The notes below the pieces were generated by a model, which had not been told where the DNA came from, searched no databases, and worked only from the letters and a program-made list of their open reading frames with translations. From assembly GCA_965263275.1 (NCBI GenBank), contig OZ253668.1, positions 1,756,857 to 1,820,856 on the forward strand: a stretch of 64,000 nucleotides of DNA, in the 5' to 3' direction. Of the stretch, positions 1 to 64,000 are shown piece after piece (the first letter of the stretch is position 1; each line of letters begins with the position of its first letter). The DNA is from Thermodesulfobacteriota bacterium. GTDB taxonomy: Bacteria > Desulfobacterota_D > UBA1144 > Nemesobacterales > Nemesobacteraceae. Position numbers and translations under genes: made by a program.

Positions 1-818
1 GAGTTCTGTTCCCTGGCTAGGTCTATCTGGGTTATGTCTCCGGTTATGACCGTTCTTGAGCCGAACCCGAGCCTGGTAAGAAACATCTTCATCTGTATCG
101 CCGTCGTGTTCTGCGCTTCATCGAGAATTATGAATGCGTCGTTCAGCGTTCTTCCTCTCATGTAGGCTATCGGAACGATTTCGATCATGTTTTTCTCAAG
201 CAGCCTGTTAGCTTTCTCGAATTCCATCATGTCGTAAAGAGCGTCGAAAAGGGGTCTTAGGTACGGATTCACCTTTTCCTGAAGATCACCGGGGAGAAAT
301 CCCAGTTTTTCTCCCGCCTCCACAGCGGGCCGCGCGAGCACTATTCTGTTTACCTTCTTGTTCGTAAACGCCGAAATGGCCATCGCCATCGCCAGGTAGG
401 TTTTTCCCGTCCCCGCGGGTCCTATGCCGAACACCATGTCGTTTCTTCTTATGGCGTCGATATAGAGTTTCTGATTTATAGATTTTGGGCTTATTATCTT
501 TTTCCGAACGGATATGCAGACCGTGTCGAGGAATATTTCTTCAAGTGAGGCGTCTTTCTGGCTGAGAAGCCTCTTCGCTATTTTTATGTCGGAAGGCTGA
601 AGAACATAACCCTTCTCTATCAGCGAATACATCTGCCCCATGAGCATGCCCGCTTCCGCGGTTCTCTCCTCGTTTCCCTTGAGAGTGATCTTGTTGCCCC
701 GGGTGTGGATGCTTATGTCGAATTCGTTTTCTATTTCCTTGAGATTTGAGTTAAGTTCCCCGTAGAGGACTTTTACCGCTTCTATGTTCTCAAGTTCAAG
801 TTCCCTGATTCCGTCCAT
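1..818 (-). CDS. phoH: PhoH-like ATPase (partial; gene continues beyond window start)
   Basis: Minus-strand translation gives the Walker A motif GPAGTGKTYLAMAMA followed by VLARPAVEAGEKLGFLPGDLQEKVNPYLRPLFDALYDM and IILDEAQNTT, a PhoH/YbeZ signature. ATG is at 816-818 (rc). Not in the ORF track because it runs off the window edge. Confidence 0.8.
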   Translation of the reverse strand, partial: MDGIRELELENIEAVKVLYGELNSNLKEIENEFDISIHTRGNKITLKGNEERTAEAGMLMGQMYSLIEKGYVLQPSDIKIAKRLLSQKDASLEEIFLDTVCISVRKKIISPKSINQKLYIDAIRRNDMVFGIGPAGTGKTYLAMAMAISAFTNKKVNRIVLARPAVEAGEKLGFLPGDLQEKVNPYLRPLFDALYDMMEFEKANRLLEKNMIEIVPIAYMRGRTLNDAFIILDEAQNTTAIQMKMFLTRLGFGSRTVITGDITQIDLAREQN

Positions 819-1006
819 AGGCACTTAGGCTGTCGCGCGCGGAAAAAATTATGCTTCGCGTTTAGAATTTACGTGGTTTCTCATTCTTACCGAAAAACAG
901 TTTCGCGACGCTTGGCGTTTATCTCTCTACTTAATTTTTACTTCTTTTTGGCTTTTTCTCAACAGCGTTGAACCCCCTTTCCGTCCACTAGAAAAAATCT
1001 TGTCTG

Positions 1007-1048
1007 TTGTCCACAGATTTTTTGGTTCTCTAATGTGGGTTTCCACAG
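1007..1048. promoter_or_regulatory. Two DnaA-box-like 9-mers (TTGTCCACA, TTTCCACAG) in an AT-rich intergenic region
   Basis: ttgtccaca at 1007-1015 and tttccacag at 1040-1048 fit the TTWTNCACA DnaA-box pattern. They lie in the 400-nt AT-rich spacer between phoH and the OMP gene. Confidence 0.3.
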
Positions 1049-1231
1049 ATTTTGAATGCATCTTCGAATAAATCATTATGACAGGCCTTTAAGCTAAGCG
1101 TTTCGTCTGGATTTCCAACAAGGAATCAAAGTTGTTTTATTTCTTCGGTCTTGTATTTTTATAAAAATTACCTTAAGGAAAAATATAATTCAGTCTGAAA
1201 ACAGAATCCGCAAAACACTCGGGAGGAAGGT

Positions 1232-2083
1232 ATGGAACGTCTGGGTTTTTCTGCTTTTGTAATTTCGGTGTTTTTTCTGTCATATGCGCTTCTATGCGGT
1301 TTCACAAGTTCGGCTTTTGCCGAGCAGCCTGCAGTGGGTGGCGATTTTTACATCGGTCTTTCAGCTTCGCTAGAGCGTTTTGATGCCTCTTACGCCAAGA
1401 CGACTGATACTACGGACATTTCTCCTCCGGCAGGTCTTCCGCAGCTTGGAGGCAATATTTACAACGACCGGGACTCTTCTGCGGAAACCGGATTCGCTTA
1501 CGGAGTTCTTGGTGGCTACAGAGTATCTTTCGGCAAAGGACTCTTCTGGATTGCGGCAGAGATAGATGCCGTTTTCGGCTCCAGTGAGGCGGATGGAAGA
1601 CTTCAAGGGATCGGAGAATCCCCGGGTCGCAATCAGTATGGTGAAAGCTGGCCTGATGTCTGGTCTATTGATAAAGACAGGGAGTACGGATTTACCCTTC
1701 TGGTTGGTTTTACTCCGAATTTCCTGAGCTCATTAATGGGTGGAGGAACCAGTATTTACGCCCTTGCGGGAGTGAGGCGCATGAAACTCGGACTCGGGTT
1801 CGACTATACCGGTTGCCAGTTAAGAGACAGGCTCTGTTCCGCTGCCGAGGAGTTTACCTCCGATATGTCCAAGAGGGAAGAGACCCTTACCGGTGTAGCC
1901 GCAGGTGCCGGTATTGAACAGTCATTCGGGTCTTTTTCGGTGCGTGGCGAACTCCGCTATGTGGGTTACGGAGAGCAGGACTGGGTTACTCTTCCTGACC
2001 CTGAGCAGCTTGGGCTTCGCGTGCCGGCCGGAATTGACGCCAGTACGTTAAAAGCTTCCCTAGTGCTGATCAAGCAATTCTGA
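1232..2083 (+). CDS. Secreted outer-membrane beta-barrel-like protein
   Basis: N-terminal signal peptide MERLGFSAFVISVFFLSYALLCGFTSSAFA, alternating Gly/aromatic-rich strands, and a C-terminal aromatic residue (…VLIKQF) typical of OMP beta-barrels. Confidence 0.5.
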   Translation: MERLGFSAFVISVFFLSYALLCGFTSSAFAEQPAVGGDFYIGLSASLERFDASYAKTTDTTDISPPAGLPQLGGNIYNDRDSSAETGFAYGVLGGYRVSFGKGLFWIAAEIDAVFGSSEADGRLQGIGESPGRNQYGESWPDVWSIDKDREYGFTLLVGFTPNFLSSLMGGGTSIYALAGVRRMKLGLGFDYTGCQLRDRLCSAAEEFTSDMSKREETLTGVAAGAGIEQSFGSFSVRGELRYVGYGEQDWVTLPDPEQLGLRVPAGIDASTLKASLVLIKQF

Positions 2084-2099
2084 GCTTGGTAGTATCACA

Positions 2100-2915
2100 T
2101 CAGTCGTTTATCCTGAGCGGATCTGGATAAATGAATTCATAAGTGAGCGTTTTTTTAAGTCTTTCATTTGAGACTATCTTGTACTCGGGGGGTTTTTCCG
2201 TTTCGAAAAGCGGCGGTTCGATTCCGTATTTTAGGGCTTCGCGCGAGTAGTACTCCCTTCTGGTGGGATGTTCGTCGCAGGTGGCGTTCAGTATGGTATT
2301 TCTTACGTCAAGATCTATGATGCTTCTGACGATTCCTATGCAGTCATCGCGGTGTATGAGGTTAAGAGGGCAGTCAGGGTTCAGTACGAGTTTTTTTCTT
2401 CTGATCGATTTTATGGGAGCCCTGTCGTAACCTATAAGTCCTGAAAAACGTATCACGGTCGTATCGATTCCCGGCTGGTCCATTAAAAGCCTCTCCACGC
2501 GAACAAGCGCCTTTCCCGACGGTTTGTCCGGGTTAAGGGAATCCTCTTCCCTTACGACCCCGTTTGTGTTCGGATAAACGGAGGTTGAGCTGGCGAAAAC
2601 AACCATTTTCCCTTTGGGGTTCGATATCGCCTTGATAAGATTTCCGATCTGTTTTTCATGATAAGTTTCGATATCGTCTCTTCGCTCGGGGGGAAAGTTA
2701 ATGAAAAGAACGTCCGAGGAGAAAAATTCTTCTGTGCCCGCGCCGATTACCTCGGGGGCGATGTCTATTAGGTAAGGTTCTATACCCTTTTCCGAAAGGG
2801 CGGGGAGTTTCTCGGGATCCCTTGCGGACCCTCTGACCGAAAAACCCGCTTCTTTTAGGGAGGTCGCAAGCGGCTCTCCGAGCCAGCCGCAGCCCAGAAT
2901 GCTCACCGTCCTCAC
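2100..2915 (-). CDS. NAD(P)-binding Rossmann-fold oxidoreductase (SDR/epimerase-like)
   Basis: N-terminus [27 protein letters not shown] is a GxGxxG dinucleotide-binding motif. Its start overlaps the DUF1289 stop, suggesting an operon with purC. Confidence 0.55.
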   Translation of the reverse strand: MRTVSILGCGWLGEPLATSLKEAGFSVRGSARDPEKLPALSEKGIEPYLIDIAPEVIGAGTEEFFSSDVLFINFPPERRDDIETYHEKQIGNLIKAISNPKGKMVVFASSTSVYPNTNGVVREEDSLNPDKPSGKALVRVERLLMDQPGIDTTVIRFSGLIGYDRAPIKSIRRKKLVLNPDCPLNLIHRDDCIGIVRSIIDLDVRNTILNATCDEHPTRREYYSREALKYGIEPPLFETEKPPEYKIVSNERLKKTLTYEFIYPDPLRIND

Positions 2916-3124
2916 TGGTTCTGCTCAGCCTCCCGGCGCGTTATTTCACGTAGAATTTCTGCCCTCCGCCCCTCTGAGTATTCCGCCCAGTTCGCTATCT
3001 CGTCGCTCGTGCGAAGACATCCGACGCAAAGTTCCGTGTCCTCGTCCATTATGCATATGCCGTTACAGGGAGAACTGATTTTTTCCAAAGCCCTATCCTC
3101 CGCAAAACAGCCTGAGCATATCAA
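2912..3124 (-). CDS. DUF1289-family small Cys-rich (putative Fe-S) protein
   Basis: [29 protein letters not shown] matches the DUF1289 pattern SPC..C..D....C.GC.RT..EI..W. The start may be internal (M at 3049). Confidence 0.55.
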
Positions 3125-3923
3125 GGTATTTTTCGCTGGTTTTCCCGACTATGTCGGGCGGGAGTTCCGGGGCCGGAGGGTTTCTGTCCCAGCCCGTCTG
3201 CTTCAGGTAGTCCCTTACGAACTGCTTGTCGAAACTTATCTGCGGTCCCCCTGGGGTATAGTGTTCCAGAGGCCAGAATCTTGATGAATCCGGCGTCAGA
3301 GCCTCGTCTATGAGGATAAGCTCTTCAGTGTCCCGGCTTATCCCGAATTCAAATTTTGTATCGGCTATTATTATGCCTTTTTCTTCGGCGATACTGGCGG
3401 CGGCGACGTAAATCTCGATGCTTATGTCCCTTATCCTGCGCGCGAGTTCCTCACCTATCATCTCGCATACCATCCCGAACGTTATGTTCTCGTCGTGGGT
3501 TCCCTGCTCGGCCTTTGTTGACGGAGTGAAAATGGGTTCTGGAAGCTTCTGGGACTCAAGGAGACCTTCTCCAAGGGGTATGGCGCACACGGAGCCGGTT
3601 TTTTTGTACTCTTCCCAGCCGGAACCGCTTATGTAGCCTCTCACGACGCACTCTACGGGAAGGGGGTCGGTTTTTTCGACGAGCATGGAACGGCCGGCGA
3701 GTGTCTCGGCATGGTCCCCGAAGGGTTCAGGGAAATCCCCGGGGTCTGTTGAGATCATGTGGTTCGGGATGATATGTTCTGTTTTTCGAAACCAGAACTC
3801 GGAGATCCGGTTCAGCACCTCGCCCTTTGCGGGTATTCCGTTTGGGAGTATCACGTCGAAAGCTGAGATACGGTCGGTGGCTATCATCAAGATGCTCTCG
3901 CCGAGGTCATAGATATCCCTCAC
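3093..3923 (-). CDS. purC: Phosphoribosylaminoimidazole-succinocarboxamide synthase (SAICAR synthetase, long form)
   Basis: [33 protein letters not shown] closely matches yeast Ade1/PurC ([27 protein letters not shown]). The open frame continues upstream to about 4005 with no ATG/GTG/TTG, so the true start is uncertain. Confidence 0.85.
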
Positions 3924-4216
3924 CTTTCCCCTTCTGGGTTCTGTGAGTCCGATGAAATCCGTGTTGAGTATGGTTTTGCGAATGGTTCCGCCACTTGATT
4001 CCCGTTTTTCCCGGGACGCTTTGACTGAAAGGTGAAACTACCCGAAACCACCGCTATTCTCAAGCGTCCTCGCTGAGTGCTCGCTCTGCCGCGGCGGGGG
4101 CGTTGGGACAAAGCGAACGAAGGAAGAGAGCGGTGGGTCAGCGGGATGAGTTGTCCTCTCGATTTTCTTAGCTAAATATGATGCAGTAATCTGTAATCTC
4201 CCCGCTGGCTGATTAC

Positions 4217-5320
4217 TTAGAAATACCTGCGGCGAATCAGTTCGTTTATTGTTCGCTGAAGATCTACCAAGAAGTTTTCATCAATGGTGTCCGTCCACCA
4301 ATGTGCAATGTCATTCCTGTATTCAGTTAGCTCCCGCAGGGTTTTCTTACCAGCCACAACTACGTTGTCCTCCTTGACATTCCCCTGATAGCTCAGACAT
4401 GTCTGTCCCGCCTCTACCAACGATTGCCACAACCGCAAGTACTGAAGTCGCTGGTAGGAGTCGTCCTTGTGCTCATCGCTGTACATAGAATTGATTAGCA
4501 GTGCCATGTGTGGAGTCTCAATGTGCAGTTCCATAGCAGCAATGGCTTTCCGAATCTCTTCTGCCCGGTTTCTGTACATCTTGGCATCCATCCTCGTCGC
4601 TGTTCCCATCCTTGCCGACACTGTAGATCGTACCATCACCACGAAGCGGCCGTCGTCCGTCACGAGGCAGCTCTGATCCACGTATTTGCGTATCGGATCC
4701 GGCGTCTGCTGGGCGACCCGGACGCCCGCGAGTATCATATTTACCAACTGTTGATTGCTGGGTAGCTTCGGCCACGCTCCGTCAACGGTAGCCCAAGCGG
4801 TTATGAACTTCTCATTCTCTCTACCGCCAATCAACGCAGGTATCTTTTCACCATCTCGCATGAGTACTTCGTCCGATATGCTGCATTCACCTTTGATCAT
4901 CTCGACGGGCGTCAAGTCGTTATTCTCCTCGATCACCAAAAACACCGGTACGTGGTCCTTTTGTTGGGATCTGACCTTCTTATCGGTCTCAGCAACTACA
5001 TGTTGCAAGCAAGGGCTGATGGCGTAATGCCTACCATGCATTGAGTTAGCGAAGTAACCGACGAGATTTGAGGTGACACACGCTTGAACCGACGGAGAGT
5101 CATAAATGGAGTGATGAGGTTCATCGCCGTTCGGACGGAAGTCGATTCGTGGGAATTCGAAAATTTGTGTTCGACAATACCCACTGATTGTGCAACAAAA
5201 CTCCTTGATTCCTGCGCCTGTGTACATTGATCGCACTCCGGCTAGCGTAAAGTGCGCCTCCAGGGCGACCGGTTGCAGGGACTTCTGCCGATCCGCCACT
5301 GCTCGGTTTTTTCTCGCCAT
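4217..5320 (-). CDS. Hypothetical 367-aa protein with a C-terminal HEPN-like RNxxxH motif
   Basis: Long ORF with no recognisable family. The C-terminus has LRELTEYRNDIAHWW (R-x4-H, the HEPN catalytic motif). Located between purC and an ISNCY element. Confidence 0.5.
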   Translation of the reverse strand: MARKNRAVADRQKSLQPVALEAHFTLAGVRSMYTGAGIKEFCCTISGYCRTQIFEFPRIDFRPNGDEPHHSIYDSPSVQACVTSNLVGYFANSMHGRHYAISPCLQHVVAETDKKVRSQQKDHVPVFLVIEENNDLTPVEMIKGECSISDEVLMRDGEKIPALIGGRENEKFITAWATVDGAWPKLPSNQQLVNMILAGVRVAQQTPDPIRKYVDQSCLVTDDGRFVVMVRSTVSARMGTATRMDAKMYRNRAEEIRKAIAAMELHIETPHMALLINSMYSDEHKDDSYQRLQYLRLWQSLVEAGQTCLSYQGNVKEDNVVVAGKKTLRELTEYRNDIAHWWTDTIDENFLVDLQRTINELIRRRYF

Positions 5321-5641
5321 TATGCATTTACTCCCACGTAATCCTCCACCCTCTCGGGCAGAAGCAGTCTCTGTGTGCGCTCAAGGGTGGGCTTGTATCT
5401 GCGCTGGTTCATTCTGTGTTCCACCTTTGTATCTCCTTTAACAACGGATGATGTAATTATACCTTGAGAAAGGAGGGAATCAATATCTAACTGCCTGAAA
5501 TGCAAAGATAATTGTGCCGCTTCAGGAATCCAGACACGGGAGGACTAAATGATCTCGTAATGCCCTGTTAAGTCCAAGTGTTTCGCCAAACAATATAAGA
5601 TTCAATAATATCTTCATAGGCTCAATTAGTTTATTAGTAAC

Positions 5642-5658
5642 AGCGTCCCCGCCGTTCT
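5642..5658. repeat. 17-bp direct repeat (left target-site duplication of the ISNCY element)
   Basis: agcgtccccgccgttct at 5642-5658 is identical to 7070-7086, immediately outside the IS inverted repeats. Confidence 0.75.
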
Positions 5659-7069
5659 GTAGAGAGTACGTTATATGACCGGTTTTTAAGCACACGAGTT
5701 GTCCGGTTTGTCGAGATAGAGGTTGACTAGATTTATCTCCTCTGGAGAAGGAGGAGATGGAGATGAATCAGCCAAGGTATCTGCAGATGGTGAGGACAAA
5801 CCGGTTTGAGTTGGTATACAAGAGGTGGAAGGAGAGGAAGCTTACTCAGGCGGGGGCTGGGGAGCGGCTTGAGATGAGCGAGAGGACCTTCCGTCGTTAC
5901 GTGGTTCGTTACGAAGAGGAAGGCAAGCAAGGGCTTGGGGACAGGCGCCTGGGCAAGCCCTCGCCTCGGCGTGCTTCACGGCAGGAGGTTTCGAGCTTGG
6001 TGGCACTGTACAGGGATTGTTATCCGAATCGCAACATAAGGCATTTCTACGAAGTTTACGAGGAGCGCCACGGGGGAACTCGCGGCTACAGCTGGGTGAA
6101 GAGGTGTTTGCAGGATGCGGGGGCGGTTCCGAGGGGCAGGCGTCGGGGGCCGCACCGGGAGCTCAGGGAGCGCAAGAGGCAGGAGGGGGAGATGATACAC
6201 CAGGACGCAAGCACGCACAGATGGATTTGCGGGAAGACGTGGGATCTGGTTGTAACGATGGATGACGCCACGGGGCGGATATACAGTGCTTTTTTCGTTG
6301 AGCAGGAGGGCACAGAGAGCAGCATGAGGGGTGTAAGGGATGTGTTGGAGAGTAAGGGTATATTCACAAGTTTTTACAGTGACAGAGGTTCTCACTACTG
6401 GAGCACTCCTCGGGCGGGGGGTCGGGTGGACAAGGAGAACCTGACGCAGTTCGGCAGGGCGATGAAGGAGTTGGGCATTGTAATGATTCCGGGTTACTCC
6501 CCAGAGGCCAGAGGGCGCAGCGAGCGGATGTTCAAGACGTTACAGGGGCGTTTGCCCGCGGAGTTGGAGGAACAGGGGATAGTGGAGATGGGGGAAGCAA
6601 ACAGATATCTGAGTGAGAGTTTTGTGGATGATTTCAACAGACGTTTCGCGGTAGCGGCGGCTGAGGAGGGCAGCGCGTTTGTGCCGCTGCTCGGTGTGGG
6701 GTTGGAAGACATACTGTGTTTGAAGCACCAGAGGGTAGTGGGCAACGACAACTGCGTTAAGTACAAGGGGATGAGTCTGCAGATTCCCCCGGTTGAGGAT
6801 CGTGCTCACTTCGTAAGGGCGAAGGTGGTTGTGCATGAGTATGGGGACGGGAGCATGGCAGTAGTTCACGAAGGGAAGCGCAGGCTGGGATTCTATGACA
6901 GGGAGGGGAATTTAGTGGAAGAGGTGGAGCAGAAAAGGAGAGTGGCGTCAGGGTAAGGAGACGATTTCAAATCAGCCTCTTCGGGCTCGCCCTTCCAGGC
7001 TGATTTGAAGAAAGCAAAACCGGACAACCAATTAACTCAAAAACCGGTCAACTTAATTGACTCCCTACA
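5659..7069 (+). mobile_element. ISNCY-family (IS1202-like) insertion sequence, apparently complete
   Basis: Imperfect terminal inverted repeats: left tgtagagagt…tgaccggtttttaag…gttgtccggttt, and the rc of the right end tgtagggagt…tgaccggtttttgag…gttgtccggttt. Single DDE transposase ORF and 17-bp flanking direct repeats. Confidence 0.75.
5757..6956 (+). CDS. ISNCY-family DDE transposase (HTH + rve-like integrase core)
   Basis: N-terminal HTH-like region, then IHQDASTH…SDRGSHY…YSPEARGRSER, a D,D(35)E integrase-type catalytic core arrangement. Confidence 0.8.
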   Translation: MEMNQPRYLQMVRTNRFELVYKRWKERKLTQAGAGERLEMSERTFRRYVVRYEEEGKQGLGDRRLGKPSPRRASRQEVSSLVALYRDCYPNRNIRHFYEVYEERHGGTRGYSWVKRCLQDAGAVPRGRRRGPHRELRERKRQEGEMIHQDASTHRWICGKTWDLVVTMDDATGRIYSAFFVEQEGTESSMRGVRDVLESKGIFTSFYSDRGSHYWSTPRAGGRVDKENLTQFGRAMKELGIVMIPGYSPEARGRSERMFKTLQGRLPAELEEQGIVEMGEANRYLSESFVDDFNRRFAVAAAEEGSAFVPLLGVGLEDILCLKHQRVVGNDNCVKYKGMSLQIPPVEDRAHFVRAKVVVHEYGDGSMAVVHEGKRRLGFYDREGNLVEEVEQKRRVASG

Positions 7070-7086
7070 AGCGTCCCCGCCGTTCT
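7070..7086. repeat. 17-bp direct repeat (right target-site duplication of the ISNCY element)
   Basis: Identical to 5642-5658. Lies in the promoter region of tRNA-Val. Confidence 0.75.
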
Positions 7087-7125
7087 TGACAATACGCTAT
7101 AATTAAAAGACAATATCGAGTTTTT

Positions 7126-7200
7126 GAGCACGTAGCTCAGGGGCAGAGCACTTGCTTGACGTGCAAGGGGTCGCAGGTTCAATTCCTGCCGTGCTCACCA
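7126..7200 (+). tRNA. tRNA-Val (anticodon GAC), CCA encoded
   Basis: Cloverleaf by hand. Acceptor gagcacg/cgtgctc. D-arm gctc…gagc. Anticodon stem cttgc/gcaag with loop ttGACgt. T-arm gcagg-ttcaatt-cctgc. Discriminator a plus cca. Confidence 0.8.
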
Positions 7201-7213
7201 TGCGTTACAGAGG

Positions 7214-9148
7214 ATGAATCGGTTGGAAATAGAGGTAATTATCGACGGGAAGAGGGGCAGGTTTTCTTCGGGAACCACCGTGGGAGATGCGCTCGCGGAG
7301 CTTGACGGGGATAAACGTACCATAGGCGCCGTGATAGACGGCCAGATGGTTGATTTCTGGCACCGTCTTGAGGGCGACTGCGACCTCTTGCCCGTAAAAA
7401 GCAATACAGAAGCAGGTCTCGGACTCCTGCGTCATACGACTGCCCACGTTCTTGCCGAAGCCGTCCAGTCTCTTTTCCCCGAAGCGCAGGTGACCATAGG
7501 TCCCGTGATAGAAAACGGGTTTTTCTACGATTTTGATTTCGAAAGGGGCTTTACCCCCGAGGATCTTGAGATTATCGAATCAAAGATGCTCGAGATAATA
7601 AAGAAGAACCGGCCTCTTGTAAGAAGATCGGTCACGAGGGAAGAGGCCATCGCCACTTTCTCCGGCATAAAGGAGAACTACAAGGTGGAAATAATAAACG
7701 ACCTTCCCGAAGGGGAGGAGATAACCATATACGATCAGACGGACTGGTATGATCTCTGCAGAGGTCCCCATCTTCCCTCAACGGGCCTCATAAAGGCTTT
7801 TACACTCACAAGTTCCGCCGGGGCTTACTGGAGAGGCAACGAGAACAACCCGATGCTCCAGAGAATTTATGGAACGGCTTTCTGGGACAAAAAAGATCTG
7901 CGCAAGCATCTGCGCGACCTTGAAGAGGCGAAAAAAAGGGATCACCGCAAGCTTGGAAGGGAACTTGACCTCTTCAGCGTAAATGAAGAGATAGGACCCG
8001 GTCTTATTCTCTGGCATCCGAGAGGGGCGAAGGTAAGAAGCGTAATAGAGGATTTCTGGAAGCGGGAACACATCTCCCGGGGCTACGAGTTGCTCTACAC
8101 GCCGCACATGGCCAAGCTTGATCTCTGGCGCACGAGCGGCCACGTAGACTTTTACTCGCAGAATATGTTCTCATGCATGGAAGTTGAAAATTCCGATTAC
8201 CAGATAAAGCCCATGAATTGTCCCTTCCACATACTGGTATACAAAACAAAGACGAGAAGCTACAGAGACCTGCCGATCAGGTGGGCCGAGATAGGAACCG
8301 TGTACAGGTACGAGCGCTCAGGAGTTCTCCACGGTCTTCTAAGGGTTAGGGGTTTTTCCCAGGATGACGCCCACATATTCTGCCGACCCGACCAGATCCG
8401 CGAGGAGGTCTCCGGCGTACTTCGCCTCACTCTGGATTTTCTTAAGACTTTTGGGTTTGATAATTACGAGATTTTTCTTTCGACGCGCCCGGACAAGTTC
8501 GTCGGAAGCGAAGAGAACTGGGAGAGGTCGATAGAGGCCATTGAGCAGGCTCTTTCAGATGTAGGGCTTCCGTACGGAGTGGACAGTGGCGGGGGGGCAT
8601 TTTACGGCCCAAAGATAGATCTCAAGATAAAGGATGTGATAGGCAGGGCTTGGCAGTGCTCAACTATTCAAGTAGATTTCAACCTGCCCGAACGGTTTGA
8701 TATGGAATTTGTGGGTGAGGATAACAGAAGACATACCCCGATAATGATACACAGGGCCATATTCGGCTCCATTGAGCGATTCTTCGGAATCCTGATAGAG
8801 CATTACGGGGGAGCGTTTCCGCTCTGGCTCAGCCCGGAACAGGTGAGGGTGGCGTCAGTGGGACAGAGTCAGGCCGAGTATTGCGAGGAAGTCTGCGCCG
8901 AGCTTCGGCGCCGGGGAATCAGGGTCAGCAGCGATTTGCGAAACGAGAAGCTAGGGTATAAGGTTAGGGAAGCGCAGGTGATGAAAATTCCCTATCTGCT
9001 GGTTGTAGGAGACAAGGAGGTTGAAACGGGAACGGTTGCTCCCAGGAAATACGGTGGAGATGCCATGGCGGCGTTGCCGGTAAAGGATTTTATCGAGATC
9101 GTCACGGGAGAGAATGATCCCTATAGTTGGATGGAGGTAACGGTATAG
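7214..9148 (+). CDS. thrS: Threonyl-tRNA synthetase
   Basis: 644 aa with an N-terminal TGS domain. Class II aaRS motifs HRDLS…, FYGPKIDL…, and C-terminal anticodon-binding domain. Followed by infC-rpmI-rplT as in most bacteria. Confidence 0.95.
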   Translation: MNRLEIEVIIDGKRGRFSSGTTVGDALAELDGDKRTIGAVIDGQMVDFWHRLEGDCDLLPVKSNTEAGLGLLRHTTAHVLAEAVQSLFPEAQVTIGPVIENGFFYDFDFERGFTPEDLEIIESKMLEIIKKNRPLVRRSVTREEAIATFSGIKENYKVEIINDLPEGEEITIYDQTDWYDLCRGPHLPSTGLIKAFTLTSSAGAYWRGNENNPMLQRIYGTAFWDKKDLRKHLRDLEEAKKRDHRKLGRELDLFSVNEEIGPGLILWHPRGAKVRSVIEDFWKREHISRGYELLYTPHMAKLDLWRTSGHVDFYSQNMFSCMEVENSDYQIKPMNCPFHILVYKTKTRSYRDLPIRWAEIGTVYRYERSGVLHGLLRVRGFSQDDAHIFCRPDQIREEVSGVLRLTLDFLKTFGFDNYEIFLSTRPDKFVGSEENWERSIEAIEQALSDVGLPYGVDSGGGAFYGPKIDLKIKDVIGRAWQCSTIQVDFNLPERFDMEFVGEDNRRHTPIMIHRAIFGSIERFFGILIEHYGGAFPLWLSPEQVRVASVGQSQAEYCEEVCAELRRRGIRVSSDLRNEKLGYKVREAQVMKIPYLLVVGDKEVETGTVAPRKYGGDAMAALPVKDFIEIVTGENDPYSWMEVTV

Positions 9149-9195
9149 CTAGAAGGAGAAGTCATAATTCCAGGGTCCGTGTTCCGGAGACCCGC

Positions 9196-9687
9196 ATTAA
9201 CAAAAGGATCGCGGCTAAGGAGGTCAGGCTCATAGATGTTGAGGGGGAGCCACTCGGAGTCGTAAGCATTGAAGACGCTTTGCGGATCTCCGAGGAAAAG
9301 GAAGTCGACTTGGTTGAGATTGCGTCAAAGGCTACCCCGCCCGTATGCAAGTTGATGGACTACGGGAAGTTCAAGTACGAACTGAAAAAGCAGCAAAGCG
9401 CTAAAAAACAGAAAGATCAGACGGTAAAGGAGACAAAATTTCGTCCCAACATAGGGGACCACGACCTTGAAGTCAAAGTGAACCGAATGAGGGGCTTTCT
9501 TGAAGCGGGTCACAAAACCAGGATAAGGATATTTTTCAGGGGCAGGGAAATAGTTCACTCAGACCTCGGTCGCAAACTCGCCCAGAATGTCTGCGAAAGA
9601 CTGGCCGATATCTCCTCCGTGGACATGCCGCCCAAAATAGAGGGTAAGAACCTGATAATGATTCTTACGCCGGTAAAAAAACAGTGA
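9196..9687 (+). CDS. infC: Translation initiation factor IF-3 (probable AUU start)
   Basis: INKRIAAKEVRLIDVEGEPLGVVS…VDLVEI…PPVCKLMDYGKFKYE… is canonical IF3. The homology starts at an in-frame ATT at 9196 with GGAG 8 nt upstream. The track ORF (9127) would add a non-homologous N-extension overlapping thrS. Confidence 0.85.
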   Translation: MNKRIAAKEVRLIDVEGEPLGVVSIEDALRISEEKEVDLVEIASKATPPVCKLMDYGKFKYELKKQQSAKKQKDQTVKETKFRPNIGDHDLEVKVNRMRGFLEAGHKTRIRIFFRGREIVHSDLGRKLAQNVCERLADISSVDMPPKIEGKNLIMILTPVKKQ

Positions 9688-9699
9688 GGGATTTGCAAG

Positions 9700-9897
9700 A
9701 TGCCTAAGATGAAAACAAACCGCAGCGCGGCCAAGAGGTTCTCCGCTACGGGAAGCGGAAAAATAAGAAGAAACAAGGGCGGTAAAAGCCATACAAACAT
9801 AAAGAAAAGCTCAAAGAGGATGCGGAGGCTCCTGGAACCGGATTTCATAGAAGGTTCCGCCGCCAAGAGGATCAAGACCTATGTTCCTTACCTGTGA
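9700..9897 (+). CDS. rpmI: 50S ribosomal protein L35
   Basis: MPKMKTNRSAAKRF… 65 aa, a textbook L35 N-terminus. Confidence 0.95.
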   Translation: MPKMKTNRSAAKRFSATGSGKIRRNKGGKSHTNIKKSSKRMRRLLEPDFIEGSAAKRIKTYVPYL

Positions 9898-9920
9898 GCT
9901 GATACAGACGGAGAATACAG

Positions 9921-10274
9921 ATGCGCATAAAAAGAGGAGTTACTTCCAGAAAACGGAAAAAAAGAGTTCTTAAGCTTGCCAAGGGATACTGGGGAAGAAG
10001 AAAGAACAATTTCAGAAGAGCAAAAGAAACCATACTCAGGGCGCTTGCCTATGCCTACAGGGACCGGCGCCGCAGAAAAAGGGATTTCAGGGCGCTTTGG
10101 ATTATGAGGATAAACGCCGGGGTGAGGCCTTTTGGACTTTCCTACAGCAGGTTTATCGACGCGCTGAAAAAATCGGACATCGAGCTTGACCGCAAAAGCC
10201 TCTCGGAACTTGCCATACGAGACCCCGAGAGTTTCAAGGCCGTGGTGGAGTTCGCGACCTCGAAAAAGGGGTAG
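9921..10274 (+). CDS. rplT: 50S ribosomal protein L20
   Basis: [29 protein letters not shown]… 117 aa, an L20 signature. Confidence 0.95.
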
Positions 10275-10312
10275 GCCTCCGACTGAATCTTAGGTTTTAT
10301 TCCTACTTTCTC

Positions 10313-10990
10313 TTAAAACGGGTTTATCTGGGGATCGTGCGGATCATTCTCAAGCGGGCAGCCGTCGCAGCGGGGGGTCTTTGCGCAGTGAAGTTTCCCC
10401 GTTTTTACTATGAGCGCGTGGTATTCTCCGAAAACTTCCGTGTCGACCGAAAGACTTTGCGTGAAAAGTTTCTGTATCTTCTCGTAACTCGCGCGTTCGG
10501 GGATCAGGCGGTGGCGGCGGAGAATTCTTCGCGAGTAGTTATCGACCACGAACACGGGTTCCCCAAGCGCGTAGAGCAGTATTGAATCGGCCGTCTCTTC
10601 GCCGATGCCGTTTACCGAAAGCAGTTTCTCCCTGAGTTTGTCCGTGTCCTCTCCGAGCATGTTTTCCATTTCACCTCCGTAATCGGCGAATAGAAAATCA
10701 ATAAAATTCTTAAGTCTCTTGGCTTTTAGGTTGTGATATCCGCAGGGGCGGATCAGGGCCGCTAGCTGCCCATATGATACCGATCTGAGTTTTTCCGCCG
10801 AGAGCATGGAATTTCCCCTGAGCGTCGCTATGGCTTTCTCCACGTTTTTCCAGGATGTGTTCTGCGTGAGTATTGCTCCTGTGGCGCACTCAAGCCTAGT
10901 CTGCGCGGGCCACCAGTTCTGCGGTCCGTATCTTTCGTAAAGGACGGAGTAAAAATTCCGTATTCTTTTAGAACCTTTAATATCACTCAA
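10313..10990 (-). CDS. Endonuclease III-like HhH-GPD DNA glycosylase with C-terminal 4Cys cluster
   Basis: YERYGPQNWWPA…, HhH motif LSVNGIGEETADSILLYALG, and C-terminal CAKTPRCDGCPL. The likely start is TTG at 10988-10990, overlapping the stop of the upstream permease. The track ORF over-extends to 11215. Confidence 0.7.
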   Translation of the reverse strand: MSDIKGSKRIRNFYSVLYERYGPQNWWPAQTRLECATGAILTQNTSWKNVEKAIATLRGNSMLSAEKLRSVSYGQLAALIRPCGYHNLKAKRLKNFIDFLFADYGGEMENMLGEDTDKLREKLLSVNGIGEETADSILLYALGEPVFVVDNYSRRILRRHRLIPERASYEKIQKLFTQSLSVDTEVFGEYHALIVKTGKLHCAKTPRCDGCPLENDPHDPQINPF

Positions 10991-12645
10991 CGTGTCTGAC
11001 CCGAACTCCTTTTGCGATTCACGTGGGAGACGATCATGAAAAAGACGGCCGTAAGCGCGTATCCAGCCGCCCATTTCGCTCCCGTCGCGAAGCCGAGGGA
11101 ATACAGGACTCCTTCGACCGAAATCTCCCCCGCGTGTATGAAGCCGAAAAACGCCATCACAGCCCCCACGCCCATCCATGCCGCCGCCTGGCCAAGACGG
11201 CGTTCCACAAGACACACGGCAGTTGCGGCCCAGACTACGGAGGAAAGCATGAATCCCTGAGAAAGCGCCACAAGCCCGGGAAGCTGAAGCCCGTACGAAA
11301 CGAACACATCCAGATTCTCAAACGCGCGGTGAGCAATTGAGCCGTCCGACATTGCCGCTCCCACCGCTCCGACAGTCTGGGAAACCACCACGGTTCCCCA
11401 CGCCGCAAGCGCGGGTATCAACCCCAGGGCCACGGCGGGGGCGTGGGAGCGGGGAGTGGTCTGAAATGCCTGGGATGTCATCACGAGACCTATCCATATA
11501 AGTATTACTCCGGCGGCCTCAACTGGCACCATGGCTACGACGAGAGAACTCAGGCCGACAAGCGACACTACGGCGTAGAAAGCTCCGTTTATCACCGAGT
11601 AGCCTCCTCTCGCCCCCATTCCCTTCCACCCCGGGTGGCCTATGTATATGGTCGTAGGGAAACACGACCCGAAAAGAGACGCAGCTATTGATCCTGCTCC
11701 GTTAACCGCGAGACACGGTCCCGTGGGATAGGGATCTCCCGCGGCCTCGGCGGACTCTATGTTCTGAAGAGACCCGAGGATGTTGTAAAGTCCCATTGGA
11801 AGTACGACGGGAATCAGTACCGAACGCATCAGGGGATCCGAAAGCCCCGCAACGAGATCGCCCACAACGGGAACGGGCAGGTAGAAGCCCACGTCGCCGA
11901 GCGCTTTGCCCACCGCGGGCCCCGACACTGATGTTTCCCCTCCGAATCCCGCTGCGAAGAGAAGCCACGCGGCAAACATTCCGAGGGCAAGCGCAAGACC
12001 CACCCCGGGAATTCCAAGCGGAAGCTTTGTCCTTGAGAGCAGGGTGAACAGCAACACTCCCAGAGGGAGCAGGGCGACCAGAGGATAGGCGAAGCATCTC
12101 GCGGCAAAGTCCATGCACAGAAACGCTACGGCTATTCCCGCAAGCGAAGTGAGAAGTGCGGCGCGCGGAGTCGCTTTTCTTATCTTTTCGGCCACAAAAG
12201 ACCCCAAGAGTTCAATGATTCCCGAGAGGAAGCACGCTGCCACCCCGACGCGCCACGCTACGAGGGCGGCTTCCTGCGGCGTGGCTCCCTGGCTCTGGGC
12301 TAGGAGCTTCGCGGGAATCATTACCAGGAAGATAAAGGCGAAAACGGAAATCGTGTTGATTCCGTAGGGAAGCGCCGTCACATCTTTTCTTCCCGTAGCT
12401 GCCGACAGGCGTTGCGCGAGCCAGGCGTAGTAGAGATTGCCGATAATAAGCGATATGGCTACGGCCGGGAGAACGGACGAAATGACAAACTCCCTTTGCA
12501 GACCCACAAGACTGGTAAGCAGTATCACGATCAAGATGTACTGGACAAGGTTGTCCACCATAAGACCGAAAAAGCCCTCAGCGTCGGAGAACGAAAAAAG
12601 AGGCTGGGCGCCCGTGGGGGAAAAGAGGTTTCTCAGGTTTTTCAT
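10987..12645 (-). CDS. Polytopic membrane permease, NCS2/AzgA-like (xanthine/uracil/purine permease superfamily)
   Basis: 552 aa with at least 12 predicted TM segments. N-terminal region LFSFSDAEGFFGLMVDNLVQYILIV…ALPYGINTISVFAFIF resembles AzgA/PbuG-type purine permeases. Confidence 0.45.
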   Translation of the reverse strand: MKNLRNLFSPTGAQPLFSFSDAEGFFGLMVDNLVQYILIVILLTSLVGLQREFVISSVLPAVAISLIIGNLYYAWLAQRLSAATGRKDVTALPYGINTISVFAFIFLVMIPAKLLAQSQGATPQEAALVAWRVGVAACFLSGIIELLGSFVAEKIRKATPRAALLTSLAGIAVAFLCMDFAARCFAYPLVALLPLGVLLFTLLSRTKLPLGIPGVGLALALGMFAAWLLFAAGFGGETSVSGPAVGKALGDVGFYLPVPVVGDLVAGLSDPLMRSVLIPVVLPMGLYNILGSLQNIESAEAAGDPYPTGPCLAVNGAGSIAASLFGSCFPTTIYIGHPGWKGMGARGGYSVINGAFYAVVSLVGLSSLVVAMVPVEAAGVILIWIGLVMTSQAFQTTPRSHAPAVALGLIPALAAWGTVVVSQTVGAVGAAMSDGSIAHRAFENLDVFVSYGLQLPGLVALSQGFMLSSVVWAATAVCLVERRLGQAAAWMGVGAVMAFFGFIHAGEISVEGVLYSLGFATGAKWAAGYALTAVFFMIVSHVNRKRSSGQTR

Positions 12646-12836
12646 GTCTTATCCCGGGGTTTCGCAGAACTGTAAAAGCCAACGGCGAAGCTGCAATTAA
12701 CCTATCGATTATAATGAAAAAGCTGCCGCAGACAAAACCCCGCGCATTGCCTGTCTCGCTTGGACAGGGTGATTTCGGGTGATTCCCGGACATTGTTTTG
12801 ACAGTCCACTCTTTTGAATGTTTAATCTTTAGGATT

Positions 12837-13922
12837 ATGGCTTACACCCCTTTGTACGAAACGCACAAGAGTTTCGGGGCGCGGATGATTGATTTTGCAG
12901 GGTGGGAACTCCCTCTTCAGTTTGATGGCATAAGGCAGGAACACATGGCTGTCAGGCAGGCCTGTGGTCTTTTTGACGTAAGTCACATGGGTGAAATAGA
13001 AATCAGGGGGCCTCAGGCTGAAACTCTCTGCCAGAAACTCAACACAAATGACATGGCGAAGCTTCGTGATGGACGGGCCCGGTATGGTCTTTTCTGTTAC
13101 CCAGACGGCGGGGCAGTTGACGATCTTATAACCTACAGGTTCTCGGCGGAACATTTCCTTGTCTGCGTAAACGCGTCTAACATTGATAAAGTCTATCGCT
13201 GGATTGGGAATAACTGCGGGGGGCTTGACGTGGAAGTGACCGACTCAAGTCCTGCTTACGCGCAGATAGCCGTTCAGGGGCCTCAAGCGGCATCCGTTGT
13301 GGGGAAAACGCTTGGTGAGGAGAACATGCGGGATTTCCCTAGGTTTTCTTTCAGAATCCTTGGAGGTGAGGCAGCCGGAGTGATAGCTGCGAGAACAGGT
13401 TACACGGGTGAAGACGGCTTTGAGTTGTTCGTGCCCGCGGGGGACGCTGTTTGGGTCTGGGAGAGGCTTCGCGAAAGCGGGAGTGACTTCGGGATTGCTC
13501 TTTGCGGTCTCGGAGCGCGCGATACGCTTAGAATAGAAGCCGGATACCCTCTTTATGGAAACGAGCTGGATGAAAAAACGACCCCGATTGAGGCCGGCCT
13601 GGAGAGGTATGTGAAGATGGACAAAGGCGATTTTATCGGAAGAGATGCGCTTTTGGAACAGGTGGAAAACGGAACAGCAAGAAAAACCATCGGTTTTAAG
13701 ATGCTTGAGAGGGGGGTTCCCAGACACGGCTACGGGGTAATGAAAAATGGAAAGAAGATAGGGGAGGTCACAAGCGGTACCATGTCTCCGGTTCTTGATA
13801 TGGGCGTTGGTATCGCTTCGGTGTCCTCGGGTGAAATTGAGTGCGGAGATGAAATAGGGATTGAGATCCGGGGACATGTGAGAGAGGCGGTTTCTTCTGA
13901 ATTTCCACTTCATAAAGATTGA
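12837..13922 (+). CDS. gcvT: Glycine cleavage system T protein (aminomethyltransferase)
   Basis: MAYTPLYETHKSFGARMIDFAGWELPLQFDGIRQEHMAVRQACGLFDVSHMGEIEIRG is canonical GcvT. RBS agga lies before ATG 12837. The track start (12798) is a TTG 13 codons upstream. Confidence 0.9.
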   Translation: MAYTPLYETHKSFGARMIDFAGWELPLQFDGIRQEHMAVRQACGLFDVSHMGEIEIRGPQAETLCQKLNTNDMAKLRDGRARYGLFCYPDGGAVDDLITYRFSAEHFLVCVNASNIDKVYRWIGNNCGGLDVEVTDSSPAYAQIAVQGPQAASVVGKTLGEENMRDFPRFSFRILGGEAAGVIAARTGYTGEDGFELFVPAGDAVWVWERLRESGSDFGIALCGLGARDTLRIEAGYPLYGNELDEKTTPIEAGLERYVKMDKGDFIGRDALLEQVENGTARKTIGFKMLERGVPRHGYGVMKNGKKIGEVTSGTMSPVLDMGVGIASVSSGEIECGDEIGIEIRGHVREAVSSEFPLHKD

Positions 13923-13952
13923 GAGCAGAAATATAAAGGAGTATTTGAGGTT

Positions 13953-14351
13953 ATGAGTGTACCGAAAGACTTGAAATATACCGAAGAGCACGAGTGGGTG
14001 AGGTTTGAGCAAGACAGGGCCGTGATAGGAATAACCGATTACGCGCAGGAAGCCCTCGGGGAGATAGTTTATGTCGAATTGCCTGTTGAAGGGGATGAGC
14101 TGTTTCAGGGGGATTCCTTTGGTGGAGCGGAGTCGACAAAGGCGGTCTCGGAACTTTTCGCCCCGGTTTCCGGGGAAATTGTCGAGGTAAACGATCTTCT
14201 CGTGGACTCCCCGGAACTTATAAACGCCGACCCTTACGGTGATGGATGGATTATAAAAATCCATATCGGAGAGCTTGACGAAAACGAGATCGAAAAACTT
14301 CTTGATTCTTCAGATTACGAAGAACTGATAGAAGAAGAGAAAGATAACTGA
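13953..14351 (+). CDS. gcvH: Glycine cleavage system H protein (lipoyl carrier)
   Basis: YTEEHEWVRFE…GITDYAQEALGEIVYVELP…ESTKAVSELFAPVSGEIVEVN, with the lipoyl-lysine in ESTKA. Confidence 0.95.
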   Translation: MSVPKDLKYTEEHEWVRFEQDRAVIGITDYAQEALGEIVYVELPVEGDELFQGDSFGGAESTKAVSELFAPVSGEIVEVNDLLVDSPELINADPYGDGWIIKIHIGELDENEIEKLLDSSDYEELIEEEKDN

Positions 14352-14418
14352 TATGTCCAGGCGGTTTAAGTGCCTGAAGGACAAGGCGGTCTGCCTGAGT
14401 TTTTCCGGAGAGTTCTGA

Positions 14419-17340
14419 TTGCAAAGAAAAAACGGCATTTATGAAGAAGAGGATTTTTTCTCAGCGAGGCATATAGGTCCCACGCCGGAGGAAACGCGCC
14501 ACATGCTTTCGCGCATCGGGGCGCGGAGCCTTGAGGAACTGGTGCGGGAAACCATCCCCGCTGACCTGCTTTCGGGAACTCAGATGGCTGTTCCCGCCGC
14601 CATGACTGAGAGTTCCTATCTTGACCACATAAGGGGTATAGCGCGTGAAAACGCGACATTTAGGTCGTACATAGGCATGGGTTATTACGACTGCGTGACC
14701 CCGACGGTCATATCAAGGAACATTCTTGAGAACCCAAGCTGGTACACTCAGTATACTCCTTACCAGGCGGAGATATCACAGGGACGCCTCGAAGCCCTTC
14801 TTAACTTCCAGACCGTGATCTCGGAACTTACCGGGATGGAGCTTTCAAACGCCTCGCTGCTTGATGAAGCGACGGCGGCTGCCGAGGCTATGGCCATGTT
14901 TCACAGGCTAAGCGGCGCAAAGCGGGAGAAGGCGGACGCCGACGGGTTTTTCGTTTCCCGAAGGTGTTTTCCACAGACCATTGATGTCTTAAAGACCCGG
15001 GCCGAGCCCCTTGGAATAAGGATCGTAGAGGGGGAAGAGGAAGAGGCTTCTCTTGACGGGAGTTTCTTCGGCGCGCTTCTGCAGTATCCAGACACCTTCG
15101 GAGAAGTCAGAGATTACTCAGGATTTGTTAAAAGCGCTCACTCCCACGGTGTCATGGTCGCGGTTGCGGCCGATCTTATGAGCCTCGTGCTGCTTACACC
15201 TCCAGGACGTTTCGGTGCCGATGCCGTTGTGGGAACTTCGCAGAGATTCGGGGTTCCGGTCGGATACGGCGGTCCCCACGCAGCCTATTTCGCTACAAGA
15301 GACGAGTTCAGAAGACAGGTTCCCGGAAGAATAATAGGGGTGTCTTTTGACAGGGATAAGACCCCTGCCTACAGAATGGCTCTTCAGACCAGGGAACAGC
15401 ACATAAGAAGAGAGAGGGCCACTTCCAATATATGCACTGCGCAGTCTCTACTCGCTGTAATGGCCTCGATGTACGCGGTTTACCATGGTCCGGCGGGACT
15501 GCGGCGCATCTCCGGCAGGATAAACACACTCACGAAAATGCTTGACCTGGGTTTTAAAGAACTGGGAGTAGCTCAGCTAAACGGGGCGTTTTTCGATACC
15601 CTGCTTATGGATCTTTTACCTTGGGGAGAAGGATCCTGCGAGACGCTTCGCGCAAACGCCCTTAAAGAAAGGATCAACTTCAGATACCTTCCGGACGAAA
15701 AAGTCTGCATATCCCTTGACGAAACCGTTACCGAGGAAGATATTGCGCAGATGCTTTCGCTTTTTTCAGACTCTCTGGGACTGGGCGAGAAGGTCTCTGT
15801 CACTGTAGGCCGGGCTTCCGTCTCTGCGTCTGTGCCCGAGAACCTTCTGAGGAAGGGGGACTTTCTCACCCAGCCGGTGTTTAGCCGCTACCACTCAGAA
15901 ACTCTGATGCTAAGGTACATAAAGAACCTAGAGGGAAGGGATCTTTCCCTGGCCCATTCCATGATCCCTCTCGGTTCCTGCACGATGAAGCTCAACGGTA
16001 CGACGGAAATGATACCGATAAGCTGGGGAGAATTCTCGAAAATCCATCCTTTCGCTCCCCCGGACCAAACAGCAGGGTACGCGCGGGTGATCGGCGAACT
16101 CGAGAAATATCTCTGCGAAATAACCGGGCTTCATGCCTGCTCACTTCAGCCCAATTCTGGAGCTCAGGGAGAGTACGCAGGACTTATGGTAATACGCAGT
16201 TACTTCAAGGAGAAAAGAGAAAACGAAAAGCAAGTGGTGCTGATTCCTTCTTCGGCGCATGGAACCAATCCGGCAAGCGCCCGGATGGCAGGGATGGATG
16301 TCGTGGTGGTAAAATGCCGGAAAAACGGGGACGTGGACATAGACGACCTTCGTAAATGCTGCCGGAAAAATGAGGGGAAAGTGGCATGCCTGATGATTAC
16401 CTATCCTTCGACTCACGGGGTTTTTGAGTCTGGAATAAGGGAGATATGCGACATAATTCACTCAAACGGCGCGCAGGTATACATGGACGGAGCGAATCTT
16501 AACGCGCAGGTGGGTCTTTGCTTCCCTTCGCTCATCGGTGTTGACGTATGCCACATAAACCTGCACAAGACTTTCAGTATTCCCCATGGAGGCGGAGGAC
16601 CGGGAATGGGTCCCATATGCGTCGCGTCTCACCTTGCCGCGCATCTTCCCGGACATCCTGTTGTGGAATGGGTAGGGGGCGAAAAGTCCTGCGGAACCAT
16701 ATCCGCGGCTCCGTGGGGAAGCGCGAGCATACTGCTGATATCCTACGGATATATAAGGCTTCTTGGAAAGGGCGGTATGAGCGAGGCCTCCCGATACGCG
16801 ATACTAAACGCCAATTACCTTAAGACCCGGCTTGAACAGCATTACGACATTTTGTACGAAGGGGAAAACGGAAGAGTCGCCCATGAATTCGTACTCGACC
16901 TTCGGGAGCTTGGAAAAAGCGCCGGAATAACCGTGGAAGATGTGGCCAAAAGACTGATGGATTACGGGTTTCACGCGCCGACGATGTCGTGGCCGGTTAC
17001 GGGAACCCTGATGGTGGAACCCACGGAGAGCGAATCCATGGAGGAAATGGACAGGTTCTGCGATGCGATGATAAAAATCCGCGGGGAAATTCAGGATATC
17101 ATCGACGGCAGCGCGGACCCTTCAGACAACGTGCTTAGAAATTCCCCCCACACGGTCCTGGATCTTGTGTCTTCCGATTGGGAACATCCATACTCCCGCC
17201 GGCAGGCGTTTTTCCCGCTTCCGCATCTTAGAACAAACAAGTTCTGGCCTTCGGTATCAAGAATAGATAACGCCTACGGCGACAGGAATCTGGTGTGCAC
17301 GTGCCTTCCCCCCGAAGCTTACGTGATGACGGATGAGTGA
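14419..17340 (+). CDS. gcvP: Glycine dehydrogenase (decarboxylating), single-chain P protein
   Basis: 973 aa. FxxRHIGP N-terminus, both N- and C-terminal PLP halves in one ORF, and PLP lysine region …[22 protein letters not shown]. Confidence 0.95.
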   Translation: [973 protein letters not shown]

Positions 17341-17351
17341 ATACGGGGAAG

Positions 17352-18287
17352 TCAGATTTTTATCTCTATGTAAGATTTTTTCTTGATGTCCTCAAGCCAG
17401 GAGGTTATGAACCGCTCGGCTTTTTCCATGTAGAGCTGGTGCTTTATTCGGTCTCCGTACCGGGAGACCGATGATTCCCCGTCTTCGATTCTTTCAAGAA
17501 CCTTTACTATGTGGTAGCCGCGGGATGTCTTAACCGGCCCTGCGATACCGTTTATTTCGGTCTGCTCCACTGCGCTTTCCATTTCGGTTACCAGGTCTCC
17601 CTTGACGAAATATCCCAGCAAACCGCCGTTTTGCGCCGATGATTCATCCATCGAATATGTTCTGGCAAGTTGCGCGAATGGGTGCCCGGATTTTGCAAGC
17701 TCCAGAACTTCTTCAGCTTTCGAAAGGGCGTTCTCCGTTTCCTGATTGATCAGTATGTGAGCTATCTTTGTCTGCTTTTCGTAACCGTCGGTGTCTTCTT
17801 CTCCATAATGTTTTTTGTGATATTCCTCTATTTCCTCGTCCGTTACCGCTATGCTTCCCTGCGTGACCGAGTCAAGAAGCCTTCTTGAGAGTATCTGGTA
17901 TTTCCACTGGCGGTGGAAAAGTTCCTCCGTCATGTTCTGTTTTTTAAGCTCCTTGGCTATGGCTTCTTCATCGAGTCCCATCGCTTCCTGCTGGCTTTTT
18001 ACTATCGCCTTTACCTCTTCGTCGCTTACCGATATCTTCCTCGCTGCCGCCTGCTGATCGAGCAGGATACGATCTATCATGGCGTCAAGCACTTCGCGGC
18101 TGGTGATTTCCGCTTCCGGATTAGTTCTTACGTCTTTTATCTCCTGATGCAGTTCGCTAAGCGTTATTATTCTGTTGTTTACCACAGCCACCACTTTTTC
18201 CGCTGTTGCCGCTTGCGCTGCGTGGGCGGGCATCAGTGTAAAAACCGCGAAAAACGCCAAGACCGTAAGCCACCATGGTTTTTTCAT
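17352..18287 (-). CDS. SurA/PrsA-like periplasmic peptidyl-prolyl isomerase (parvulin type)
   Basis: Signal peptide MKKPWWLTVLAFFAVFTLMPAHAAQA, a SurA N-terminal domain, then a PpiC domain (…NGGLLGYFVKGDLVTEMESAV…). Start chosen at the M preceding the signal peptide. Confidence 0.75.
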   Translation of the reverse strand: MKKPWWLTVLAFFAVFTLMPAHAAQAATAEKVVAVVNNRIITLSELHQEIKDVRTNPEAEITSREVLDAMIDRILLDQQAAARKISVSDEEVKAIVKSQQEAMGLDEEAIAKELKKQNMTEELFHRQWKYQILSRRLLDSVTQGSIAVTDEEIEEYHKKHYGEEDTDGYEKQTKIAHILINQETENALSKAEEVLELAKSGHPFAQLARTYSMDESSAQNGGLLGYFVKGDLVTEMESAVEQTEINGIAGPVKTSRGYHIVKVLERIEDGESSVSRYGDRIKHQLYMEKAERFITSWLEDIKKKSYIEIKI

Positions 18288-18342
18288 CTTAAATCTCCTT
18301 GCAAACCGTTTTTTCTCTCCTGCCTCAACCCCGCGGACTATA

Positions 18343-21300
18343 CTATACATGGGCTTGGGCCGGTTTTCCCACCTTTTCCACAGCGCTTATGAGCGTTTCG
18401 TACCTGCGCTTGGGCGGGAGGGGAATACTGAGTTTCTTTTCCCGGCCAAGGTTTTCCACGTCCACAAGGCTAAGGGTCGCCGTGGTTTCTCCTATTTCGG
18501 CTTTTCTTATTAGCCTTTCCCCGAGCGCGATTCTGAGCTCCGCGATGAGAATCAGTTGTTTCAGCGGATCGGGCATAGCCCCGAACCTGTCTTCGATCTC
18601 CCCGGCAATTTCTCTTAATCCCTTGCGGTTCCTTTCCGATGATATTTTTTTGTAGTAAAAAAGCCTCTCGGAGCCGCTTTGGATGTAGTGCTCGGGAATA
18701 AACGCGTCGTCCCTTGTTTTTATTTCCGGTCTGATTTCACGAACGCGGCCCTCGCCGCTTCTTTTGCTCTCGATCGTGTCTCTTAGCAGTTCGAGATAAA
18801 ACTCAAGACCGATGTCAGCTATGTGTCCTGACTGCTTTTCTCCGAAGAGAGTGCCGGCTCCCCTTATCTGAAGGTCGGCAGTGGCGAGTTTGAAACCGCT
18901 TCCAAGGTCGGTGAGGCGGGAGAGAACTTCAAGCCTTTTTCTGGCTTCTTCCGTGAGGGAGTGCACAGATGGTATGAGGAAATAGGCGTAGGCTTTTTTG
19001 TCTGATCTTCCGACCCTGCCTTTTAGCTGATAGAGGTCGGCAAGCCCCATCGCATGCGCGTTGTTTACTATCATCGTGTTGGCTTTCGGTATGTCGAGTC
19101 CGGATTCCACTATAGCCGTCGTCACTAGCAGGTCTATTTCCCCGTTGGCAAACTGTTCTATGGTCCTTGAGAGCCGAGTTTCGTTCATGCGTCCGTGCGT
19201 TATCCCTATTGACAGTTCCGGCATGAGTTCCTGCAGAAAATTCGCCTTCTCGAATATGTCTTCTATCCTGTTGTGTATGAAAAAGACCGTGCCGTTCCTT
19301 TCGATCTCTTTTTCCACGGCTTTTTTTATAACTTCGGCATTGAACTGCTGAATATACACCTCCACCGGCTGGCGACCCTCGGGAGGAGTGTTTATTACGC
19401 TTATATCTCTTACGTCGGCTAGGGAAAGCTGCAGAGTTCTCGGGATGGGAGTTGCGGAAAGCGTGAGCACGTCAAGGGCGTTTTTCATCGATCTTATGGA
19501 TTTTTTGTGGTTCACACCGAATTTTTGTTCTTCGTCTATGACAGCGAGCCCCAGGTTCTTCAGCTTTATTTTTTTCCCGAGAAGCTTGTGCGTTCCGATT
19601 ATGAGGTCGAGGGACCCGTCTCCGAGCCTCTTTAAAATCTCTTTTTCTTTCTTGGCCGCTGTGAATCGCGACAGCATCTCGATTCTTACTGGGTAGTCTG
19701 CGAACCTCGAGGTCGCGGTTCGGTAGTGCTGGCTGGCGAGAAGAGTGGTGGGGGTGATCACCATGACCTGTTTTCCATCAAGGCATGCTTTAAAAGCGGC
19801 ACGCAGGGCCACCTCGGTTTTTCCGAACCCGACGTCTCCGCAGATAAGCCTGTCCATGGCTTTTTCGGATTCCATATCGGACATTACGTCCTCTATCGCA
19901 GCCGACTGATCCGGGGTCTCGCTCCAGGGAAACCCCATCTCGAATTCATTGAACATCTGATCCCTTGGGGAGAACCGAAAACCTTTTTCAACTTTCCTTT
20001 CCGCGCAGAGCTCGACAAGCTCGGTCGCGATTTCCTCTACGGCCCTTTTAACCCTGCCGACAGTTTTTTTCCAGTTCGCGCTTCCCAGTTTTTCAATCTT
20101 CGGTTCCCGTCCGTCTCCCATGTATTTCTGAACCAGTCTGGATTTTTCCACCGGGACAAATACCTTGTCCCCGCCCTTGTATTCGCACTCGATAAAATCA
20201 CCTTGGCGGTTCTCAAAAGAAAGTCTTTTAAGCCCCTTAAAAATTCCTATTCCGAATTCCTTGTGAACTATGTATTCTCCAGATTTTAGCTGGCTGAACG
20301 AGGTAAGAAACGCAGAGGGGATATCGCTTCCTCCAAACGGGACGCCTCGGCTTTGCGTTTTCTCAACCAGGGTTTTTTCCGTGAAAAGGGCGATTTTGAA
20401 ATCGTGAAGAACGGTGCTTTCGAAAAGCTCTCCGATTACATGTACCATCCCCTTGTCCGGGCGGTTCTGCGTTAACTTGAGGAATTTCTCCCTCTCGGCC
20501 TGCGAAGTGAAAAATACGAATACCCCGTAACTGTCTTCGATGAGTTCCTCCGCTTTGTCGATAAAGACCTTGAGCGAAGGTTTTGAAAACGATATTTCTT
20601 CGGTGCTGAATTTAAGGCTGTTTTCTTCTTCGGTGCCTATCCCAATCGCGTCCAGGTATACGAGCCTTGATTGCCTGAGTCTTTCAGTAAGTTCTTTTCC
20701 CCTGAGATAAAGTCTTTTAAACGAGGGCAGTGATTTTTCGAGTTTCCCCAAGGATTTTCTTCTGGCTTTGAATTTTCCCTCAAGTTTTAACAGCAGCGTA
20801 TTCTCGTCGAACCCGCGGGGAAGGCTTACGATGAGATCTTCCTGCGGGTAATCGAGCACGCATTGCCGCGAGTCCCAGAAAAAGGGTGTGAACCATTCGA
20901 TTCCCCTGAAATACGAGCCGTTTTCAAACGCTTCGACCAGAGGTTCCACCTCGCTTGACGTAAGTCCCTTCTTGTCAGCTCCGGTGAGTATCTGTTCGAC
21001 CAGAGCGTTTTTGTCTCTTTGGTGGTAAATGGTGAAGGAAGCCGGATTGACCACGGCTTTTTGCGTTTTTCCGATGGATTTCTGGGTTGAAGGAAAAAAC
21101 TCCCTAAGTGAATTCACCCGGTCTGCGAAAAACTCCACTCTCAGAGGATTCCGAGAGCCTGGCGAGAACAGATCCACTATCGAGCCCCGGATGCTCATTT
21201 CTCCTCTTTTTTCAGTGAAATCCGCTTCGCTGTAACCGATTCCTAATAATCTTTCCGTAAGCTCATCCCGCTCGAGCCGCATTCCTTTCTCTAAGGTGAA

Positions 21301-21720
21301 GCTTTCGGCTTCGAAGGCGCGGGGCGGAGCCAGTATCTCGACGAGGGATGCCGCGTCTGCACAGAGCACTCCCGTTTGCTTCCATCTGAAAAGAGAGTGG
21401 AGCCTCTCGGGTTCGGTGATTTCCTTTTTTTCGAAAAGGGAGCGGTTTTTTTCCATCCCTCTTGAGAGAAGAACAGGGGTTTCCATTCCCTTCAAAGAAG
21501 AGATGCTCCGCGCCGCAGCGGCGCACTGCTCTCTTTGCTCGCAGACGTGCAGCACCCTTTTGCCGGGCACTTCGGAGAGAAGCGCCAGAAGAAAATAGGG
21601 TGAATTTCCGTAAAGACCGGCAAGGTCCGTCGGTTTTTCAGGCGGGTACGCAAAGAACTTCTCCACCAGGGGGTTTTTCAGGTGGGATGAAAGTTCAATT
21701 GTTGGGTTTTTATCGTTCAC
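18343..21720 (-). CDS. mfd: Transcription-repair coupling factor
   Basis: 1125 aa. UvrB-homology N-terminus, CarD/TRCF domain, DEAD-box helicase motifs (LICGDVGFGKTEVA, DEEQKFGV, SATPIPRT), and a C-terminal TRCF domain. Confidence 0.95.
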   Translation of the reverse strand: MNDKNPTIELSSHLKNPLVEKFFAYPPEKPTDLAGLYGNSPYFLLALLSEVPGKRVLHVCEQREQCAAAARSISSLKGMETPVLLSRGMEKNRSLFEKKEITEPERLHSLFRWKQTGVLCADAASLVEILAPPRAFEAESFTLEKGMRLERDELTERLLGIGYSEADFTEKRGEMSIRGSIVDLFSPGSRNPLRVEFFADRVNSLREFFPSTQKSIGKTQKAVVNPASFTIYHQRDKNALVEQILTGADKKGLTSSEVEPLVEAFENGSYFRGIEWFTPFFWDSRQCVLDYPQEDLIVSLPRGFDENTLLLKLEGKFKARRKSLGKLEKSLPSFKRLYLRGKELTERLRQSRLVYLDAIGIGTEEENSLKFSTEEISFSKPSLKVFIDKAEELIEDSYGVFVFFTSQAEREKFLKLTQNRPDKGMVHVIGELFESTVLHDFKIALFTEKTLVEKTQSRGVPFGGSDIPSAFLTSFSQLKSGEYIVHKEFGIGIFKGLKRLSFENRQGDFIECEYKGGDKVFVPVEKSRLVQKYMGDGREPKIEKLGSANWKKTVGRVKRAVEEIATELVELCAERKVEKGFRFSPRDQMFNEFEMGFPWSETPDQSAAIEDVMSDMESEKAMDRLICGDVGFGKTEVALRAAFKACLDGKQVMVITPTTLLASQHYRTATSRFADYPVRIEMLSRFTAAKKEKEILKRLGDGSLDLIIGTHKLLGKKIKLKNLGLAVIDEEQKFGVNHKKSIRSMKNALDVLTLSATPIPRTLQLSLADVRDISVINTPPEGRQPVEVYIQQFNAEVIKKAVEKEIERNGTVFFIHNRIEDIFEKANFLQELMPELSIGITHGRMNETRLSRTIEQFANGEIDLLVTTAIVESGLDIPKANTMIVNNAHAMGLADLYQLKGRVGRSDKKAYAYFLIPSVHSLTEEARKRLEVLSRLTDLGSGFKLATADLQIRGAGTLFGEKQSGHIADIGLEFYLELLRDTIESKRSGEGRVREIRPEIKTRDDAFIPEHYIQSGSERLFYYKKISSERNRKGLREIAGEIEDRFGAMPDPLKQLILIAELRIALGERLIRKAEIGETTATLSLVDVENLGREKKLSIPLPPKRRYETLISAVEKVGKPAQAHV

Positions 21721-21745
21721 TCTCTGGGACTGGAATCATTTCTTC

Positions 21746-22816
21746 TCACAGTTCGCCGAGTATGAGAGATCCCATCTCCTCTGTGCCTACCCTTGTTTTT
21801 CCTTCCTCGTATATGTCGGATGTGCGGTAGCCGTTGTCAAGAACCTTTCTTACCGCTTGTTCAACCTGCGCGGCGGCTCCGTCCATATCAAAGGAATAAC
21901 GCAGCATCATGGCCATCGAGAGAACTGAGGCTATGGGATTCGCCACGCCTTTCCCGGCGATGTCCGGGGCGCTTCCGTGAACCGGCTCGTATATAGCTCC
22001 TTCGTTACCGACGCTTGCCGAGGGCAGCATGCCGAGGGAGCCTGTGAGCTGAGCGGCCTCGTCGCTTATTATGTCGCCGAACATGTTTCCTGCCAGCATC
22101 ACGTCGAAGTCGGCGGGCCTTCTTATAAGCTGCATCGCGGCGTTGTCCACATACAGATGCTCAAGCGTCACGTCGGGGAACTCGCGGTCGTGAAGCTCCG
22201 TGACCGTGTTTCTCCAAAGCACCATTGATTCAAGTACGTTTGATTTGTCTATCGAGGTGACCTTGTTTTTTCTTTTTCTGGCGATTTCAAACGCCATTTT
22301 CGCTACCCTTTCTATCTCGGAAGTGGTGTAATGGAGGGTGTTAAACGCCTTATACTCTTGTTCACCGAGCTGTTCGGTTCCTCTCGGATGTCCGAAATAT
22401 ATTCCGCTTGTAAGCTCCCTCACGACCATTATATCGACCCCTTCCACTACTTCCCTTTTAAGCGTGGATGCGTTGGCAAGGGCAGCATAGACGATCGCGG
22501 GCCTCAGATTCGCGAAGGTGTCTAGCTGCTTTCTGAGTTCGAGAAGCCCTCTTTCGGGTTTCAGGTGATGCTCGATATTTTCCCATTTCGGGCCGCCAAC
22601 GGCTCCGAGGAGCACCGCGTCGCTTTGTTTTGCCTTTTCTATTGTTTCTTCGGTTACGGGAACCCCGTGCGCGTCTATTGCGCATCCTCCGAGAAGATCA
22701 CTCTCAAGCGTGAACTCGACCCCGTTTCTCTCGCCCACGACCTTTAGTATGGACACGCTGACTTCGGTTACTTCAACTCCTATCCCGTCTCCCGGGATTA
22801 CTAGTACTTTAGGCAA
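21746..22816 (-). CDS. leuB: 3-isopropylmalate dehydrogenase
   Basis: MPKVLVIPGDGIGVEVT…NLRP…, a canonical decarboxylating isocitrate/isopropylmalate DH fold with LeuB-type length and motifs. Confidence 0.85.
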   Translation of the reverse strand: MPKVLVIPGDGIGVEVTEVSVSILKVVGERNGVEFTLESDLLGGCAIDAHGVPVTEETIEKAKQSDAVLLGAVGGPKWENIEHHLKPERGLLELRKQLDTFANLRPAIVYAALANASTLKREVVEGVDIMVVRELTSGIYFGHPRGTEQLGEQEYKAFNTLHYTTSEIERVAKMAFEIARKRKNKVTSIDKSNVLESMVLWRNTVTELHDREFPDVTLEHLYVDNAAMQLIRRPADFDVMLAGNMFGDIISDEAAQLTGSLGMLPSASVGNEGAIYEPVHGSAPDIAGKGVANPIASVLSMAMMLRYSFDMDGAAAQVEQAVRKVLDNGYRTSDIYEEGKTRVGTEEMGSLILGEL

Positions 22817-22927
22817 TTTCAGTTTTCCTCTGTATTTCTGATTTTTTCAGGGCATTAACCTACCTGAATGATTGTTAATTCCGAAGCCCCGTTGCTGCGC
22901 AGCAAGCGCATGGGAACCTGTACCCCT

Positions 22928-23689
22928 CTACCGGGCCACGCGGTTTACGAGCTTTCCAATCCCTTCGATCTCCACTTCCACTAAGTCCCCCGGGCTCATG
23001 GGGCTTATCCCGGAAGGAGTTCCGGTCGCTATTATGTCTCCGGGGAGAAGCGTCATAACCTTTGATATGAAGCTTACAAGCTCCGGAACGCTGAAAATCA
23101 GGTTTTTCGTGCTTGAGTTCTGTTTTACTTCGCCGTTTAGAAAAGTTTTTAAGCGAAGGTCCGCGGGGTCGCCCTCCGTTTCTATGAAAGGTCCGATCGG
23201 GGCGAACGTGTCAAACCCCTTGCCCCTTGTGAACTGTATGTCCTTTGCCTGAAGGTCTCTTGCGGTCACGTCGTTTATGCAGGTATATCCGAAAACATAT
23301 TCAAGGGCCTGCTCCCTCTCCACCATGTGGGCCTTCTTTCCTATTACGACCCCGAGCTCTCCTTCGTAATCGACTCTGCTCGACATGTGTGCAGGGTATT
23401 TTATTTCTTCTTGGTGTGCGATGACCGCTGTTGAGGGTTTCATAAACAGCATGGGGTCTTTGGGGGGAGTTCTTTTCATTTCCCTGGCGTGGTCCTCGTA
23501 ATTGAGTCCGACGGCTATGATTTTTGTCGGGAGGCATGGAGCAAGCGGTGCTATGTTCGCGTAATCGTATCTTGTGTCCGTTACCGAGTATCCGCCGAAG
23601 ATATCCCCTTTTATCTCAAAAACTGATCCGTCGAGATATTTCCCGAATACCGGTTTTTCTTCTGCGTTTTTGAACCTGAGAAATTTCAT
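22928..23689 (-). CDS. Fumarylacetoacetate hydrolase (FAH) family protein
   Basis: …KIIAVGLNYEDHAREM…PMLFMKP…GELGVVIGKKA… is the FAH/HpcE-type hydratase-isomerase signature. Confidence 0.8.
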   Translation of the reverse strand: MKFLRFKNAEEKPVFGKYLDGSVFEIKGDIFGGYSVTDTRYDYANIAPLAPCLPTKIIAVGLNYEDHAREMKRTPPKDPMLFMKPSTAVIAHQEEIKYPAHMSSRVDYEGELGVVIGKKAHMVEREQALEYVFGYTCINDVTARDLQAKDIQFTRGKGFDTFAPIGPFIETEGDPADLRLKTFLNGEVKQNSSTKNLIFSVPELVSFISKVMTLLPGDIIATGTPSGISPMSPGDLVEVEIEGIGKLVNRVAR

Positions 23690-23874
23690 CGTGTTTTGCT
23701 TAAATCCAGACTTATGTAAAAAACTTGACGAGACTTCATTTCATATTGGAATAAATACTAATTGCCAAGCAGGATACATAAATGGTGTGGAAACCAAAAT
23801 CAACTGAAGAAAAAGTTACAAGACTGCAACCCATATCTTGAATTACCATGCGTGGAATAAATACGAAATAATAT

Positions 23875-24832
23875 CTATTTCAGGTGCTTTTGCAGAAGGT
23901 CAAGTGCATCCGAGATCTCACTCATATCCGGCAAATCGCCATGGACCAGATTAGAGAACACGCCTGTATACACCACGTTCAAAGAGTTGCTCCAAGTTTC
24001 AAAATTAGAAAATAGAGGTGTATTTACTAGTGGTTCTTCAAAGCAATCGGAATGTTCAAATCCCCCTGCTTTTTCATCTTCAATACACCTGTCACACAAC
24101 GACTTAAACTCATTGCTTGCGATAAAATTCTGATATTCGTCAAGCCGTAAGACCAGGCAGATATCATAAAGATGGCGAATACGGTTCGATAGTCTGGCAA
24201 TGGGATCATCGCTGTAACTATCCTTGATAATTCCAAGCATTTTCTCAACCAGCGTACGTTTTTGGGACAGTACCTTAATCGAAAAATTTTCTAGCCCGAA
24301 CCGAGCGATTAAATCAACCCTCTTTTTTCTAATCAGGTGCTCCGCAATAAGAGTTCTTATTTTTCGTATTTCAAATGGTTCGGGGTTGGCAAATGCATTG
24401 ATTTCAATTAGCAGTTCCCGGGGGACCTGCTCAAAACCATCGTTATCAATTCTGCAAGGATATTTGTAGACCGTCCTACGGAATTTTGAACCCTTGGATT
24501 CTCGTTCGTCACCCTTAAGAGAAATGAGGTTCTGGGTAACGATGTTTTCCACATTCTTTAGCAACTTTTTTCTTTGACTGTCTCCTTTTTTACTGCTGCA
24601 AGACACAGCCAAGTCAATATCTTCGGAAAAGCGACCTATTAATCTATTATGCTTTGGACAGAGATGTTCCTCCTTTAAAGACCACACTTTCTCTGTACGG
24701 AGATTCAGATAGAAATTTAAGGGACATTGTTATCCAATAACCTTTTTCGATATAGGCATCCGGTATCCCAGCGGATTCCCCTGTGGTCTTTATCAGTTCA
24801 TTGAAGATTTCTTCGTCTTTGTGCAGATTCAT
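23875..24832 (-). pseudogene. abiEii: AbiEii/AbiGii-family nucleotidyltransferase toxin, disrupted by a 1-nt frameshift
   Basis: N-fragment (24647-24832) ends …VVFKGGTSLSKA*. C-fragment (23875-24687) continues in the -1 frame as …NRLIGRFSEDIDLAV… Together these give the AbiEii hallmark GGT.L.......R.SEDIDL. Inserting one base near 24647-24650 restores SKAYNRLIGRFSEDIDL. Confidence 0.75.
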
Positions 24833-25557
24833 TACCTAATGTTCCACTCTCTGGACTCCAGCCACCGAGACTGATCCAGTTTCAGCTTATAAGTTGTTAA
24901 GGGATTTAGGGAGAGTGCCAGGCTGTCTGGCACTGATAGTTGCAAACTTGAAAAAAGCAGACAAATCAGAGCCCTGACTCTAGGAGGGTAGTAATCTTTT
25001 GCTAAAGACGCGAGCCGCAACCGCTCGAGACTGGATAATTCTGATATGCGGCGACGTATGATCTCCAGAGAGATATCTATGTCCGAGTCCTGTATCTTCC
25101 TTATGTCTTTCAGAGCGTCCAGATATTGCAGAAGCGGCACATCCTTTTCCTTTACAGGGATACGGCTCACCACGGTATCAATTCGGATTGTGCCGAATTC
25201 CTTTTTCTGGTGACTGCCTTTGCAGGCAACGGTGACTACGCGGGACATCTGGGTAGTAAGCCCTAACCAGTTATAGAGATACGGGCCGGTGACATAGCCG
25301 CACAGACGGCCGTCCTTATATAACATTGAACGAATAATCTCTCCGTCTGAAGGTCTCATGGGGCCCAGAAGTCCCTTTTTAGATACATAGAAATGTCCCT
25401 TGGAAAAACGTTCAATTTCTCCGTCTGAAACCATTCTGTTTACTGCCTTGATAACTGCGCCCGGAGATTTTAAATAATCCGGCAGTTCTCGATAGCTGAA
25501 TATCCGCCCGGCGGGCATTTCTTCAATGCTTTTCCGTACCGCCCTCGCAATGCTCAT
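24832..25557 (-). CDS. abiEi: AbiEi-like antitoxin / transcriptional regulator (type IV TA, abortive infection)
   Basis: 241 aa. Its stop overlaps the abiEii start (operon order antitoxin then toxin). N-terminal winged-helix-like region MSIARAVRKSIEEMPAGRIFSYRELPDYL typical of AbiEi/DUF6088 proteins. Confidence 0.6.
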   Translation of the reverse strand: MSIARAVRKSIEEMPAGRIFSYRELPDYLKSPGAVIKAVNRMVSDGEIERFSKGHFYVSKKGLLGPMRPSDGEIIRSMLYKDGRLCGYVTGPYLYNWLGLTTQMSRVVTVACKGSHQKKEFGTIRIDTVVSRIPVKEKDVPLLQYLDALKDIRKIQDSDIDISLEIIRRRISELSSLERLRLASLAKDYYPPRVRALICLLFSSLQLSVPDSLALSLNPLTTYKLKLDQSRWLESREWNIR

Positions 25558-25688
25558 GTGTGTCTCCTTGGTATTAAAACTACAGAACTCTTTAAAATAT
25601 GCAAGTTTTTACTTCTAAAAACATGACATATTCCGAAACCAAAAACTCCCTGTCCCTCTCTACCGGTAAGATTTACTCGGCCACGAAC

Positions 25689-26426
25689 TCAGTAGACGAC
25701 TTTTTTAAGAAAAAGTCCCTGGGGAGGAGCGGTGAAAACGTTTTTCGTCTTCCGTCCTTCGGCGAGTATCTGCCCGAATCCCTCCGGGGTGAGTTTTCCC
25801 TTTCCCGTTTCCACCAGGGTTCCGGTTATCATTCTCGCCATTCTTTTCAAAAACCCTTCCGCCTCTATTTCAACCAGGATTATTCCTTCGCGGGTTTTTT
25901 TAATGTGAACCCGTTTTACGGTGCGCACTGTGCTTTTCACCGTTATATCGGCCGTGGCGAAAACGGAAAAATCATGTGTTCCCTCAAGATAGGCGGCGGC
26001 TTCTTTCATTTTCCCCGTATCAAGCTTCCCCGGGATATGCCATACCCTGTTTCTCTGCAGGGCGGGGGGGTGTAGCCTGTTGAAAATCCTGTATTCGTAT
26101 GCCTTGCTCCGGGAGCTGAACTGTGCATGAAAACCCTCGGGGACCTCTCGGGCTTTTATGATGGATATGTCCCGGGGAAGGGTGGAATTTAACGCTTTTC
26201 TCAGGGTCTCGGTATCCATTTGGGTTTCGGTAAAAAAACTGGCCACCTGGCCCAGGGCGTGCACGCCCGCGTCCGTTCTGCCCGAACCTGCTATTTTCAC
26301 ATTCTCTTTGGTGATTTGGCGGATGGCGTCTTCTATAGTCTTCTGTACGGTGGGAAGATTCCCCTGGCATTGCCAGCCGTGGTAATCCGTGCCGTCATAC
26401 TCGACAATTATCTTTACGTTTTTCAT
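25689..26426 (-). CDS. truA: tRNA pseudouridine(38-40) synthase
   Basis: MKNVKIIVEYDGTDYHGWQCQ…GSGRTDAGVHALGQVASF is canonical TruA with the catalytic Asp in RTDAGVHA. Confidence 0.92.
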   Translation of the reverse strand: MKNVKIIVEYDGTDYHGWQCQGNLPTVQKTIEDAIRQITKENVKIAGSGRTDAGVHALGQVASFFTETQMDTETLRKALNSTLPRDISIIKAREVPEGFHAQFSSRSKAYEYRIFNRLHPPALQRNRVWHIPGKLDTGKMKEAAAYLEGTHDFSVFATADITVKSTVRTVKRVHIKKTREGIILVEIEAEGFLKRMARMITGTLVETGKGKLTPEGFGQILAEGRKTKNVFTAPPQGLFLKKVVY

Positions 26427-26443
26427 TTTTTGTCTGCGTTTGA

Positions 26444-27379
26444 TCAGGCGACCGGTTCCTGTTTCTTAAGCTCTATCCTTGGATCAAGAATGGCGTAGAG
26501 AAGGTCGACAATGAGATTCGCTATTACGAGCAGAAGCGCGTAGATGATGGTTATTCCGAGCACAACGGAGTAATCCCTGTTCGCCACGGCGAAGACGAAA
26601 AACCTTCCCATTCCCGGTATCGCGAATATATGCTCGACGACAAACGATCCTGTTACCAGATAGGCAGTCAGGGGGCCGAGAACAGTTACGACCGGTACCA
26701 TGGCGTTTCTCAGTATGTGCTTTGTGAATATCTTTGTTCTTCCAAGCCCCTTTGCTCTGGCGGTTCTTACGAAAAGCTGTCCCGACACGTCAAGCATATT
26801 GGAGCGGACAAGCCTTGATATATAAGCGAACGGAGCTAAGCTCAGGGTCAACGCGGGAAGAACTATGTGTTTGGGTTCTCCCCAGAGGGCCGCTGGCAGA
26901 ACTCCCCATTTAACAGAGAAAAAATATATGAGCGCCGCTCCCACGACGAAGCTTGGAACCGATACCAGGGAAGTGGAGATCAGCACAGAAGCGATGTCGT
27001 GGATGCTTCTTGGGAACAGCGAGGAGATCATACCGACCACAGTTCCCATGAAAAACGCGAACAGCAGGGAAACGAAACCGAGCCCCATTGAAACCGGCAG
27101 GGTTTTTTTGATTATGTCAGTAACTGCTCTGTCGTTGTATTTGTAGGAAGGTCCGAAGTCCCCGCGAGCCAGATTTCCCATGTAGATGAAGTATTGTTTG
27201 TGCAGCGGCTTGTCCATGTGATATTTCTTCTCGATATTCTCGAGTATGTGCGGGGGGATGCTTTTCTCCGTGTCGAAAGGACCTCCGGGAAGCACCCTGA
27301 GGAGAAAGAAGGTTATGCTCGCGACCGCGAGGATCACAACTGCTCCGGTCAGTATTCTAAAGAAAAGGAATTTAAGCAT
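26444..27379 (-). CDS. ABC transporter permease, OppB/DppB type (orphan: no cognate OppACDF nearby)
   Basis: LPGGPFDTEK…YHMDKPLHKQYF…GDFGPSYKY (OppB N-terminus) and six TM segments with the EAA-like loop …RTARAKGLGRTKIFTKHILRNA. Confidence 0.8.
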   Translation of the reverse strand: MLKFLFFRILTGAVVILAVASITFFLLRVLPGGPFDTEKSIPPHILENIEKKYHMDKPLHKQYFIYMGNLARGDFGPSYKYNDRAVTDIIKKTLPVSMGLGFVSLLFAFFMGTVVGMISSLFPRSIHDIASVLISTSLVSVPSFVVGAALIYFFSVKWGVLPAALWGEPKHIVLPALTLSLAPFAYISRLVRSNMLDVSGQLFVRTARAKGLGRTKIFTKHILRNAMVPVVTVLGPLTAYLVTGSFVVEHIFAIPGMGRFFVFAVANRDYSVVLGITIIYALLLVIANLIVDLLYAILDPRIELKKQEPVA

Positions 27380-27439
27380 TACTTCGTTACCGGGACTTCA
27401 TCCGCTGTTCTCAGTGCTTGCTCGCTATATGTCCGAAGC

Positions 27440-30376
27440 TCAGGAAAGGTCTTTTCTTATGGCCAGGGTTTTTTTCGACGTCATTCCTTTTTCGTCTTTG
27501 GCCACTATGGTGAAAAGATTCATTCCTTCCTCAAGAGCTAAGGGGAAAAGCAGGGGAACATTGTCTCTCCCCGGTGTAAAAAGCTTTATCTTGTCGTTTT
27601 TTTTCCACACCGACACGCTCTCTATGCGGTCGGTGTCCTTAACCGATCCCTCTACTGTTATCTTGGAAGCTTCTGTGGACATCGGAAAATCCGAAATCAG
27701 GATCAAAGGAGGTTTTTCGAATGTTTCTTCAAGAAGTGAGATCTCCTGTGCGGTGCTGTCTGTTCCGTTTTTTTCCGACGCTCCGGACGAATTGTCGTAG
27801 TCGGCACGATTAACCCTGACGGTTTCCCCCTCAATCCAGCCCGCCACTGAGTTTTTTCCCTCAACACGGATCCATTGCCCAGATGTGCCGAGAACTTTTA
27901 CCATGGAATTTTTCTTTGCAAGAGCCGTTACGGAGGCTCCGGGGAAAGTTCCACCAAGTATGGAGCTTGTGTCTTTGAACACAGCGGTTTTCTTTGCCGA
28001 AGCCGGAGAAAACGGTCTTTCCTGCGCAAAGACCGGCAGGGTTATTTTCTGTGCTTTTACTTCCCGGAAGTCTTCATCCATTACAAAAAGCTCAAATTTC
28101 GTTTCACCGCCTTCGCCATTTTGCCTGAAACGAAACGGTGCGTAGCGGATTTCCCCCGGACGAAAATTTTCAATCTCAACTCTTCCTTTTTCAAGAAACA
28201 CGTTGTCGCCCGAAAGATTCTTTAGAGTCGCGACCGTCTTTTCCGATACTCCATCCCCGATGTTTTTCAGTTTTACGTTGAGTACTACCGTTTCTTCGAG
28301 CTCCGCGCGACCGTTTCCGTTACCTCTGCTCTCAAATTTTCCGTTGTCCACTATTTCGTGGTTATGGGAGTAGACGGGGTGCTTGTCCGCCACGGTTTTT
28401 ACGAGCAGATTTTTCTCCGTAAAGGTTTTGTTCCCCGAACTTGTGAAAGCAAGTTTGAGATTATCCTCTCTGGTAGTCATCCACCTGGGTACGGAAAATT
28501 TGACTTTCGAGGTCTTGCTCTGACCGGGGAGTAGTTTTCCGAACAGAAGTTCTCCATCACTGTAAACGCGGTTTTCACAGTCAGTAACGGCACTGAGCCT
28601 GTATATCGGGTCGGGGCCGGAGTTTGTCACCTTTATCTCGAGAGAACTTTCTTCACCGGCCCGGAAAACGGTCTTCGATGGAACCGTTTCAACCGATACG
28701 GCGGGTTTTTTCGTTTCACCGGCTGACCAGTCGATTCCAGTATCTTCGATCTGGGTTCTGATTTCTTCAAGCTGGGCGTTGGAGAAATCGGCGGCTGTGG
28801 CATGTATCTGTTCCGGGGTCTTTGCTAGAAGAAGTCTGCTTGAGAGTTTCACGTAAAAATCATTTCCCAGCTTTTCAAGTTTCTGCGCTTTTGTAAGCGA
28901 TTCATCCGGCTGGGTTTCATCATCGTCTTCTTCCTGCGGCGCCAAGCTTTTGTCAATATACTTGATCGTGAGTTCAGGGGTTGCCAGTTGTCCTTCCTCT
29001 GAGTTCTCTCTTTTCTCGGGCAGAGGGTTATAGACGACTTTCTCTCCGGTTATCACGGATCCCTGAAGAAGAATGTCAGGAGTTATGCCGCTGTCCTGTA
29101 TGGATATATCGCCCGGGGTCAGATATTTCGCTATGGTGAGTTTCAATGCCGCGCCGTCTTCAAACTCAAAGACCTTCTGGACCGATCCCTTGCCGAAGGA
29201 TCTTTTTCCTATCACAAGTGCTCTTTTGTTGTTTTTCAGCGCTCCTGCCACTATTTCTGACGCACTCGCGCTTCCCTGATTCGCAAGCACTATTACTTTT
29301 CCTCTGTACTCAGGCTGTTTTGCCGTCGCCCTGTAGGTTTTCGAATAGTCTCTTGCTTTTGTCGTCATTATCGTTCCCGAGGAAAGGAAGAGATCGGCTA
29401 CTTTCTCCGCTTCTGAGAGAAGACCCCCAGGGTTTCCTCTGAGATCAAGGATTATTCCTTTGGTTGCATAAGAGCGGCTTCTTATCTCTTTTTTTAGGTC
29501 GGAGGATGTGTTTTTCTGGAAATTTCTTATTCTCAGGTAAAGAATGTTGTTTGCAAGATCAAACCCTTCAACACTTTCTATCTTTATGGTATCCCTCACT
29601 ATTGAAAATTTCCGCGGTCTGGCAAAGTTTTTCCTGGATATAAGAAGATTCACTTCAGTTCCTTTCTTCCCCCTGAGTTTCCCAACGGCTTCGAGAAGCG
29701 GCATGCTTATGGTCGACTCGTTTTCTATCTGCACGATCCGGTCTTTGGTTTTTATCCCTGATCTGTAAGCGGGAGTACCCTCTATGGGGGAGATTACAGT
29801 CAACTGACCGTCTCTTATGCCGACCACTATCCCAAGCCCGCCGAAACTTCCCTCGGTGTCTATGAGAAACTCCTTGTAGACATCCGGTGGAATCATCGCG
29901 GAGTGGGGGTCGAGGACCTTCAGCATGCTGTCCGATATGGAATATTCTATGTTCTTGACAGCACGCTCTTCGGCCCCTGTGTTAGAAAGGACAAAAGACA
30001 CAACCTGGCCCAGAGTGCTTGCAACGTCGTTTGAGGACGGCAACTCTTTTTCTTTGAATCTCTTTGTTTTTTCCTTTACCTGAACGGTGAAGCTTCCGCC
30101 CCGGTCTTGTGGAAATTCCACCAGCACGTCGTCAAGAAAGGTTTCAAGGCTGGAGACCCCTTTTTCAAGCATTTCCGCATAATCGATCTTGCTTTTGTCC
30201 AGATAAAATTTGTTTACGTGCTTAAGGGCCTCTTCGGCAATTTTCATGCTCTGATTGTTGTATTTGCGATCAAGACTGACCGGCTCGGCGACAAGAAAAA
30301 AAGAAAGGGCAATAACAACTCCCAAGGCAAGGGCTAAGTATCTGTTTCTGAGAAAACTTGGAATTTTTTCAGACAA
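27440..30376 (-). CDS. Large S41-family C-terminal processing peptidase (PDZ + S41 core) with long C-terminal extension containing an SH3b-like segment
   Basis: PDZ region GGLGIVVGIRDGQLTVISPIEGTPAYRSGIKTKDRIV. S41 catalytic region GIILDLRGNPGGLLSEA…RALVIGKRSFGKGSVQ (Ser/Lys dyad). Near the C-terminus, …VLGTSGQWIRVEGKNSVAGWIEGETVRV is SH3b-like. Confidence 0.8.
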   Translation of the reverse strand: MSEKIPSFLRNRYLALALGVVIALSFFLVAEPVSLDRKYNNQSMKIAEEALKHVNKFYLDKSKIDYAEMLEKGVSSLETFLDDVLVEFPQDRGGSFTVQVKEKTKRFKEKELPSSNDVASTLGQVVSFVLSNTGAEERAVKNIEYSISDSMLKVLDPHSAMIPPDVYKEFLIDTEGSFGGLGIVVGIRDGQLTVISPIEGTPAYRSGIKTKDRIVQIENESTISMPLLEAVGKLRGKKGTEVNLLISRKNFARPRKFSIVRDTIKIESVEGFDLANNILYLRIRNFQKNTSSDLKKEIRSRSYATKGIILDLRGNPGGLLSEAEKVADLFLSSGTIMTTKARDYSKTYRATAKQPEYRGKVIVLANQGSASASEIVAGALKNNKRALVIGKRSFGKGSVQKVFEFEDGAALKLTIAKYLTPGDISIQDSGITPDILLQGSVITGEKVVYNPLPEKRENSEEGQLATPELTIKYIDKSLAPQEEDDDETQPDESLTKAQKLEKLGNDFYVKLSSRLLLAKTPEQIHATAADFSNAQLEEIRTQIEDTGIDWSAGETKKPAVSVETVPSKTVFRAGEESSLEIKVTNSGPDPIYRLSAVTDCENRVYSDGELLFGKLLPGQSKTSKVKFSVPRWMTTREDNLKLAFTSSGNKTFTEKNLLVKTVADKHPVYSHNHEIVDNGKFESRGNGNGRAELEETVVLNVKLKNIGDGVSEKTVATLKNLSGDNVFLEKGRVEIENFRPGEIRYAPFRFRQNGEGGETKFELFVMDEDFREVKAQKITLPVFAQERPFSPASAKKTAVFKDTSSILGGTFPGASVTALAKKNSMVKVLGTSGQWIRVEGKNSVAGWIEGETVRVNRADYDNSSGASEKNGTDSTAQEISLLEETFEKPPLILISDFPMSTEASKITVEGSVKDTDRIESVSVWKKNDKIKLFTPGRDNVPLLFPLALEEGMNLFTIVAKDEKGMTSKKTLAIRKDLS

Positions 30377-30561
30377 ATAAGATCACCGTCCCGGAAACTG
30401 TATTATCAACCATATCGAATATTATATCAAACTGCTTTTTCGCGGGACGGCCGATACAAAGTAAAGAGGGAAACAGGGGCGGTTATCTTGCCTTAGATGC
30501 CGCGAGAATACGCATTAGCTTTGCGTTTAGACGCAAAAAAAGAACTAGAGTTATTTGGAAG

Positions 30562-30617
30562 AAAAACAAAAAACAACGGACAGGGAGAATTCATTATGAT
30601 TCTTCCCTGTCCGTTGT
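30562..30617 (-). terminator. Rho-independent terminator downstream of the amiS/ureI-like gene
   Basis: Perfect 14-bp stem acaacggacaggga / tccctgtccgttgt (30573-30586 / 30604-30617), followed on the minus strand by UUUUUGUUUUU (rc of 30562-30572). Confidence 0.7.
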
Positions 30618-30640
30618 AAGTCAGCTAAGCAACAAAAATC

Positions 30641-31165
30641 TTAGCCTGGTACTCCACCGAGAGGATTCCACTTTTCTGTAAGCAGAAGCATTCCCGGGAT
30701 CAACAGAGTTACTATCGACTCTATTACGAACAGATAGGCTATCGGCTTACTCAGATCCTTGCCCTGCGAGAACGCAAAGAAGCAAAGAAGCACCAGCAAA
30801 GCCCATGCCCAGCAGAAATACGCAAAGTACGCCAGCCCAAGTGCCTGGAAATGAGCTCCGTACCATACAAACACTACCGTTGCGAAAAGACAGAATACTC
30901 CAAGCCCCTTCGCGTCATGTCCGTGTACGAATACCGCATAGACTAGCAGGTATATCAAAGCAAATACCGACACAAGCGCGGTCGCTGCCGTAAGACCAAG
31001 AGTGTGCAGTTTCCAGGCGGCAATCGCTATAAGCACGCCGACACCCAGATTAAGAACACCCACTTCCTTAGCACCGGTTTTACCCAGAAGAGTCATACCG
31101 TTTGCAAAGAACACAAATCCTACAAGTAGCAACACGTAACCTAATAAAGCTTCTATTGGAACCAT
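30641..31165 (-). CDS. AmiS/UreI-family (urea/amide channel) membrane protein
   Basis: 174 aa, 6 TM. N-terminus LLGYVLLLVGFVFFANGMTLLGK…VGVLNLGVG parallels H. pylori UreI MLGLVLLYVGIVLISNGICGLTK…NFFVGG. Confidence 0.6.
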   Translation of the reverse strand: MVPIEALLGYVLLLVGFVFFANGMTLLGKTGAKEVGVLNLGVGVLIAIAAWKLHTLGLTAATALVSVFALIYLLVYAVFVHGHDAKGLGVFCLFATVVFVWYGAHFQALGLAYFAYFCWAWALLVLLCFFAFSQGKDLSKPIAYLFVIESIVTLLIPGMLLLTEKWNPLGGVPG

Positions 31166-31654
31166 AATTAACCATACCTCCTTATGAAATCATAAACGTT
31201 TCTAGCCCACATATCGGGGCTCATTAAGCTTGTATCACAGATGGATCTTCAATGTCAAGCATAATTTTTATTGAGTAGGATCTCGGCATGTGGCATTCAA
31301 CTTATGAAGTAACTAACTTCTTATCATCGTAAGTTAACCCAATTCCTGCCCTTTTCGCCATAGTCTGTGTCCATTGACGTTTGCTGAACTGCCTTTTTGC
31401 CTTAAAACCTAGTTGGTTATCTTATGTCTCTGTGACTTGATTGATCCCTAGGGACAGGCTTTTCCAAGAAACCCATGCCAGCCTTAATCCGGCTTTATAA
31501 GGTTGGTAAAAAGTGGCGATCAGCTAGATCTGAAGAGTGATTCTTTCCTGTTAAATTCTCGGTAAAATTAAATAACGAAGTTCTTAACTTACAGTTTTTT
31601 ATGGTATAATCATCCTGTAAAATTGCTTTTGCATATTTGCATAGGAGAAGCGCT

Positions 31655-32035
31655 ATGGCGAATGAGAAAACGAGTGGTGGGGTAAACCCGAATATCTGGA
31701 TAAGGCCGCCTGAGGAAAGAACCGACAAGGGCGGTATTGTGGGTACGACTCTGAGTTCGCAACCTAAGACGCAACCAAAATACAAGACATTTGAAGTACT
31801 TACGTTACGAATAAGCAATGAAGACTTTGAATTTCTTCACAACCTTGAAAGAGAGATAATGAAGAACCGTTCCAAGGAAAACAAAAAAGAGAGAATAACA
31901 AAGAACAGCATTATGCGAGCGATGCTCAGCTGTCTCAAGAACGTAAATTTCGACAGAAAAAATATTCCAGACGAAAACGAGCTTCGGATCAGGGTAATGA
32001 AAGGACTGAAAGAGCATCCTTCCTGGTTCTTTTAA
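31655..32035 (+). CDS. Small basic hypothetical protein, possible ribbon-helix-helix DNA-binding protein
   Basis: RBS aggagaag lies 5 nt before ATG 31655. The segment …KTFEVLTLRISNEDFEFLHNLEREI…RITKNSIMRAMLSCL has a beta-strand/helix/helix pattern like RHH/ParG proteins. Sits upstream of the ADC-like pair. Confidence 0.4.
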   Translation: MANEKTSGGVNPNIWIRPPEERTDKGGIVGTTLSSQPKTQPKYKTFEVLTLRISNEDFEFLHNLEREIMKNRSKENKKERITKNSIMRAMLSCLKNVNFDRKNIPDENELRIRVMKGLKEHPSWFF

Positions 32036-32142
32036 ACCATTTTTCCAACTGATTCCAGTCGAAAACACCTTGAAAAATCCATGAATTTACGGGTTGTTAC
32101 CGCTAAGAACCCAAAACAATGGTTTAGGTAGCAAGAAAGTAC

Positions 32143-32171
32143 TTGACAAAGGGGGTTGTGTTTGGTTTAAT
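32143..32171 (+). promoter_or_regulatory. Sigma70-like promoter for the ADC-like tandem genes
   Basis: TTGACA (32143-32148), a 17-nt spacer, then TTTAAT (32166-32171). AAGGAGG RBS before ATG 32309. Confidence 0.45.
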
Positions 32172-32308
32172 GAGAATCGGGTGAGGTTGCGTCTATTCGC
32201 ATCCAGCAAGGCTGTAAACACTTTATCAACAAGGGGCTATGGGGAGTGTGAGGTATGGAGAGTGTTTAGGAGTTTTGGCCCTAAATCTATAGTAAGGAGG
32301 CTTTAAAT

Positions 32309-33289
32309 ATGAGCCATAGTCATTTAAACGTCCCAACGAAGTACTGGGAGTTGACGAAAGAGGTACCGCCCCCTCCGATAGAGCGGGATATCAAGTCATG
32401 GATCATAGCGAATCCGTCGGATCCGCTTTGGGACATAGACGTGCTGCCGCTGACTTATACGGACAGCAGGTGGTCAGCGTTCATAGTAAGATGTGATGAG
32501 GCGACGAGGACACGTCTGTGCCCGACTCCCCCGTTACAGGTGTGGGACGGAGAGAATGCAGATCTGGTAGAGTTTTGGTATGTTGAGCATGTGAACACGA
32601 TGTTAGGTCCATATCTTGAGTTTGGCGTAACGATCTCGGCGACGTACAGTGACCCAGAGGGCAATGTATGGAAAGCGGGATACTATCCGTATATGTATTT
32701 GACGGGAGACGCGCCGGTGGACGCGGGTCGTGTGCTTGGATTTCCAAAGAAGATGTCGTACATCAGATGTACGGTACACGGTGGAGAGAAAGGCACTGAC
32801 TTTTTTGGGTATGCGATGAGTCGTAACGGTTATCTGATGCATAGCGCAACAGGGCAGTTTGACGACAAGCAGGTAACACCTCCGTATTTCTATGGTAAGA
32901 CAGACTGGGGCAAGTTCAACATGAAGGTAATAACGCGGCCGGACGTATCGAGTTCGGAGTGGCAGTTAACATATCTGCCATCAGCGTTGCCGCCTCCGTT
33001 TGACGCAATGATCCAGGGGCACAGGTTCAAGATCAAGCCTGAGCACACCAGGACAGCAAGTGGAGACGCCATAAACTGGTTTATGCAGGCGACACCGTTT
33101 GACAACATGGGAGCGGAGCTGAAGATCCAGGAGGTAACGGGAATGATATCGTTTGTATTCGATCTCGTAATACCGCCGGCGGTGGTACTCTGGACGGAGA
33201 CGTATGAGAGGCCAGCGAGTTACAGGGGTTATGCCACACCATACAAGTATGGATTGAGGCAGCAGTTCCCGATCAGTCAGGGTTCATAA
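32309..33289 (+). CDS. Acetoacetate decarboxylase (ADC) family protein, paralog 1
   Basis: …YYPYMYLTGDAPVDAGRVLGFPKKMSY… aligns with C. acetobutylicum ADC …YLHMMYLDNEPAIAVGRELSAYPKKLGY…, where K115 is the Schiff-base lysine. Upstream, VEFWYV…GPYLEFGV matches the ADC beta-cone. Confidence 0.75.
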   Translation: MSHSHLNVPTKYWELTKEVPPPPIERDIKSWIIANPSDPLWDIDVLPLTYTDSRWSAFIVRCDEATRTRLCPTPPLQVWDGENADLVEFWYVEHVNTMLGPYLEFGVTISATYSDPEGNVWKAGYYPYMYLTGDAPVDAGRVLGFPKKMSYIRCTVHGGEKGTDFFGYAMSRNGYLMHSATGQFDDKQVTPPYFYGKTDWGKFNMKVITRPDVSSSEWQLTYLPSALPPPFDAMIQGHRFKIKPEHTRTASGDAINWFMQATPFDNMGAELKIQEVTGMISFVFDLVIPPAVVLWTETYERPASYRGYATPYKYGLRQQFPISQGS

Positions 33290-33319
33290 GAAAAGTAAAG
33301 TTAAGGAGGTAAAACCATA

Positions 33320-34291
33320 ATGGGATTACAAGCAAATGAGTACAGTTATCCTTGGTTGGATGAAGGAGAAGTTCCACCATTACCATTGGACAGGGACAGG
33401 ATCCATATCATCAGTCAGGGCGTAGCGGACCCGGTGTTCGACTACGATATCATACCGCTGACGTATACAGACAGCAGGTGGATGGCCTATGTAATAAAGG
33501 CAGACATCAATGCTATGAAAGCGGTGGTACCGGAGCCGATCGAGGTTCAGGATGATGTAATAGAGTTTTGGTACGTAATACACAAGAACACGATGTTAGG
33601 TCCATACATGGAGATGGGCGTAACGTTCTCGGCAACAGTGGATGACGGGAGTGGTCATATATACAGGGCGGGATACTATCCGTACATGTATCTGTCAAAC
33701 GACTCTCCGATATTTGCGGGTAAAGAGCCCTTTGGATTTCCGAAGAAGGCTGCTTACATTGCCGGGTATGAGCATGGTACCAACAACAACTACTTCAATC
33801 ATCTGATGGAGCGCAGAGGTTATATACTGCACACAGCGAACGGGCGTTATTCTGACAGGCCGCTGTCGGCGAGGCCAACATTTTATGGCAAGACCGATTG
33901 GGGACGTATGAACTACAGGATAACAACGAGGCCGGATGTAACGACCAGTATCCACGAAGTAACGTATCTTCCTTCGGATCTTCCTCCGGGATTTGGGACT
34001 GGGCACAGGTTCCAGCTGAATCCTGAGAGTGTAAGGACCGCGGTAACAGAGGATGTACGTTCGTGGTTCCTGTCAGGCACACCGTTTGACTATATGGGCG
34101 GACAGATACCAGCAATGGAGGTAGTAGGGTTGATAAGCTTCACGTTCAACCTGATCATACCGCCGGCGGCGACGATCTGGACAAGGACGGTAGAGAGGAC
34201 GACTGAAGACTTTGGTCATGTGGTCTACTCCACGCCGTTTGTGTACACGATGCGTCACAGGTTCCTGCTGCCACAGTATAGCCAGGGCTAA
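33320..34291 (+). CDS. Acetoacetate decarboxylase (ADC) family protein, paralog 2
   Basis: AMKAVVPEPIEV vs ADC ALRKVVPEPLEI. YYPYMYLSNDSPIFAGKEPFGFPKKAAY vs ADC YLHMMYLDNEPAIAVGRELSAYPKKLGY. About 45% identical to paralog 1 across the full length. Confidence 0.8.
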   Translation: MGLQANEYSYPWLDEGEVPPLPLDRDRIHIISQGVADPVFDYDIIPLTYTDSRWMAYVIKADINAMKAVVPEPIEVQDDVIEFWYVIHKNTMLGPYMEMGVTFSATVDDGSGHIYRAGYYPYMYLSNDSPIFAGKEPFGFPKKAAYIAGYEHGTNNNYFNHLMERRGYILHTANGRYSDRPLSARPTFYGKTDWGRMNYRITTRPDVTTSIHEVTYLPSDLPPGFGTGHRFQLNPESVRTAVTEDVRSWFLSGTPFDYMGGQIPAMEVVGLISFTFNLIIPPAATIWTRTVERTTEDFGHVVYSTPFVYTMRHRFLLPQYSQG

Positions 34292-34328
34292 TGACAAAAA
34301 GATGAGCTTATCTCAGTAGGAGTAAGCT

Positions 34329-34376
34329 TGTGATAGTTGAAGGGGGGAGGGAAGCCGGAAACGGTTATCCTTCCCC
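34329..34376 (+). terminator. Rho-independent terminator after the ADC-like pair
   Basis: Stem aagggggga (34330-34338) / tccccccctt (34362-34370), followed by TTTTTTT (34369-34375). Confidence 0.65.
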
Positions 34377-34423
34377 CCTTTTTTTGTGCCTGGATTGATT
34401 TTTCCGTAAACTAATACGAAGCG

Positions 34424-35173
34424 ATGCCTTCCAGTACTCTCATAGTGTACGAACCTTTGGATTCTTTCAGAGAGAAATCTGAATACTGGAGCAAATATCT
34501 TAAGTTTTATGAGCTTTACTGGGGTGGTCCCACTTCTCCTTTCGGAATATGGTTCGGCAATGATTACAGTGCGTTTCGCCAGGCGTTATCCGACCATCTT
34601 AACCTGCCCCATGAAGACCTGCCCGACTGTCTTTTCATGAGGGATGAAAGTGGCAACTATTTCGTTGCGCCGACTTCGGATTCCCTCAACTGCTTTTCAT
34701 CCGAAAACGTTATTCCGCTTGAGTGGTTCCTCCTTTTTTCCGAGGAGGGAAGGAAGAATTTCTATACGCACTGGGGCTTTAACTCGATCCATTACAATTC
34801 GACACTTGAGCAATCGAAAAAAAGACTGACTTCCTCGCGGGAAAGAATCGGGGAGACGATGTCTGGAGAATCCGTAAACCCTCTTAAAATTTTTCTCCGC
34901 AATCTTGACCGGAGTCTCGAAGACCTTAAAAAATGGCTTGTGCAGTTTGACACACAAAGCCATCTGGTGCTTAACTACGGCGACATCTGCAATTACATAC
35001 ATCCCTACACCCTGAAAAATGAAAACAGCGTAACGGAAGTCGTAAGAATTCTGGAATTTATCTCCTTGTCGGACTTTGCTGAAGCGGAGCTTGCGCTTAA
35101 GGTGTTTTTTCAGAAATGGGAGGATATAGCAACAAAGTGCGCCGGTGGCACCGAAGATTCCCAAATCCAGTAA
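34424..35173 (+). CDS. Hypothetical 249-aa protein
   Basis: Long ORF with coding-like composition and no recognisable motifs. Its stop overlaps the nth start region. Confidence 0.4.
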   Translation: MPSSTLIVYEPLDSFREKSEYWSKYLKFYELYWGGPTSPFGIWFGNDYSAFRQALSDHLNLPHEDLPDCLFMRDESGNYFVAPTSDSLNCFSSENVIPLEWFLLFSEEGRKNFYTHWGFNSIHYNSTLEQSKKRLTSSRERIGETMSGESVNPLKIFLRNLDRSLEDLKKWLVQFDTQSHLVLNYGDICNYIHPYTLKNENSVTEVVRILEFISLSDFAEAELALKVFFQKWEDIATKCAGGTEDSQIQ

Positions 35174-35192
35174 GGGTCCGCCCCCGAGTGAT

Positions 35193-35861
35193 ATGACCGC
35201 CAAACTTGAGAGAAAAAACATCGGAAGGATTCTGGGAATACTGAGAAGAGAAGCCGCCGGATGGAACGTTCCGGTGGTTACGCTTACAGCAGTTTCCTCA
35301 AAAAGTCCTTTCAGGGTTCTTATTTCCACGGTGCTCAGCCTGAGAACCAAGGATGAGACCACAGCCGGGGCTTCAGCGAGACTTTTCAGCGAGGCTTCCA
35401 CCCCGCGCGCCGTGCTGGAACTGGGAGAAAAAAAGGTAAGGGAACTTATATATCCCGTCGGTTTTTACAGGGTAAAGGCGCAGAACATCATTGGGATATG
35501 TGAGAAACTGATAGACGAACATGACGGCCGGGTTCCGGACAGTATCGACGAGCTTTTAAAATTCCGCGGTGTCGGGAGAAAAACGGCTAACCTGGTTCTT
35601 TCTCTTGGATACGGAAAACCCGCCATCTGCGTTGATATTCACGTGCACAGGATCTCGAACAGGTGGGGCTACGTGGATACCAGAAACCCTTATGAAACCG
35701 AGATGGCTCTTCGGGAAAAACTGCCGCGCAGATACTGGATAGAGTATAACTCTCTTCTGGTGGCTCTGGGGCAGCAGATATGCAGACCACTCTCTCCTAT
35801 TTGCAGCCGTTGTCCCGTAAGTGGTTATTGCCCGAGGACGGGAGTTTCGAGAAGCAGATAG
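35193..35861 (+). CDS. nth: Endonuclease III (DNA-(apurinic or apyrimidinic site) lyase)
   Basis: …FRVLISTVLSLRTKDETT… HhH motif LKFRGVGRKTANLVL, catalytic Lys/Asp region, and C-terminal 4Fe-4S ligands CRPLSPICSRCPVSGYC. Confidence 0.88.
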   Translation: MTAKLERKNIGRILGILRREAAGWNVPVVTLTAVSSKSPFRVLISTVLSLRTKDETTAGASARLFSEASTPRAVLELGEKKVRELIYPVGFYRVKAQNIIGICEKLIDEHDGRVPDSIDELLKFRGVGRKTANLVLSLGYGKPAICVDIHVHRISNRWGYVDTRNPYETEMALREKLPRRYWIEYNSLLVALGQQICRPLSPICSRCPVSGYCPRTGVSRSR

Positions 35862-35935
35862 AGCCCCTCGCCGGGTTTGACTCTGCCCGCATTGTAACTA
35901 TAATTCATTGCCAAACCTTTTTCCGGAAAACCCCA

Positions 35936-36445
35936 TTGTCTCATACTGTCCTTTTTTATATTTTTTCTACGCTTGCCGTCCTAGGGGCCATTATGGTCGT
36001 CAGCCATAAAAACCCTGTCTCAAGCGCTATTTCGCTTGTTCTTACCCTTTTTTCAACCGCTGTGCTTTTCGTTCTTCTCCACGCCCATTTCATTGCGGCG
36101 ATACAGATACTGATTTACGCTGGAGCGATAATGGTGCTGTTTCTCTTTACCGTCATGTTTCTCAATATAAGGGATAGCGATCTGCGGTTTGACAGTATGA
36201 ACATACCGAAGAGGATGACGTTTCTTTTCCTTTTTCTTGTCGTTGTCGGATTTTTTGCCTCGAAGCTTTTTTCATCTTCTCCGGTAGTTTTTTCGGAACT
36301 CAGAGACCCTGAGAATTTTGGTACAGTGGCCGAGGTGGGGAGGTCTCTCTTCAGTGACTACCTGCTCGCGTTTGAACTTACCTCGGTTCTTGTCGTTATA
36401 GCAATGGTGGGTGTTCTGGTCATAGCGAAGGGGAAGGAGTCATAA
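35936..36445 (+). CDS. nuoJ: NADH-quinone oxidoreductase subunit J
   Basis: …FYIFSTLAVLGAIMVVSHKNPVSSAISLVLTLFSTAVLFVLLHAHFIAAIQILIYAGAIMVLFLF is canonical NuoJ/ND6. Start taken as TTG 35936; the track start (35780) overlaps nth. Confidence 0.85.
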   Translation: MSHTVLFYIFSTLAVLGAIMVVSHKNPVSSAISLVLTLFSTAVLFVLLHAHFIAAIQILIYAGAIMVLFLFTVMFLNIRDSDLRFDSMNIPKRMTFLFLFLVVVGFFASKLFSSSPVVFSELRDPENFGTVAEVGRSLFSDYLLAFELTSVLVVIAMVGVLVIAKGKES

Positions 36446-36446
36446 G

Positions 36447-36752
36447 ATGGAAATCACGGTCACTCACTACGTAGTCCTGGCTTCCGTTCTCTTCGCTACA
36501 GGGGTTTACGGGGTAATTACCAGAAAAAACATACTTGTAGTTCTTATGTGCCTTGAGCTGATGCTTAACTCCTGCAATCTGCTTTTCGTCGTTTTCTCAA
36601 GGCTGCATGAAGGCGCCACGGGACACGTGTTCGTTTTGATGTCGGTGACGGTGGCGGCGGCTGAGGTCGCGGTCGGCCTCGCGTTTGTCGTCTCGATATA
36701 CAGGCAGAAAGAGAGTCTTGATATTGATCTGCTGAAACTGCTTAGGGGTTAA
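36447..36752 (+). CDS. nuoK: NADH-quinone oxidoreductase subunit K
   Basis: 101 aa, 3 TM, …GVYGVITRKNILVVLMCLELMLNSCNLLFVVFS (NuoK/ND4L). Confidence 0.9.
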   Translation: MEITVTHYVVLASVLFATGVYGVITRKNILVVLMCLELMLNSCNLLFVVFSRLHEGATGHVFVLMSVTVAAAEVAVGLAFVVSIYRQKESLDIDLLKLLRG

Positions 36753-36776
36753 TTTATTTTTCGGAGGTTTTCCTGA

Positions 36777-38762
36777 GTGCTGGCTTTAATAGTTCTTGCG
36801 CCGCTTGCGGGAGCGATTTTCAACGGGCTTTTCTTTGCCACCGGTCTTTGCGGAAAGCTTACCGGAGCCGGAAGACATACAAGTGACAGGATTGTTGGGA
36901 CGGTGGCGTGCGCGGCAGTTTTGGTTTCAGCCCTTCTGTCCACGCGTCTTTTCCTTGACCTTCTTTCTCAGAGCCCAGCCGGAACCGAGCCGATTACGGC
37001 TGGGCTTTTCACCTGGATTCTCTCGGGCACTCTTAACGTAAGTTTCGAGTTTTTGTTTGATTCTCTATCCGCCGTAATGGCCCTTGTCGTGACGTGGATA
37101 GGATTTTTAATCCATGTTTACTCGATCGGCTACATGCACCACGATCGCTGTTACGCGCGTTATTTCACTTACCTCAACATTTTCGTCTTCTTCATGCTCG
37201 TTCTGATCCTGGGCAACAACTTCCCAATGATGTTTATTGGATGGGAGGGAGTGGGTCTTGCCTCCTATCTGCTTATAGGGTTCTGGTATGAAGACTCGTT
37301 TAGGGTGTACGCGGGAAGAAAGGCTTTTGTGGTCAACAGGATAGGGGACTTCGGATTTATTCTCGGTATCTTCCTTATTTTTACAGTGTTTGGTTCGCTT
37401 AACTACCAGGATGTTTTCTCCCAGCTTGGTGACCCGGCTTTCGTTTCCGGGATTTCACAGTCGCTTATAACAGCGATGGCGCTTCTTCTGTTTGTGGGCG
37501 CCGTCGGGAAATCGGCGCAGTTTCCCCTTCACGTCTGGCTTCCGGACGCTATGGCGGGTCCGACTGCGGTGAGCGCCCTTATTCACGCTGCGACCATGGT
37601 TACCGCCGGGGTTTACATGGTAAGCCGCTGCTCGGCGCTTTTTGACCTGAGTCCCGTGGCTTCAAACGTCGTTTTGATCGTTGCAGCGTTCACCGCGTTT
37701 TTCGCCGCCACGATAGCCATAACTCAGAACGACATAAAAAAGGTGCTTGCTTACTCGACCGTGAGTCAGCTGGGTTACATGCTGATGGCTGCGGGAGCGG
37801 GGGCATATGTGTTTTCGATATTTCATCTGGTTACCCATGCTTTTTTCAAGGCGCTTCTTTTCCTCGGGGCGGGAAGCGTTATACACGCCATGGCCGGAGA
37901 GCAAGATATAAGAAAGATGGGTGGGCTTCGCGGAATGATTCCCGTAACGGCAGTTACGTTTCTTGTGGCGACGCTTGCGATTTCCGGGGTTCCTCTGCTC
38001 TCGGGATTTTTCAGCAAGGATGAGATACTGGCCTCGCTTTATAACGGCGGCCATACGTTTTTCTGGGTTGTGGGGCTTATGACTGCGGTACTGACCGCTT
38101 TTTACATGACAAGGCTCTACGTGCTTACCTTTGAGGGGGCGGCGAGGATGGATTATAAGACCAAAAGCCGCGTGCACGAATCCCCGGCCGTAATGACGGT
38201 ACCTCTTGTGGCTCTTGCCGTTCTGTCGGTTCTGGGAGGTCTTCTGGGTGTGCCGGAGTTTATCGGCGAAAGTGTGGGTTTTCATTACACGGGACTTATT
38301 GAGAAATTCCTTTCCTCTTCCGTAGTGGTCCACCACGGTGCGGAACATGCCTCTTCTCACCATTTTGGTCACTGGACTCTTGTAGGATTTTCGGTGCTTG
38401 CCGCCTTTGCGGGAATAGCCGCCGGTGTTGCGGTTTATTACCGCGGGCTGAGGGAAACCGCCGTAATCCCAGGAGAAGCGGCCGCCACGGTCCAAAGAGG
38501 GTCTTACAATAAGTGGTACGTGGACGAAATCTATGATGCGGTTTTTGTATCTCCGTTTAATTATGTCTCGGGACTGTTTTCCGATTTTGATCTCTCGGTA
38601 ATCGATGGTGCGCTTAACGGACTGAGTGATTTCCTAAGGGACCTCTCAAGACGGCTTAGCGCCCTTCAGTCCGGTCTGCTCAGATATTACGCGGCGGCGA
38701 TGGTCGGCGGGGTTGTCGTAATAATCGTCCTTCTTTTCATCTACAGTTCCATGGGTTCCTGA
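36777..38762 (+). CDS. nuoL: NADH-quinone oxidoreductase subunit L (no nuoM/nuoN follows)
   Basis: 661 aa. …WEGVGLASYLLIGFWYEDSF…, HAFFKALLFLGAGSVIHAM…, and an antiporter-like subunit with a long C-terminal horizontal helix. Confidence 0.9.
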   Translation: MLALIVLAPLAGAIFNGLFFATGLCGKLTGAGRHTSDRIVGTVACAAVLVSALLSTRLFLDLLSQSPAGTEPITAGLFTWILSGTLNVSFEFLFDSLSAVMALVVTWIGFLIHVYSIGYMHHDRCYARYFTYLNIFVFFMLVLILGNNFPMMFIGWEGVGLASYLLIGFWYEDSFRVYAGRKAFVVNRIGDFGFILGIFLIFTVFGSLNYQDVFSQLGDPAFVSGISQSLITAMALLLFVGAVGKSAQFPLHVWLPDAMAGPTAVSALIHAATMVTAGVYMVSRCSALFDLSPVASNVVLIVAAFTAFFAATIAITQNDIKKVLAYSTVSQLGYMLMAAGAGAYVFSIFHLVTHAFFKALLFLGAGSVIHAMAGEQDIRKMGGLRGMIPVTAVTFLVATLAISGVPLLSGFFSKDEILASLYNGGHTFFWVVGLMTAVLTAFYMTRLYVLTFEGAARMDYKTKSRVHESPAVMTVPLVALAVLSVLGGLLGVPEFIGESVGFHYTGLIEKFLSSSVVVHHGAEHASSHHFGHWTLVGFSVLAAFAGIAAGVAVYYRGLRETAVIPGEAAATVQRGSYNKWYVDEIYDAVFVSPFNYVSGLFSDFDLSVIDGALNGLSDFLRDLSRRLSALQSGLLRYYAAAMVGGVVVIIVLLFIYSSMGS

Positions 38763-38834
38763 TTAGGACCTTTTTTCCCGAATGATAAGTACACCGCAAT
38801 CTTATGTCTGGATGAATTTACTGATGGAGGTATT

Positions 38835-39374
38835 TTGGCTGAACTGATTGAAAAACTGTTGAGAAGGAAAAGACTGCTGGTAGCGGTTTTAATTGCTGTA
38901 TTCATGCTCTATTTTCTACTTGGGCGTTATGATGTCTCGGCGACGAAGCCGCATCCAGCGATTGTAAACAAGATTCTTCACGGTATTGCCGAGAGGTCGA
39001 TACAAAGAAACTCCGCGAGTCTCACAGTTCCCTACGATATCAATGACAAGAACATGTACGTGAAGGGTTTTAAGGAATACGAAGAGATGTGCGTTCAGTG
39101 TCATGGGGCTCCCGGTGTCGAGCCGTCTTCAACCGGGAAGGGTCTTTTTCCAAAACCTCCCAGATTTCCTGAAGAAAAGCTGTCTGAATATTCTCTGAAA
39201 GATATTTTTTGGGTCACAAAAAACGGGGTCAAAATGACGGGAATGCCCGCTTATGGACCCACGCACGAAGACGAGATAATCTGGGCGATCGCCATATTTC
39301 TTGATAAATCGAGGGATTTATCCGAAGCGGAATATAAGGAGCTTAAGGATAAATATTCGGATACGCATCATTGA
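38835..39374 (+). CDS. Membrane-anchored monoheme c-type cytochrome
   Basis: N-terminal TM anchor (LLVAVLIAVFMLYFLLG), single CVQCH heme-binding motif, downstream Met ligand region (…GMPAYGP…). Confidence 0.75.
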   Translation: MAELIEKLLRRKRLLVAVLIAVFMLYFLLGRYDVSATKPHPAIVNKILHGIAERSIQRNSASLTVPYDINDKNMYVKGFKEYEEMCVQCHGAPGVEPSSTGKGLFPKPPRFPEEKLSEYSLKDIFWVTKNGVKMTGMPAYGPTHEDEIIWAIAIFLDKSRDLSEAEYKELKDKYSDTHH

Positions 39375-39511
39375 TGGTTTTAGTCTAAGGAAATGTTTAA
39401 GTCATTTAAAAAGTGTTTTTTTCCTCGAGTTGACTTTGTCCGAATAATGGTAAAGGTTACCAATTAGTATAGTTGTTTTATGGATGTACAAAGTTTACAA
39501 TACTTAAAGTT

Positions 39512-39931
39512 ATGCAGGTAAGTAGAACTCTTGATTACGCCGTCAGATGCCTTATCCACATGGGAGGTCAGCCGGGGTTTAAGTTCGGCATGAAGCAGAT
39601 ATCCGAAACCCAGCACATTCCGCAGAACTACTTGGCCAAGGTAATGAGAAGGCTTGTTAATCGCGGCATCCTCAGGTCGAAAGTGGGGCCCGAGGGTGGA
39701 TACATGCTTCGCAAATCCCCACATGAACTCAGCCTAAGAGAGGTATACGAAGCCATAGAGGGAGAGATAAGGATAGTGGACTGCATGGACGACGATGGAC
39801 CCTGCGCTCTCTATGAGAACTGCGGGCAGCTTCCTCTCTGGGATAAGCTCAAAGTGTCCATGATAAGGATTCTTGAAGATACCACTATCGGGGATATGGT
39901 GGAAGAGACTCGGAGCGGCAAAAGACATTAG
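39512..39931 (+). CDS. Rrf2-family transcriptional regulator (IscR/SufR-like, 3 Cys)
   Basis: MQVSRTLDYAVRCLIHMG… wHTH. The cluster Cys triad CMDDDGPCALYENC is IscR-like spacing. Immediately upstream of sufBCD. Confidence 0.8.
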   Translation: MQVSRTLDYAVRCLIHMGGQPGFKFGMKQISETQHIPQNYLAKVMRRLVNRGILRSKVGPEGGYMLRKSPHELSLREVYEAIEGEIRIVDCMDDDGPCALYENCGQLPLWDKLKVSMIRILEDTTIGDMVEETRSGKRH

Positions 39932-39949
39932 CAGGAGGATATTTTCTTA

Positions 39950-41386
39950 ATGAGCGTTGATCTGGAAAAACTCGCGCAAGAGGAGTACAAATACGGGTTC
40001 GTAACCGACGTTGAGCAGGAGATTGCCCCCAAGGGCCTCAACGAAGATGTCATCAGGATGATCTCCTCGAAGAAAAATGAACCTGAGTGGCTTCTAGAAT
40101 GGCGCCTAGGGGCGTATGAGCGCTGGAAGAAGATGAAGGAGCCCCGGTGGGCCTTTCTAAGGTATCCGGACATAGATTTTGACGACATGAGTTATTATGC
40201 GGCGCCGAAAAGCAACCCAAGACCAAAAAGCCTTGATGAAATTGACCCGGAGATAAAGGAGACTTACGATAAGCTCGGGATTCCCCTTGAAGAGCAGAAG
40301 ATGCTGGCGGGCGTTGCGGTCGACGCTGTTTTCGACAGCGTCTCGGTTTTTACGACTTTTAAGGAAAAGCTTGCCGAGGAAGGAGTTATATTCTGCTCAA
40401 TATCCGAGGCCGTGGAGGAACATCCCGATCTCGTGCGCAAGTATCTGGGTTCGGTCGTTCCCCGAGGGGATAATTTCTATGCGGCTTTGAATTCCGCGGT
40501 CTTTACAGACGGTTCTTTCGTCTACGTTCCCAAGGGGTTAAGATGCCCCATGGAACTTTCTACCTATTTCCGCATAAACGCGGAGAACACGGGACAGTTC
40601 GAAAGAACGCTTATAATTGCCGATGAGGGCAGTTACGTCAGTTACCTTGAAGGCTGCACGGCTCCGAAAAGGGATAACAGCCAACTCCACGCCGCGGTGG
40701 TTGAACTCATAGCCCACGATGACGCCACCATAAAGTATTCGACAATACAGAACTGGTACCCGGGAGACAAGCAGGGCAAGGGCGGAATATACAATTTCGT
40801 CACCAAGCGGGGAAGATGCGCGGGCAGGAGTTCCAGAATTTCCTGGACGCAGGTTGAGACCGGTTCCGCGATCACGTGGAAGTATCCGAGCTGTATTCTT
40901 GAAGGAGATAATTCGGTCGGTGAGTTTTACTCCGTCGCCCTTACAAACAGGCTTCAGCAGGCCGACACCGGAACCAAGATGATTCACGTGGGGAAAAACA
41001 CGAGCAGCACGATTATCTCCAAGGGTATTTCCGCGGGCGAGGGACAGAATGTGTACAGAGGACTTGTTGAGATTGGTAAAAACGCCGAGAAGGCGAGAAA
41101 TTACACGCAGTGCGACTCGATGCTTATAGGGGATCGCTGCGGAGCACATACTTTTCCATACATAGAGGTCAGAAATTCCACGGCTCATATGGAGCACGAA
41201 GCTTCTACCTCTAAAATAGGCGAGGACCAGCTGTTTTACTGTCGCCAGAGAGGGCTTTCCGCCGAAGACGCGGTTTCGCTCATAGTGAACGGTTTCTGCA
41301 AGGAGGTTTTCAAGGAACTTCCGTTTGAATTTGCGGTTGAAGCTGAGAAACTGCTGAGCGTAAGTCTTGAGGGAAGCGTGGGTTAA
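39950..41386 (+). CDS. sufB: Fe-S cluster assembly scaffold protein SufB
   Basis: 478 aa. …KYGF…, [17 protein letters not shown], and C-terminal conserved region …[20 protein letters not shown]… typical of SufB. Confidence 0.92.
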
Positions 41387-41439
41387 TAAGGGTTCTGCCG
41401 AATTCTGAAAAAAAAAAAGATTTTTAGGAGGAGCAAAAC

Positions 41440-42174
41440 ATGCTCGAGGTGAGAAACCTGCATGTGCAGGTGGGTGATAAAGAAATACTGAAAGGGGTGA
41501 ATATCACGGTAGCATCTGGGGAAGTTCACTCGATAATGGGTCCCAACGGTTCCGGGAAAAGCACTCTTTCCCAGGTTCTTGCGGGCAAGGAAACATACGA
41601 GGTTACCGAAGGAGAAATAACTTTTCAGGGTAAGGATCTTCTTGATCTCGAGCCCGAGGAGAGGGCATGCGAGGGGATATTCCTCGCTTTTCAGTACCCC
41701 GTTGAGATCCCAGGAGTTGCGAACACCTATCTTCTTCGCGAAGCCCTTAACGCGAAAAGGGAATATCGGGACGAAAAACCCCTTAAACACATTGAGTTTG
41801 CGAAGCTTGCCAGGGAGAAAATGAAATCGCTCGGTATTGGCGAAGATCTTCTTAGAAGGTCCGTAAACGCCGGGTTCTCGGGTGGGGAGAAGAAAAGAAA
41901 CGAGATATTCCAGATGCAGATACTTGAACCCTCGTTGGCGGTGCTTGACGAGACGGATTCAGGTCTTGACATAGACGCGCTCAAGATAGTGGCAAACGGG
42001 GTGAATTCGATGAGAAACTCCGAGCGCTCTTTTATAATTATAACCCATTACCAGAGACTTCTTAACTATATAGTTCCCGATTTTGTCCACGTGATGGTCG
42101 ATGGAAGAATCGTAAAATCGGGAGGAAAGGAGCTTGCCCAGGAGCTTGAGGAAAAAGGTTACACGGATTTTTAA
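41440..42174 (+). CDS. sufC: Fe-S cluster assembly ATPase SufC
   Basis: MLEVRNLHVQVGDKEILKGVNI…GPNGSGKSTL…LSGGEKKRNEIFQM…LDETDSGLD. ABC ATPase without a TM partner. Confidence 0.95.
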   Translation: MLEVRNLHVQVGDKEILKGVNITVASGEVHSIMGPNGSGKSTLSQVLAGKETYEVTEGEITFQGKDLLDLEPEERACEGIFLAFQYPVEIPGVANTYLLREALNAKREYRDEKPLKHIEFAKLAREKMKSLGIGEDLLRRSVNAGFSGGEKKRNEIFQMQILEPSLAVLDETDSGLDIDALKIVANGVNSMRNSERSFIIITHYQRLLNYIVPDFVHVMVDGRIVKSGGKELAQELEEKGYTDF

Positions 42175-42206
42175 GGCACCGGGTAACCGGCAAGGAGCAT
42201 AATAAG

Positions 42207-43553
42207 ATGGCTATTGTTTTTGACGGTACGCGCGAAAGTTACGTCGAGAGACTCTCTGAGTTTCTCGATAGCGGGAGGAGAGATGCCCCCGGTTGGGTAA
42301 CCGACCTTCGCCGGGATGCGATTTCGGGATTTGGGAAGCTCGGATTTCCGACGCTTCGCGATGAAGAGTGGAGATTTACCAACCTTGAAGCGCTTCGCAG
42401 AGGTTCCTTTTCAATTGCCGAGAATGGAATATCCGAGGTTTCTAAGAAAACCGTGGATTCTTACGGGTTCTCGGGACTTGATTGCCTGCGGCTTGTTTTT
42501 GTAAACGGTCGTTTCGCCTCTTCGCTTTCAGACGCTGGGGATGCCGGGGATGGGATCCTGGTGAAAAGTCTATCGGAGGCGATCCGGGAGGACGGCGATC
42601 TTGTAAGGGATCACTTGGCGAAATACGCCGATTATGAAAAAGACGCTTTTATCTCCCTTAATACATCCTATTTTGAGGACGGAGTATTTGTTTATGTTCC
42701 CGACGGTACCATCTCTGAGAAACCCGTGCATGTTCTTCACGTAGCAACGGATGAAGGCCGTCCTTTATTTATAAACCCGAGAAATCTCATCATAGTCGGG
42801 CAAAGCTCCGCCGCCAAGGTTATCGAGCATTACGTATCGCTTTCCCAAAGTGTTTATTTTTCAAACGTGGTGACGGAAGTTGTCTGCGGGGAAAACGCGA
42901 ACCTTGAGCATTACAGGCTTGAGTTTGAAAGCCAGAAGGCGTTTAATTTCTCTACTCTGAGGGTAAATCAGCAGAAAAACAGTAACATCACTTCTCACTC
43001 CATTCTCTGCGGAGGGGCCATAGTAAGGAATAACGTTCATCCCGTTTTAGCGGGAGAAGGATGTAACTCCGATATTTACGGCCTTTTCATATCCGAGGGA
43101 CGCCAGCACATGGATAACTTCATGCGCGTTGAGCACGCGAGCCCTCATTGCGACAGCCGCCAGTTCTATAATGGCGTGCTTGACGGTCGCTCAAAGGGAG
43201 TTTTTCACGGAAGAATACTGGTTCACGAAGGCGCCGGGAAAACGGACGCAAAGCAGACCAACAGAAATCTTCTTCTCTCTGATACAGCCCAGATAGACAC
43301 GAAGCCTCAACTTGAGATATACAACGATGACGTAAAGTGCACTCATGGCGCCACGATCGGACAGATGGATGAAGAAGCCCTTTTTTACCTATGCTCAAGG
43401 GGGATTCCCATGAGAAAGGCAAAGATCATAATGCTCCGCGCCTTTACTAACGAAACCTTTGAGCATATGTCGATCGATTCCGTGAGGGAGGCTCTTGAGA
43501 GCAAGGTTATGGACTGGTTTGAGCGAAGGCTTGAAACCGGCAACGGTAGGTAA
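42207..43553 (+). CDS. sufD: Fe-S cluster assembly protein SufD
   Basis: 448 aa paralog of SufB lacking the Cys-rich N-terminal region. C-terminal …CTHGATIGQMDEEALFYLCSRGI… is SufD-like. Confidence 0.85.
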   Translation: MAIVFDGTRESYVERLSEFLDSGRRDAPGWVTDLRRDAISGFGKLGFPTLRDEEWRFTNLEALRRGSFSIAENGISEVSKKTVDSYGFSGLDCLRLVFVNGRFASSLSDAGDAGDGILVKSLSEAIREDGDLVRDHLAKYADYEKDAFISLNTSYFEDGVFVYVPDGTISEKPVHVLHVATDEGRPLFINPRNLIIVGQSSAAKVIEHYVSLSQSVYFSNVVTEVVCGENANLEHYRLEFESQKAFNFSTLRVNQQKNSNITSHSILCGGAIVRNNVHPVLAGEGCNSDIYGLFISEGRQHMDNFMRVEHASPHCDSRQFYNGVLDGRSKGVFHGRILVHEGAGKTDAKQTNRNLLLSDTAQIDTKPQLEIYNDDVKCTHGATIGQMDEEALFYLCSRGIPMRKAKIIMLRAFTNETFEHMSIDSVREALESKVMDWFERRLETGNGR

Positions 43554-43557
43554 GCTT

Positions 43558-43872
43558 GTGTCTGATTTCGAGAAAGTGGCGAAGGTTTCAGACGTGGCGG
43601 AAGGAGAAGTGGAATCTTTTTTCGTCGGCACTGAAACGGTTGCCATATGCAGGGTTGACGGAGATTTCTACGCTTTTCGGGATGAGTGCACTCACCAGTG
43701 TTTTCCTCTCTCAGACGGAGATCTTGACGGGGAACGTATCACCTGCTGTTACCACGGGGCCGAGTTCAACGTCAGAACGGGCGAGGTGCTCTGTCTTCCG
43801 GCGGTTGAACCTCTCGAGACCTACCCGGTAAAAATTGACGGGGACGACATACTCATAAAACTCGATGACTGA
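43558..43872 (+). CDS. Rieske [2Fe-2S] domain ferredoxin (suf-operon associated)
   Basis: CTHQCFPLSDG…CCYHGAEF is the Rieske CXH…CXXH motif pair. GTG start 43558, right after the sufD stop. Confidence 0.8.
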   Translation: MSDFEKVAKVSDVAEGEVESFFVGTETVAICRVDGDFYAFRDECTHQCFPLSDGDLDGERITCCYHGAEFNVRTGEVLCLPAVEPLETYPVKIDGDDILIKLDD

Positions 43873-43889
43873 CTATCCCTGCCTTTCTA

Positions 43890-44315
43890 TTAACCCGCGG
43901 GTTTGAATTTGGGGAGTGTGACCTCATCTGTGACGTCATCGAACACGACCTGAACATCCATACCGATGGACACTTCATGGGGATCGACGTCAACGACGTT
44001 AGACATCATCTTAACCCCTTCTTCCATCTCAATTAACGCAACCACGTAAGGGGGTTCCCCCTTGTAGGCCTTGGATGGTCCCATGTGATGTATGGAGAAG
44101 GTCCATACCTTCCCCCGTCCCTCACTCTCAACCCACTCTATGTCATCACTCATGTCCCCTCCGGGGGAAAGAGCTCTTGGGTAAAAGAAAAACTCTCCGG
44201 TCGTCCTTGATCTGGGGATAACCAGCCTGTGCTCCTTAGCCGCATCCCAGAAAGGCTTTGTCTCCGGGCGGAACTCAGGCAAGGGCTTGTTGTACGCTTT
44301 TTTCTCTTCAGACAT
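43890..44315 (-). CDS. DUF35 Zn-ribbon/OB-fold protein (thiolase partner)
   Basis: 141 aa with an OB-fold C-terminal half. Typical size and position of DUF35 proteins encoded next to SCP-x-type thiolases. Confidence 0.55.
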   Translation of the reverse strand: MSEEKKAYNKPLPEFRPETKPFWDAAKEHRLVIPRSRTTGEFFFYPRALSPGGDMSDDIEWVESEGRGKVWTFSIHHMGPSKAYKGEPPYVVALIEMEEGVKMMSNVVDVDPHEVSIGMDVQVVFDDVTDEVTLPKFKPAG

Positions 44316-44337
44316 CTTCTTATTCTCCTTGTTTGTG

Positions 44338-45548
44338 TTAATTAAGCGGCTGGTTGCCCAAAACCACAGTACTGTGAGCAGACACTATGCCGCCGTTTCC
44401 ATGCACTACCGCCACCTCGGGGTTCTCTACCTGCCTCTTACCAGCATCTCCACGAAGTTGTAAAGTAGCTTCAATCACGTGATGCATAGCCCCCAGGTGA
44501 GCCTGCGAGAGCAGTCCCCCGTGGGTGTTAACGGGAAGATCCTTCCCTATCTCCATTCTTCCCTCAAGAGCAAACGGTCCCCCCTCTCCCTTGGGAACAA
44601 ACCCTAGTCCCTCAAGTTCAAGCAGCACGGTTATGGTGAAGCAGTCATAAAGAAACGCTATGTCAACGTCCCTTGGCTCTATCCCCGCAGTGCCGAAAGC
44701 CTTCTGCCCCGAGCGCTCAACAGCGTTGTATATCTGGTCAAGGTTATTAAGCGACGTAAGGTACTGATGGGAGTATCCCTGTCCCATTCCCCAGAGGTAC
44801 GCAAGATCGTTTGTTATTCCAAGCTCCTTCGCCTTGTCCTCTGTAGTGACTATAAAAGCCGCTCCTCCGTCTGAGATAACGGAGCAGTCATACTTGGTAA
44901 GAGGCTCCGCTATAATTCTTGACTCAAGTACGTCCTCTATTGAGAGAGGATCCTTGTTCATGGCGTTTTCTTTATCGGCGGCGTGCTTTCTCATTGTTAC
45001 CGCTACCGCTGCGAGATGCTCTCTGCGGCTACCCCAGTCATGGAGGTATCTCTGCGCCGCAAGCGCGTATCCCCCGGGAGTAGTGAGTCCGTAGGGGAAC
45101 TCAAACTCCGCGTGGCACATCTCCCTTATAAGGGCAAGCATCCCTGAAGAGGATATCCCCGAAAGTGTGTTGTCCCCTCTTACGCAAAGAACAACTTCAG
45201 CCTGTCCCGAAGTTATGGCCATGGCGGCCTCGCCACCATCCACACAGCTGTCGCTCCCCCTACCGCCACCGAGGAGAAGAACCTTGGGTTCATCCCGAAG
45301 TAGTCGGCAAAGGTGGTGCAGTGCATAAAAGTGTGCTCCACCAGGGAGAACGCCGTCACAAGACCGTCGACGTCGTCTTTTTTTAGTCCAGCGTCCTCAA
45401 TAGCGAGCTTTGAAGCTTCGCTCAGGAAATGAAAGGAGCTTTTATTAGGGATTTTACCCTGTTCCGTTTCGCCCACTCCGGCGATAACCACTTTTTTCTT
45501 CTTAAGAAGTTCTCGGGTCTCTTGTATGCCCGGAAGATTCTCTGACAT
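44338..45548 (-). pseudogene. SCP-x/archaeal-type thiolase (acetyl-CoA C-acyltransferase) split by a frameshift at a C5/G5 homopolymer
   Basis: N-fragment 45213-45548 …FADYFGMNPRFFSSVAVGGATAV…*. C-fragment 44338-45243 DGGEAAMAITSGQAEVVLCVRGDN…HGNGGIVSAHSTVVLG. One extra G in the ggggg run (rc of 45256-45260) yields the contiguous …SSVAVGGSDSCVDGGEAAMAITSG… active-site region. Confidence 0.7.
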
Positions 45549-45700
45549 TGTACTGCCTCCTCCTTAACTTAAACGCTCTAAATTCAAAAATTCCGTATCA
45601 TATTACTATATACATCCATTATTTGCCAAATCGTACGTGCAGGACCCGCTCCGCGTGAATTATTCTCCTTTTATGTTCAAAGAAGTATAATGTTTCAGAA

Positions 45701-46798
45701 ATGGAACTTGGATACTTCACTATGCCCCTTCATCCGGCCGGCTCCTCACTTTCCGAGACGCTCGAAGCGGATATGGAGCAGGTGGTTTTTCTTGACGAAA
45801 TCGGTTTCAGGGAAGCTTGGATAGGGGAACACTTCACAGCGGGCTGGGAGAACATACCGGCTCCCGATCTTTTTATAGCCAAAGCCGCCGCACTTACGGA
45901 ACGGATAATCTTCGGTACGGGAGTTTCATGCCTGCCTCAGCATGACCCTTTCATGCTTGCGCACAGAATTGCGGTTCTCGATCACCTGCTTAAGGGAAGA
46001 TTCTACTGGGGAGTAGGAGCCGGGAGTTTCATCGGAGACTTTGAGGCGTTCGGCATAAACCCCAAAACGGGGGAACAGAGACAGCTTATGAACGAGTCTC
46101 TTGAGATGATACTGAATCTATGGAACAATCCCCGCCCGGGCGCTTACGGCAACTCTCGGTGGAGCTTCACCGTTCCCGATCCCGTGGAGAAAATCGGTCT
46201 TGGAGTGCACACGAAACCGTACCAGAAACCCCATCCTCCTATAGCGGTCGCTGGAATCTCGGAGAATTCCGCGAGCCTGAGAACCGCCGGGGAGCGGGAC
46301 TGGATACCCATGAGCATAAATTTCGTTACCCGCGACGTGCTGAAATCTCACTGGGCGGGATACGAGCAGGGGGCAGATGCCGTCGGCAGAATGGCGGAGA
46401 GGGGGAAATGGAGAATCGCAAGGGACGTCTACGTTGCGGAGACCACGGAGGAAGCGAGAAAAGAGGTGATAGAGGGCACGCTCGCAAGAGATTTCCGGGA
46501 TTACTTTTTCAAGATAATTCCCCTGATAAGAAACAACCTGAATCTGTTCAAGGTTGACAAGTCAATGTCTGACCAAGAGGTGACTATGGATTACATGATC
46601 GAAAACATGTGGCTTGTCGGAAGTCCCCAGGAGGTTGCCCGGAAAATAATCGAGCTTCATGAATTTGTCGGAGGATTCGGAGTGCTTCTGGTCATGGGAC
46701 ACGAGTGGAAGCCGAAGGAGAAGTGGCAAAAATCAATGAGTCTGCTCAGAGAAGAAGTTATTCCGATTGTGAAAGAGAATCTGCTGCAGGGGACCTGA
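45701..46798 (+). CDS. LLM-class (luciferase-like) flavin-dependent oxidoreductase
   Basis: MELGYFTMPLHP…REAWIGEHF…, a TIM-barrel luciferase-like monooxygenase family signature. Confidence 0.75.
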   Translation: MELGYFTMPLHPAGSSLSETLEADMEQVVFLDEIGFREAWIGEHFTAGWENIPAPDLFIAKAAALTERIIFGTGVSCLPQHDPFMLAHRIAVLDHLLKGRFYWGVGAGSFIGDFEAFGINPKTGEQRQLMNESLEMILNLWNNPRPGAYGNSRWSFTVPDPVEKIGLGVHTKPYQKPHPPIAVAGISENSASLRTAGERDWIPMSINFVTRDVLKSHWAGYEQGADAVGRMAERGKWRIARDVYVAETTEEARKEVIEGTLARDFRDYFFKIIPLIRNNLNLFKVDKSMSDQEVTMDYMIENMWLVGSPQEVARKIIELHEFVGGFGVLLVMGHEWKPKEKWQKSMSLLREEVIPIVKENLLQGT

Positions 46799-46815
46799 AA
46801 TCCACTCCCTGCTTT

Positions 46816-47544
46816 CTAGGATTGCGGTTCGTGACTGAAGTGGATTCCGCATTCTTTGTCCGAGTCCTGCTCCCACCACCACCTTCCTGCCCTTGGATCT
46901 TCCCCCTCCTCGATCGCTCTCGTGCAGGGAGCGCATCCTATGCTTGTATATCCCATGTCGTGAAGCTTGTTATAAGGGACGTCGTTTTTCCTTACGTAAT
47001 CCCATACCTCATCAGTAGTCCAGTCGAGAATCGGGTTTATCTTGAGCATTCTTCCGTGCAGATAGTCAATTTCAAACTTGCTTGAGTCAGCCCGCTGCTG
47101 CGTCTGGTCTGCCCGTATAGATGTAATCCAAGCGTCAAGGGTTTTTAAAAATCCGTTTAGCGGGTTGGTTTTTCTCACCTGGCAGCAGAGCCTTCTGTTC
47201 TCAACGCTTTTGTAAAAAAGATTCACCCCGTGGCTGGTTACCATTTCCTCTACTTCGGCCGCGCCGGGGAAAAGCACCTCGATATTGATGTTGTACTTCT
47301 CTCTTGTTTTTTCCATGGCATCGTATGTATGCGAATGAAGCCTTCCGGTATCAAGAGTGAAGACTCTCGCTTTGGGGTCTGTTTTTGCGAACATGTCAAC
47401 AAGCACCATCCCCTGAACCTGAAAACTGGTCGCAAGCGCCACCGAGGAATCGAGGTTCTCCGAAGCCCAGGCGAGGATATCCTGGGGAGAACTTCGCTCA
47501 AACTCGCGATTAAGGCTTTTTACATCTTCTTCTGAGAATTTCAT
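46816..47544 (-). CDS. cysH: Adenylylsulfate/phosphoadenylylsulfate reductase (Fe-S type CysH)
   Basis: PAPS-reductase fold (…SFQVQGMVLVDM…). Cys pairs RRLCCQVRK and GCAPCT (4Fe-4S of APS reductases). C-terminal KECGIH catalytic motif. Confidence 0.85.
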   Translation of the reverse strand: MKFSEEDVKSLNREFERSSPQDILAWASENLDSSVALATSFQVQGMVLVDMFAKTDPKARVFTLDTGRLHSHTYDAMEKTREKYNINIEVLFPGAAEVEEMVTSHGVNLFYKSVENRRLCCQVRKTNPLNGFLKTLDAWITSIRADQTQQRADSSKFEIDYLHGRMLKINPILDWTTDEVWDYVRKNDVPYNKLHDMGYTSIGCAPCTRAIEEGEDPRAGRWWWEQDSDKECGIHFSHEPQS

Positions 47545-48552
47545 CTAACCGAGAAAACTTAGATACGACGACAAACCGTACTTTACGTATATGAGGGATA
47601 CGTAATAACTTACCCCAACCGTTACCACAGGAACAACAAACCAGAAGAAACCGATTTTGACAACATGACTGTTCTTGGAAGTCTCGGCGAATCCATGCTG
47701 CGCGCACGAGAACCCAACCACTCCGGCCGTGACTATTTCGACGATCGAAACGGGAACTCCGTGCAACGAGGCAAGCAGTATTATCACGGCGGCCGTAAGC
47801 TCAACCGAGATAGCCCTTATGATGCATATCTCCGTTATCTTTTTTCCAAGCGTCTCAAGAACCCTGCCTCCGAGGAGAATCGCGCCCACTCCCATCGCAA
47901 CGCCGGCAAGAATCGCGCCCGGATAAGAATCTATAAGCCCCAGACTCACTATGGGACCGATGGCGTTTGCGGAATTGTTCGCACCTCCCGAAAATGCAAT
48001 AAACGTTCCGGATATGGTGATGAGAATGGTCAGGATAAAGTTAACTTTTTTTTCCGAGAAGTTATTTGCGAGATAGAGGACTATCTTGAAGTAAAAAAAC
48101 TTTGCCACGGCGAAATTTATTACCCATGCTACTATGGGCGCCACGATCCACCATTTGAGCACCCGGAGGAAACTGCCGGAATCAAGCGTCTGGGTATAAA
48201 GACCGATCCCGACTATGGCGCATACTATGGCGTGTGTAGTGGAGATGGGTGTGCGCACCACGTTCGCCCAGGTGATGAAACCTATTCCCAGAAGCAGGAT
48301 TATAAATATGAAGCCTATGTCGGAGGAGAGAGTTTCGGCGGGCACTATTCCCTTGCCCACGGTTTCGACCACTGGAGCTCCGGCCGTAAGTGCCCCGAGA
48401 AGGGCGAAGATCGCTATGAGCCATACGGCCTGTCTCTTCGATCTTACCCCGGCGCCGTATGAAGTCGCCATGGACGCCGCGGAATTGTTGGCTCCTATGT
48501 TAAGGGCCAAAAATCCCGAAAGTACGAGTATTACAACCAGCAAAGTGCTCAA
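47545..48552 (-). CDS. PiT-family (PHO4) permease, probable sulfate permease CysP-like
   Basis: 335 aa, around 10 TM. Duplicated GANNSA(N/A)A motifs (GANNSAASMATSYGAG and GGANNSANAIGPIV) typical of the PiT family. Start abuts the cysH stop, as in B. subtilis cysH-cysP. Confidence 0.7.
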   Translation of the reverse strand: MSTLLVVILVLSGFLALNIGANNSAASMATSYGAGVRSKRQAVWLIAIFALLGALTAGAPVVETVGKGIVPAETLSSDIGFIFIILLLGIGFITWANVVRTPISTTHAIVCAIVGIGLYTQTLDSGSFLRVLKWWIVAPIVAWVINFAVAKFFYFKIVLYLANNFSEKKVNFILTILITISGTFIAFSGGANNSANAIGPIVSLGLIDSYPGAILAGVAMGVGAILLGGRVLETLGKKITEICIIRAISVELTAAVIILLASLHGVPVSIVEIVTAGVVGFSCAQHGFAETSKNSHVVKIGFFWFVVPVVTVGVSYYVSLIYVKYGLSSYLSFLG

Positions 48553-48653
48553 TGAGCTGTCTCCACGCCTAAAATGTCAGCGGCAATAATTACGTAAAAA
48601 CTGAATAACATTCCGGTTTGTGCGAAAAACAAAAGGGTTTTGCGAGGTGTTCT

Positions 48654-49196
48654 CTAGAGAAGTTCCGAAACCCTGAATATGGAAAAAAAGCTACAGCCCC
48701 GCTCAAGGAAAGTTTTTTCCGTTTCCTCTCCCCTGTCAACGACGCAAAGAACCCTGCAGACGCTGGCTCCCGTGGACTCGGCAAGATCAATAGCTCTTAG
48801 CACGGAACCGCCGGTCGTAATCACGTCCTCTACTATGGCTACCCTGTCTCCCTGAGAGAGTCCGCCCTCTATCATGTTTCCGGTACCGTGTTCCTTCTCC
48901 TTCTTTCTTACTATGAACCCGCGAAGCGGCATGTCCTCCGCAAAACTTCTGGAGATAATCGCGCCCACCATGGGATCGGCACCCGAGGATGGTCCTCCTA
49001 CGGCCGTTACGCCGCCCTGTGCGGCGATATCACCCAGAAATATTTCTGATATCAAATTCGCGCCTTCGGGATTCAGAGTCGTGAGCCTGGCGTCAATGTA
49101 ATAGGAACTCTGCTTTCCTGATGCCAAAGTGAAATTTCCGAGCAGGATTGATTTGCTCCTTAGAATTAGTTTTAATTTTTCCCTGCTCTTGTTCAT
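48654..49196 (-). CDS. pyrE: Orotate phosphoribosyltransferase
   Basis: …LLGNFTLASGKQSSYYIDAR…, PRPP-binding motif VAIVEDVITTGGSVL. Start at internal M (MNKSREKLK) gives about 181 aa. The track ORF over-extends to 49412. Confidence 0.88.
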   Translation of the reverse strand: MNKSREKLKLILRSKSILLGNFTLASGKQSSYYIDARLTTLNPEGANLISEIFLGDIAAQGGVTAVGGPSSGADPMVGAIISRSFAEDMPLRGFIVRKKEKEHGTGNMIEGGLSQGDRVAIVEDVITTGGSVLRAIDLAESTGASVCRVLCVVDRGEETEKTFLERGCSFFSIFRVSELL

Positions 49197-49236
49197 CTTC
49201 CGGAGTTCCGAGCCGAATGAAACTTTATTCTTGTAA

Positions 49237-50667
49237 TTGTACCCATTGATGCAAAAAATCAATAAACCGAACCGACTCCTTCTCCTGTGCGGAACCGCCG
49301 TTTTTCTCCTGCTTGGGGCTATTGCGAAAATCTCCCCGCAACTCTCCTCAGAGGCTTTTGAAAAAGATCTGATACCAGTTTTCATATCGCTTCTGGTTGT
49401 CGCCTCGGTCATTTACTTCGTGGCGGTGGGAAGTTTCAGAAAAAACCGCGCATGCTCGCTTCTTCTCATAGTTCTTTTCGGTCTCGGGTTCCGGGTTCTG
49501 TTTCTGTTTTCGACCCCGATACTTGAAAACGATTTTCACCGCTACTTCTGGGACGGCGCCGTTCTTGCAAACGGGATGAATCCCTACGAGCACTCGCCAA
49601 AGGAAGCGGTGGAGGATGGAGGGAGCGAAAAACTCAAAGAACTAAAGCGCCTCTACGGCGATACGCTTGAAAAAATAAACCACCCGCACGTGAAAACCAT
49701 TTATCCGCCGGTTGCGGAATTCTTCTTCGCCGTATCCTACAAAATATCCTCCATGAGTCTTACCGGGTGGAGAATTATGCTTATAGTGTTTGATCTGGCC
49801 ACGCTCGCGCTTTTGTTTGCGAGCCTGAAAAAACTTAACATTCCCCTTCAAAGTTCCCTTATCTACTGGTGGAACCCGCTTCTGGCAAAGGAAATATTCA
49901 ACTCCGTGCACATGGACGTCCTGGCGCTTCCGTTCGTACTGGGAGCGATACTTCTTTTTCTTTGCGGAAGGAAAAGGCTCTGGATGCTTGCACTCTCGCT
50001 TGCGGTGGGAGTTAAGCTCTGGCCTGCGCTTCTTTTCGGAATGTTTTTAAAACCCATTCGGGAGAAGCGTGAAACGCTTTTGCAGACCCTTGTTTTCGCC
50101 GCCGCGCTTTTAATCATACTTCTTCCCACGTTTGCGTTTAAACTGGATCCGGCTTCCGGGATCGTGGCGTATGGAAAGAGCTGGCAGAACAACAGTCCGT
50201 TCTTCACGACGATTCTTTCGGGATGGGAATTCGTTCTGGAGGCGCTTGGCATTCACCCCGGACACGCGCAGATGCACTCAAGAGCCAGCATAATCATGCT
50301 TCTTTTTGGCTGGAAGTTCTACGTGGCTTTTGCAAGCGGGTCTTTTGGCATCCACAGAAAAGCCCTTCTCATAATCGGAGGCGCGTTTCTGCTGAGCCCG
50401 GCGCAGTTCCCCTGGTACTACACGTGGCTTCTTCCGTTTCTCTGCATAGCTCCGAGCCCGGGTTTCCTTGCCCTCACTGCGTTGCTTCCGCTTTATTATC
50501 TCCAGTATTATTTTCCTTCTCCTGCCGGGGAAGCTGGAATATTCGGAAACGCGGTGGTATGGATAGAGTTTGCGCCCGTATGGGCGTTGCTTGCCTGGGA
50601 ATGGTGGAGGTTCCGGTCTTCGAAAAAAGTCTCGGCTGCCTATGCGGGTACCGCTGAGGGAGGCTGA
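49237..50667 (+). CDS. Polytopic membrane protein, DUF2029/GT87-like (putative glycosyl/mannosyltransferase)
   Basis: 476 aa, more than 10 TM. Conserved loop DFHRYFWDGAVLANGMNPYEHSP and a periplasmic-loop architecture reminiscent of the GT87/PMT-like family. Confidence 0.4.
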   Translation: MYPLMQKINKPNRLLLLCGTAVFLLLGAIAKISPQLSSEAFEKDLIPVFISLLVVASVIYFVAVGSFRKNRACSLLLIVLFGLGFRVLFLFSTPILENDFHRYFWDGAVLANGMNPYEHSPKEAVEDGGSEKLKELKRLYGDTLEKINHPHVKTIYPPVAEFFFAVSYKISSMSLTGWRIMLIVFDLATLALLFASLKKLNIPLQSSLIYWWNPLLAKEIFNSVHMDVLALPFVLGAILLFLCGRKRLWMLALSLAVGVKLWPALLFGMFLKPIREKRETLLQTLVFAAALLIILLPTFAFKLDPASGIVAYGKSWQNNSPFFTTILSGWEFVLEALGIHPGHAQMHSRASIIMLLFGWKFYVAFASGSFGIHRKALLIIGGAFLLSPAQFPWYYTWLLPFLCIAPSPGFLALTALLPLYYLQYYFPSPAGEAGIFGNAVVWIEFAPVWALLAWEWWRFRSSKKVSAAYAGTAEGG

Positions 50668-50706
50668 GAGCGCGAACCGTCCGGGTTGCGGGGGAACAGG
50701 GGTTTG

Positions 50707-52062
50707 TTACTGGACCGAAATTCTGCTTTGTATGGCGTCTCTTACGGTCTTGTAATCGTTTGGAAGTTCCACCGGAGCGTTTCTCAGCTCAGACGATATC
50801 CCCTCAAGGACTGACTTATGGTAGCCGGCTTTGAACTCCACGAACTTCAGTCCGTGAGCGGTGGAAACGACCACTATTTTTTCCTTCGGGGAAAGAACCT
50901 TTTTCTTAAGAAGTTTCAAAAACACCGCGAGCGCGACTCCGGTATGGGGACAGTTAAAGGTGCCCGTTCTGTCCGCCATTGCCGAGGCGTGGGAGAGTTC
51001 GTCTTCCGATGCCTGTTCAACGACTCCGTCGAATCGCCTGAGAATCGAAATCGCTTTGTTGATGCTTACGGGGTTTCCGATCTGTATGGCGTTTGCGAGG
51101 GTTTTTTTCGCTCTTACCGGGACAAATTCGCTGAAGCCCTTAAGGAAGCTCAGGTAAAGAGGGTTTGCGTTCTGCGCCTGCGCGCAAACTATTCTCGGAA
51201 GTTTTTTTATGAGACCGAGGTCATACATCATCAAAAATCCCTTTCCGAGCGCGGACACGTTGCCGAGGTTGCCGCCCGGAATTATCACCCAGTCCGGAAC
51301 TTCCCAGTTAAACTGCTGGCAAAGTTCTATGCTTATCGTTTTCTGCCCCTCTATGCGCAGGGAGTTAATGGAATTTGCGAGATAGATATTATGCTCGCTC
51401 GTGATTCTCTGGACCATCTCCATGCAGCCGTCAAAATCGGTGTCCAGGGAAAGAACCAGGGACCCGTTCGAGATGGGCTGAATCAGCTGAGCAATGGATA
51501 CCTTGTCTTTGGGAAGAAAAACTATTGAGGGAATGCCTGCTGACGCGCAGTAGGCGGCCAAGGCAGCCGAGGTGTCCCCTGTTGAGGCGCAGGCGACCGC
51601 CGGGATGCTCATATTGTCGCTTATCATCTGGTTTACGGCCGAAACAAGCACGGTCATCCCCAGATCCTTAAAGGATCCCGTGTGGCTGTTGCCGCACATC
51701 TTTATCCAGAGATCCTCAACGCCGACGTGTTTTCCCAGCCTCTCGGCCCAGAAAAGATTCGTGCATCCCTCGTACATTGAAACTATGTTTTCGTTTTCAA
51801 TAGAGGGCAGTACCCACTCCTTTTTCCCCCAGACTCCGCTTCCAAAAGGCCAGGACTGCTTTCTGTATCTGCTGTCGAAAAGCTCTCTCCACTGCTCGGG
51901 CGTTTTTTGCCCGAGAGTTTCCATGTCGTGCTGAACGTCGAGAAGGTTGTTGCACTTCCTGCATCTGTAGATGATCTCATCAAGGGGATAGGTCTCAGAG
52001 CAATTCTCGTCGATGCATCTGAAATGGGCTCGGTATTCACTCATCAAGCTAACAAGGTACAT
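50707..52062 (-). CDS. thrC: Threonine synthase (long form with N-terminal Zn-ribbon)
   Basis: [26 protein letters not shown] (Zn ribbon). PLP lysine region FKDLGMT. 451 aa. Confidence 0.9.
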   Translation of the reverse strand: MYLVSLMSEYRAHFRCIDENCSETYPLDEIIYRCRKCNNLLDVQHDMETLGQKTPEQWRELFDSRYRKQSWPFGSGVWGKKEWVLPSIENENIVSMYEGCTNLFWAERLGKHVGVEDLWIKMCGNSHTGSFKDLGMTVLVSAVNQMISDNMSIPAVACASTGDTSAALAAYCASAGIPSIVFLPKDKVSIAQLIQPISNGSLVLSLDTDFDGCMEMVQRITSEHNIYLANSINSLRIEGQKTISIELCQQFNWEVPDWVIIPGGNLGNVSALGKGFLMMYDLGLIKKLPRIVCAQAQNANPLYLSFLKGFSEFVPVRAKKTLANAIQIGNPVSINKAISILRRFDGVVEQASEDELSHASAMADRTGTFNCPHTGVALAVFLKLLKKKVLSPKEKIVVVSTAHGLKFVEFKAGYHKSVLEGISSELRNAPVELPNDYKTVRDAIQSRISVQ

Positions 52063-52326
52063 TTTGCCTTTTTTTCTGTCAACGCCTTGTAGACCCTACG
52101 CCAAATTTTCCATCGCTTTGAGGTTTAAGGGTTTGTGTTTTTAATTAGCTGTAGCGCTGAGCAAGAAAGAACCTAAATTTTTGGCACTCCCGAGAAAAAA
52201 GGGTGGAGTGAAGCGAAAGCATTTGGTGGATATGTCCACGTGCTGTTGCCGATGGAAACAGATTTCGGGACGCTGTCGCGGCCGTATTCTCGGCACATCG
52301 TCAATCATAAGATTCCCTAAAAAACC

Positions 52327-52356
52327 TTGACTCTGAGCCGATTTTGAGTTTAGAAT
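52327..52356 (+). promoter_or_regulatory. Sigma70-like promoter for A1 (SRCR protein gene)
   Basis: TTGACT (52327-52332), 18-nt spacer, TAGAAT (52351-52356). AAGGAGG RBS before ATG 52446. Confidence 0.45.
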
Positions 52357-52445
52357 AGGAACAAACGGTTGGTTGTTACTTACTGATCATTGCAAGAGCG
52401 GGAAGATCAATCGGCGGGGGTTTGTAACTATTGAAGGAGGTCTTA

Positions 52446-53324
52446 ATGATGAAAGGAGTAAAATGTATTGGAAAGGCAGTTCTGATTATGGCCGTGTTTT
52501 TTCTTTTTGGTTCCGGGAATGTCTCGGCGGCAGAGGAGAATACCGTTCAGACTCTGTGGTCGGCAACTATGACGGTAGGCAAACACTATTCCACTAAGGA
52601 GGGTAGGGATCTCTACGGATATTACGGTGGTAACACCCCAGCCGCTGGCGCTCTCACCAGCGACACTTTCAGTTACAACGGTGATGAATACAAGGTTTAC
52701 GAGATCGATAAGATCGGTAATATCGTAGTGTTGGGTTTTCGGTCTGGTGGTGGTGCTGGTTATGAAATTTTAAAGACGGAATCGATTGAAAAGAACAAAA
52801 CTTTTTATCTGAATATCGGGAATTCCGTGGAACTTGATTTCAGGGACCGGGTCATCCCTACCGAGGAAGACGATGAAGACTATTTTTTGCACGAGAGTGA
52901 GATACGGCGCAACTGGTTAAACCAGAGATATAACTGGAGCGAAGGTCAGCAAGTCAGTGTAAGCATAACCACCAAAGCTCTTGACGGAGGTCTCAGGCTG
53001 CCTCCCGATGGCAATGGAACAAGCGGGGAATTAGGCATATTTGATGACCCCAATAACGATGGTACTGGGCAGTGGGAGAGAATATGCGATGACAATTGGG
53101 GTGATACGGACGCGGAGGTTGCGTGCAGCCAGTTAGGCCTCTCTGGGGGCACTGCGACAATCGGAATACGGAATGCATCCATGACCACCGCAGAAACCTT
53201 CTTGCTGGACGAGGTAATATGCGATGGCACGGAAGACAGGGTAATTGACTGTCCTCATGACGGCCGTGGCGTGCACGATTGCGCTGCGTGGGAAATTGCC
53301 GGGGTTACTTGTACTTCCCCTTAA
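52446..53324 (+). CDS. Secreted protein with C-terminal SRCR (scavenger receptor cysteine-rich) domain, copy A1
   Basis: Signal peptide MMKGVKCIGKAVLIMAVFFLFGSGNVSA. C-terminal …GQWERICDDNWGDTDAEVACSQLGLSGG…ETFLLDEVICDGTEDRVIDCPHDGRGVHDCAAWEIAGVTCT reproduces the SRCR consensus …GxWGTVCDDxW…A.VVCRQLG…CxGxE…L..C.H…H.C.H.EDAGV.C. Confidence 0.75.
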   Translation: MMKGVKCIGKAVLIMAVFFLFGSGNVSAAEENTVQTLWSATMTVGKHYSTKEGRDLYGYYGGNTPAAGALTSDTFSYNGDEYKVYEIDKIGNIVVLGFRSGGGAGYEILKTESIEKNKTFYLNIGNSVELDFRDRVIPTEEDDEDYFLHESEIRRNWLNQRYNWSEGQQVSVSITTKALDGGLRLPPDGNGTSGELGIFDDPNNDGTGQWERICDDNWGDTDAEVACSQLGLSGGTATIGIRNASMTTAETFLLDEVICDGTEDRVIDCPHDGRGVHDCAAWEIAGVTCTSP

Positions 53325-53352
53325 ACCATTTCAATAAAACTTGGGAGTTAAG

Positions 53353-54579
53353 ATGAATATGAACAGATTATTAAGACTGGCGGTATTTCTATGTGTTCTT
53401 GCGGTTGTATTCTCTGATGGACGCATTGCTGTGGCCAGTGACGTTCCCGGGCGTATAACGGCCGGGGAAGTTACGGATGATGAGAGCCTGATGAAAAACT
53501 TCGTTGAATACGCGGCGGGACGTCTTCAGGACTCTGCCAGCTTTGCGGATGCGTTAAATCTGCTATACGATTTCAGGAAGGTCGGGGGAGACTGGAATGA
53601 AGATTCCACGTACCTGATTCTTCTCTCAAGAAATGGGGGAGTGTACCTTCACGGGAGGAACAGGGAGCTTGAAGATCAGGACTGGTCTGATCTTCAGGAC
53701 GCAACGGGGGAAGATGTCGGGCAGAAGTTCCTGCAGGGCGGTTCTGTTGAGTATTACGGAGAAGGAGATCAGAGTTCCAGAGTGAGTTACGCATTTCCGT
53801 TTTCTGCTCCCCATATTCCTTTTGCGAACCCGGATGAACCTAAGTTCGTGCTGGTCGGGGGTTTTGATTACGAGCCTGAGCCCGAAGATTTTGGAGGAGC
53901 GGAAGTTTCTTGCGGGGAGTTTTTTGCTTCTTATGGTTTGCAGCAGGGGCTGTGTCCAACTGTGGGTGCCAGAGATGTGAGCACCCTTGATGACCTGAAG
54001 GTGTTTGTGGATGAGGCAAGGCATTTTTTTACAGCGGCCTTGGTAGCCCCGCAAATTGATCCCGTGCTATTGCGCAGGATATTCAGGCTTGATGGGCCGT
54101 GGAAACATGTCTCCACTTACATTTATATTATGGATGATACGGGCAGGGTGATATTTAACGGTGCGAATAGAGACATTGAGCAGATGGATTTATGGAACAA
54201 CGAGGACAACAACGGGGATAAATTCATTCAGGAACTTATTGCCACTGCGGGGACGGGTGAGACTGTGGAATATAATTGGGAGAATCCGGCTGTGGAAGGA
54301 GACGGTGAAGGCGCTGGTCCTGGAGGCGATTCACCCAAGCTGGGCTACACGATAAGGATCCCTGTTCCGGTTGAGGAAGAGGGCGAGACGAAGAGAAATT
54401 CAAGCCGTGTCTACATTTTTGGTTCGGGAATTTATTTTGGAGAACAGGATGGGCAGTCCAGTGGTGAAGGTTGTGTGATCGCCGGTGCTGAGGATACCAT
54501 TCAAAACGGTTTGTTGAGTTTGTTCTTAATCCTATCTGCGTTGCTTTTGGCAGTTTCATTAAAAAGACGTTCAGTTTGA
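53353..54579 (+). CDS. Secreted protein with two tandem sCache_2-like domains and a C-terminal hydrophobic anchor plus basic tail, copy A2
   Basis: Signal peptide MNMNRLLRLAVFLCVLAVVFS. Two internal repeats (…STYLILLSRNGGVYLHGRNRELE…GGSVEYY… and …STYIYIMDDTGRVIFNGANRDIE…GETVEYNWENP…) fit the single-Cache pattern. Ends …DTIQNGLLSLFLILSALLLAVSLKRRSV. Confidence 0.55.
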   Translation: MNMNRLLRLAVFLCVLAVVFSDGRIAVASDVPGRITAGEVTDDESLMKNFVEYAAGRLQDSASFADALNLLYDFRKVGGDWNEDSTYLILLSRNGGVYLHGRNRELEDQDWSDLQDATGEDVGQKFLQGGSVEYYGEGDQSSRVSYAFPFSAPHIPFANPDEPKFVLVGGFDYEPEPEDFGGAEVSCGEFFASYGLQQGLCPTVGARDVSTLDDLKVFVDEARHFFTAALVAPQIDPVLLRRIFRLDGPWKHVSTYIYIMDDTGRVIFNGANRDIEQMDLWNNEDNNGDKFIQELIATAGTGETVEYNWENPAVEGDGEGAGPGGDSPKLGYTIRIPVPVEEEGETKRNSSRVYIFGSGIYFGEQDGQSSGEGCVIAGAEDTIQNGLLSLFLILSALLLAVSLKRRSV

Positions 54580-54812
54580 AAATAGCTGGTAGTGCTTGAA
54601 TTTGCGAAAGATTTAAAACGGTGCGTCAAGCTAGCTGACATAATATCAGGGTAGCCTGTGAGAGTAACTGCCCTGATATTATGTTGTGCGTCTCTTCATC
54701 CGCGGTCTAGACGGAGTGGCAGTGCTTGCTGTCCAAGCGAGCAGCAAGAAAACTTCGTATCCGTAGCACTGAGTCACTTCTCTCTTTCTTTGGGGCTGTC
54801 TGGACCCCCCCC
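54580..54812 (+). ncRNA. Conserved structured non-coding element (copy 1) downstream of A2, candidate sRNA or structured 3' UTR
   Basis: Collinear with 60137-60362. Contains a long hairpin (cataatatcaggg…ccctgatattatg) and a second hairpin (cttgctg-tccaagcgag-cagcaag). The small ORFs the track calls here change frame between the two copies while the nucleotides stay conserved, which argues for RNA rather than protein. Confidence 0.4.
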
Positions 54813-55151
54813 GATACCCTTTATCAAGCTTGATTTAGCGGAAATTTTAAAACCAAGTTAAGTTGAAATTCACGGGCCACTCGATCGAGAGCTACCTGCC
54901 CCCCCTGCGCCTCTGAGCGCCTACTGGGGACTTGTGCCTCGGTCGAGTGCCGTGATGAATGATGTCCAGTAGGACTTTCTACCATTAATCAAATCAAAAA
55001 ACAATAAAAATTAAAGAATCGGGTGTGGCTGCAATCCCGCTTGATCTACAGACTTACATGGGATATTCGCGGCATTTGCCTTTAACCTCTCCTTCGTCTC
55101 GTTGGCAAGTCCAGGCAGTTATCAGTCGATCTATGTTTCTATAAGTCCTCC

Positions 55152-56381
55152 TTATGACGTTGCAAAGTTCTTCTCAAACAGCACTCCCTTTTCAAGCAGT
55201 GTGCACGCCACGTAAAGAAGACGGTCTCCCACCGAGCGCAAGGCCCTGTAATGACCGTGTCCCCTCCCGCGAAGCGCGTTGTATTTAGCCCTGCTTGCAG
55301 GGTCGCCCTGAATTGCCGTTCGAGCCCAGTGATAAATTGCGTTGACAAGTCTTTTATGCGAGGCTCTTCTTTGCGTAACGCGCTTGCTCTTTCCCGACTG
55401 CCTGGTTACCGGAGCCACGCCGCTTAGGCTGCGAAGCGATTTGTAATCGCGACGCCGAAACAGTTCACAGGCTTCACCGAGCATTGCGGCGAGCACAATC
55501 TTTCCCACCCCGGGAATTGACAGTAGAATCTCGACATCGTCGAATTCCGCTTCCCCTCGGCCGCTGCCGCCGACAGATATGATCCGAGAGTCAATCAGCT
55601 TCTCGGCATCCTTAAGCTGCCTCAGTACTGCTATCATGCGCTCCACAATGCTTTGAACGCGCATAACGCAGCCGCTTGCGGTTGCCGGGAAGATGTTCAT
55701 CTCCTTTGATCTCAGGATCTCCAAAACTCCTTTGGCGTCAATGCGGCGGATACCATGGCGCTTTAACAGTTTTTCAATCGTCCGAGGTCTTGCGCGCCTT
55801 GCGGCCTGCGGGGTGGGCACGCGTTGCCATAACTCGAGGAGCCATGGATGAAAGCGCTCGCCAATCAGTTCATTGAACTGGGGATAATACTTCCACAATT
55901 GCGCGCGCATGCGAGCCGCCAGGCGAGTGCGCTCCCCTACAAGCTCTTCTCTCATGCGGGAGAGTTCCCGAAGTTCTATGATGATCGGTTCCGGCGCCGT
56001 GAGTCTGCGGAAGTGACGTATATCCGTGCCAAGCGCCGAAGCAAGCACATGCGCGTCGCGGCGGTCGTCCTTCGCTCCCGAGGGAGAGAACCGGTCCCTG
56101 AACCGATCCAGCTGCTTGGGATTGATGGAATGGACACAGAAGCCGCGAGCCATAAGGCTTTCCACAACGGGACCGTGAGGCACCTCGATAGCCGCGGCGA
56201 CTTGCTGCGGTCCGGACTCGCAGACATCCACTATCCATTGAACCATCTCGCCGAGGCCTTTTCCCCCGTGGGGGAAAGAACGCTCTCCCAGGATGGAACC
56301 GCTCTGGTCAATAACGCAGACTTGGTGGGATTGGGAACCCCAGTCAATGCCCGCGAGGAATTTATAATTAACGGATTGCAT
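55152..56381 (-). CDS. IS110-family transposase/recombinase (DEDD RuvC-like N-terminus + C-terminal Tnp domain), element 1
   Basis: …FLAGIDWGSQSHQVCVIDQSG… (DEDD_Tnp_IS110 N-terminal domain) and …LLSIPGVGKIVLAAMLGE…APVTRQSGKSK… (Transposase_20 domain). Confidence 0.85.
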   Translation of the reverse strand: MQSVNYKFLAGIDWGSQSHQVCVIDQSGSILGERSFPHGGKGLGEMVQWIVDVCESGPQQVAAAIEVPHGPVVESLMARGFCVHSINPKQLDRFRDRFSPSGAKDDRRDAHVLASALGTDIRHFRRLTAPEPIIIELRELSRMREELVGERTRLAARMRAQLWKYYPQFNELIGERFHPWLLELWQRVPTPQAARRARPRTIEKLLKRHGIRRIDAKGVLEILRSKEMNIFPATASGCVMRVQSIVERMIAVLRQLKDAEKLIDSRIISVGGSGRGEAEFDDVEILLSIPGVGKIVLAAMLGEACELFRRRDYKSLRSLSGVAPVTRQSGKSKRVTQRRASHKRLVNAIYHWARTAIQGDPASRAKYNALRGRGHGHYRALRSVGDRLLYVACTLLEKGVLFEKNFATS

Positions 56382-56684
56382 GATAAGTTAATACCTCCTA
56401 GTCATTAAATCGGGTCGGCCGTGATTACTTCCTATTCCAGTACGGGTGCTCCAGGGCACAGACTTTCTACCGGGAATAAAATCACGGTATTCGGTCGAGG
56501 CGCATGTCCTACCGAGGCACTCTTGGTGCGGGAAGTTACAAGGCAGCTCTCGACCGAATGACCCGTGTTTCTATTTAAACCTTAATTTCGCTGAGAAAAA
56601 AACCGAAGGAATGGTACTGGAAGTTCGTGCCTCTGAGCACCTCCGTATCGGAGCAGACACACACATCACGGCAAACCCGATTTA

Positions 56685-57968
56685 ATGACTAGGAGGTATT
56701 ACTATATCATGAACAATGATAAATCATTATTTTTTGCAGGCGTCGACTGGGGATCCCAATCCCACTACGTCTGCCTCATTGACCAAAACGGTTCCATTCT
56801 CAAGGAAAACTCCTTCAGGCACAGCGGCGAAGGCCTTTGGAATATGGGTGACTGGTTAATTGAAGAGACAGGCTCAATCCCGGAGAATGTCGCCGTAGGA
56901 ATTGAAGTCACTCGCGGTCCCGTCGTGGAAAGCCTCATGGCTCGCGGCTTTGATCTTCACTCCATCAACCCAAAACAACTGGACCGATTCCGCGACAGAT
57001 TCTCCGCCGCCGGAGCGAAGGACGACCGCAGAGATGCCATGGTGCTCGCCTCGGCTCTTCGTACCGACAGACGTCACTTCCGCTCTCTGGAACCCCAGTA
57101 CGAGGATATCACGATCCTGCGCAGCCTCTCGCGCAGAAGAGAGGAACTTGTGTTTGAACGCAATCGCTGGACTAATCGACTGAGCGACCAGTGGTGGACT
57201 TACTATCCCCAGTTCAAAGAAGTGGTGGGCGACGACACTGTCCGCCCCTGGATTATTGAATTATGGAGACTTGCTCAAACACCTGATGCCGCAAGGCGAA
57301 TCAGAGTGTCCTCTGTGCAGAAGATACTCAAGCGCCACAGAATACGACGTATCGACGCGCAGCAAGTGCTTGGGATTATTCGCTCAAAAGAAATAAACCT
57401 CATGCAGGCAACAGTTTCAAGCTGCGTTTGGCGTGTGAAGAGCATTATTGAGTTCCTCGATATCGTCAACAGACAGCTCAAGGAAATCGAGACCCGTATC
57501 AAGGAGATGCTCCATTCAATCATCTCTCGGGAGAAAACTGAAAACGCGGGGACAGGAAAACCAAGCGATGTCGAAATCCTCCTGTCCATGCCGGGAATCG
57601 GCTTTGTCACTGCCGCCACGCTGGTCTCCGAGGCTTATGATCTGATACGACGACGCGACTACAAGGCGCTTCGGTGCGTTGTCGGCACAGCTCCGGTGAC
57701 AAAACAGTCGGGCAAGAGCAAGTATGTCATGCGGCGCCGAACATCGTCTCGCAGACTTCAGACAGCGATCTACCACTGGGCAGGGGTAGCGGTTCTGCAC
57801 GATCCCGTAAGCAAAGCCCGCTACGCCTCGCTACGGGCACGGGGACTGCGCCATTCCAGGTCTCTTCGCACCGTCGGCGACCGTCTTCTCTATGTTGCCT
57901 GCACCCTGCTCAAAAAAGGAGAAATGTTCCGCAAAGACTTCAAGGAACTGCAAAAGGAAGCCGCCTGA
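56685..57968 (+). CDS. IS110-family transposase/recombinase, element 2 (about 55% identical to element 1)
   Basis: …FFAGVDWGSQSHYVCLIDQNG… and …LLSMPGIGFVTAATLVSE…APVTKQSGKSK… Same domain order as element 1 but clearly diverged. Confidence 0.85.
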   Translation: MTRRYYYIMNNDKSLFFAGVDWGSQSHYVCLIDQNGSILKENSFRHSGEGLWNMGDWLIEETGSIPENVAVGIEVTRGPVVESLMARGFDLHSINPKQLDRFRDRFSAAGAKDDRRDAMVLASALRTDRRHFRSLEPQYEDITILRSLSRRREELVFERNRWTNRLSDQWWTYYPQFKEVVGDDTVRPWIIELWRLAQTPDAARRIRVSSVQKILKRHRIRRIDAQQVLGIIRSKEINLMQATVSSCVWRVKSIIEFLDIVNRQLKEIETRIKEMLHSIISREKTENAGTGKPSDVEILLSMPGIGFVTAATLVSEAYDLIRRRDYKALRCVVGTAPVTKQSGKSKYVMRRRTSSRRLQTAIYHWAGVAVLHDPVSKARYASLRARGLRHSRSLRTVGDRLLYVACTLLKKGEMFRKDFKELQKEAA

Positions 57969-58076
57969 TAGCGATTGCCAACAGGCTTCCCAATAGAAAA
58001 AACGAGGAGGCGCCTCAAAAAAACTGAATCCGCTATATATATAAATTTAACACTTGATGAAAGGTAGGAAGTCCCC

Positions 58077-58609
<533 letters not shown>

Positions 58610-58981
58610 TTAAGTAGCCGTAGCGCCCAAGAAAAAACATGTTTGCCACTGCACCCGCTGGGAAAGTTCTGAACGAAGAGACTATAATGGCGCTTACCCG
58701 CAAACTGTTACCGAAGGACCCGGATTTGGGACGCCGTCGCGATCGTATTCTCGCTACATTTTAATCATAGGATCATCCAAGCCAACTGGGCTGAGAAAGT
58801 ATTCGGAGAAGGTAGTTTCTTCGGGGATGAGCTGGGCGAAGATATGTCTCAAGGAAGCTGGATTGGAGGACATCTTGGCCTGTTTCAGGCCGTCTTTGGC
58901 CACGGGGGGATAGCCATTTTGAGATGCTAAGCCGCCTTGCCAGATAATAATTCACGGTATGAGATGGCGTACCATTCAAAT

Positions 58982-59011
58982 TTGACTTTGAGTTGACCTC
59001 CCTTATATAAT
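58982..59011 (+). promoter_or_regulatory. Sigma70-like promoter for B1
   Basis: TTGACT (58982-58987), 18-nt spacer, TATAAT (59006-59011). AGGAGG RBS 8 nt before GTG 59108. Confidence 0.45.
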
Positions 59012-59107
59012 AGAACTAACTAGTCGTTTGCTATTTATCGGTTGTTACGAGGTTTCGGCGGAAAGGGTCAGGCGGCGGGGATTTGTAACTGTTCAGGAGG
59101 TGCTGAT

Positions 59108-59941
59108 GTGAAAGCGGTAAGATGTATTGGAAAGGCAGTTCTGATTATGGTCGTGTTTTTTCTTTCTGGTTCCGGGAATGTCTTAGCGCAAGCTAATTCT
59201 GTACAAACTCTGTGGACGACAACCTTTACTGTAGGAAGTTTTACTGACAATAACGGTATATTTGGCGATGAAGGTACGTTTTACTCTGGATATGACGGTG
59301 CCACGCGTATAGGCAGTATCAGCGATTACAATTTCTCTTATGAAGGTGTTACTTATAAAGTTAAGGCCATTGTGAGAGTCGGCGATAGGGTGAGACTTGA
59401 ATTTTATAATCCAGCTTTTAGAACGGCAGGGAGCCACAAGAACAGAACTTTTTATCTGAATATCGGGGATTCCACATCGCTTGATTTCAGAGATGAGGAT
59501 TCGGATACAGCAACCACATGGCGAGGGGTGCGACGCGACTGGACAGGCCAGACATATGACTGGACTGACGGTCAGGAAATCAGTGTCAGCATAACCACCA
59601 AATATCTTGACGGAAGTCTCAGCTTACCTTCTGATGGAACGAGTGGAAAATTAGGCATATTTGATGACCCCGATAACGACGGTACTGGGCAGTGGGAGAG
59701 AATATGCGATGACGAATGGGATAATACGAACGCGGAGGTTGCGTGCAGCCAGTTAGGCTTCTCTGGGGGCACTGCGACAAGCGAACAGGGTGCATCCCTT
59801 AGCATCGCAGAAACCTTCTTGCTGGACGATGTAGACTGCGATGGTACGGAAGACAGGGTGATTGACTGTGAGCATGCCGGTCGTAACATGCACGATTGCG
59901 CTGCACAGGAAACTGCCGGGGTTATTTGTACTTCCCCTTAA
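59108..59941 (+). CDS. Secreted protein with C-terminal SRCR domain, copy B1 (diverged paralog of A1)
   Basis: GTG start with RBS. Signal peptide VKAVRCIGKAVLIMVVFFLSGSGNVLA. SRCR region …GQWERICDDEWDNTNAEVACSQLGFSGG…ETFLLDDVDCDGTEDRVIDCEHAGRNMHDCAAQETAGVICT. The N-terminal domain is only about 45% identical to A1, whereas the SRCR half is about 85-90% identical at the nucleotide level. Confidence 0.75.
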   Translation: MKAVRCIGKAVLIMVVFFLSGSGNVLAQANSVQTLWTTTFTVGSFTDNNGIFGDEGTFYSGYDGATRIGSISDYNFSYEGVTYKVKAIVRVGDRVRLEFYNPAFRTAGSHKNRTFYLNIGDSTSLDFRDEDSDTATTWRGVRRDWTGQTYDWTDGQEISVSITTKYLDGSLSLPSDGTSGKLGIFDDPDNDGTGQWERICDDEWDNTNAEVACSQLGFSGGTATSEQGASLSIAETFLLDDVDCDGTEDRVIDCEHAGRNMHDCAAQETAGVICTSP

Positions 59942-59969
59942 ACCATTTCAATAAAACTTGGGAGTTAAG

Positions 59970-60136
59970 ATGAATATGAACAGATCATTAAGACTGGTGG
60001 TATTTCTATGTGTTCTTGCGGTTGTATTTTCTGATGGACGCGTTGCTGTGGATACCATTCAAAACGGTTTGTTGAGTTTCTTTTTAACCCTGTCAGTATT
60101 GCTTTTGTCCATATCATTAAAAAGACGTTCAGTTTG
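59970..60136 (+). pseudogene. Internally deleted remnant of the sCache gene (signal peptide fused directly to C-terminal anchor, 55 codons)
   Basis: MNMNRSLRLVVFLCVLAVVFSDGRVAVDTIQNGLLSFFLTLSVLLLSISLKRRSV. The junction gctgtgg|ataccattc corresponds to A2 gctgtgg(53437)… and …gctgagg|ataccattc (about 54492), i.e. a microhomology-mediated deletion. Confidence 0.7.
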
Positions 60137-60362
60137 AAAATAGCTGGTAGTGCTTGAATTTATGCGCAGTGCGCCGAGCTAACTAACATAATATCAGGGT
60201 AGCCTGTGAGAGTAGCTACCCTGATATTATGTTGTACGTCTCTTCATCCGCGGTCTAGACGGAGTGGCAGTGCTTGCTGTCCAGGAGAGCAGCAAGAAAG
60301 CTTCGTTATCCGTAGCACTGAGTCACTTCTCTCTTTCTTTGGGGCTGTCCGGAAGCCCCCCC
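60137..60362 (+). ncRNA. Conserved structured non-coding element (copy 2)
   Basis: Perfect 18-bp hairpin acataatatcagggtagc / gctaccctgatattatgt (60186-60232) and a second hairpin cttgctg…cagcaag. Compensatory differences relative to copy 1 improve the pairing. Confidence 0.4.
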
Positions 60363-60416
60363 AATCCCCACATTCATTGACACCAAGATAGGCTTTCGGT
60401 AATCTGGGAGAGTCGG

Positions 60417-60710
60417 ATGGAACAAAGAGCGCTTATCCTCGTGAAGGGAAGGGTACAGGGAGTTTATTTCAGAGTCTCAGCGGCGCAGACGGCGGCTAAG
60501 CTTTGCATCAGGGGACACGTGGAAAACCTTGCGGACGGTAACGTGAGAATAGTCGCCGAAGGAACGACCGAGAACCTCAAGAAACTGATCGAGTGGTGCG
60601 GAGAGGGCCCGCCCCGCGCGAAAGTGGAATCGGTTGAATTCAATTTGCTGCCCCCGGAGGGAGGATTCATCGGTTTTCGCATAAACAAGACTCAGAGGAG
60701 ATCAGATTGA
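60417..60710 (+). CDS. acyP: Acylphosphatase
   Basis: [19 protein letters not shown]…RGHVENLADGNVRIVAEG…L…GPP.A.V. 97 aa, with the acylphosphatase signatures VxGxVQGVxFR and GxVxNxxDGxV. Confidence 0.9.
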   Translation: MEQRALILVKGRVQGVYFRVSAAQTAAKLCIRGHVENLADGNVRIVAEGTTENLKKLIEWCGEGPPRAKVESVEFNLLPPEGGFIGFRINKTQRRSD

Positions 60711-61348
60711 TAATAAAATGCGTCCCGGGCGGGATATTCATTGAGAATTGCTATATCATAGGGGATGAAGAGACCAACGAGGCGATGCTCGTTGACCCAG
60801 GAGAGCAGATAGAGGAGATATCCGCGGAAATTGAAAGATCGGGACTCGAGGTAAAAAAAATAGTCAACACCCACGCGCATCTGGATCATGTGGCCGGTGT
60901 TGAGGCTTTTAAAGAGAAGCTCGGCATACCCTTTTACATACACCAAAAAGAACAGCCCGTGCTTGACGTGCTTCCCGAGGCGAAGATGAGGTTTCCCGGA
61001 TTTGACTTTGTCGAGGTCCCCGAGGTAGACGGCTACGTGAAAGAAGGAGATACGCTTTCAGTCGGGAATCTCAGGGGAGAGATTCTGCTTGTCCCGGGAC
61101 ACACCTGGGGGCACATATGTTTTGTTTTCGAAGAATCCATAATAGCGGGTGACACGGTTTTCGCGGGGAGCGTCGGCAGAGTGGATCTTACTGGGGGAAC
61201 AACAATGGCGGAACTTGTCGGGTCAATCCGCTCCGAGATTCTTAAATATCCCGACCACTATGAAATCCATCCAGGCCACGGTCCCCGAACGACCGTGGGG
61301 ATTGAAAAAAGCACCAACCCTTTTCTTATTGGAACTTTTGCGCTGTAA
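60707..61348 (+). CDS. MBL-fold metallo-hydrolase (glyoxalase II-like)
   Basis: THAHLDHVAGV (HxHxDH), …LLVPGHTWGHICF…, …HPGHG. 213 aa. Confidence 0.8.
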   Translation: MIIKCVPGGIFIENCYIIGDEETNEAMLVDPGEQIEEISAEIERSGLEVKKIVNTHAHLDHVAGVEAFKEKLGIPFYIHQKEQPVLDVLPEAKMRFPGFDFVEVPEVDGYVKEGDTLSVGNLRGEILLVPGHTWGHICFVFEESIIAGDTVFAGSVGRVDLTGGTTMAELVGSIRSEILKYPDHYEIHPGHGPRTTVGIEKSTNPFLIGTFAL

Positions 61349-61354
61349 AGACAT

Positions 61355-61630
61355 ATGAAACCGGGGAAATTCATCAGGCTGGCTCTGTATTCGGTAATCG
61401 CCGTGGTGGTGGCCTTGGTGTTTTTCAACGAGATTTCCAAGGTCTATTTTCTCAAAAACGAAAACAAGAGGATAGAGAAGAGAATAGAGGACTTAAAGGC
61501 GCAGAACAGCGCTTACAGAAAGGAAATAGACGCCATAAAGCAAGACCAAAGATACCTTGAGAAAATACTGAGAGAAGAGCTGGGGATGATAAAAGATAAA
61601 GAAAAGATATTCAGGTTCAAGGAAGAATAA
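61355..61630 (+). CDS. Septum formation initiator family protein (FtsB/DivIC-like)
   Basis: 91 aa. N-terminal TM helix then a coiled coil (…NKRIEKRIEDLKAQNSAYRKEIDAIKQDQRYLEKILREELGM), matching the FtsB signature …REELG(M/L)…. Confidence 0.7.
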   Translation: MKPGKFIRLALYSVIAVVVALVFFNEISKVYFLKNENKRIEKRIEDLKAQNSAYRKEIDAIKQDQRYLEKILREELGMIKDKEKIFRFKEE

Positions 61631-61797
61631 CTTTGCGGGCTTCATTATTTTGTTTTCGTACTCAAGAGTTGCTCTAAAGTAGTATCCGTTTGCTTCACTG
61701 GCGGGTGATCCCGCGTAATCTCCGAAAATATAGAATCAGAGTATAGTTTTACGGTTGTATTTTCCCGCGGGGTCGGGATCGATACCGGTTTTCGCGA

Positions 61798-62616
61798 GTG
61801 GATAATATGGAGCAGGAAGAAACATTTCGCCATACTAAAAGGCTCGGACAGAATTTTCTGAACGACCCAAACATACTGCGTAAAATCAGCGCTGCCGCAG
61901 AACTCCGGGAAGAAGACCATGTGATTGAAATCGGTCCCGGCAAAGGCAGCCTCACCGAACATCTCACGCTTGGTGCCGGCAGAGTCACGGCGATTGAAAA
62001 AGACAGTAGACTCAAAATCTTTCTTGATGAAAAATTCGGAGAATCCGAAACCGTCAGGTTTGTTTACGAAGACGCCCTTAAAGTCAGTTTCAGTCGTTTT
62101 TCCGCTGGAGGAGAAATGAAGCTCGTATCCAATCTTCCCTATAATATATCCACCCGGATTCTGCTGAAGCTTCTTGATGAAAGAGAGCTTTTCTCGAAAA
62201 TAGTCGTCATGCTGCAAAAAGAAGTGGCGCAGAGAATATCCTCTCCAAGGGGACGAAAAAGTTACGGTTCCCTGTCTGTGCTTCTTCAGAGTTGTTTCAG
62301 TATAAAGCTTGCCTTCAAAGTTTCGCGCCGCGCGTTTTATCCGGTTCCCGATGTGGATTCGGCGGTGGTGATCCTTGATCCGCTGAAAGAACCCGTGTTT
62401 TCGGTATCAAGAGAGAAGATATTCAGGGCCGTTACAAGGCATGCGTTTTCCTCGCGGAGAAAAACCATAAGGAATTCGCTCGGTAATTTCTTTGAGAGGG
62501 AGACAGTTGAGCGGGCACTTTCCGATTCGCGTATCGATCAGGGAAGAAGGGCTGAATCGCTTTCAGTTGAGGAATTCGCGAGATTGGCGGACAGTTTCCA
62601 CGAAATAAATCAGTAG
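61798..62616 (+). CDS. rsmA: 16S rRNA (adenine1518/1519-N6)-dimethyltransferase
   Basis: …RLGQNFLNDPNILRKI…VIEIGPGKGSLTEHL…LVSNLPYNIST… is canonical KsgA/RsmA. Confidence 0.92.
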   Translation: MDNMEQEETFRHTKRLGQNFLNDPNILRKISAAAELREEDHVIEIGPGKGSLTEHLTLGAGRVTAIEKDSRLKIFLDEKFGESETVRFVYEDALKVSFSRFSAGGEMKLVSNLPYNISTRILLKLLDERELFSKIVVMLQKEVAQRISSPRGRKSYGSLSVLLQSCFSIKLAFKVSRRAFYPVPDVDSAVVILDPLKEPVFSVSREKIFRAVTRHAFSSRRKTIRNSLGNFFERETVERALSDSRIDQGRRAESLSVEEFARLADSFHEINQ

Positions 62617-63989
62617 ACAAGTTCGCGCAGAAGCAGGTTCTGAAGTTTTTTTACCCTCGCCCCCATGCCGTTTGATATGATGGAAAAAACGTAAACCCGC
62701 CCGTTTTTCCCGAAGGCGTAACCGGATAGGGATCTGGCTCCTTCAAGATATCCGGTCTTCGCGTAGACCTTGCCCTTGAGATTGCGAAACCTCTTCTTAA
62801 GAGTTCCGTCAACCCCGGCGATCGGAAGGGATGCGATAAACTCATCGGAAATATCCGGATCTTCGTATACCTTGGCGAGTGCCTGGGTTATATCTTCCGG
62901 GGAGACCCTGTTCAGCCTTGAAAGACCGGAGCCGTCGGCCATGGAGAAGTTTCCGTTAAGACCGATTTTCCTCAGATGATTTTCAATTACGTACGTACCG
63001 GATTTCCATGAACCTGGGGCACTGAAATACTTGGCTCCGATCACCTTGACTATGCTTTCTCCGATTATATTGACGCTTTCTTTGTTGTACTCACGGATAA
63101 TGGCGCCCAGAGGTTCTGAGTAATGGGTGAATATTTTTCCGGTCCACCGGGGTACTCTCCTGCGGTCTATATTTCCGTTTACCTCGATTCCATTTTCTTC
63201 AAGAACTTGCTTGAGTACCGACCCGAAGTAAAAAAACGGGTCGGGTACCGAAAGCTCCAGGGTTTCAGCTTTTTTCCGGGAGGAGACGTATCCGGAGATC
63301 CTGAGCTCATTTCGTTCGTTGTATTGCGCTCTCACGCCCGATTTTTTTAGCGACGTGGAAACCCTGTTTCTAATCGGAAAGGGAAACTCTGCGGGCTCCG
63401 TTCTCACTGTCGCGGGTGCCCCCTGCACCCCGGAAGCGGAAATCCTTATCTTGGCCGAGTTGTAATTAAACGAAATCGCCGTCACGGGAGGGCAGAAGCT
63501 TTTGCCGAACCACTCAGGGTCCCAGCCCTCTCCGTAATGGATATCGTCAAAATACGAACCGTCGAGGTAAATCCCACCCTCGATTCCCGTTATCCCGAGG
63601 GCTTTAATTCGCCCCGCGATCTCCCGAATCTTCTCGATGTCTATAGAGGGATCTCCGAATCCTTTTACGTAAAGACCGCCGTAGCCGACTCCCGAGTGTA
63701 TTCCTCCGCCCAGATAGAAATCCGTTTTGAAGCGAAAATCCTTCCCGAGAAGCGAAAGCGCCGCGACTGAGGAAAGTATCTTGTTGTTGGAGGCGGGAAT
63801 GAATTCCTTTTTGCTGTTGTAGCGGAAAACCGTTTTGCCGGTATCGGCGGAGCGGACCATGATCCCGATTTTCCCCCGCGACGAGGCGTTTTTTGAAATA
63901 AAGGAGAGGATCTTCTTCTGGTTTACTTCAGCGTAGGAAGATGCTGCAGGCAGAAAAGCGAAAAATAAAACCAGTGCGCGCAGAATCAA
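62610..63989 (-). CDS. dacB: D-alanyl-D-alanine carboxypeptidase/endopeptidase, PBP4 (S13) family
   Basis: Signal peptide MILRALVLFFAFLPAASSYA. …FIPASNNKILSSVAAL… (SxxK active site), …SGSGL…, and the KTG motif AKTGYLEG. Confidence 0.8.
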   Translation of the reverse strand: MILRALVLFFAFLPAASSYAEVNQKKILSFISKNASSRGKIGIMVRSADTGKTVFRYNSKKEFIPASNNKILSSVAALSLLGKDFRFKTDFYLGGGIHSGVGYGGLYVKGFGDPSIDIEKIREIAGRIKALGITGIEGGIYLDGSYFDDIHYGEGWDPEWFGKSFCPPVTAISFNYNSAKIRISASGVQGAPATVRTEPAEFPFPIRNRVSTSLKKSGVRAQYNERNELRISGYVSSRKKAETLELSVPDPFFYFGSVLKQVLEENGIEVNGNIDRRRVPRWTGKIFTHYSEPLGAIIREYNKESVNIIGESIVKVIGAKYFSAPGSWKSGTYVIENHLRKIGLNGNFSMADGSGLSRLNRVSPEDITQALAKVYEDPDISDEFIASLPIAGVDGTLKKRFRNLKGKVYAKTGYLEGARSLSGYAFGKNGRVYVFSIISNGMGARVKKLQNLLLRELVY

Positions 63990-64000
63990 GGTTTTTCTTC

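Follow-up and report, generated by a model that had tools for sequence, protein, structure and literature searches.

The window analysed here, a stretch of 64,000 nucleotides (64 kb), comes from an uncultured Dadabacteria-like bacterium. Its gene A2 (53353..54579, + strand) encodes a 408-aa double sCache_2 protein that ends in a putative Cys-type sorting tail, as judged from the open reading frame, Pfam, an AlphaFold2 (AF2) model and Foldseek. The reading frame spans 53341/53353..54579; a GGGAG box lies 5 nt upstream of the ATG at 53353, and this start agrees with that of a 98%-identical homologue (P0001). Residues 1-28 (53353..53436, + strand), MNMNRLLRLAVFLCVLAVVFSDGRIAVA, read as a Sec/SPase I-type signal peptide: the n-region is basic, the core hydrophobic, SD follows an A-V-A site, and there is no lipobox. 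This signal-peptide-like N terminus and the lipobox found in paralogues are the clues to a putative extracytoplasmic location of the protein.

The body of A2 matches the Pfam families sCache_2 (PF17200; E 2.2e-17, 63.9 bits, cut-off 25) and dCache_2 (PF08269; E 6.5e-17, 62 bits, cut-off 26.5), each in two stretches, and its halves align with each other (E 1e-8, 31% identity over 72 aa). The AF2 model (pLDDT 86) contains two alpha/beta modules. Module 1 (residues ~37-170; 53461..53862, + strand) is placed by AF2 secondary structure, the internal repeat and the second Pfam stretch. Module 2 (residues ~212-361; 53986..54435, + strand), the better conserved of the two, is placed by the best Pfam stretch (254-313), a profile alignment to 2QHK/4EXO and Foldseek. 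The top Foldseek matches are the sCache_2 sensor domains of chemoreceptors (4EXO/2QHK, 4K08, 5G4Y and TlpB), with E 2.5e-6 and a TM score of 0.72 (normalised to the target) for 4EXO. The model has a PAS-like alpha/beta fold with a long N-terminal helix, like solved sCache_2 domains, and the profile of the A2 family matches 2QHK/4EXO at the sequence level too. The Pfam matches, together with the predicted signal peptide, bear out the initial annotation, which had proposed a secreted double sCache_2-type protein devoid of an output domain. Its further remark that a stand-alone Cache protein is atypical holds in that such proteins are a minority, but they have precedent: by our own calculation from Table 1 of PMC4822843, in which the output-domain columns were deducted from the sCache_2 total, about 1/7 of sCache_2 domains have no listed output domain.

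The Cache modules are followed by a C-terminal sorting domain (residues 368-408; 54454..54576, + strand), delimited by the tail alignment and the tail profile. After an acidic/Gly linker it reads GEGC374-VIAGAE-DTIQNG(381-386)-TM(387-403)-KRRSV, the Cys codon being 54472-54474; in the AF2 model residues 365-386 are disordered and 382-407 helical. The order of signature motif, transmembrane (TM) helix and basic cluster, right at the C terminus, recurs in 207 distinct tails, with the consensus DDDGG-C-A-I-A-G, a spacer of ~8 residues, [LF]NL[FL]L...S..LF (TM) and RRR. The Cys is the sole invariant column of the tail alignment, is C in 99% of the 207 tails, and sits 12 residues before the helix start (consensus spacer A-I-A-G-x-x-N-T-x-Q-S-x). 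In A2, Cys374 lies seven residues upstream of DTIQNG, inside a GGCAIAG-type signature. DTIQNG itself had earlier been taken as the signature of the tail. This is ruled out: a six-frame search finds it in the two copies of the gene alone, and across the family it is kept only loosely, as ~[ND]-T-x-[QE]. What the family conserves instead is GGC(A/V)IAG with its near-invariant Cys, which was overlooked when the tail was said to fit no known motif class.

Upstream of A2 on the same strand lies the gene for a secreted SRCR protein (copy 1; 52431..53324), with a predicted signal peptide, a variable N-terminal domain and a C-terminal SRCR domain (Pfam E 2.8e-17); its termini carry neither tail nor lipobox. 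It ends 16-28 nt upstream of A2 and is therefore probably cotranscribed with it, as had been suggested. A promoter and terminator scan of 52000-55200 returned counts equal to the shuffled expectation and is therefore uninformative on cotranscription. An SRCR gene stands beside the Cache gene in 7 of 7 related loci and is its sole conserved neighbour; no conserved kinase, chemoreceptor or cyclase gene lies nearby in the eight contexts seen. The conserved SRCR-Cache pair suggests a surface binding module.

Part of the region is duplicated. The left end of the duplicated unit is the 5′ part of thrC (threonine synthase; 50707..52062, − strand), an intact gene recognised from its ORF and from PALP in the syntenic locus L001; its segment 51710-52009 recurs at 58170-58469 at 97% (repeat D1). 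Two transposase ORFs (55152-56381 on the − strand and 56685-57968 on the + strand; span 55152..57968) stand between the copies and, by our reading, resemble IS110-family transposases. A sister strain is without transposases at this site, its locus L001 running from the Cache gene directly to the thrC′ remnant. At the duplication junction (58077..58555; repeats D1 and D6, ORFs), the acylphosphatase gene, represented by a 5′ fragment (58077-58184, 94% identical to 60378-60485), abuts a truncated thrC 5′ remnant (58163-58555, − strand). The second SRCR gene (59042..59941, + strand; Pfam SRCR E 2.2e-19) is intact with a diverged N-terminal domain, its repeats (D2, D3, D7-D9) standing at 76-91%. 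Against PF00530, SRCR copies 1 and 2 score 63.3 and 70 bits (cut-off 26.1).

The second Cache gene is reduced to 55 aa (59970..60137, + strand; alignment A1), in which the signal peptide is fused in frame to DTIQNG, the TM helix and KRRSV. DNA alignment with A2 places a single in-frame deletion of 1059 nt (codons 28-380, window positions 53434-54492) between GCTGTGG and GCTGAGG, the junction that had been proposed. The accompanying claim that the tail was precisely retained is correct for DTIQNG, the helix and the basic end; the Cys signature was lost, Cys374 falling within the deletion. The tail-profile score drops to 22 bits, versus 54 bits for copy 1, and in the sister strain an AA to TT change creates a premature stop before KRRSV. 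Without the Cys and truncated in the sister strain, copy 2 is therefore a relic, the non-functional remnant of a tandem duplication; that the mini-ORF encodes a functional small membrane protein was rejected on the same observations and on its score. A similar remnant, consisting of the tail alone, is found between two SRCR genes in locus L006.

A 45-position profile of the tail, run with plain HMMER against 1.84e9 representative proteins, retrieved 180 proteins at E<=1e-3. Among the 150 matches listed, 145 are new proteins, and 45 of these 145 have no Cache body. They bear LRR+FN3, Calx-beta(+PKD), SRCR+LRR or SWM repeats instead, and share MAG chromosomes of Dadabacteria with Cache homologues. 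On one 1.92-Mb chromosome of a relative (a contig of 1,919,453 bp), Cache, LRR/FN3 and Calx-beta tail carriers occur together: P0059, a second Cache paralogue, P0187, P0229 and a 988-aa LRR protein. Within the 64-kb window A2 is the only carrier. A search with the tail alignment in an index of 5.8e9 proteins gave nothing at E<=10, which reflects a word-index limit, because the same profile works in plain HMMER. The tail is thus portable across unrelated proteins of the same genomes and is therefore a true sorting-signal-like module, as the initial annotation had supposed, and not an incidental TM helix. The outcome that this annotation had named as refuting it did not occur: Cache models match A2, and further proteins end in the same tail.

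Within the Cache family, the tail and an N-terminal lipobox are mutually exclusive (59 vs 0). All 59 tail-bearing homologues lack a lipobox ([LVI][ASTVI][GAS]C closing the signal peptide) and typically have signals ending in AxA before H, whereas the tail-less homologues have one (18 by the PROSITE rule, and 5 with mis-called starts or Thr at −1). In a neighbour-joining tree the lipobox forms occupy at least 3-4 separate positions and the tail is ancestral, which corresponds to at least 3-4 independent anchor swaps. A tailed homologue (P0049) and a lipobox homologue (P0021) occupy the same syntenic slot, ispE-SRCR-Cache-uvrD, and in P0017 the lipobox Cys is replaced by Tyr and a tail is present. 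This exclusivity is not universal, since substrates in Nitrospirota combine an N-terminal lipobox-like signal with a tail.

The A2 tail has no match in NCBIfam at E<=10 and, searched in isolation, hits no Pfam model above threshold (matches to TM_ErbB1 are TM-composition noise), and it reaches the cut-off of none of the curated models TIGR03901, NF033191 and TIGR04564. The best MYXO-CTERM (TIGR03901) score among Cache-family tails is 18.4 bits (P0008), below the cut-off of 20; a tail from a related lineage (L034) scores 20.6 bits, at or above it. The best reading of the A2 tail is a divergent Cys-type (MYXO-CTERM-class) sorting signal missing from current curated models. It is probably part of a myxosortase-type surface-sorting system in a lineage-specific form not described before and, by analogy, probably provides a C-terminal lipid anchor.

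A candidate enzyme exists in related genomes. Dadabacteria genomes encode a conserved 201-aa CPBP/Rce1-like protein for which the top matches in NCBIfam are without exception myxosortase (Mrt) models; the copy in L009 scores 76 bits against MrtP, 72.7 against Mrt_core, 60 against MrtS, 56.5 against MrtC, 41.9 against MrtX and 40.9 against MrtJ, and the scores fall under every curated Mrt cut-off. The motifs EExxxR, FxxxH and HxxxN are invariant, identity across ~80 clusters is 54-100%, and the closest structure to the AF2 model (pLDDT 89) is the CPBP-family protein SpdC (6U0O). The family is named only in Dadabacteria/Thermodesulfobacteriota MAGs. Its genes occur on the same contigs as tail-protein genes, two of these contigs being 10.9 and 12.9 kb long. 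In L009 two LRR tail genes in tandem are 1.4 kb away from the gene (7973-8578) and a Calx-beta tail gene is 8 kb away from it; in L015, L016 and L027 the distance to Cache-family tail genes is 0.65-5.5 kb. Such proximity, modest at ~6 of 30 loci within 10 kb, suggests a link between the two. Profile searches found no CPBP gene in the 64-kb window or in loci L001-L007.

More distant relatives point the same way. In 12 of 20 Nitrospirota-type loci, a CPBP homologue 34-47% identical to that of Dadabacteria lies 46-444 bp from one or two subtilase+FN3 genes, the products of which end in GGCS[VI]...TM...RRRK. The best-scoring model for these homologues is MrtS.

Our preferred reading, to which we assign a probability of about 0.6, is that A2 is an extracytoplasmic, membrane-tethered ligand-binding protein whose Cys tail is processed by the Mrt-like CPBP protein, copy 2 being a remnant. 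The course of events that we infer for it, covering cleavage, lipidation, final location, ligand and SRCR interaction, would be the following. A2 would leave the cytoplasm through Sec and lose its N-terminal signal to signal peptidase I. The protein would first be held in the inner membrane by the C-terminal TM helix, with KRRSV in the cytoplasm, and the tail would act as a Cys-containing tripartite sorting signal of a lineage-specific kind. Cys374 would then be modified, probably lipidated as proposed by analogy with MYXO-CTERM/MrtX, and the 201-aa CPBP, a presumed Rce1-like, Mrt-related intramembrane glutamic protease, would remove the helix. This would leave the two Cache modules C-terminally tethered to a membrane surface. 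With the secreted SRCR protein, A2 would probably form a surface binding or recognition module and not a classical transmembrane signalling receptor.

The tail might instead be a permanent stop-transfer anchor, making A2 a type I bitopic protein that keeps its helix and uses the Cys in a disulphide, for metal binding or in a palmitoylation-like role. A TM helix with a basic end is the generic look of such anchors, and replacement by a lipobox shows only a need for some membrane anchor. The polar spacer between Cys and helix is unlike described Cys-CTERM signals, and the window tail stays below the cut-off of every curated sorting-signal model. An anchor of this kind would not, however, preserve GGCAIAG and the [LF]NL[FL]L helix start on unrelated passengers. 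Against it also stand the Mrt-like CPBP that co-occurs with the tail and sometimes adjoins tail genes, and the Nitrospirota CPBP homologues beside GGC-tail genes; we consider this reading unlikely. Far less credible still is a signal for a rhombosortase, an exosortase/archaeosortase or a sortase, a resemblance that the initial annotation had drawn. The general tripartite layout is shared and the motif-TM spacer is typical of LPXTG signals, but the tail contains no GlyGly, PEP, PGF or LPXTG-like motif, the window tail matches none of the corresponding NCBIfam models, and the conserved residue is Cys, the hallmark of the CPBP-processed class. Neither a rhomboid nor an exosortase stands beside a tail gene in the 21-kb loci read in detail, and inspection of ORF translations revealed no evident rhomboid- or exosortase-like ORF in the window.

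A separate question, which fits either anchoring model, is whether A2 belongs to a split signalling system as its detached sensor half. Having bound a ligand, it would dock, in the manner of solute-binding proteins, onto a kinase or chemoreceptor whose gene lies elsewhere, with the tail serving for membrane retention only. The great majority of sCache_2 domains serve chemoreceptors and kinases (Table 1, PMC4822843), and binding proteins that stimulate receptors are documented (PMC8050422). The neighbourhood argues against such a role, which appears improbable: across the eight contexts no signalling gene of these kinds is conserved near the Cache gene, the SRCR protein is its sole conserved neighbour, and the other tail carriers are adhesin-like and not signalling proteins.

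Beyond A2, the data raise the prospect, at somewhat less than even odds, of a new Cys-type system in Dadabacteria, formed by a GGCAIAG-CTERM signal and a minimal 201-aa Mrt-like CPBP, with a sister system acting on Nitrospirota subtilases. Cys-type signals and their CPBP "myxosortases" were defined recently, cleavage being experimentally shown for one enzyme, MrtX (PMC11980579); lipid anchoring of myxosortase substrates is still a hypothesis. Were the new system real, it would be the main display route for LRR, FN3, Calx-beta and SRCR adhesin-like, eukaryote-type proteins, and the SRCR-partnered double-Cache binding protein would likewise be displayed on the cell surface. The tail/lipobox exchange would be the first comparative evidence for a lipid-anchored end state of Cys-CTERM proteins, and C-A-I-A, a CaaX-like Cys-aliphatic-aliphatic-X sequence, would be an Rce1-style cleavage site. 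A divergent system with many members, located in an uncultured phylum and overlooked by curated models, would widen the Cys-type class and offer biochemistry a very small enzyme with a clean single-Cys, CaaX-like signature. The natural swaps, in which the same protein carries either a lipobox or a tail, bear on the question of a lipidated Cys. Among the proteins of Dadabacteria MAGs annotated as "hypothetical", dozens with LRR, FN3, Calx-beta, SRCR or Cache domains become probable surface-anchored proteins. In the Cache-SRCR pair a sensor fold would be put to an uncommon use, apparently binding and not signalling.

In fold and sequence motifs the A2 modules resemble the sCache_2/dCache_2 sensors of chemoreceptors and kinases (2QHK/4EXO, 4K08, 5G4Y, TlpB). 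A2 is a tandem sCache_2 duplication and so matches the description of dCache_2, itself described as a tandem duplication of sCache_2; its two-module arrangement, however, does not superpose on solved dCache structures (TM ~0.27). Unlike these sensors, it lacks a flanking TM pair and a cytoplasmic output domain, is tethered at its C terminus only (its paralogues by an N-terminal lipid) and is partnered with an SRCR protein. Compared with bacterial N-terminal lipoproteins of the lipobox (Lgt/Lsp) pathway, A2 has an SPase I-type signal without a lipobox and a candidate lipid-acceptor Cys at the opposite end. Within the Cache family the lipobox is a functional equivalent of the tail: orthologues and paralogues of A2 bear LxxC in its place, never both.

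The motifs of GlyGly-CTERM/rhombosortase, PEP-CTERM/exosortase and LPXTG/sortase are absent from the A2 tail, which has no NCBIfam match among them. Unlike JDVT, the Dadabacteria tail has no DP motif, and its helix contains no Pro, which is present in Nitrospirota tails; the scores of tail and CPBP against JDVT/MrtS-type models fall far under the cut-offs. MrtS-type systems are similar in pairing lineage-restricted Cys-type tails with small CPBP proteases. MrtS is the third-best model for the Dadabacteria CPBP, after MrtP and Mrt_core, and enzyme-substrate adjacency in the Nitrospirota relatives adds to the likeness. The MYXO-CTERM (TIGR03901) system of Myxococcota and Bradymonadales, with MrtX/MrtC/MrtP, differs in lineage, which is Dadabacteria here, and in having GCGC in place of the single Cys of GGCAIAG. 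Cys-CTERM signals described so far place the signature directly against the TM helix, whereas here ~12 residues, including a polar NT.Q stretch, separate Cys and helix; [LF]NL[FL]L is conserved where the helix begins, and the enzyme is a minimal 201 aa, below all curated Mrt cut-offs. Both systems nonetheless share a Gly-rich Cys signature, TM helix and basic cluster, placed after a disordered linker on many unrelated surface proteins per genome, and a CPBP/Rce1-like protease with an Mrt-type core in the same genomes, here a candidate enzyme in relatives of the window's genome.

The Cache protein A2 (408 aa; ORF at window 53353-54579, + strand) matches the Pfam models sCache_2 (E 2.2e-17) and dCache_2 (E 6.5e-17) in two stretches apiece, and its halves align with each other in a self-comparison (E 1e-8). 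In an AlphaFold2 model based on 65 homologues (pLDDT 86), residues 37-170 and 212-361 (approximate limits) form two alpha/beta modules; residues 365-386 are disordered, and 382-407 make up a helix at the end of the chain. Foldseek matches the model best to individual chemoreceptor sensor domains of the sCache_2 type (4EXO/2QHK, 4K08, 5G4Y and TlpB), and 2QHK/4EXO is also matched by sequence with the Cache family profile. Small carboxylates or urea-like compounds are the ligands of the closest solved Cache domains; in the Foldseek results, 5G4Y and TlpB alone come with a named ligand. The N terminus reads as an SPase I-like signal (cut between A-V-A and S) without a lipobox, and the protein ends in ...GEQDGQSSGEGC374VIAGAE-DTIQNG-LLSLFLILSALLLAVSL-KRRSV. 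The upstream gene, which ends 16-28 nt before the Cache ORF, encodes a secreted SRCR-domain protein (Pfam E 2.8e-17). The ORF, Pfam matches, model, termini and SRCR neighbour therefore bear out the initial annotation in its description of A2 as a double Cache protein with a signal peptide and a TM/basic tail.

The search for relatives of A2 recovered 84 homologues; every named one comes from a 'Candidatus Dadabacteria' MAG and bears no annotation beyond 'cache domain-containing protein'. The C-terminal tail is present in 59 of them. Across 56 distinct aligned tails the Cys is the sole invariant residue, and DTIQNG, originally proposed as the signature, is the wrong motif: it falls in a loosely conserved [ND]-T-x-[QE] stretch. 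All 59 tail-bearing homologues carry non-lipobox signals. Among tail-less homologues, 18 have a lipobox by the PROSITE rule (e.g., LGLACGDG) and 5 more have one with a mis-called start or Thr at -1; the last two are either truncated or called from a wrong start. A neighbor-joining tree makes the tail the ancestral state, with lipobox forms arising in at least 3-4 separate places, the tail being lost each time. A tail-bearing homologue (P0049) and a lipobox homologue (P0021) share the syntenic slot ispE-SRCR-Cache-uvrD, and P0017 combines the tail with a lipobox-type leader in which Cys is replaced by Tyr. This distribution, the swaps in the tree, the shared slot and P0017 argue that this Cache protein can use either the tail or an N-terminal lipid anchor, one standing in for the other. 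In E. coli, the residue at lipoprotein position +2 is linked by rule to outer-membrane sorting; the Gly at +2 of the lipobox paralogues thus suggests that these are sorted to the outer membrane. Four longer homologues (P0085, P0087, P0089 and P0090; 866-894 aa) each contain two complete double-Cache bodies and two stretches matching the tail profile, so that the first tail would be internal; only P0090 has the GGC signature at both. Either genuine fusion or read-through in gene calling may explain them; MYXO-CTERM tags at internal positions have been reported (PMC11980579).

The tail is not confined to Cache proteins. A 45-position profile run with HMMER over 1.84e9 representative proteins gave 180 matches at E<=1e-3; among the 150 matches listed, 145 were new proteins, 100 with a Cache body and 45 without. 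The latter include LRR+FN3 (800-1016 aa), Calx-beta(+PKD), FN3 and SWM-repeat proteins and one SRCR+LRR protein. Cluster look-ups placed Cache-less tail proteins on the same MAG chromosomes as Cache homologues, and on one 1.92-Mb chromosome three unrelated architectures are represented among at least five tail proteins. The consensus of 207 distinct tails reads DDDGG-C(99%)-A-I-A-G, 7-9 variable residues, [LF]-N-L-[FL]-L...S..LF and RRR. Because the tail recurs on unrelated proteins of the same genomes with this consensus, it appears to be a dedicated sorting domain rather than an incidental TM helix, in agreement with the original proposal of a sorting-type signal. The SRCR+LRR protein (P0217, 695 aa) bears SRCR, LRRs and tail on one chain, so SRCR can probably also be displayed directly through the tail instead of through a Cache partner.

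A candidate processing enzyme is encoded near some of the tail genes. On the 1.92-Mb chromosome, a tandem pair of LRR tail genes and a Calx-beta tail gene have a gene for a 201-aa Rce1-like protein (CPBP) at distances of 1.4 kb and 8 kb, respectively. AbiEii/AbiEi-type toxin-antitoxin genes adjoin the CPBP gene in this genome (L008 1911-4120 / L009 5611-7820). Myxosortase-family models take the first six places, and seven of the first eight, among the NCBIfam matches of the Dadabacteria CPBP (MrtP 76 bits, Mrt_core 72.7, MrtS 60, MrtC 56.5, MrtX 41.9, MrtJ 40.9, MrtZ 36.9), all below cut-offs. Its catalytic motifs, EExxxR, FxxxH and HxxxN, are invariant, and the best match of its AlphaFold2 model (pLDDT 89) is the CPBP-family protein SpdC (6U0O). 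The family is 54-100% identical across about 80 clusters, and the next homologues drop sharply to 39% or less. CPBP and tail proteins occur on common contigs, including contigs of just 10.9 and 12.9 kb; tail ORFs lie less than 10 kb from CPBP at six loci (L010, L015, L016, L021, L027 and L034), three of them belonging to the Cache family. A profile search of the 64-kb window found no CPBP. A scan of species-representative genomes recovered CPBP from Dadabacteria/Thermodesulfobacteriota MAGs and remoter homologues from Nitrospirota.

These Nitrospirota enzymes are 34-47% identical to the Dadabacteria enzyme and also have Mrt models as top matches. In 12 of 20 Nitrospirota-type loci (L069-L088, from Nitrospirota/Thermodesulfovibrionia MAGs), one or two subtilase S8+FN3 genes neighbour a small CPBP homologue at a distance of 46-444 bp (e.g., L088 8085-12592 and L071 5598-10149). 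The subtilase tails follow GGCS[VI]...(N.pTA.AD)...TM...RRRK, with a Pro in the helix, and all GGC tails found in these loci directly adjoin CPBP. Both N termini read, in tail proteins of L069 and L088, also show a lipobox-like signal. The conserved CPBP-subtilase neighbourhood argues that this CPBP clade is tied to GGC-type tails, and the Nitrospirota CPBP and subtilase look like a dedicated enzyme-substrate pair missed by NCBIfam cut-offs.

The established features, namely the architecture of A2, the portability of its tail, the near-invariant Cys, the exchange with lipoboxes and the existence, conservation and neighbourhood of a Mrt-like CPBP, frame a possible pathway. A2 would be exported via Sec and transiently anchored by its C-terminal helix; Cys374 would be modified, and CPBP would cleave just past it, leaving the two Cache modules tethered to a membrane surface. 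The four residues from the invariant Cys (C-A-I-A in the consensus, C-V-I-A at residues 374-377 of A2) are CaaX-like, consistent with an Rce1-type enzyme. The candidate protease itself belongs to the CaaX-protease (Rce1/CPBP) family.

What the anchored protein does is the weakest part of this account. The SRCR protein is the sole conserved neighbour of the Cache gene (8/8 contexts); genes for kinases or chemoreceptors show no such conservation in these eight contexts. A2 is an unusual stand-alone Cache protein, as first proposed. The SRCR partners (window 52431-53324 and 59042-59941; L002, L005 and L007; ~280-580 aa) share a constant C-terminal SRCR domain and have no anchor of their own; their N-terminal parts, which match no Pfam domain, differ greatly in length and sequence. 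Several SRCR genes are often clustered with several Cache genes. Since SRCR is the only conserved neighbour, kinase and chemoreceptor genes are not conserved around the Cache gene and other tail-bearing proteins are adhesin-like, we favour a binding or recognition module, with Cache tethered and SRCR soluble, over a signalling receptor.

The locus itself is a hot spot for insertion sequences and duplication. A tandem duplication (repeats D1-D10) reaches from the 5' portion of thrC to ~70 nt into the acylphosphatase gene, and two IS110-family-like transposase ORFs (window 55152-57968) are inserted between the duplicated units. Sister strain L001 (98% identical) shares the duplication, lacks these ORFs and carries a different IS (rve; 7916-8887) between thrC and SRCR copy 1. 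Copy 2 keeps an intact, diverged SRCR gene; its Cache gene is cut down to a 55-codon ORF by a 1059-nt deletion (codons 28-380) between GCTGTGG and GCTGAGG. The initial annotation over-read this mini-ORF as a retained signal peptide and tail. Cys374 lies inside the deletion, and in the sister strain an AA to TT change places a stop ahead of KRRSV. Another deleted Cache gene copy has left a remnant in L006 (12600-12828): flanked by two near-identical SRCR genes, 76 codons run from stop to stop, with no identified start codon, and close with a full tail (EDDGGCSLATADSAGADIPANSILIFLLLFFAVSVKS). Taken with the missing Cys and the stop in the sister strain, this remnant identifies the mini-ORF as a decaying relic of a repeatedly duplicating and decaying module. 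Elsewhere in the window, two ORFs lie side by side at 23875-25557; like the AbiEii/AbiEi-type genes beside the CPBP gene on the 1.92-Mb chromosome, they have no evident link to sorting. Adjacent paralogues of 326 and 323 aa (32309-33289 and 33320-34291) share similar N-terminal motifs (...PPPPIERD... and ...PPLPLDRD...).

No NCBIfam model captures the tail: against NCBIfam 20.0 the window tail gave nothing at E<=10. Against MYXO-CTERM (cut-off 20), the best Cache-family tail scores 18.4 bits, and shows traces of JDVT-CTERM; a single tail of a neighbouring lineage gets to 20.6 bits. Cys-containing signals have been described (MYXO-, JDVT-, Synerg- and CGP-CTERM), which are tripartite with an invariant Cys; CPBP/Rce1-like 'Mrt' proteases are their predicted processing enzymes (10.1101/2023.06.07.544157). 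For MrtX, processing of its Cys-type signal has been shown, probably following Cys lipidation (PMC11980579). This known class had been missed in the comparison with sorting signals. The Dadabacteria tail shares its tripartite layout and has a near-invariant Cys. The signature of the described signals abuts the helix, whereas ~12 residues intervene in the Dadabacteria tail. The tail system is best read as a previously undescribed, lineage-specific form of an established type of sorting system, lying outside the curated models so far and attached to an uncommon Cache-SRCR module.
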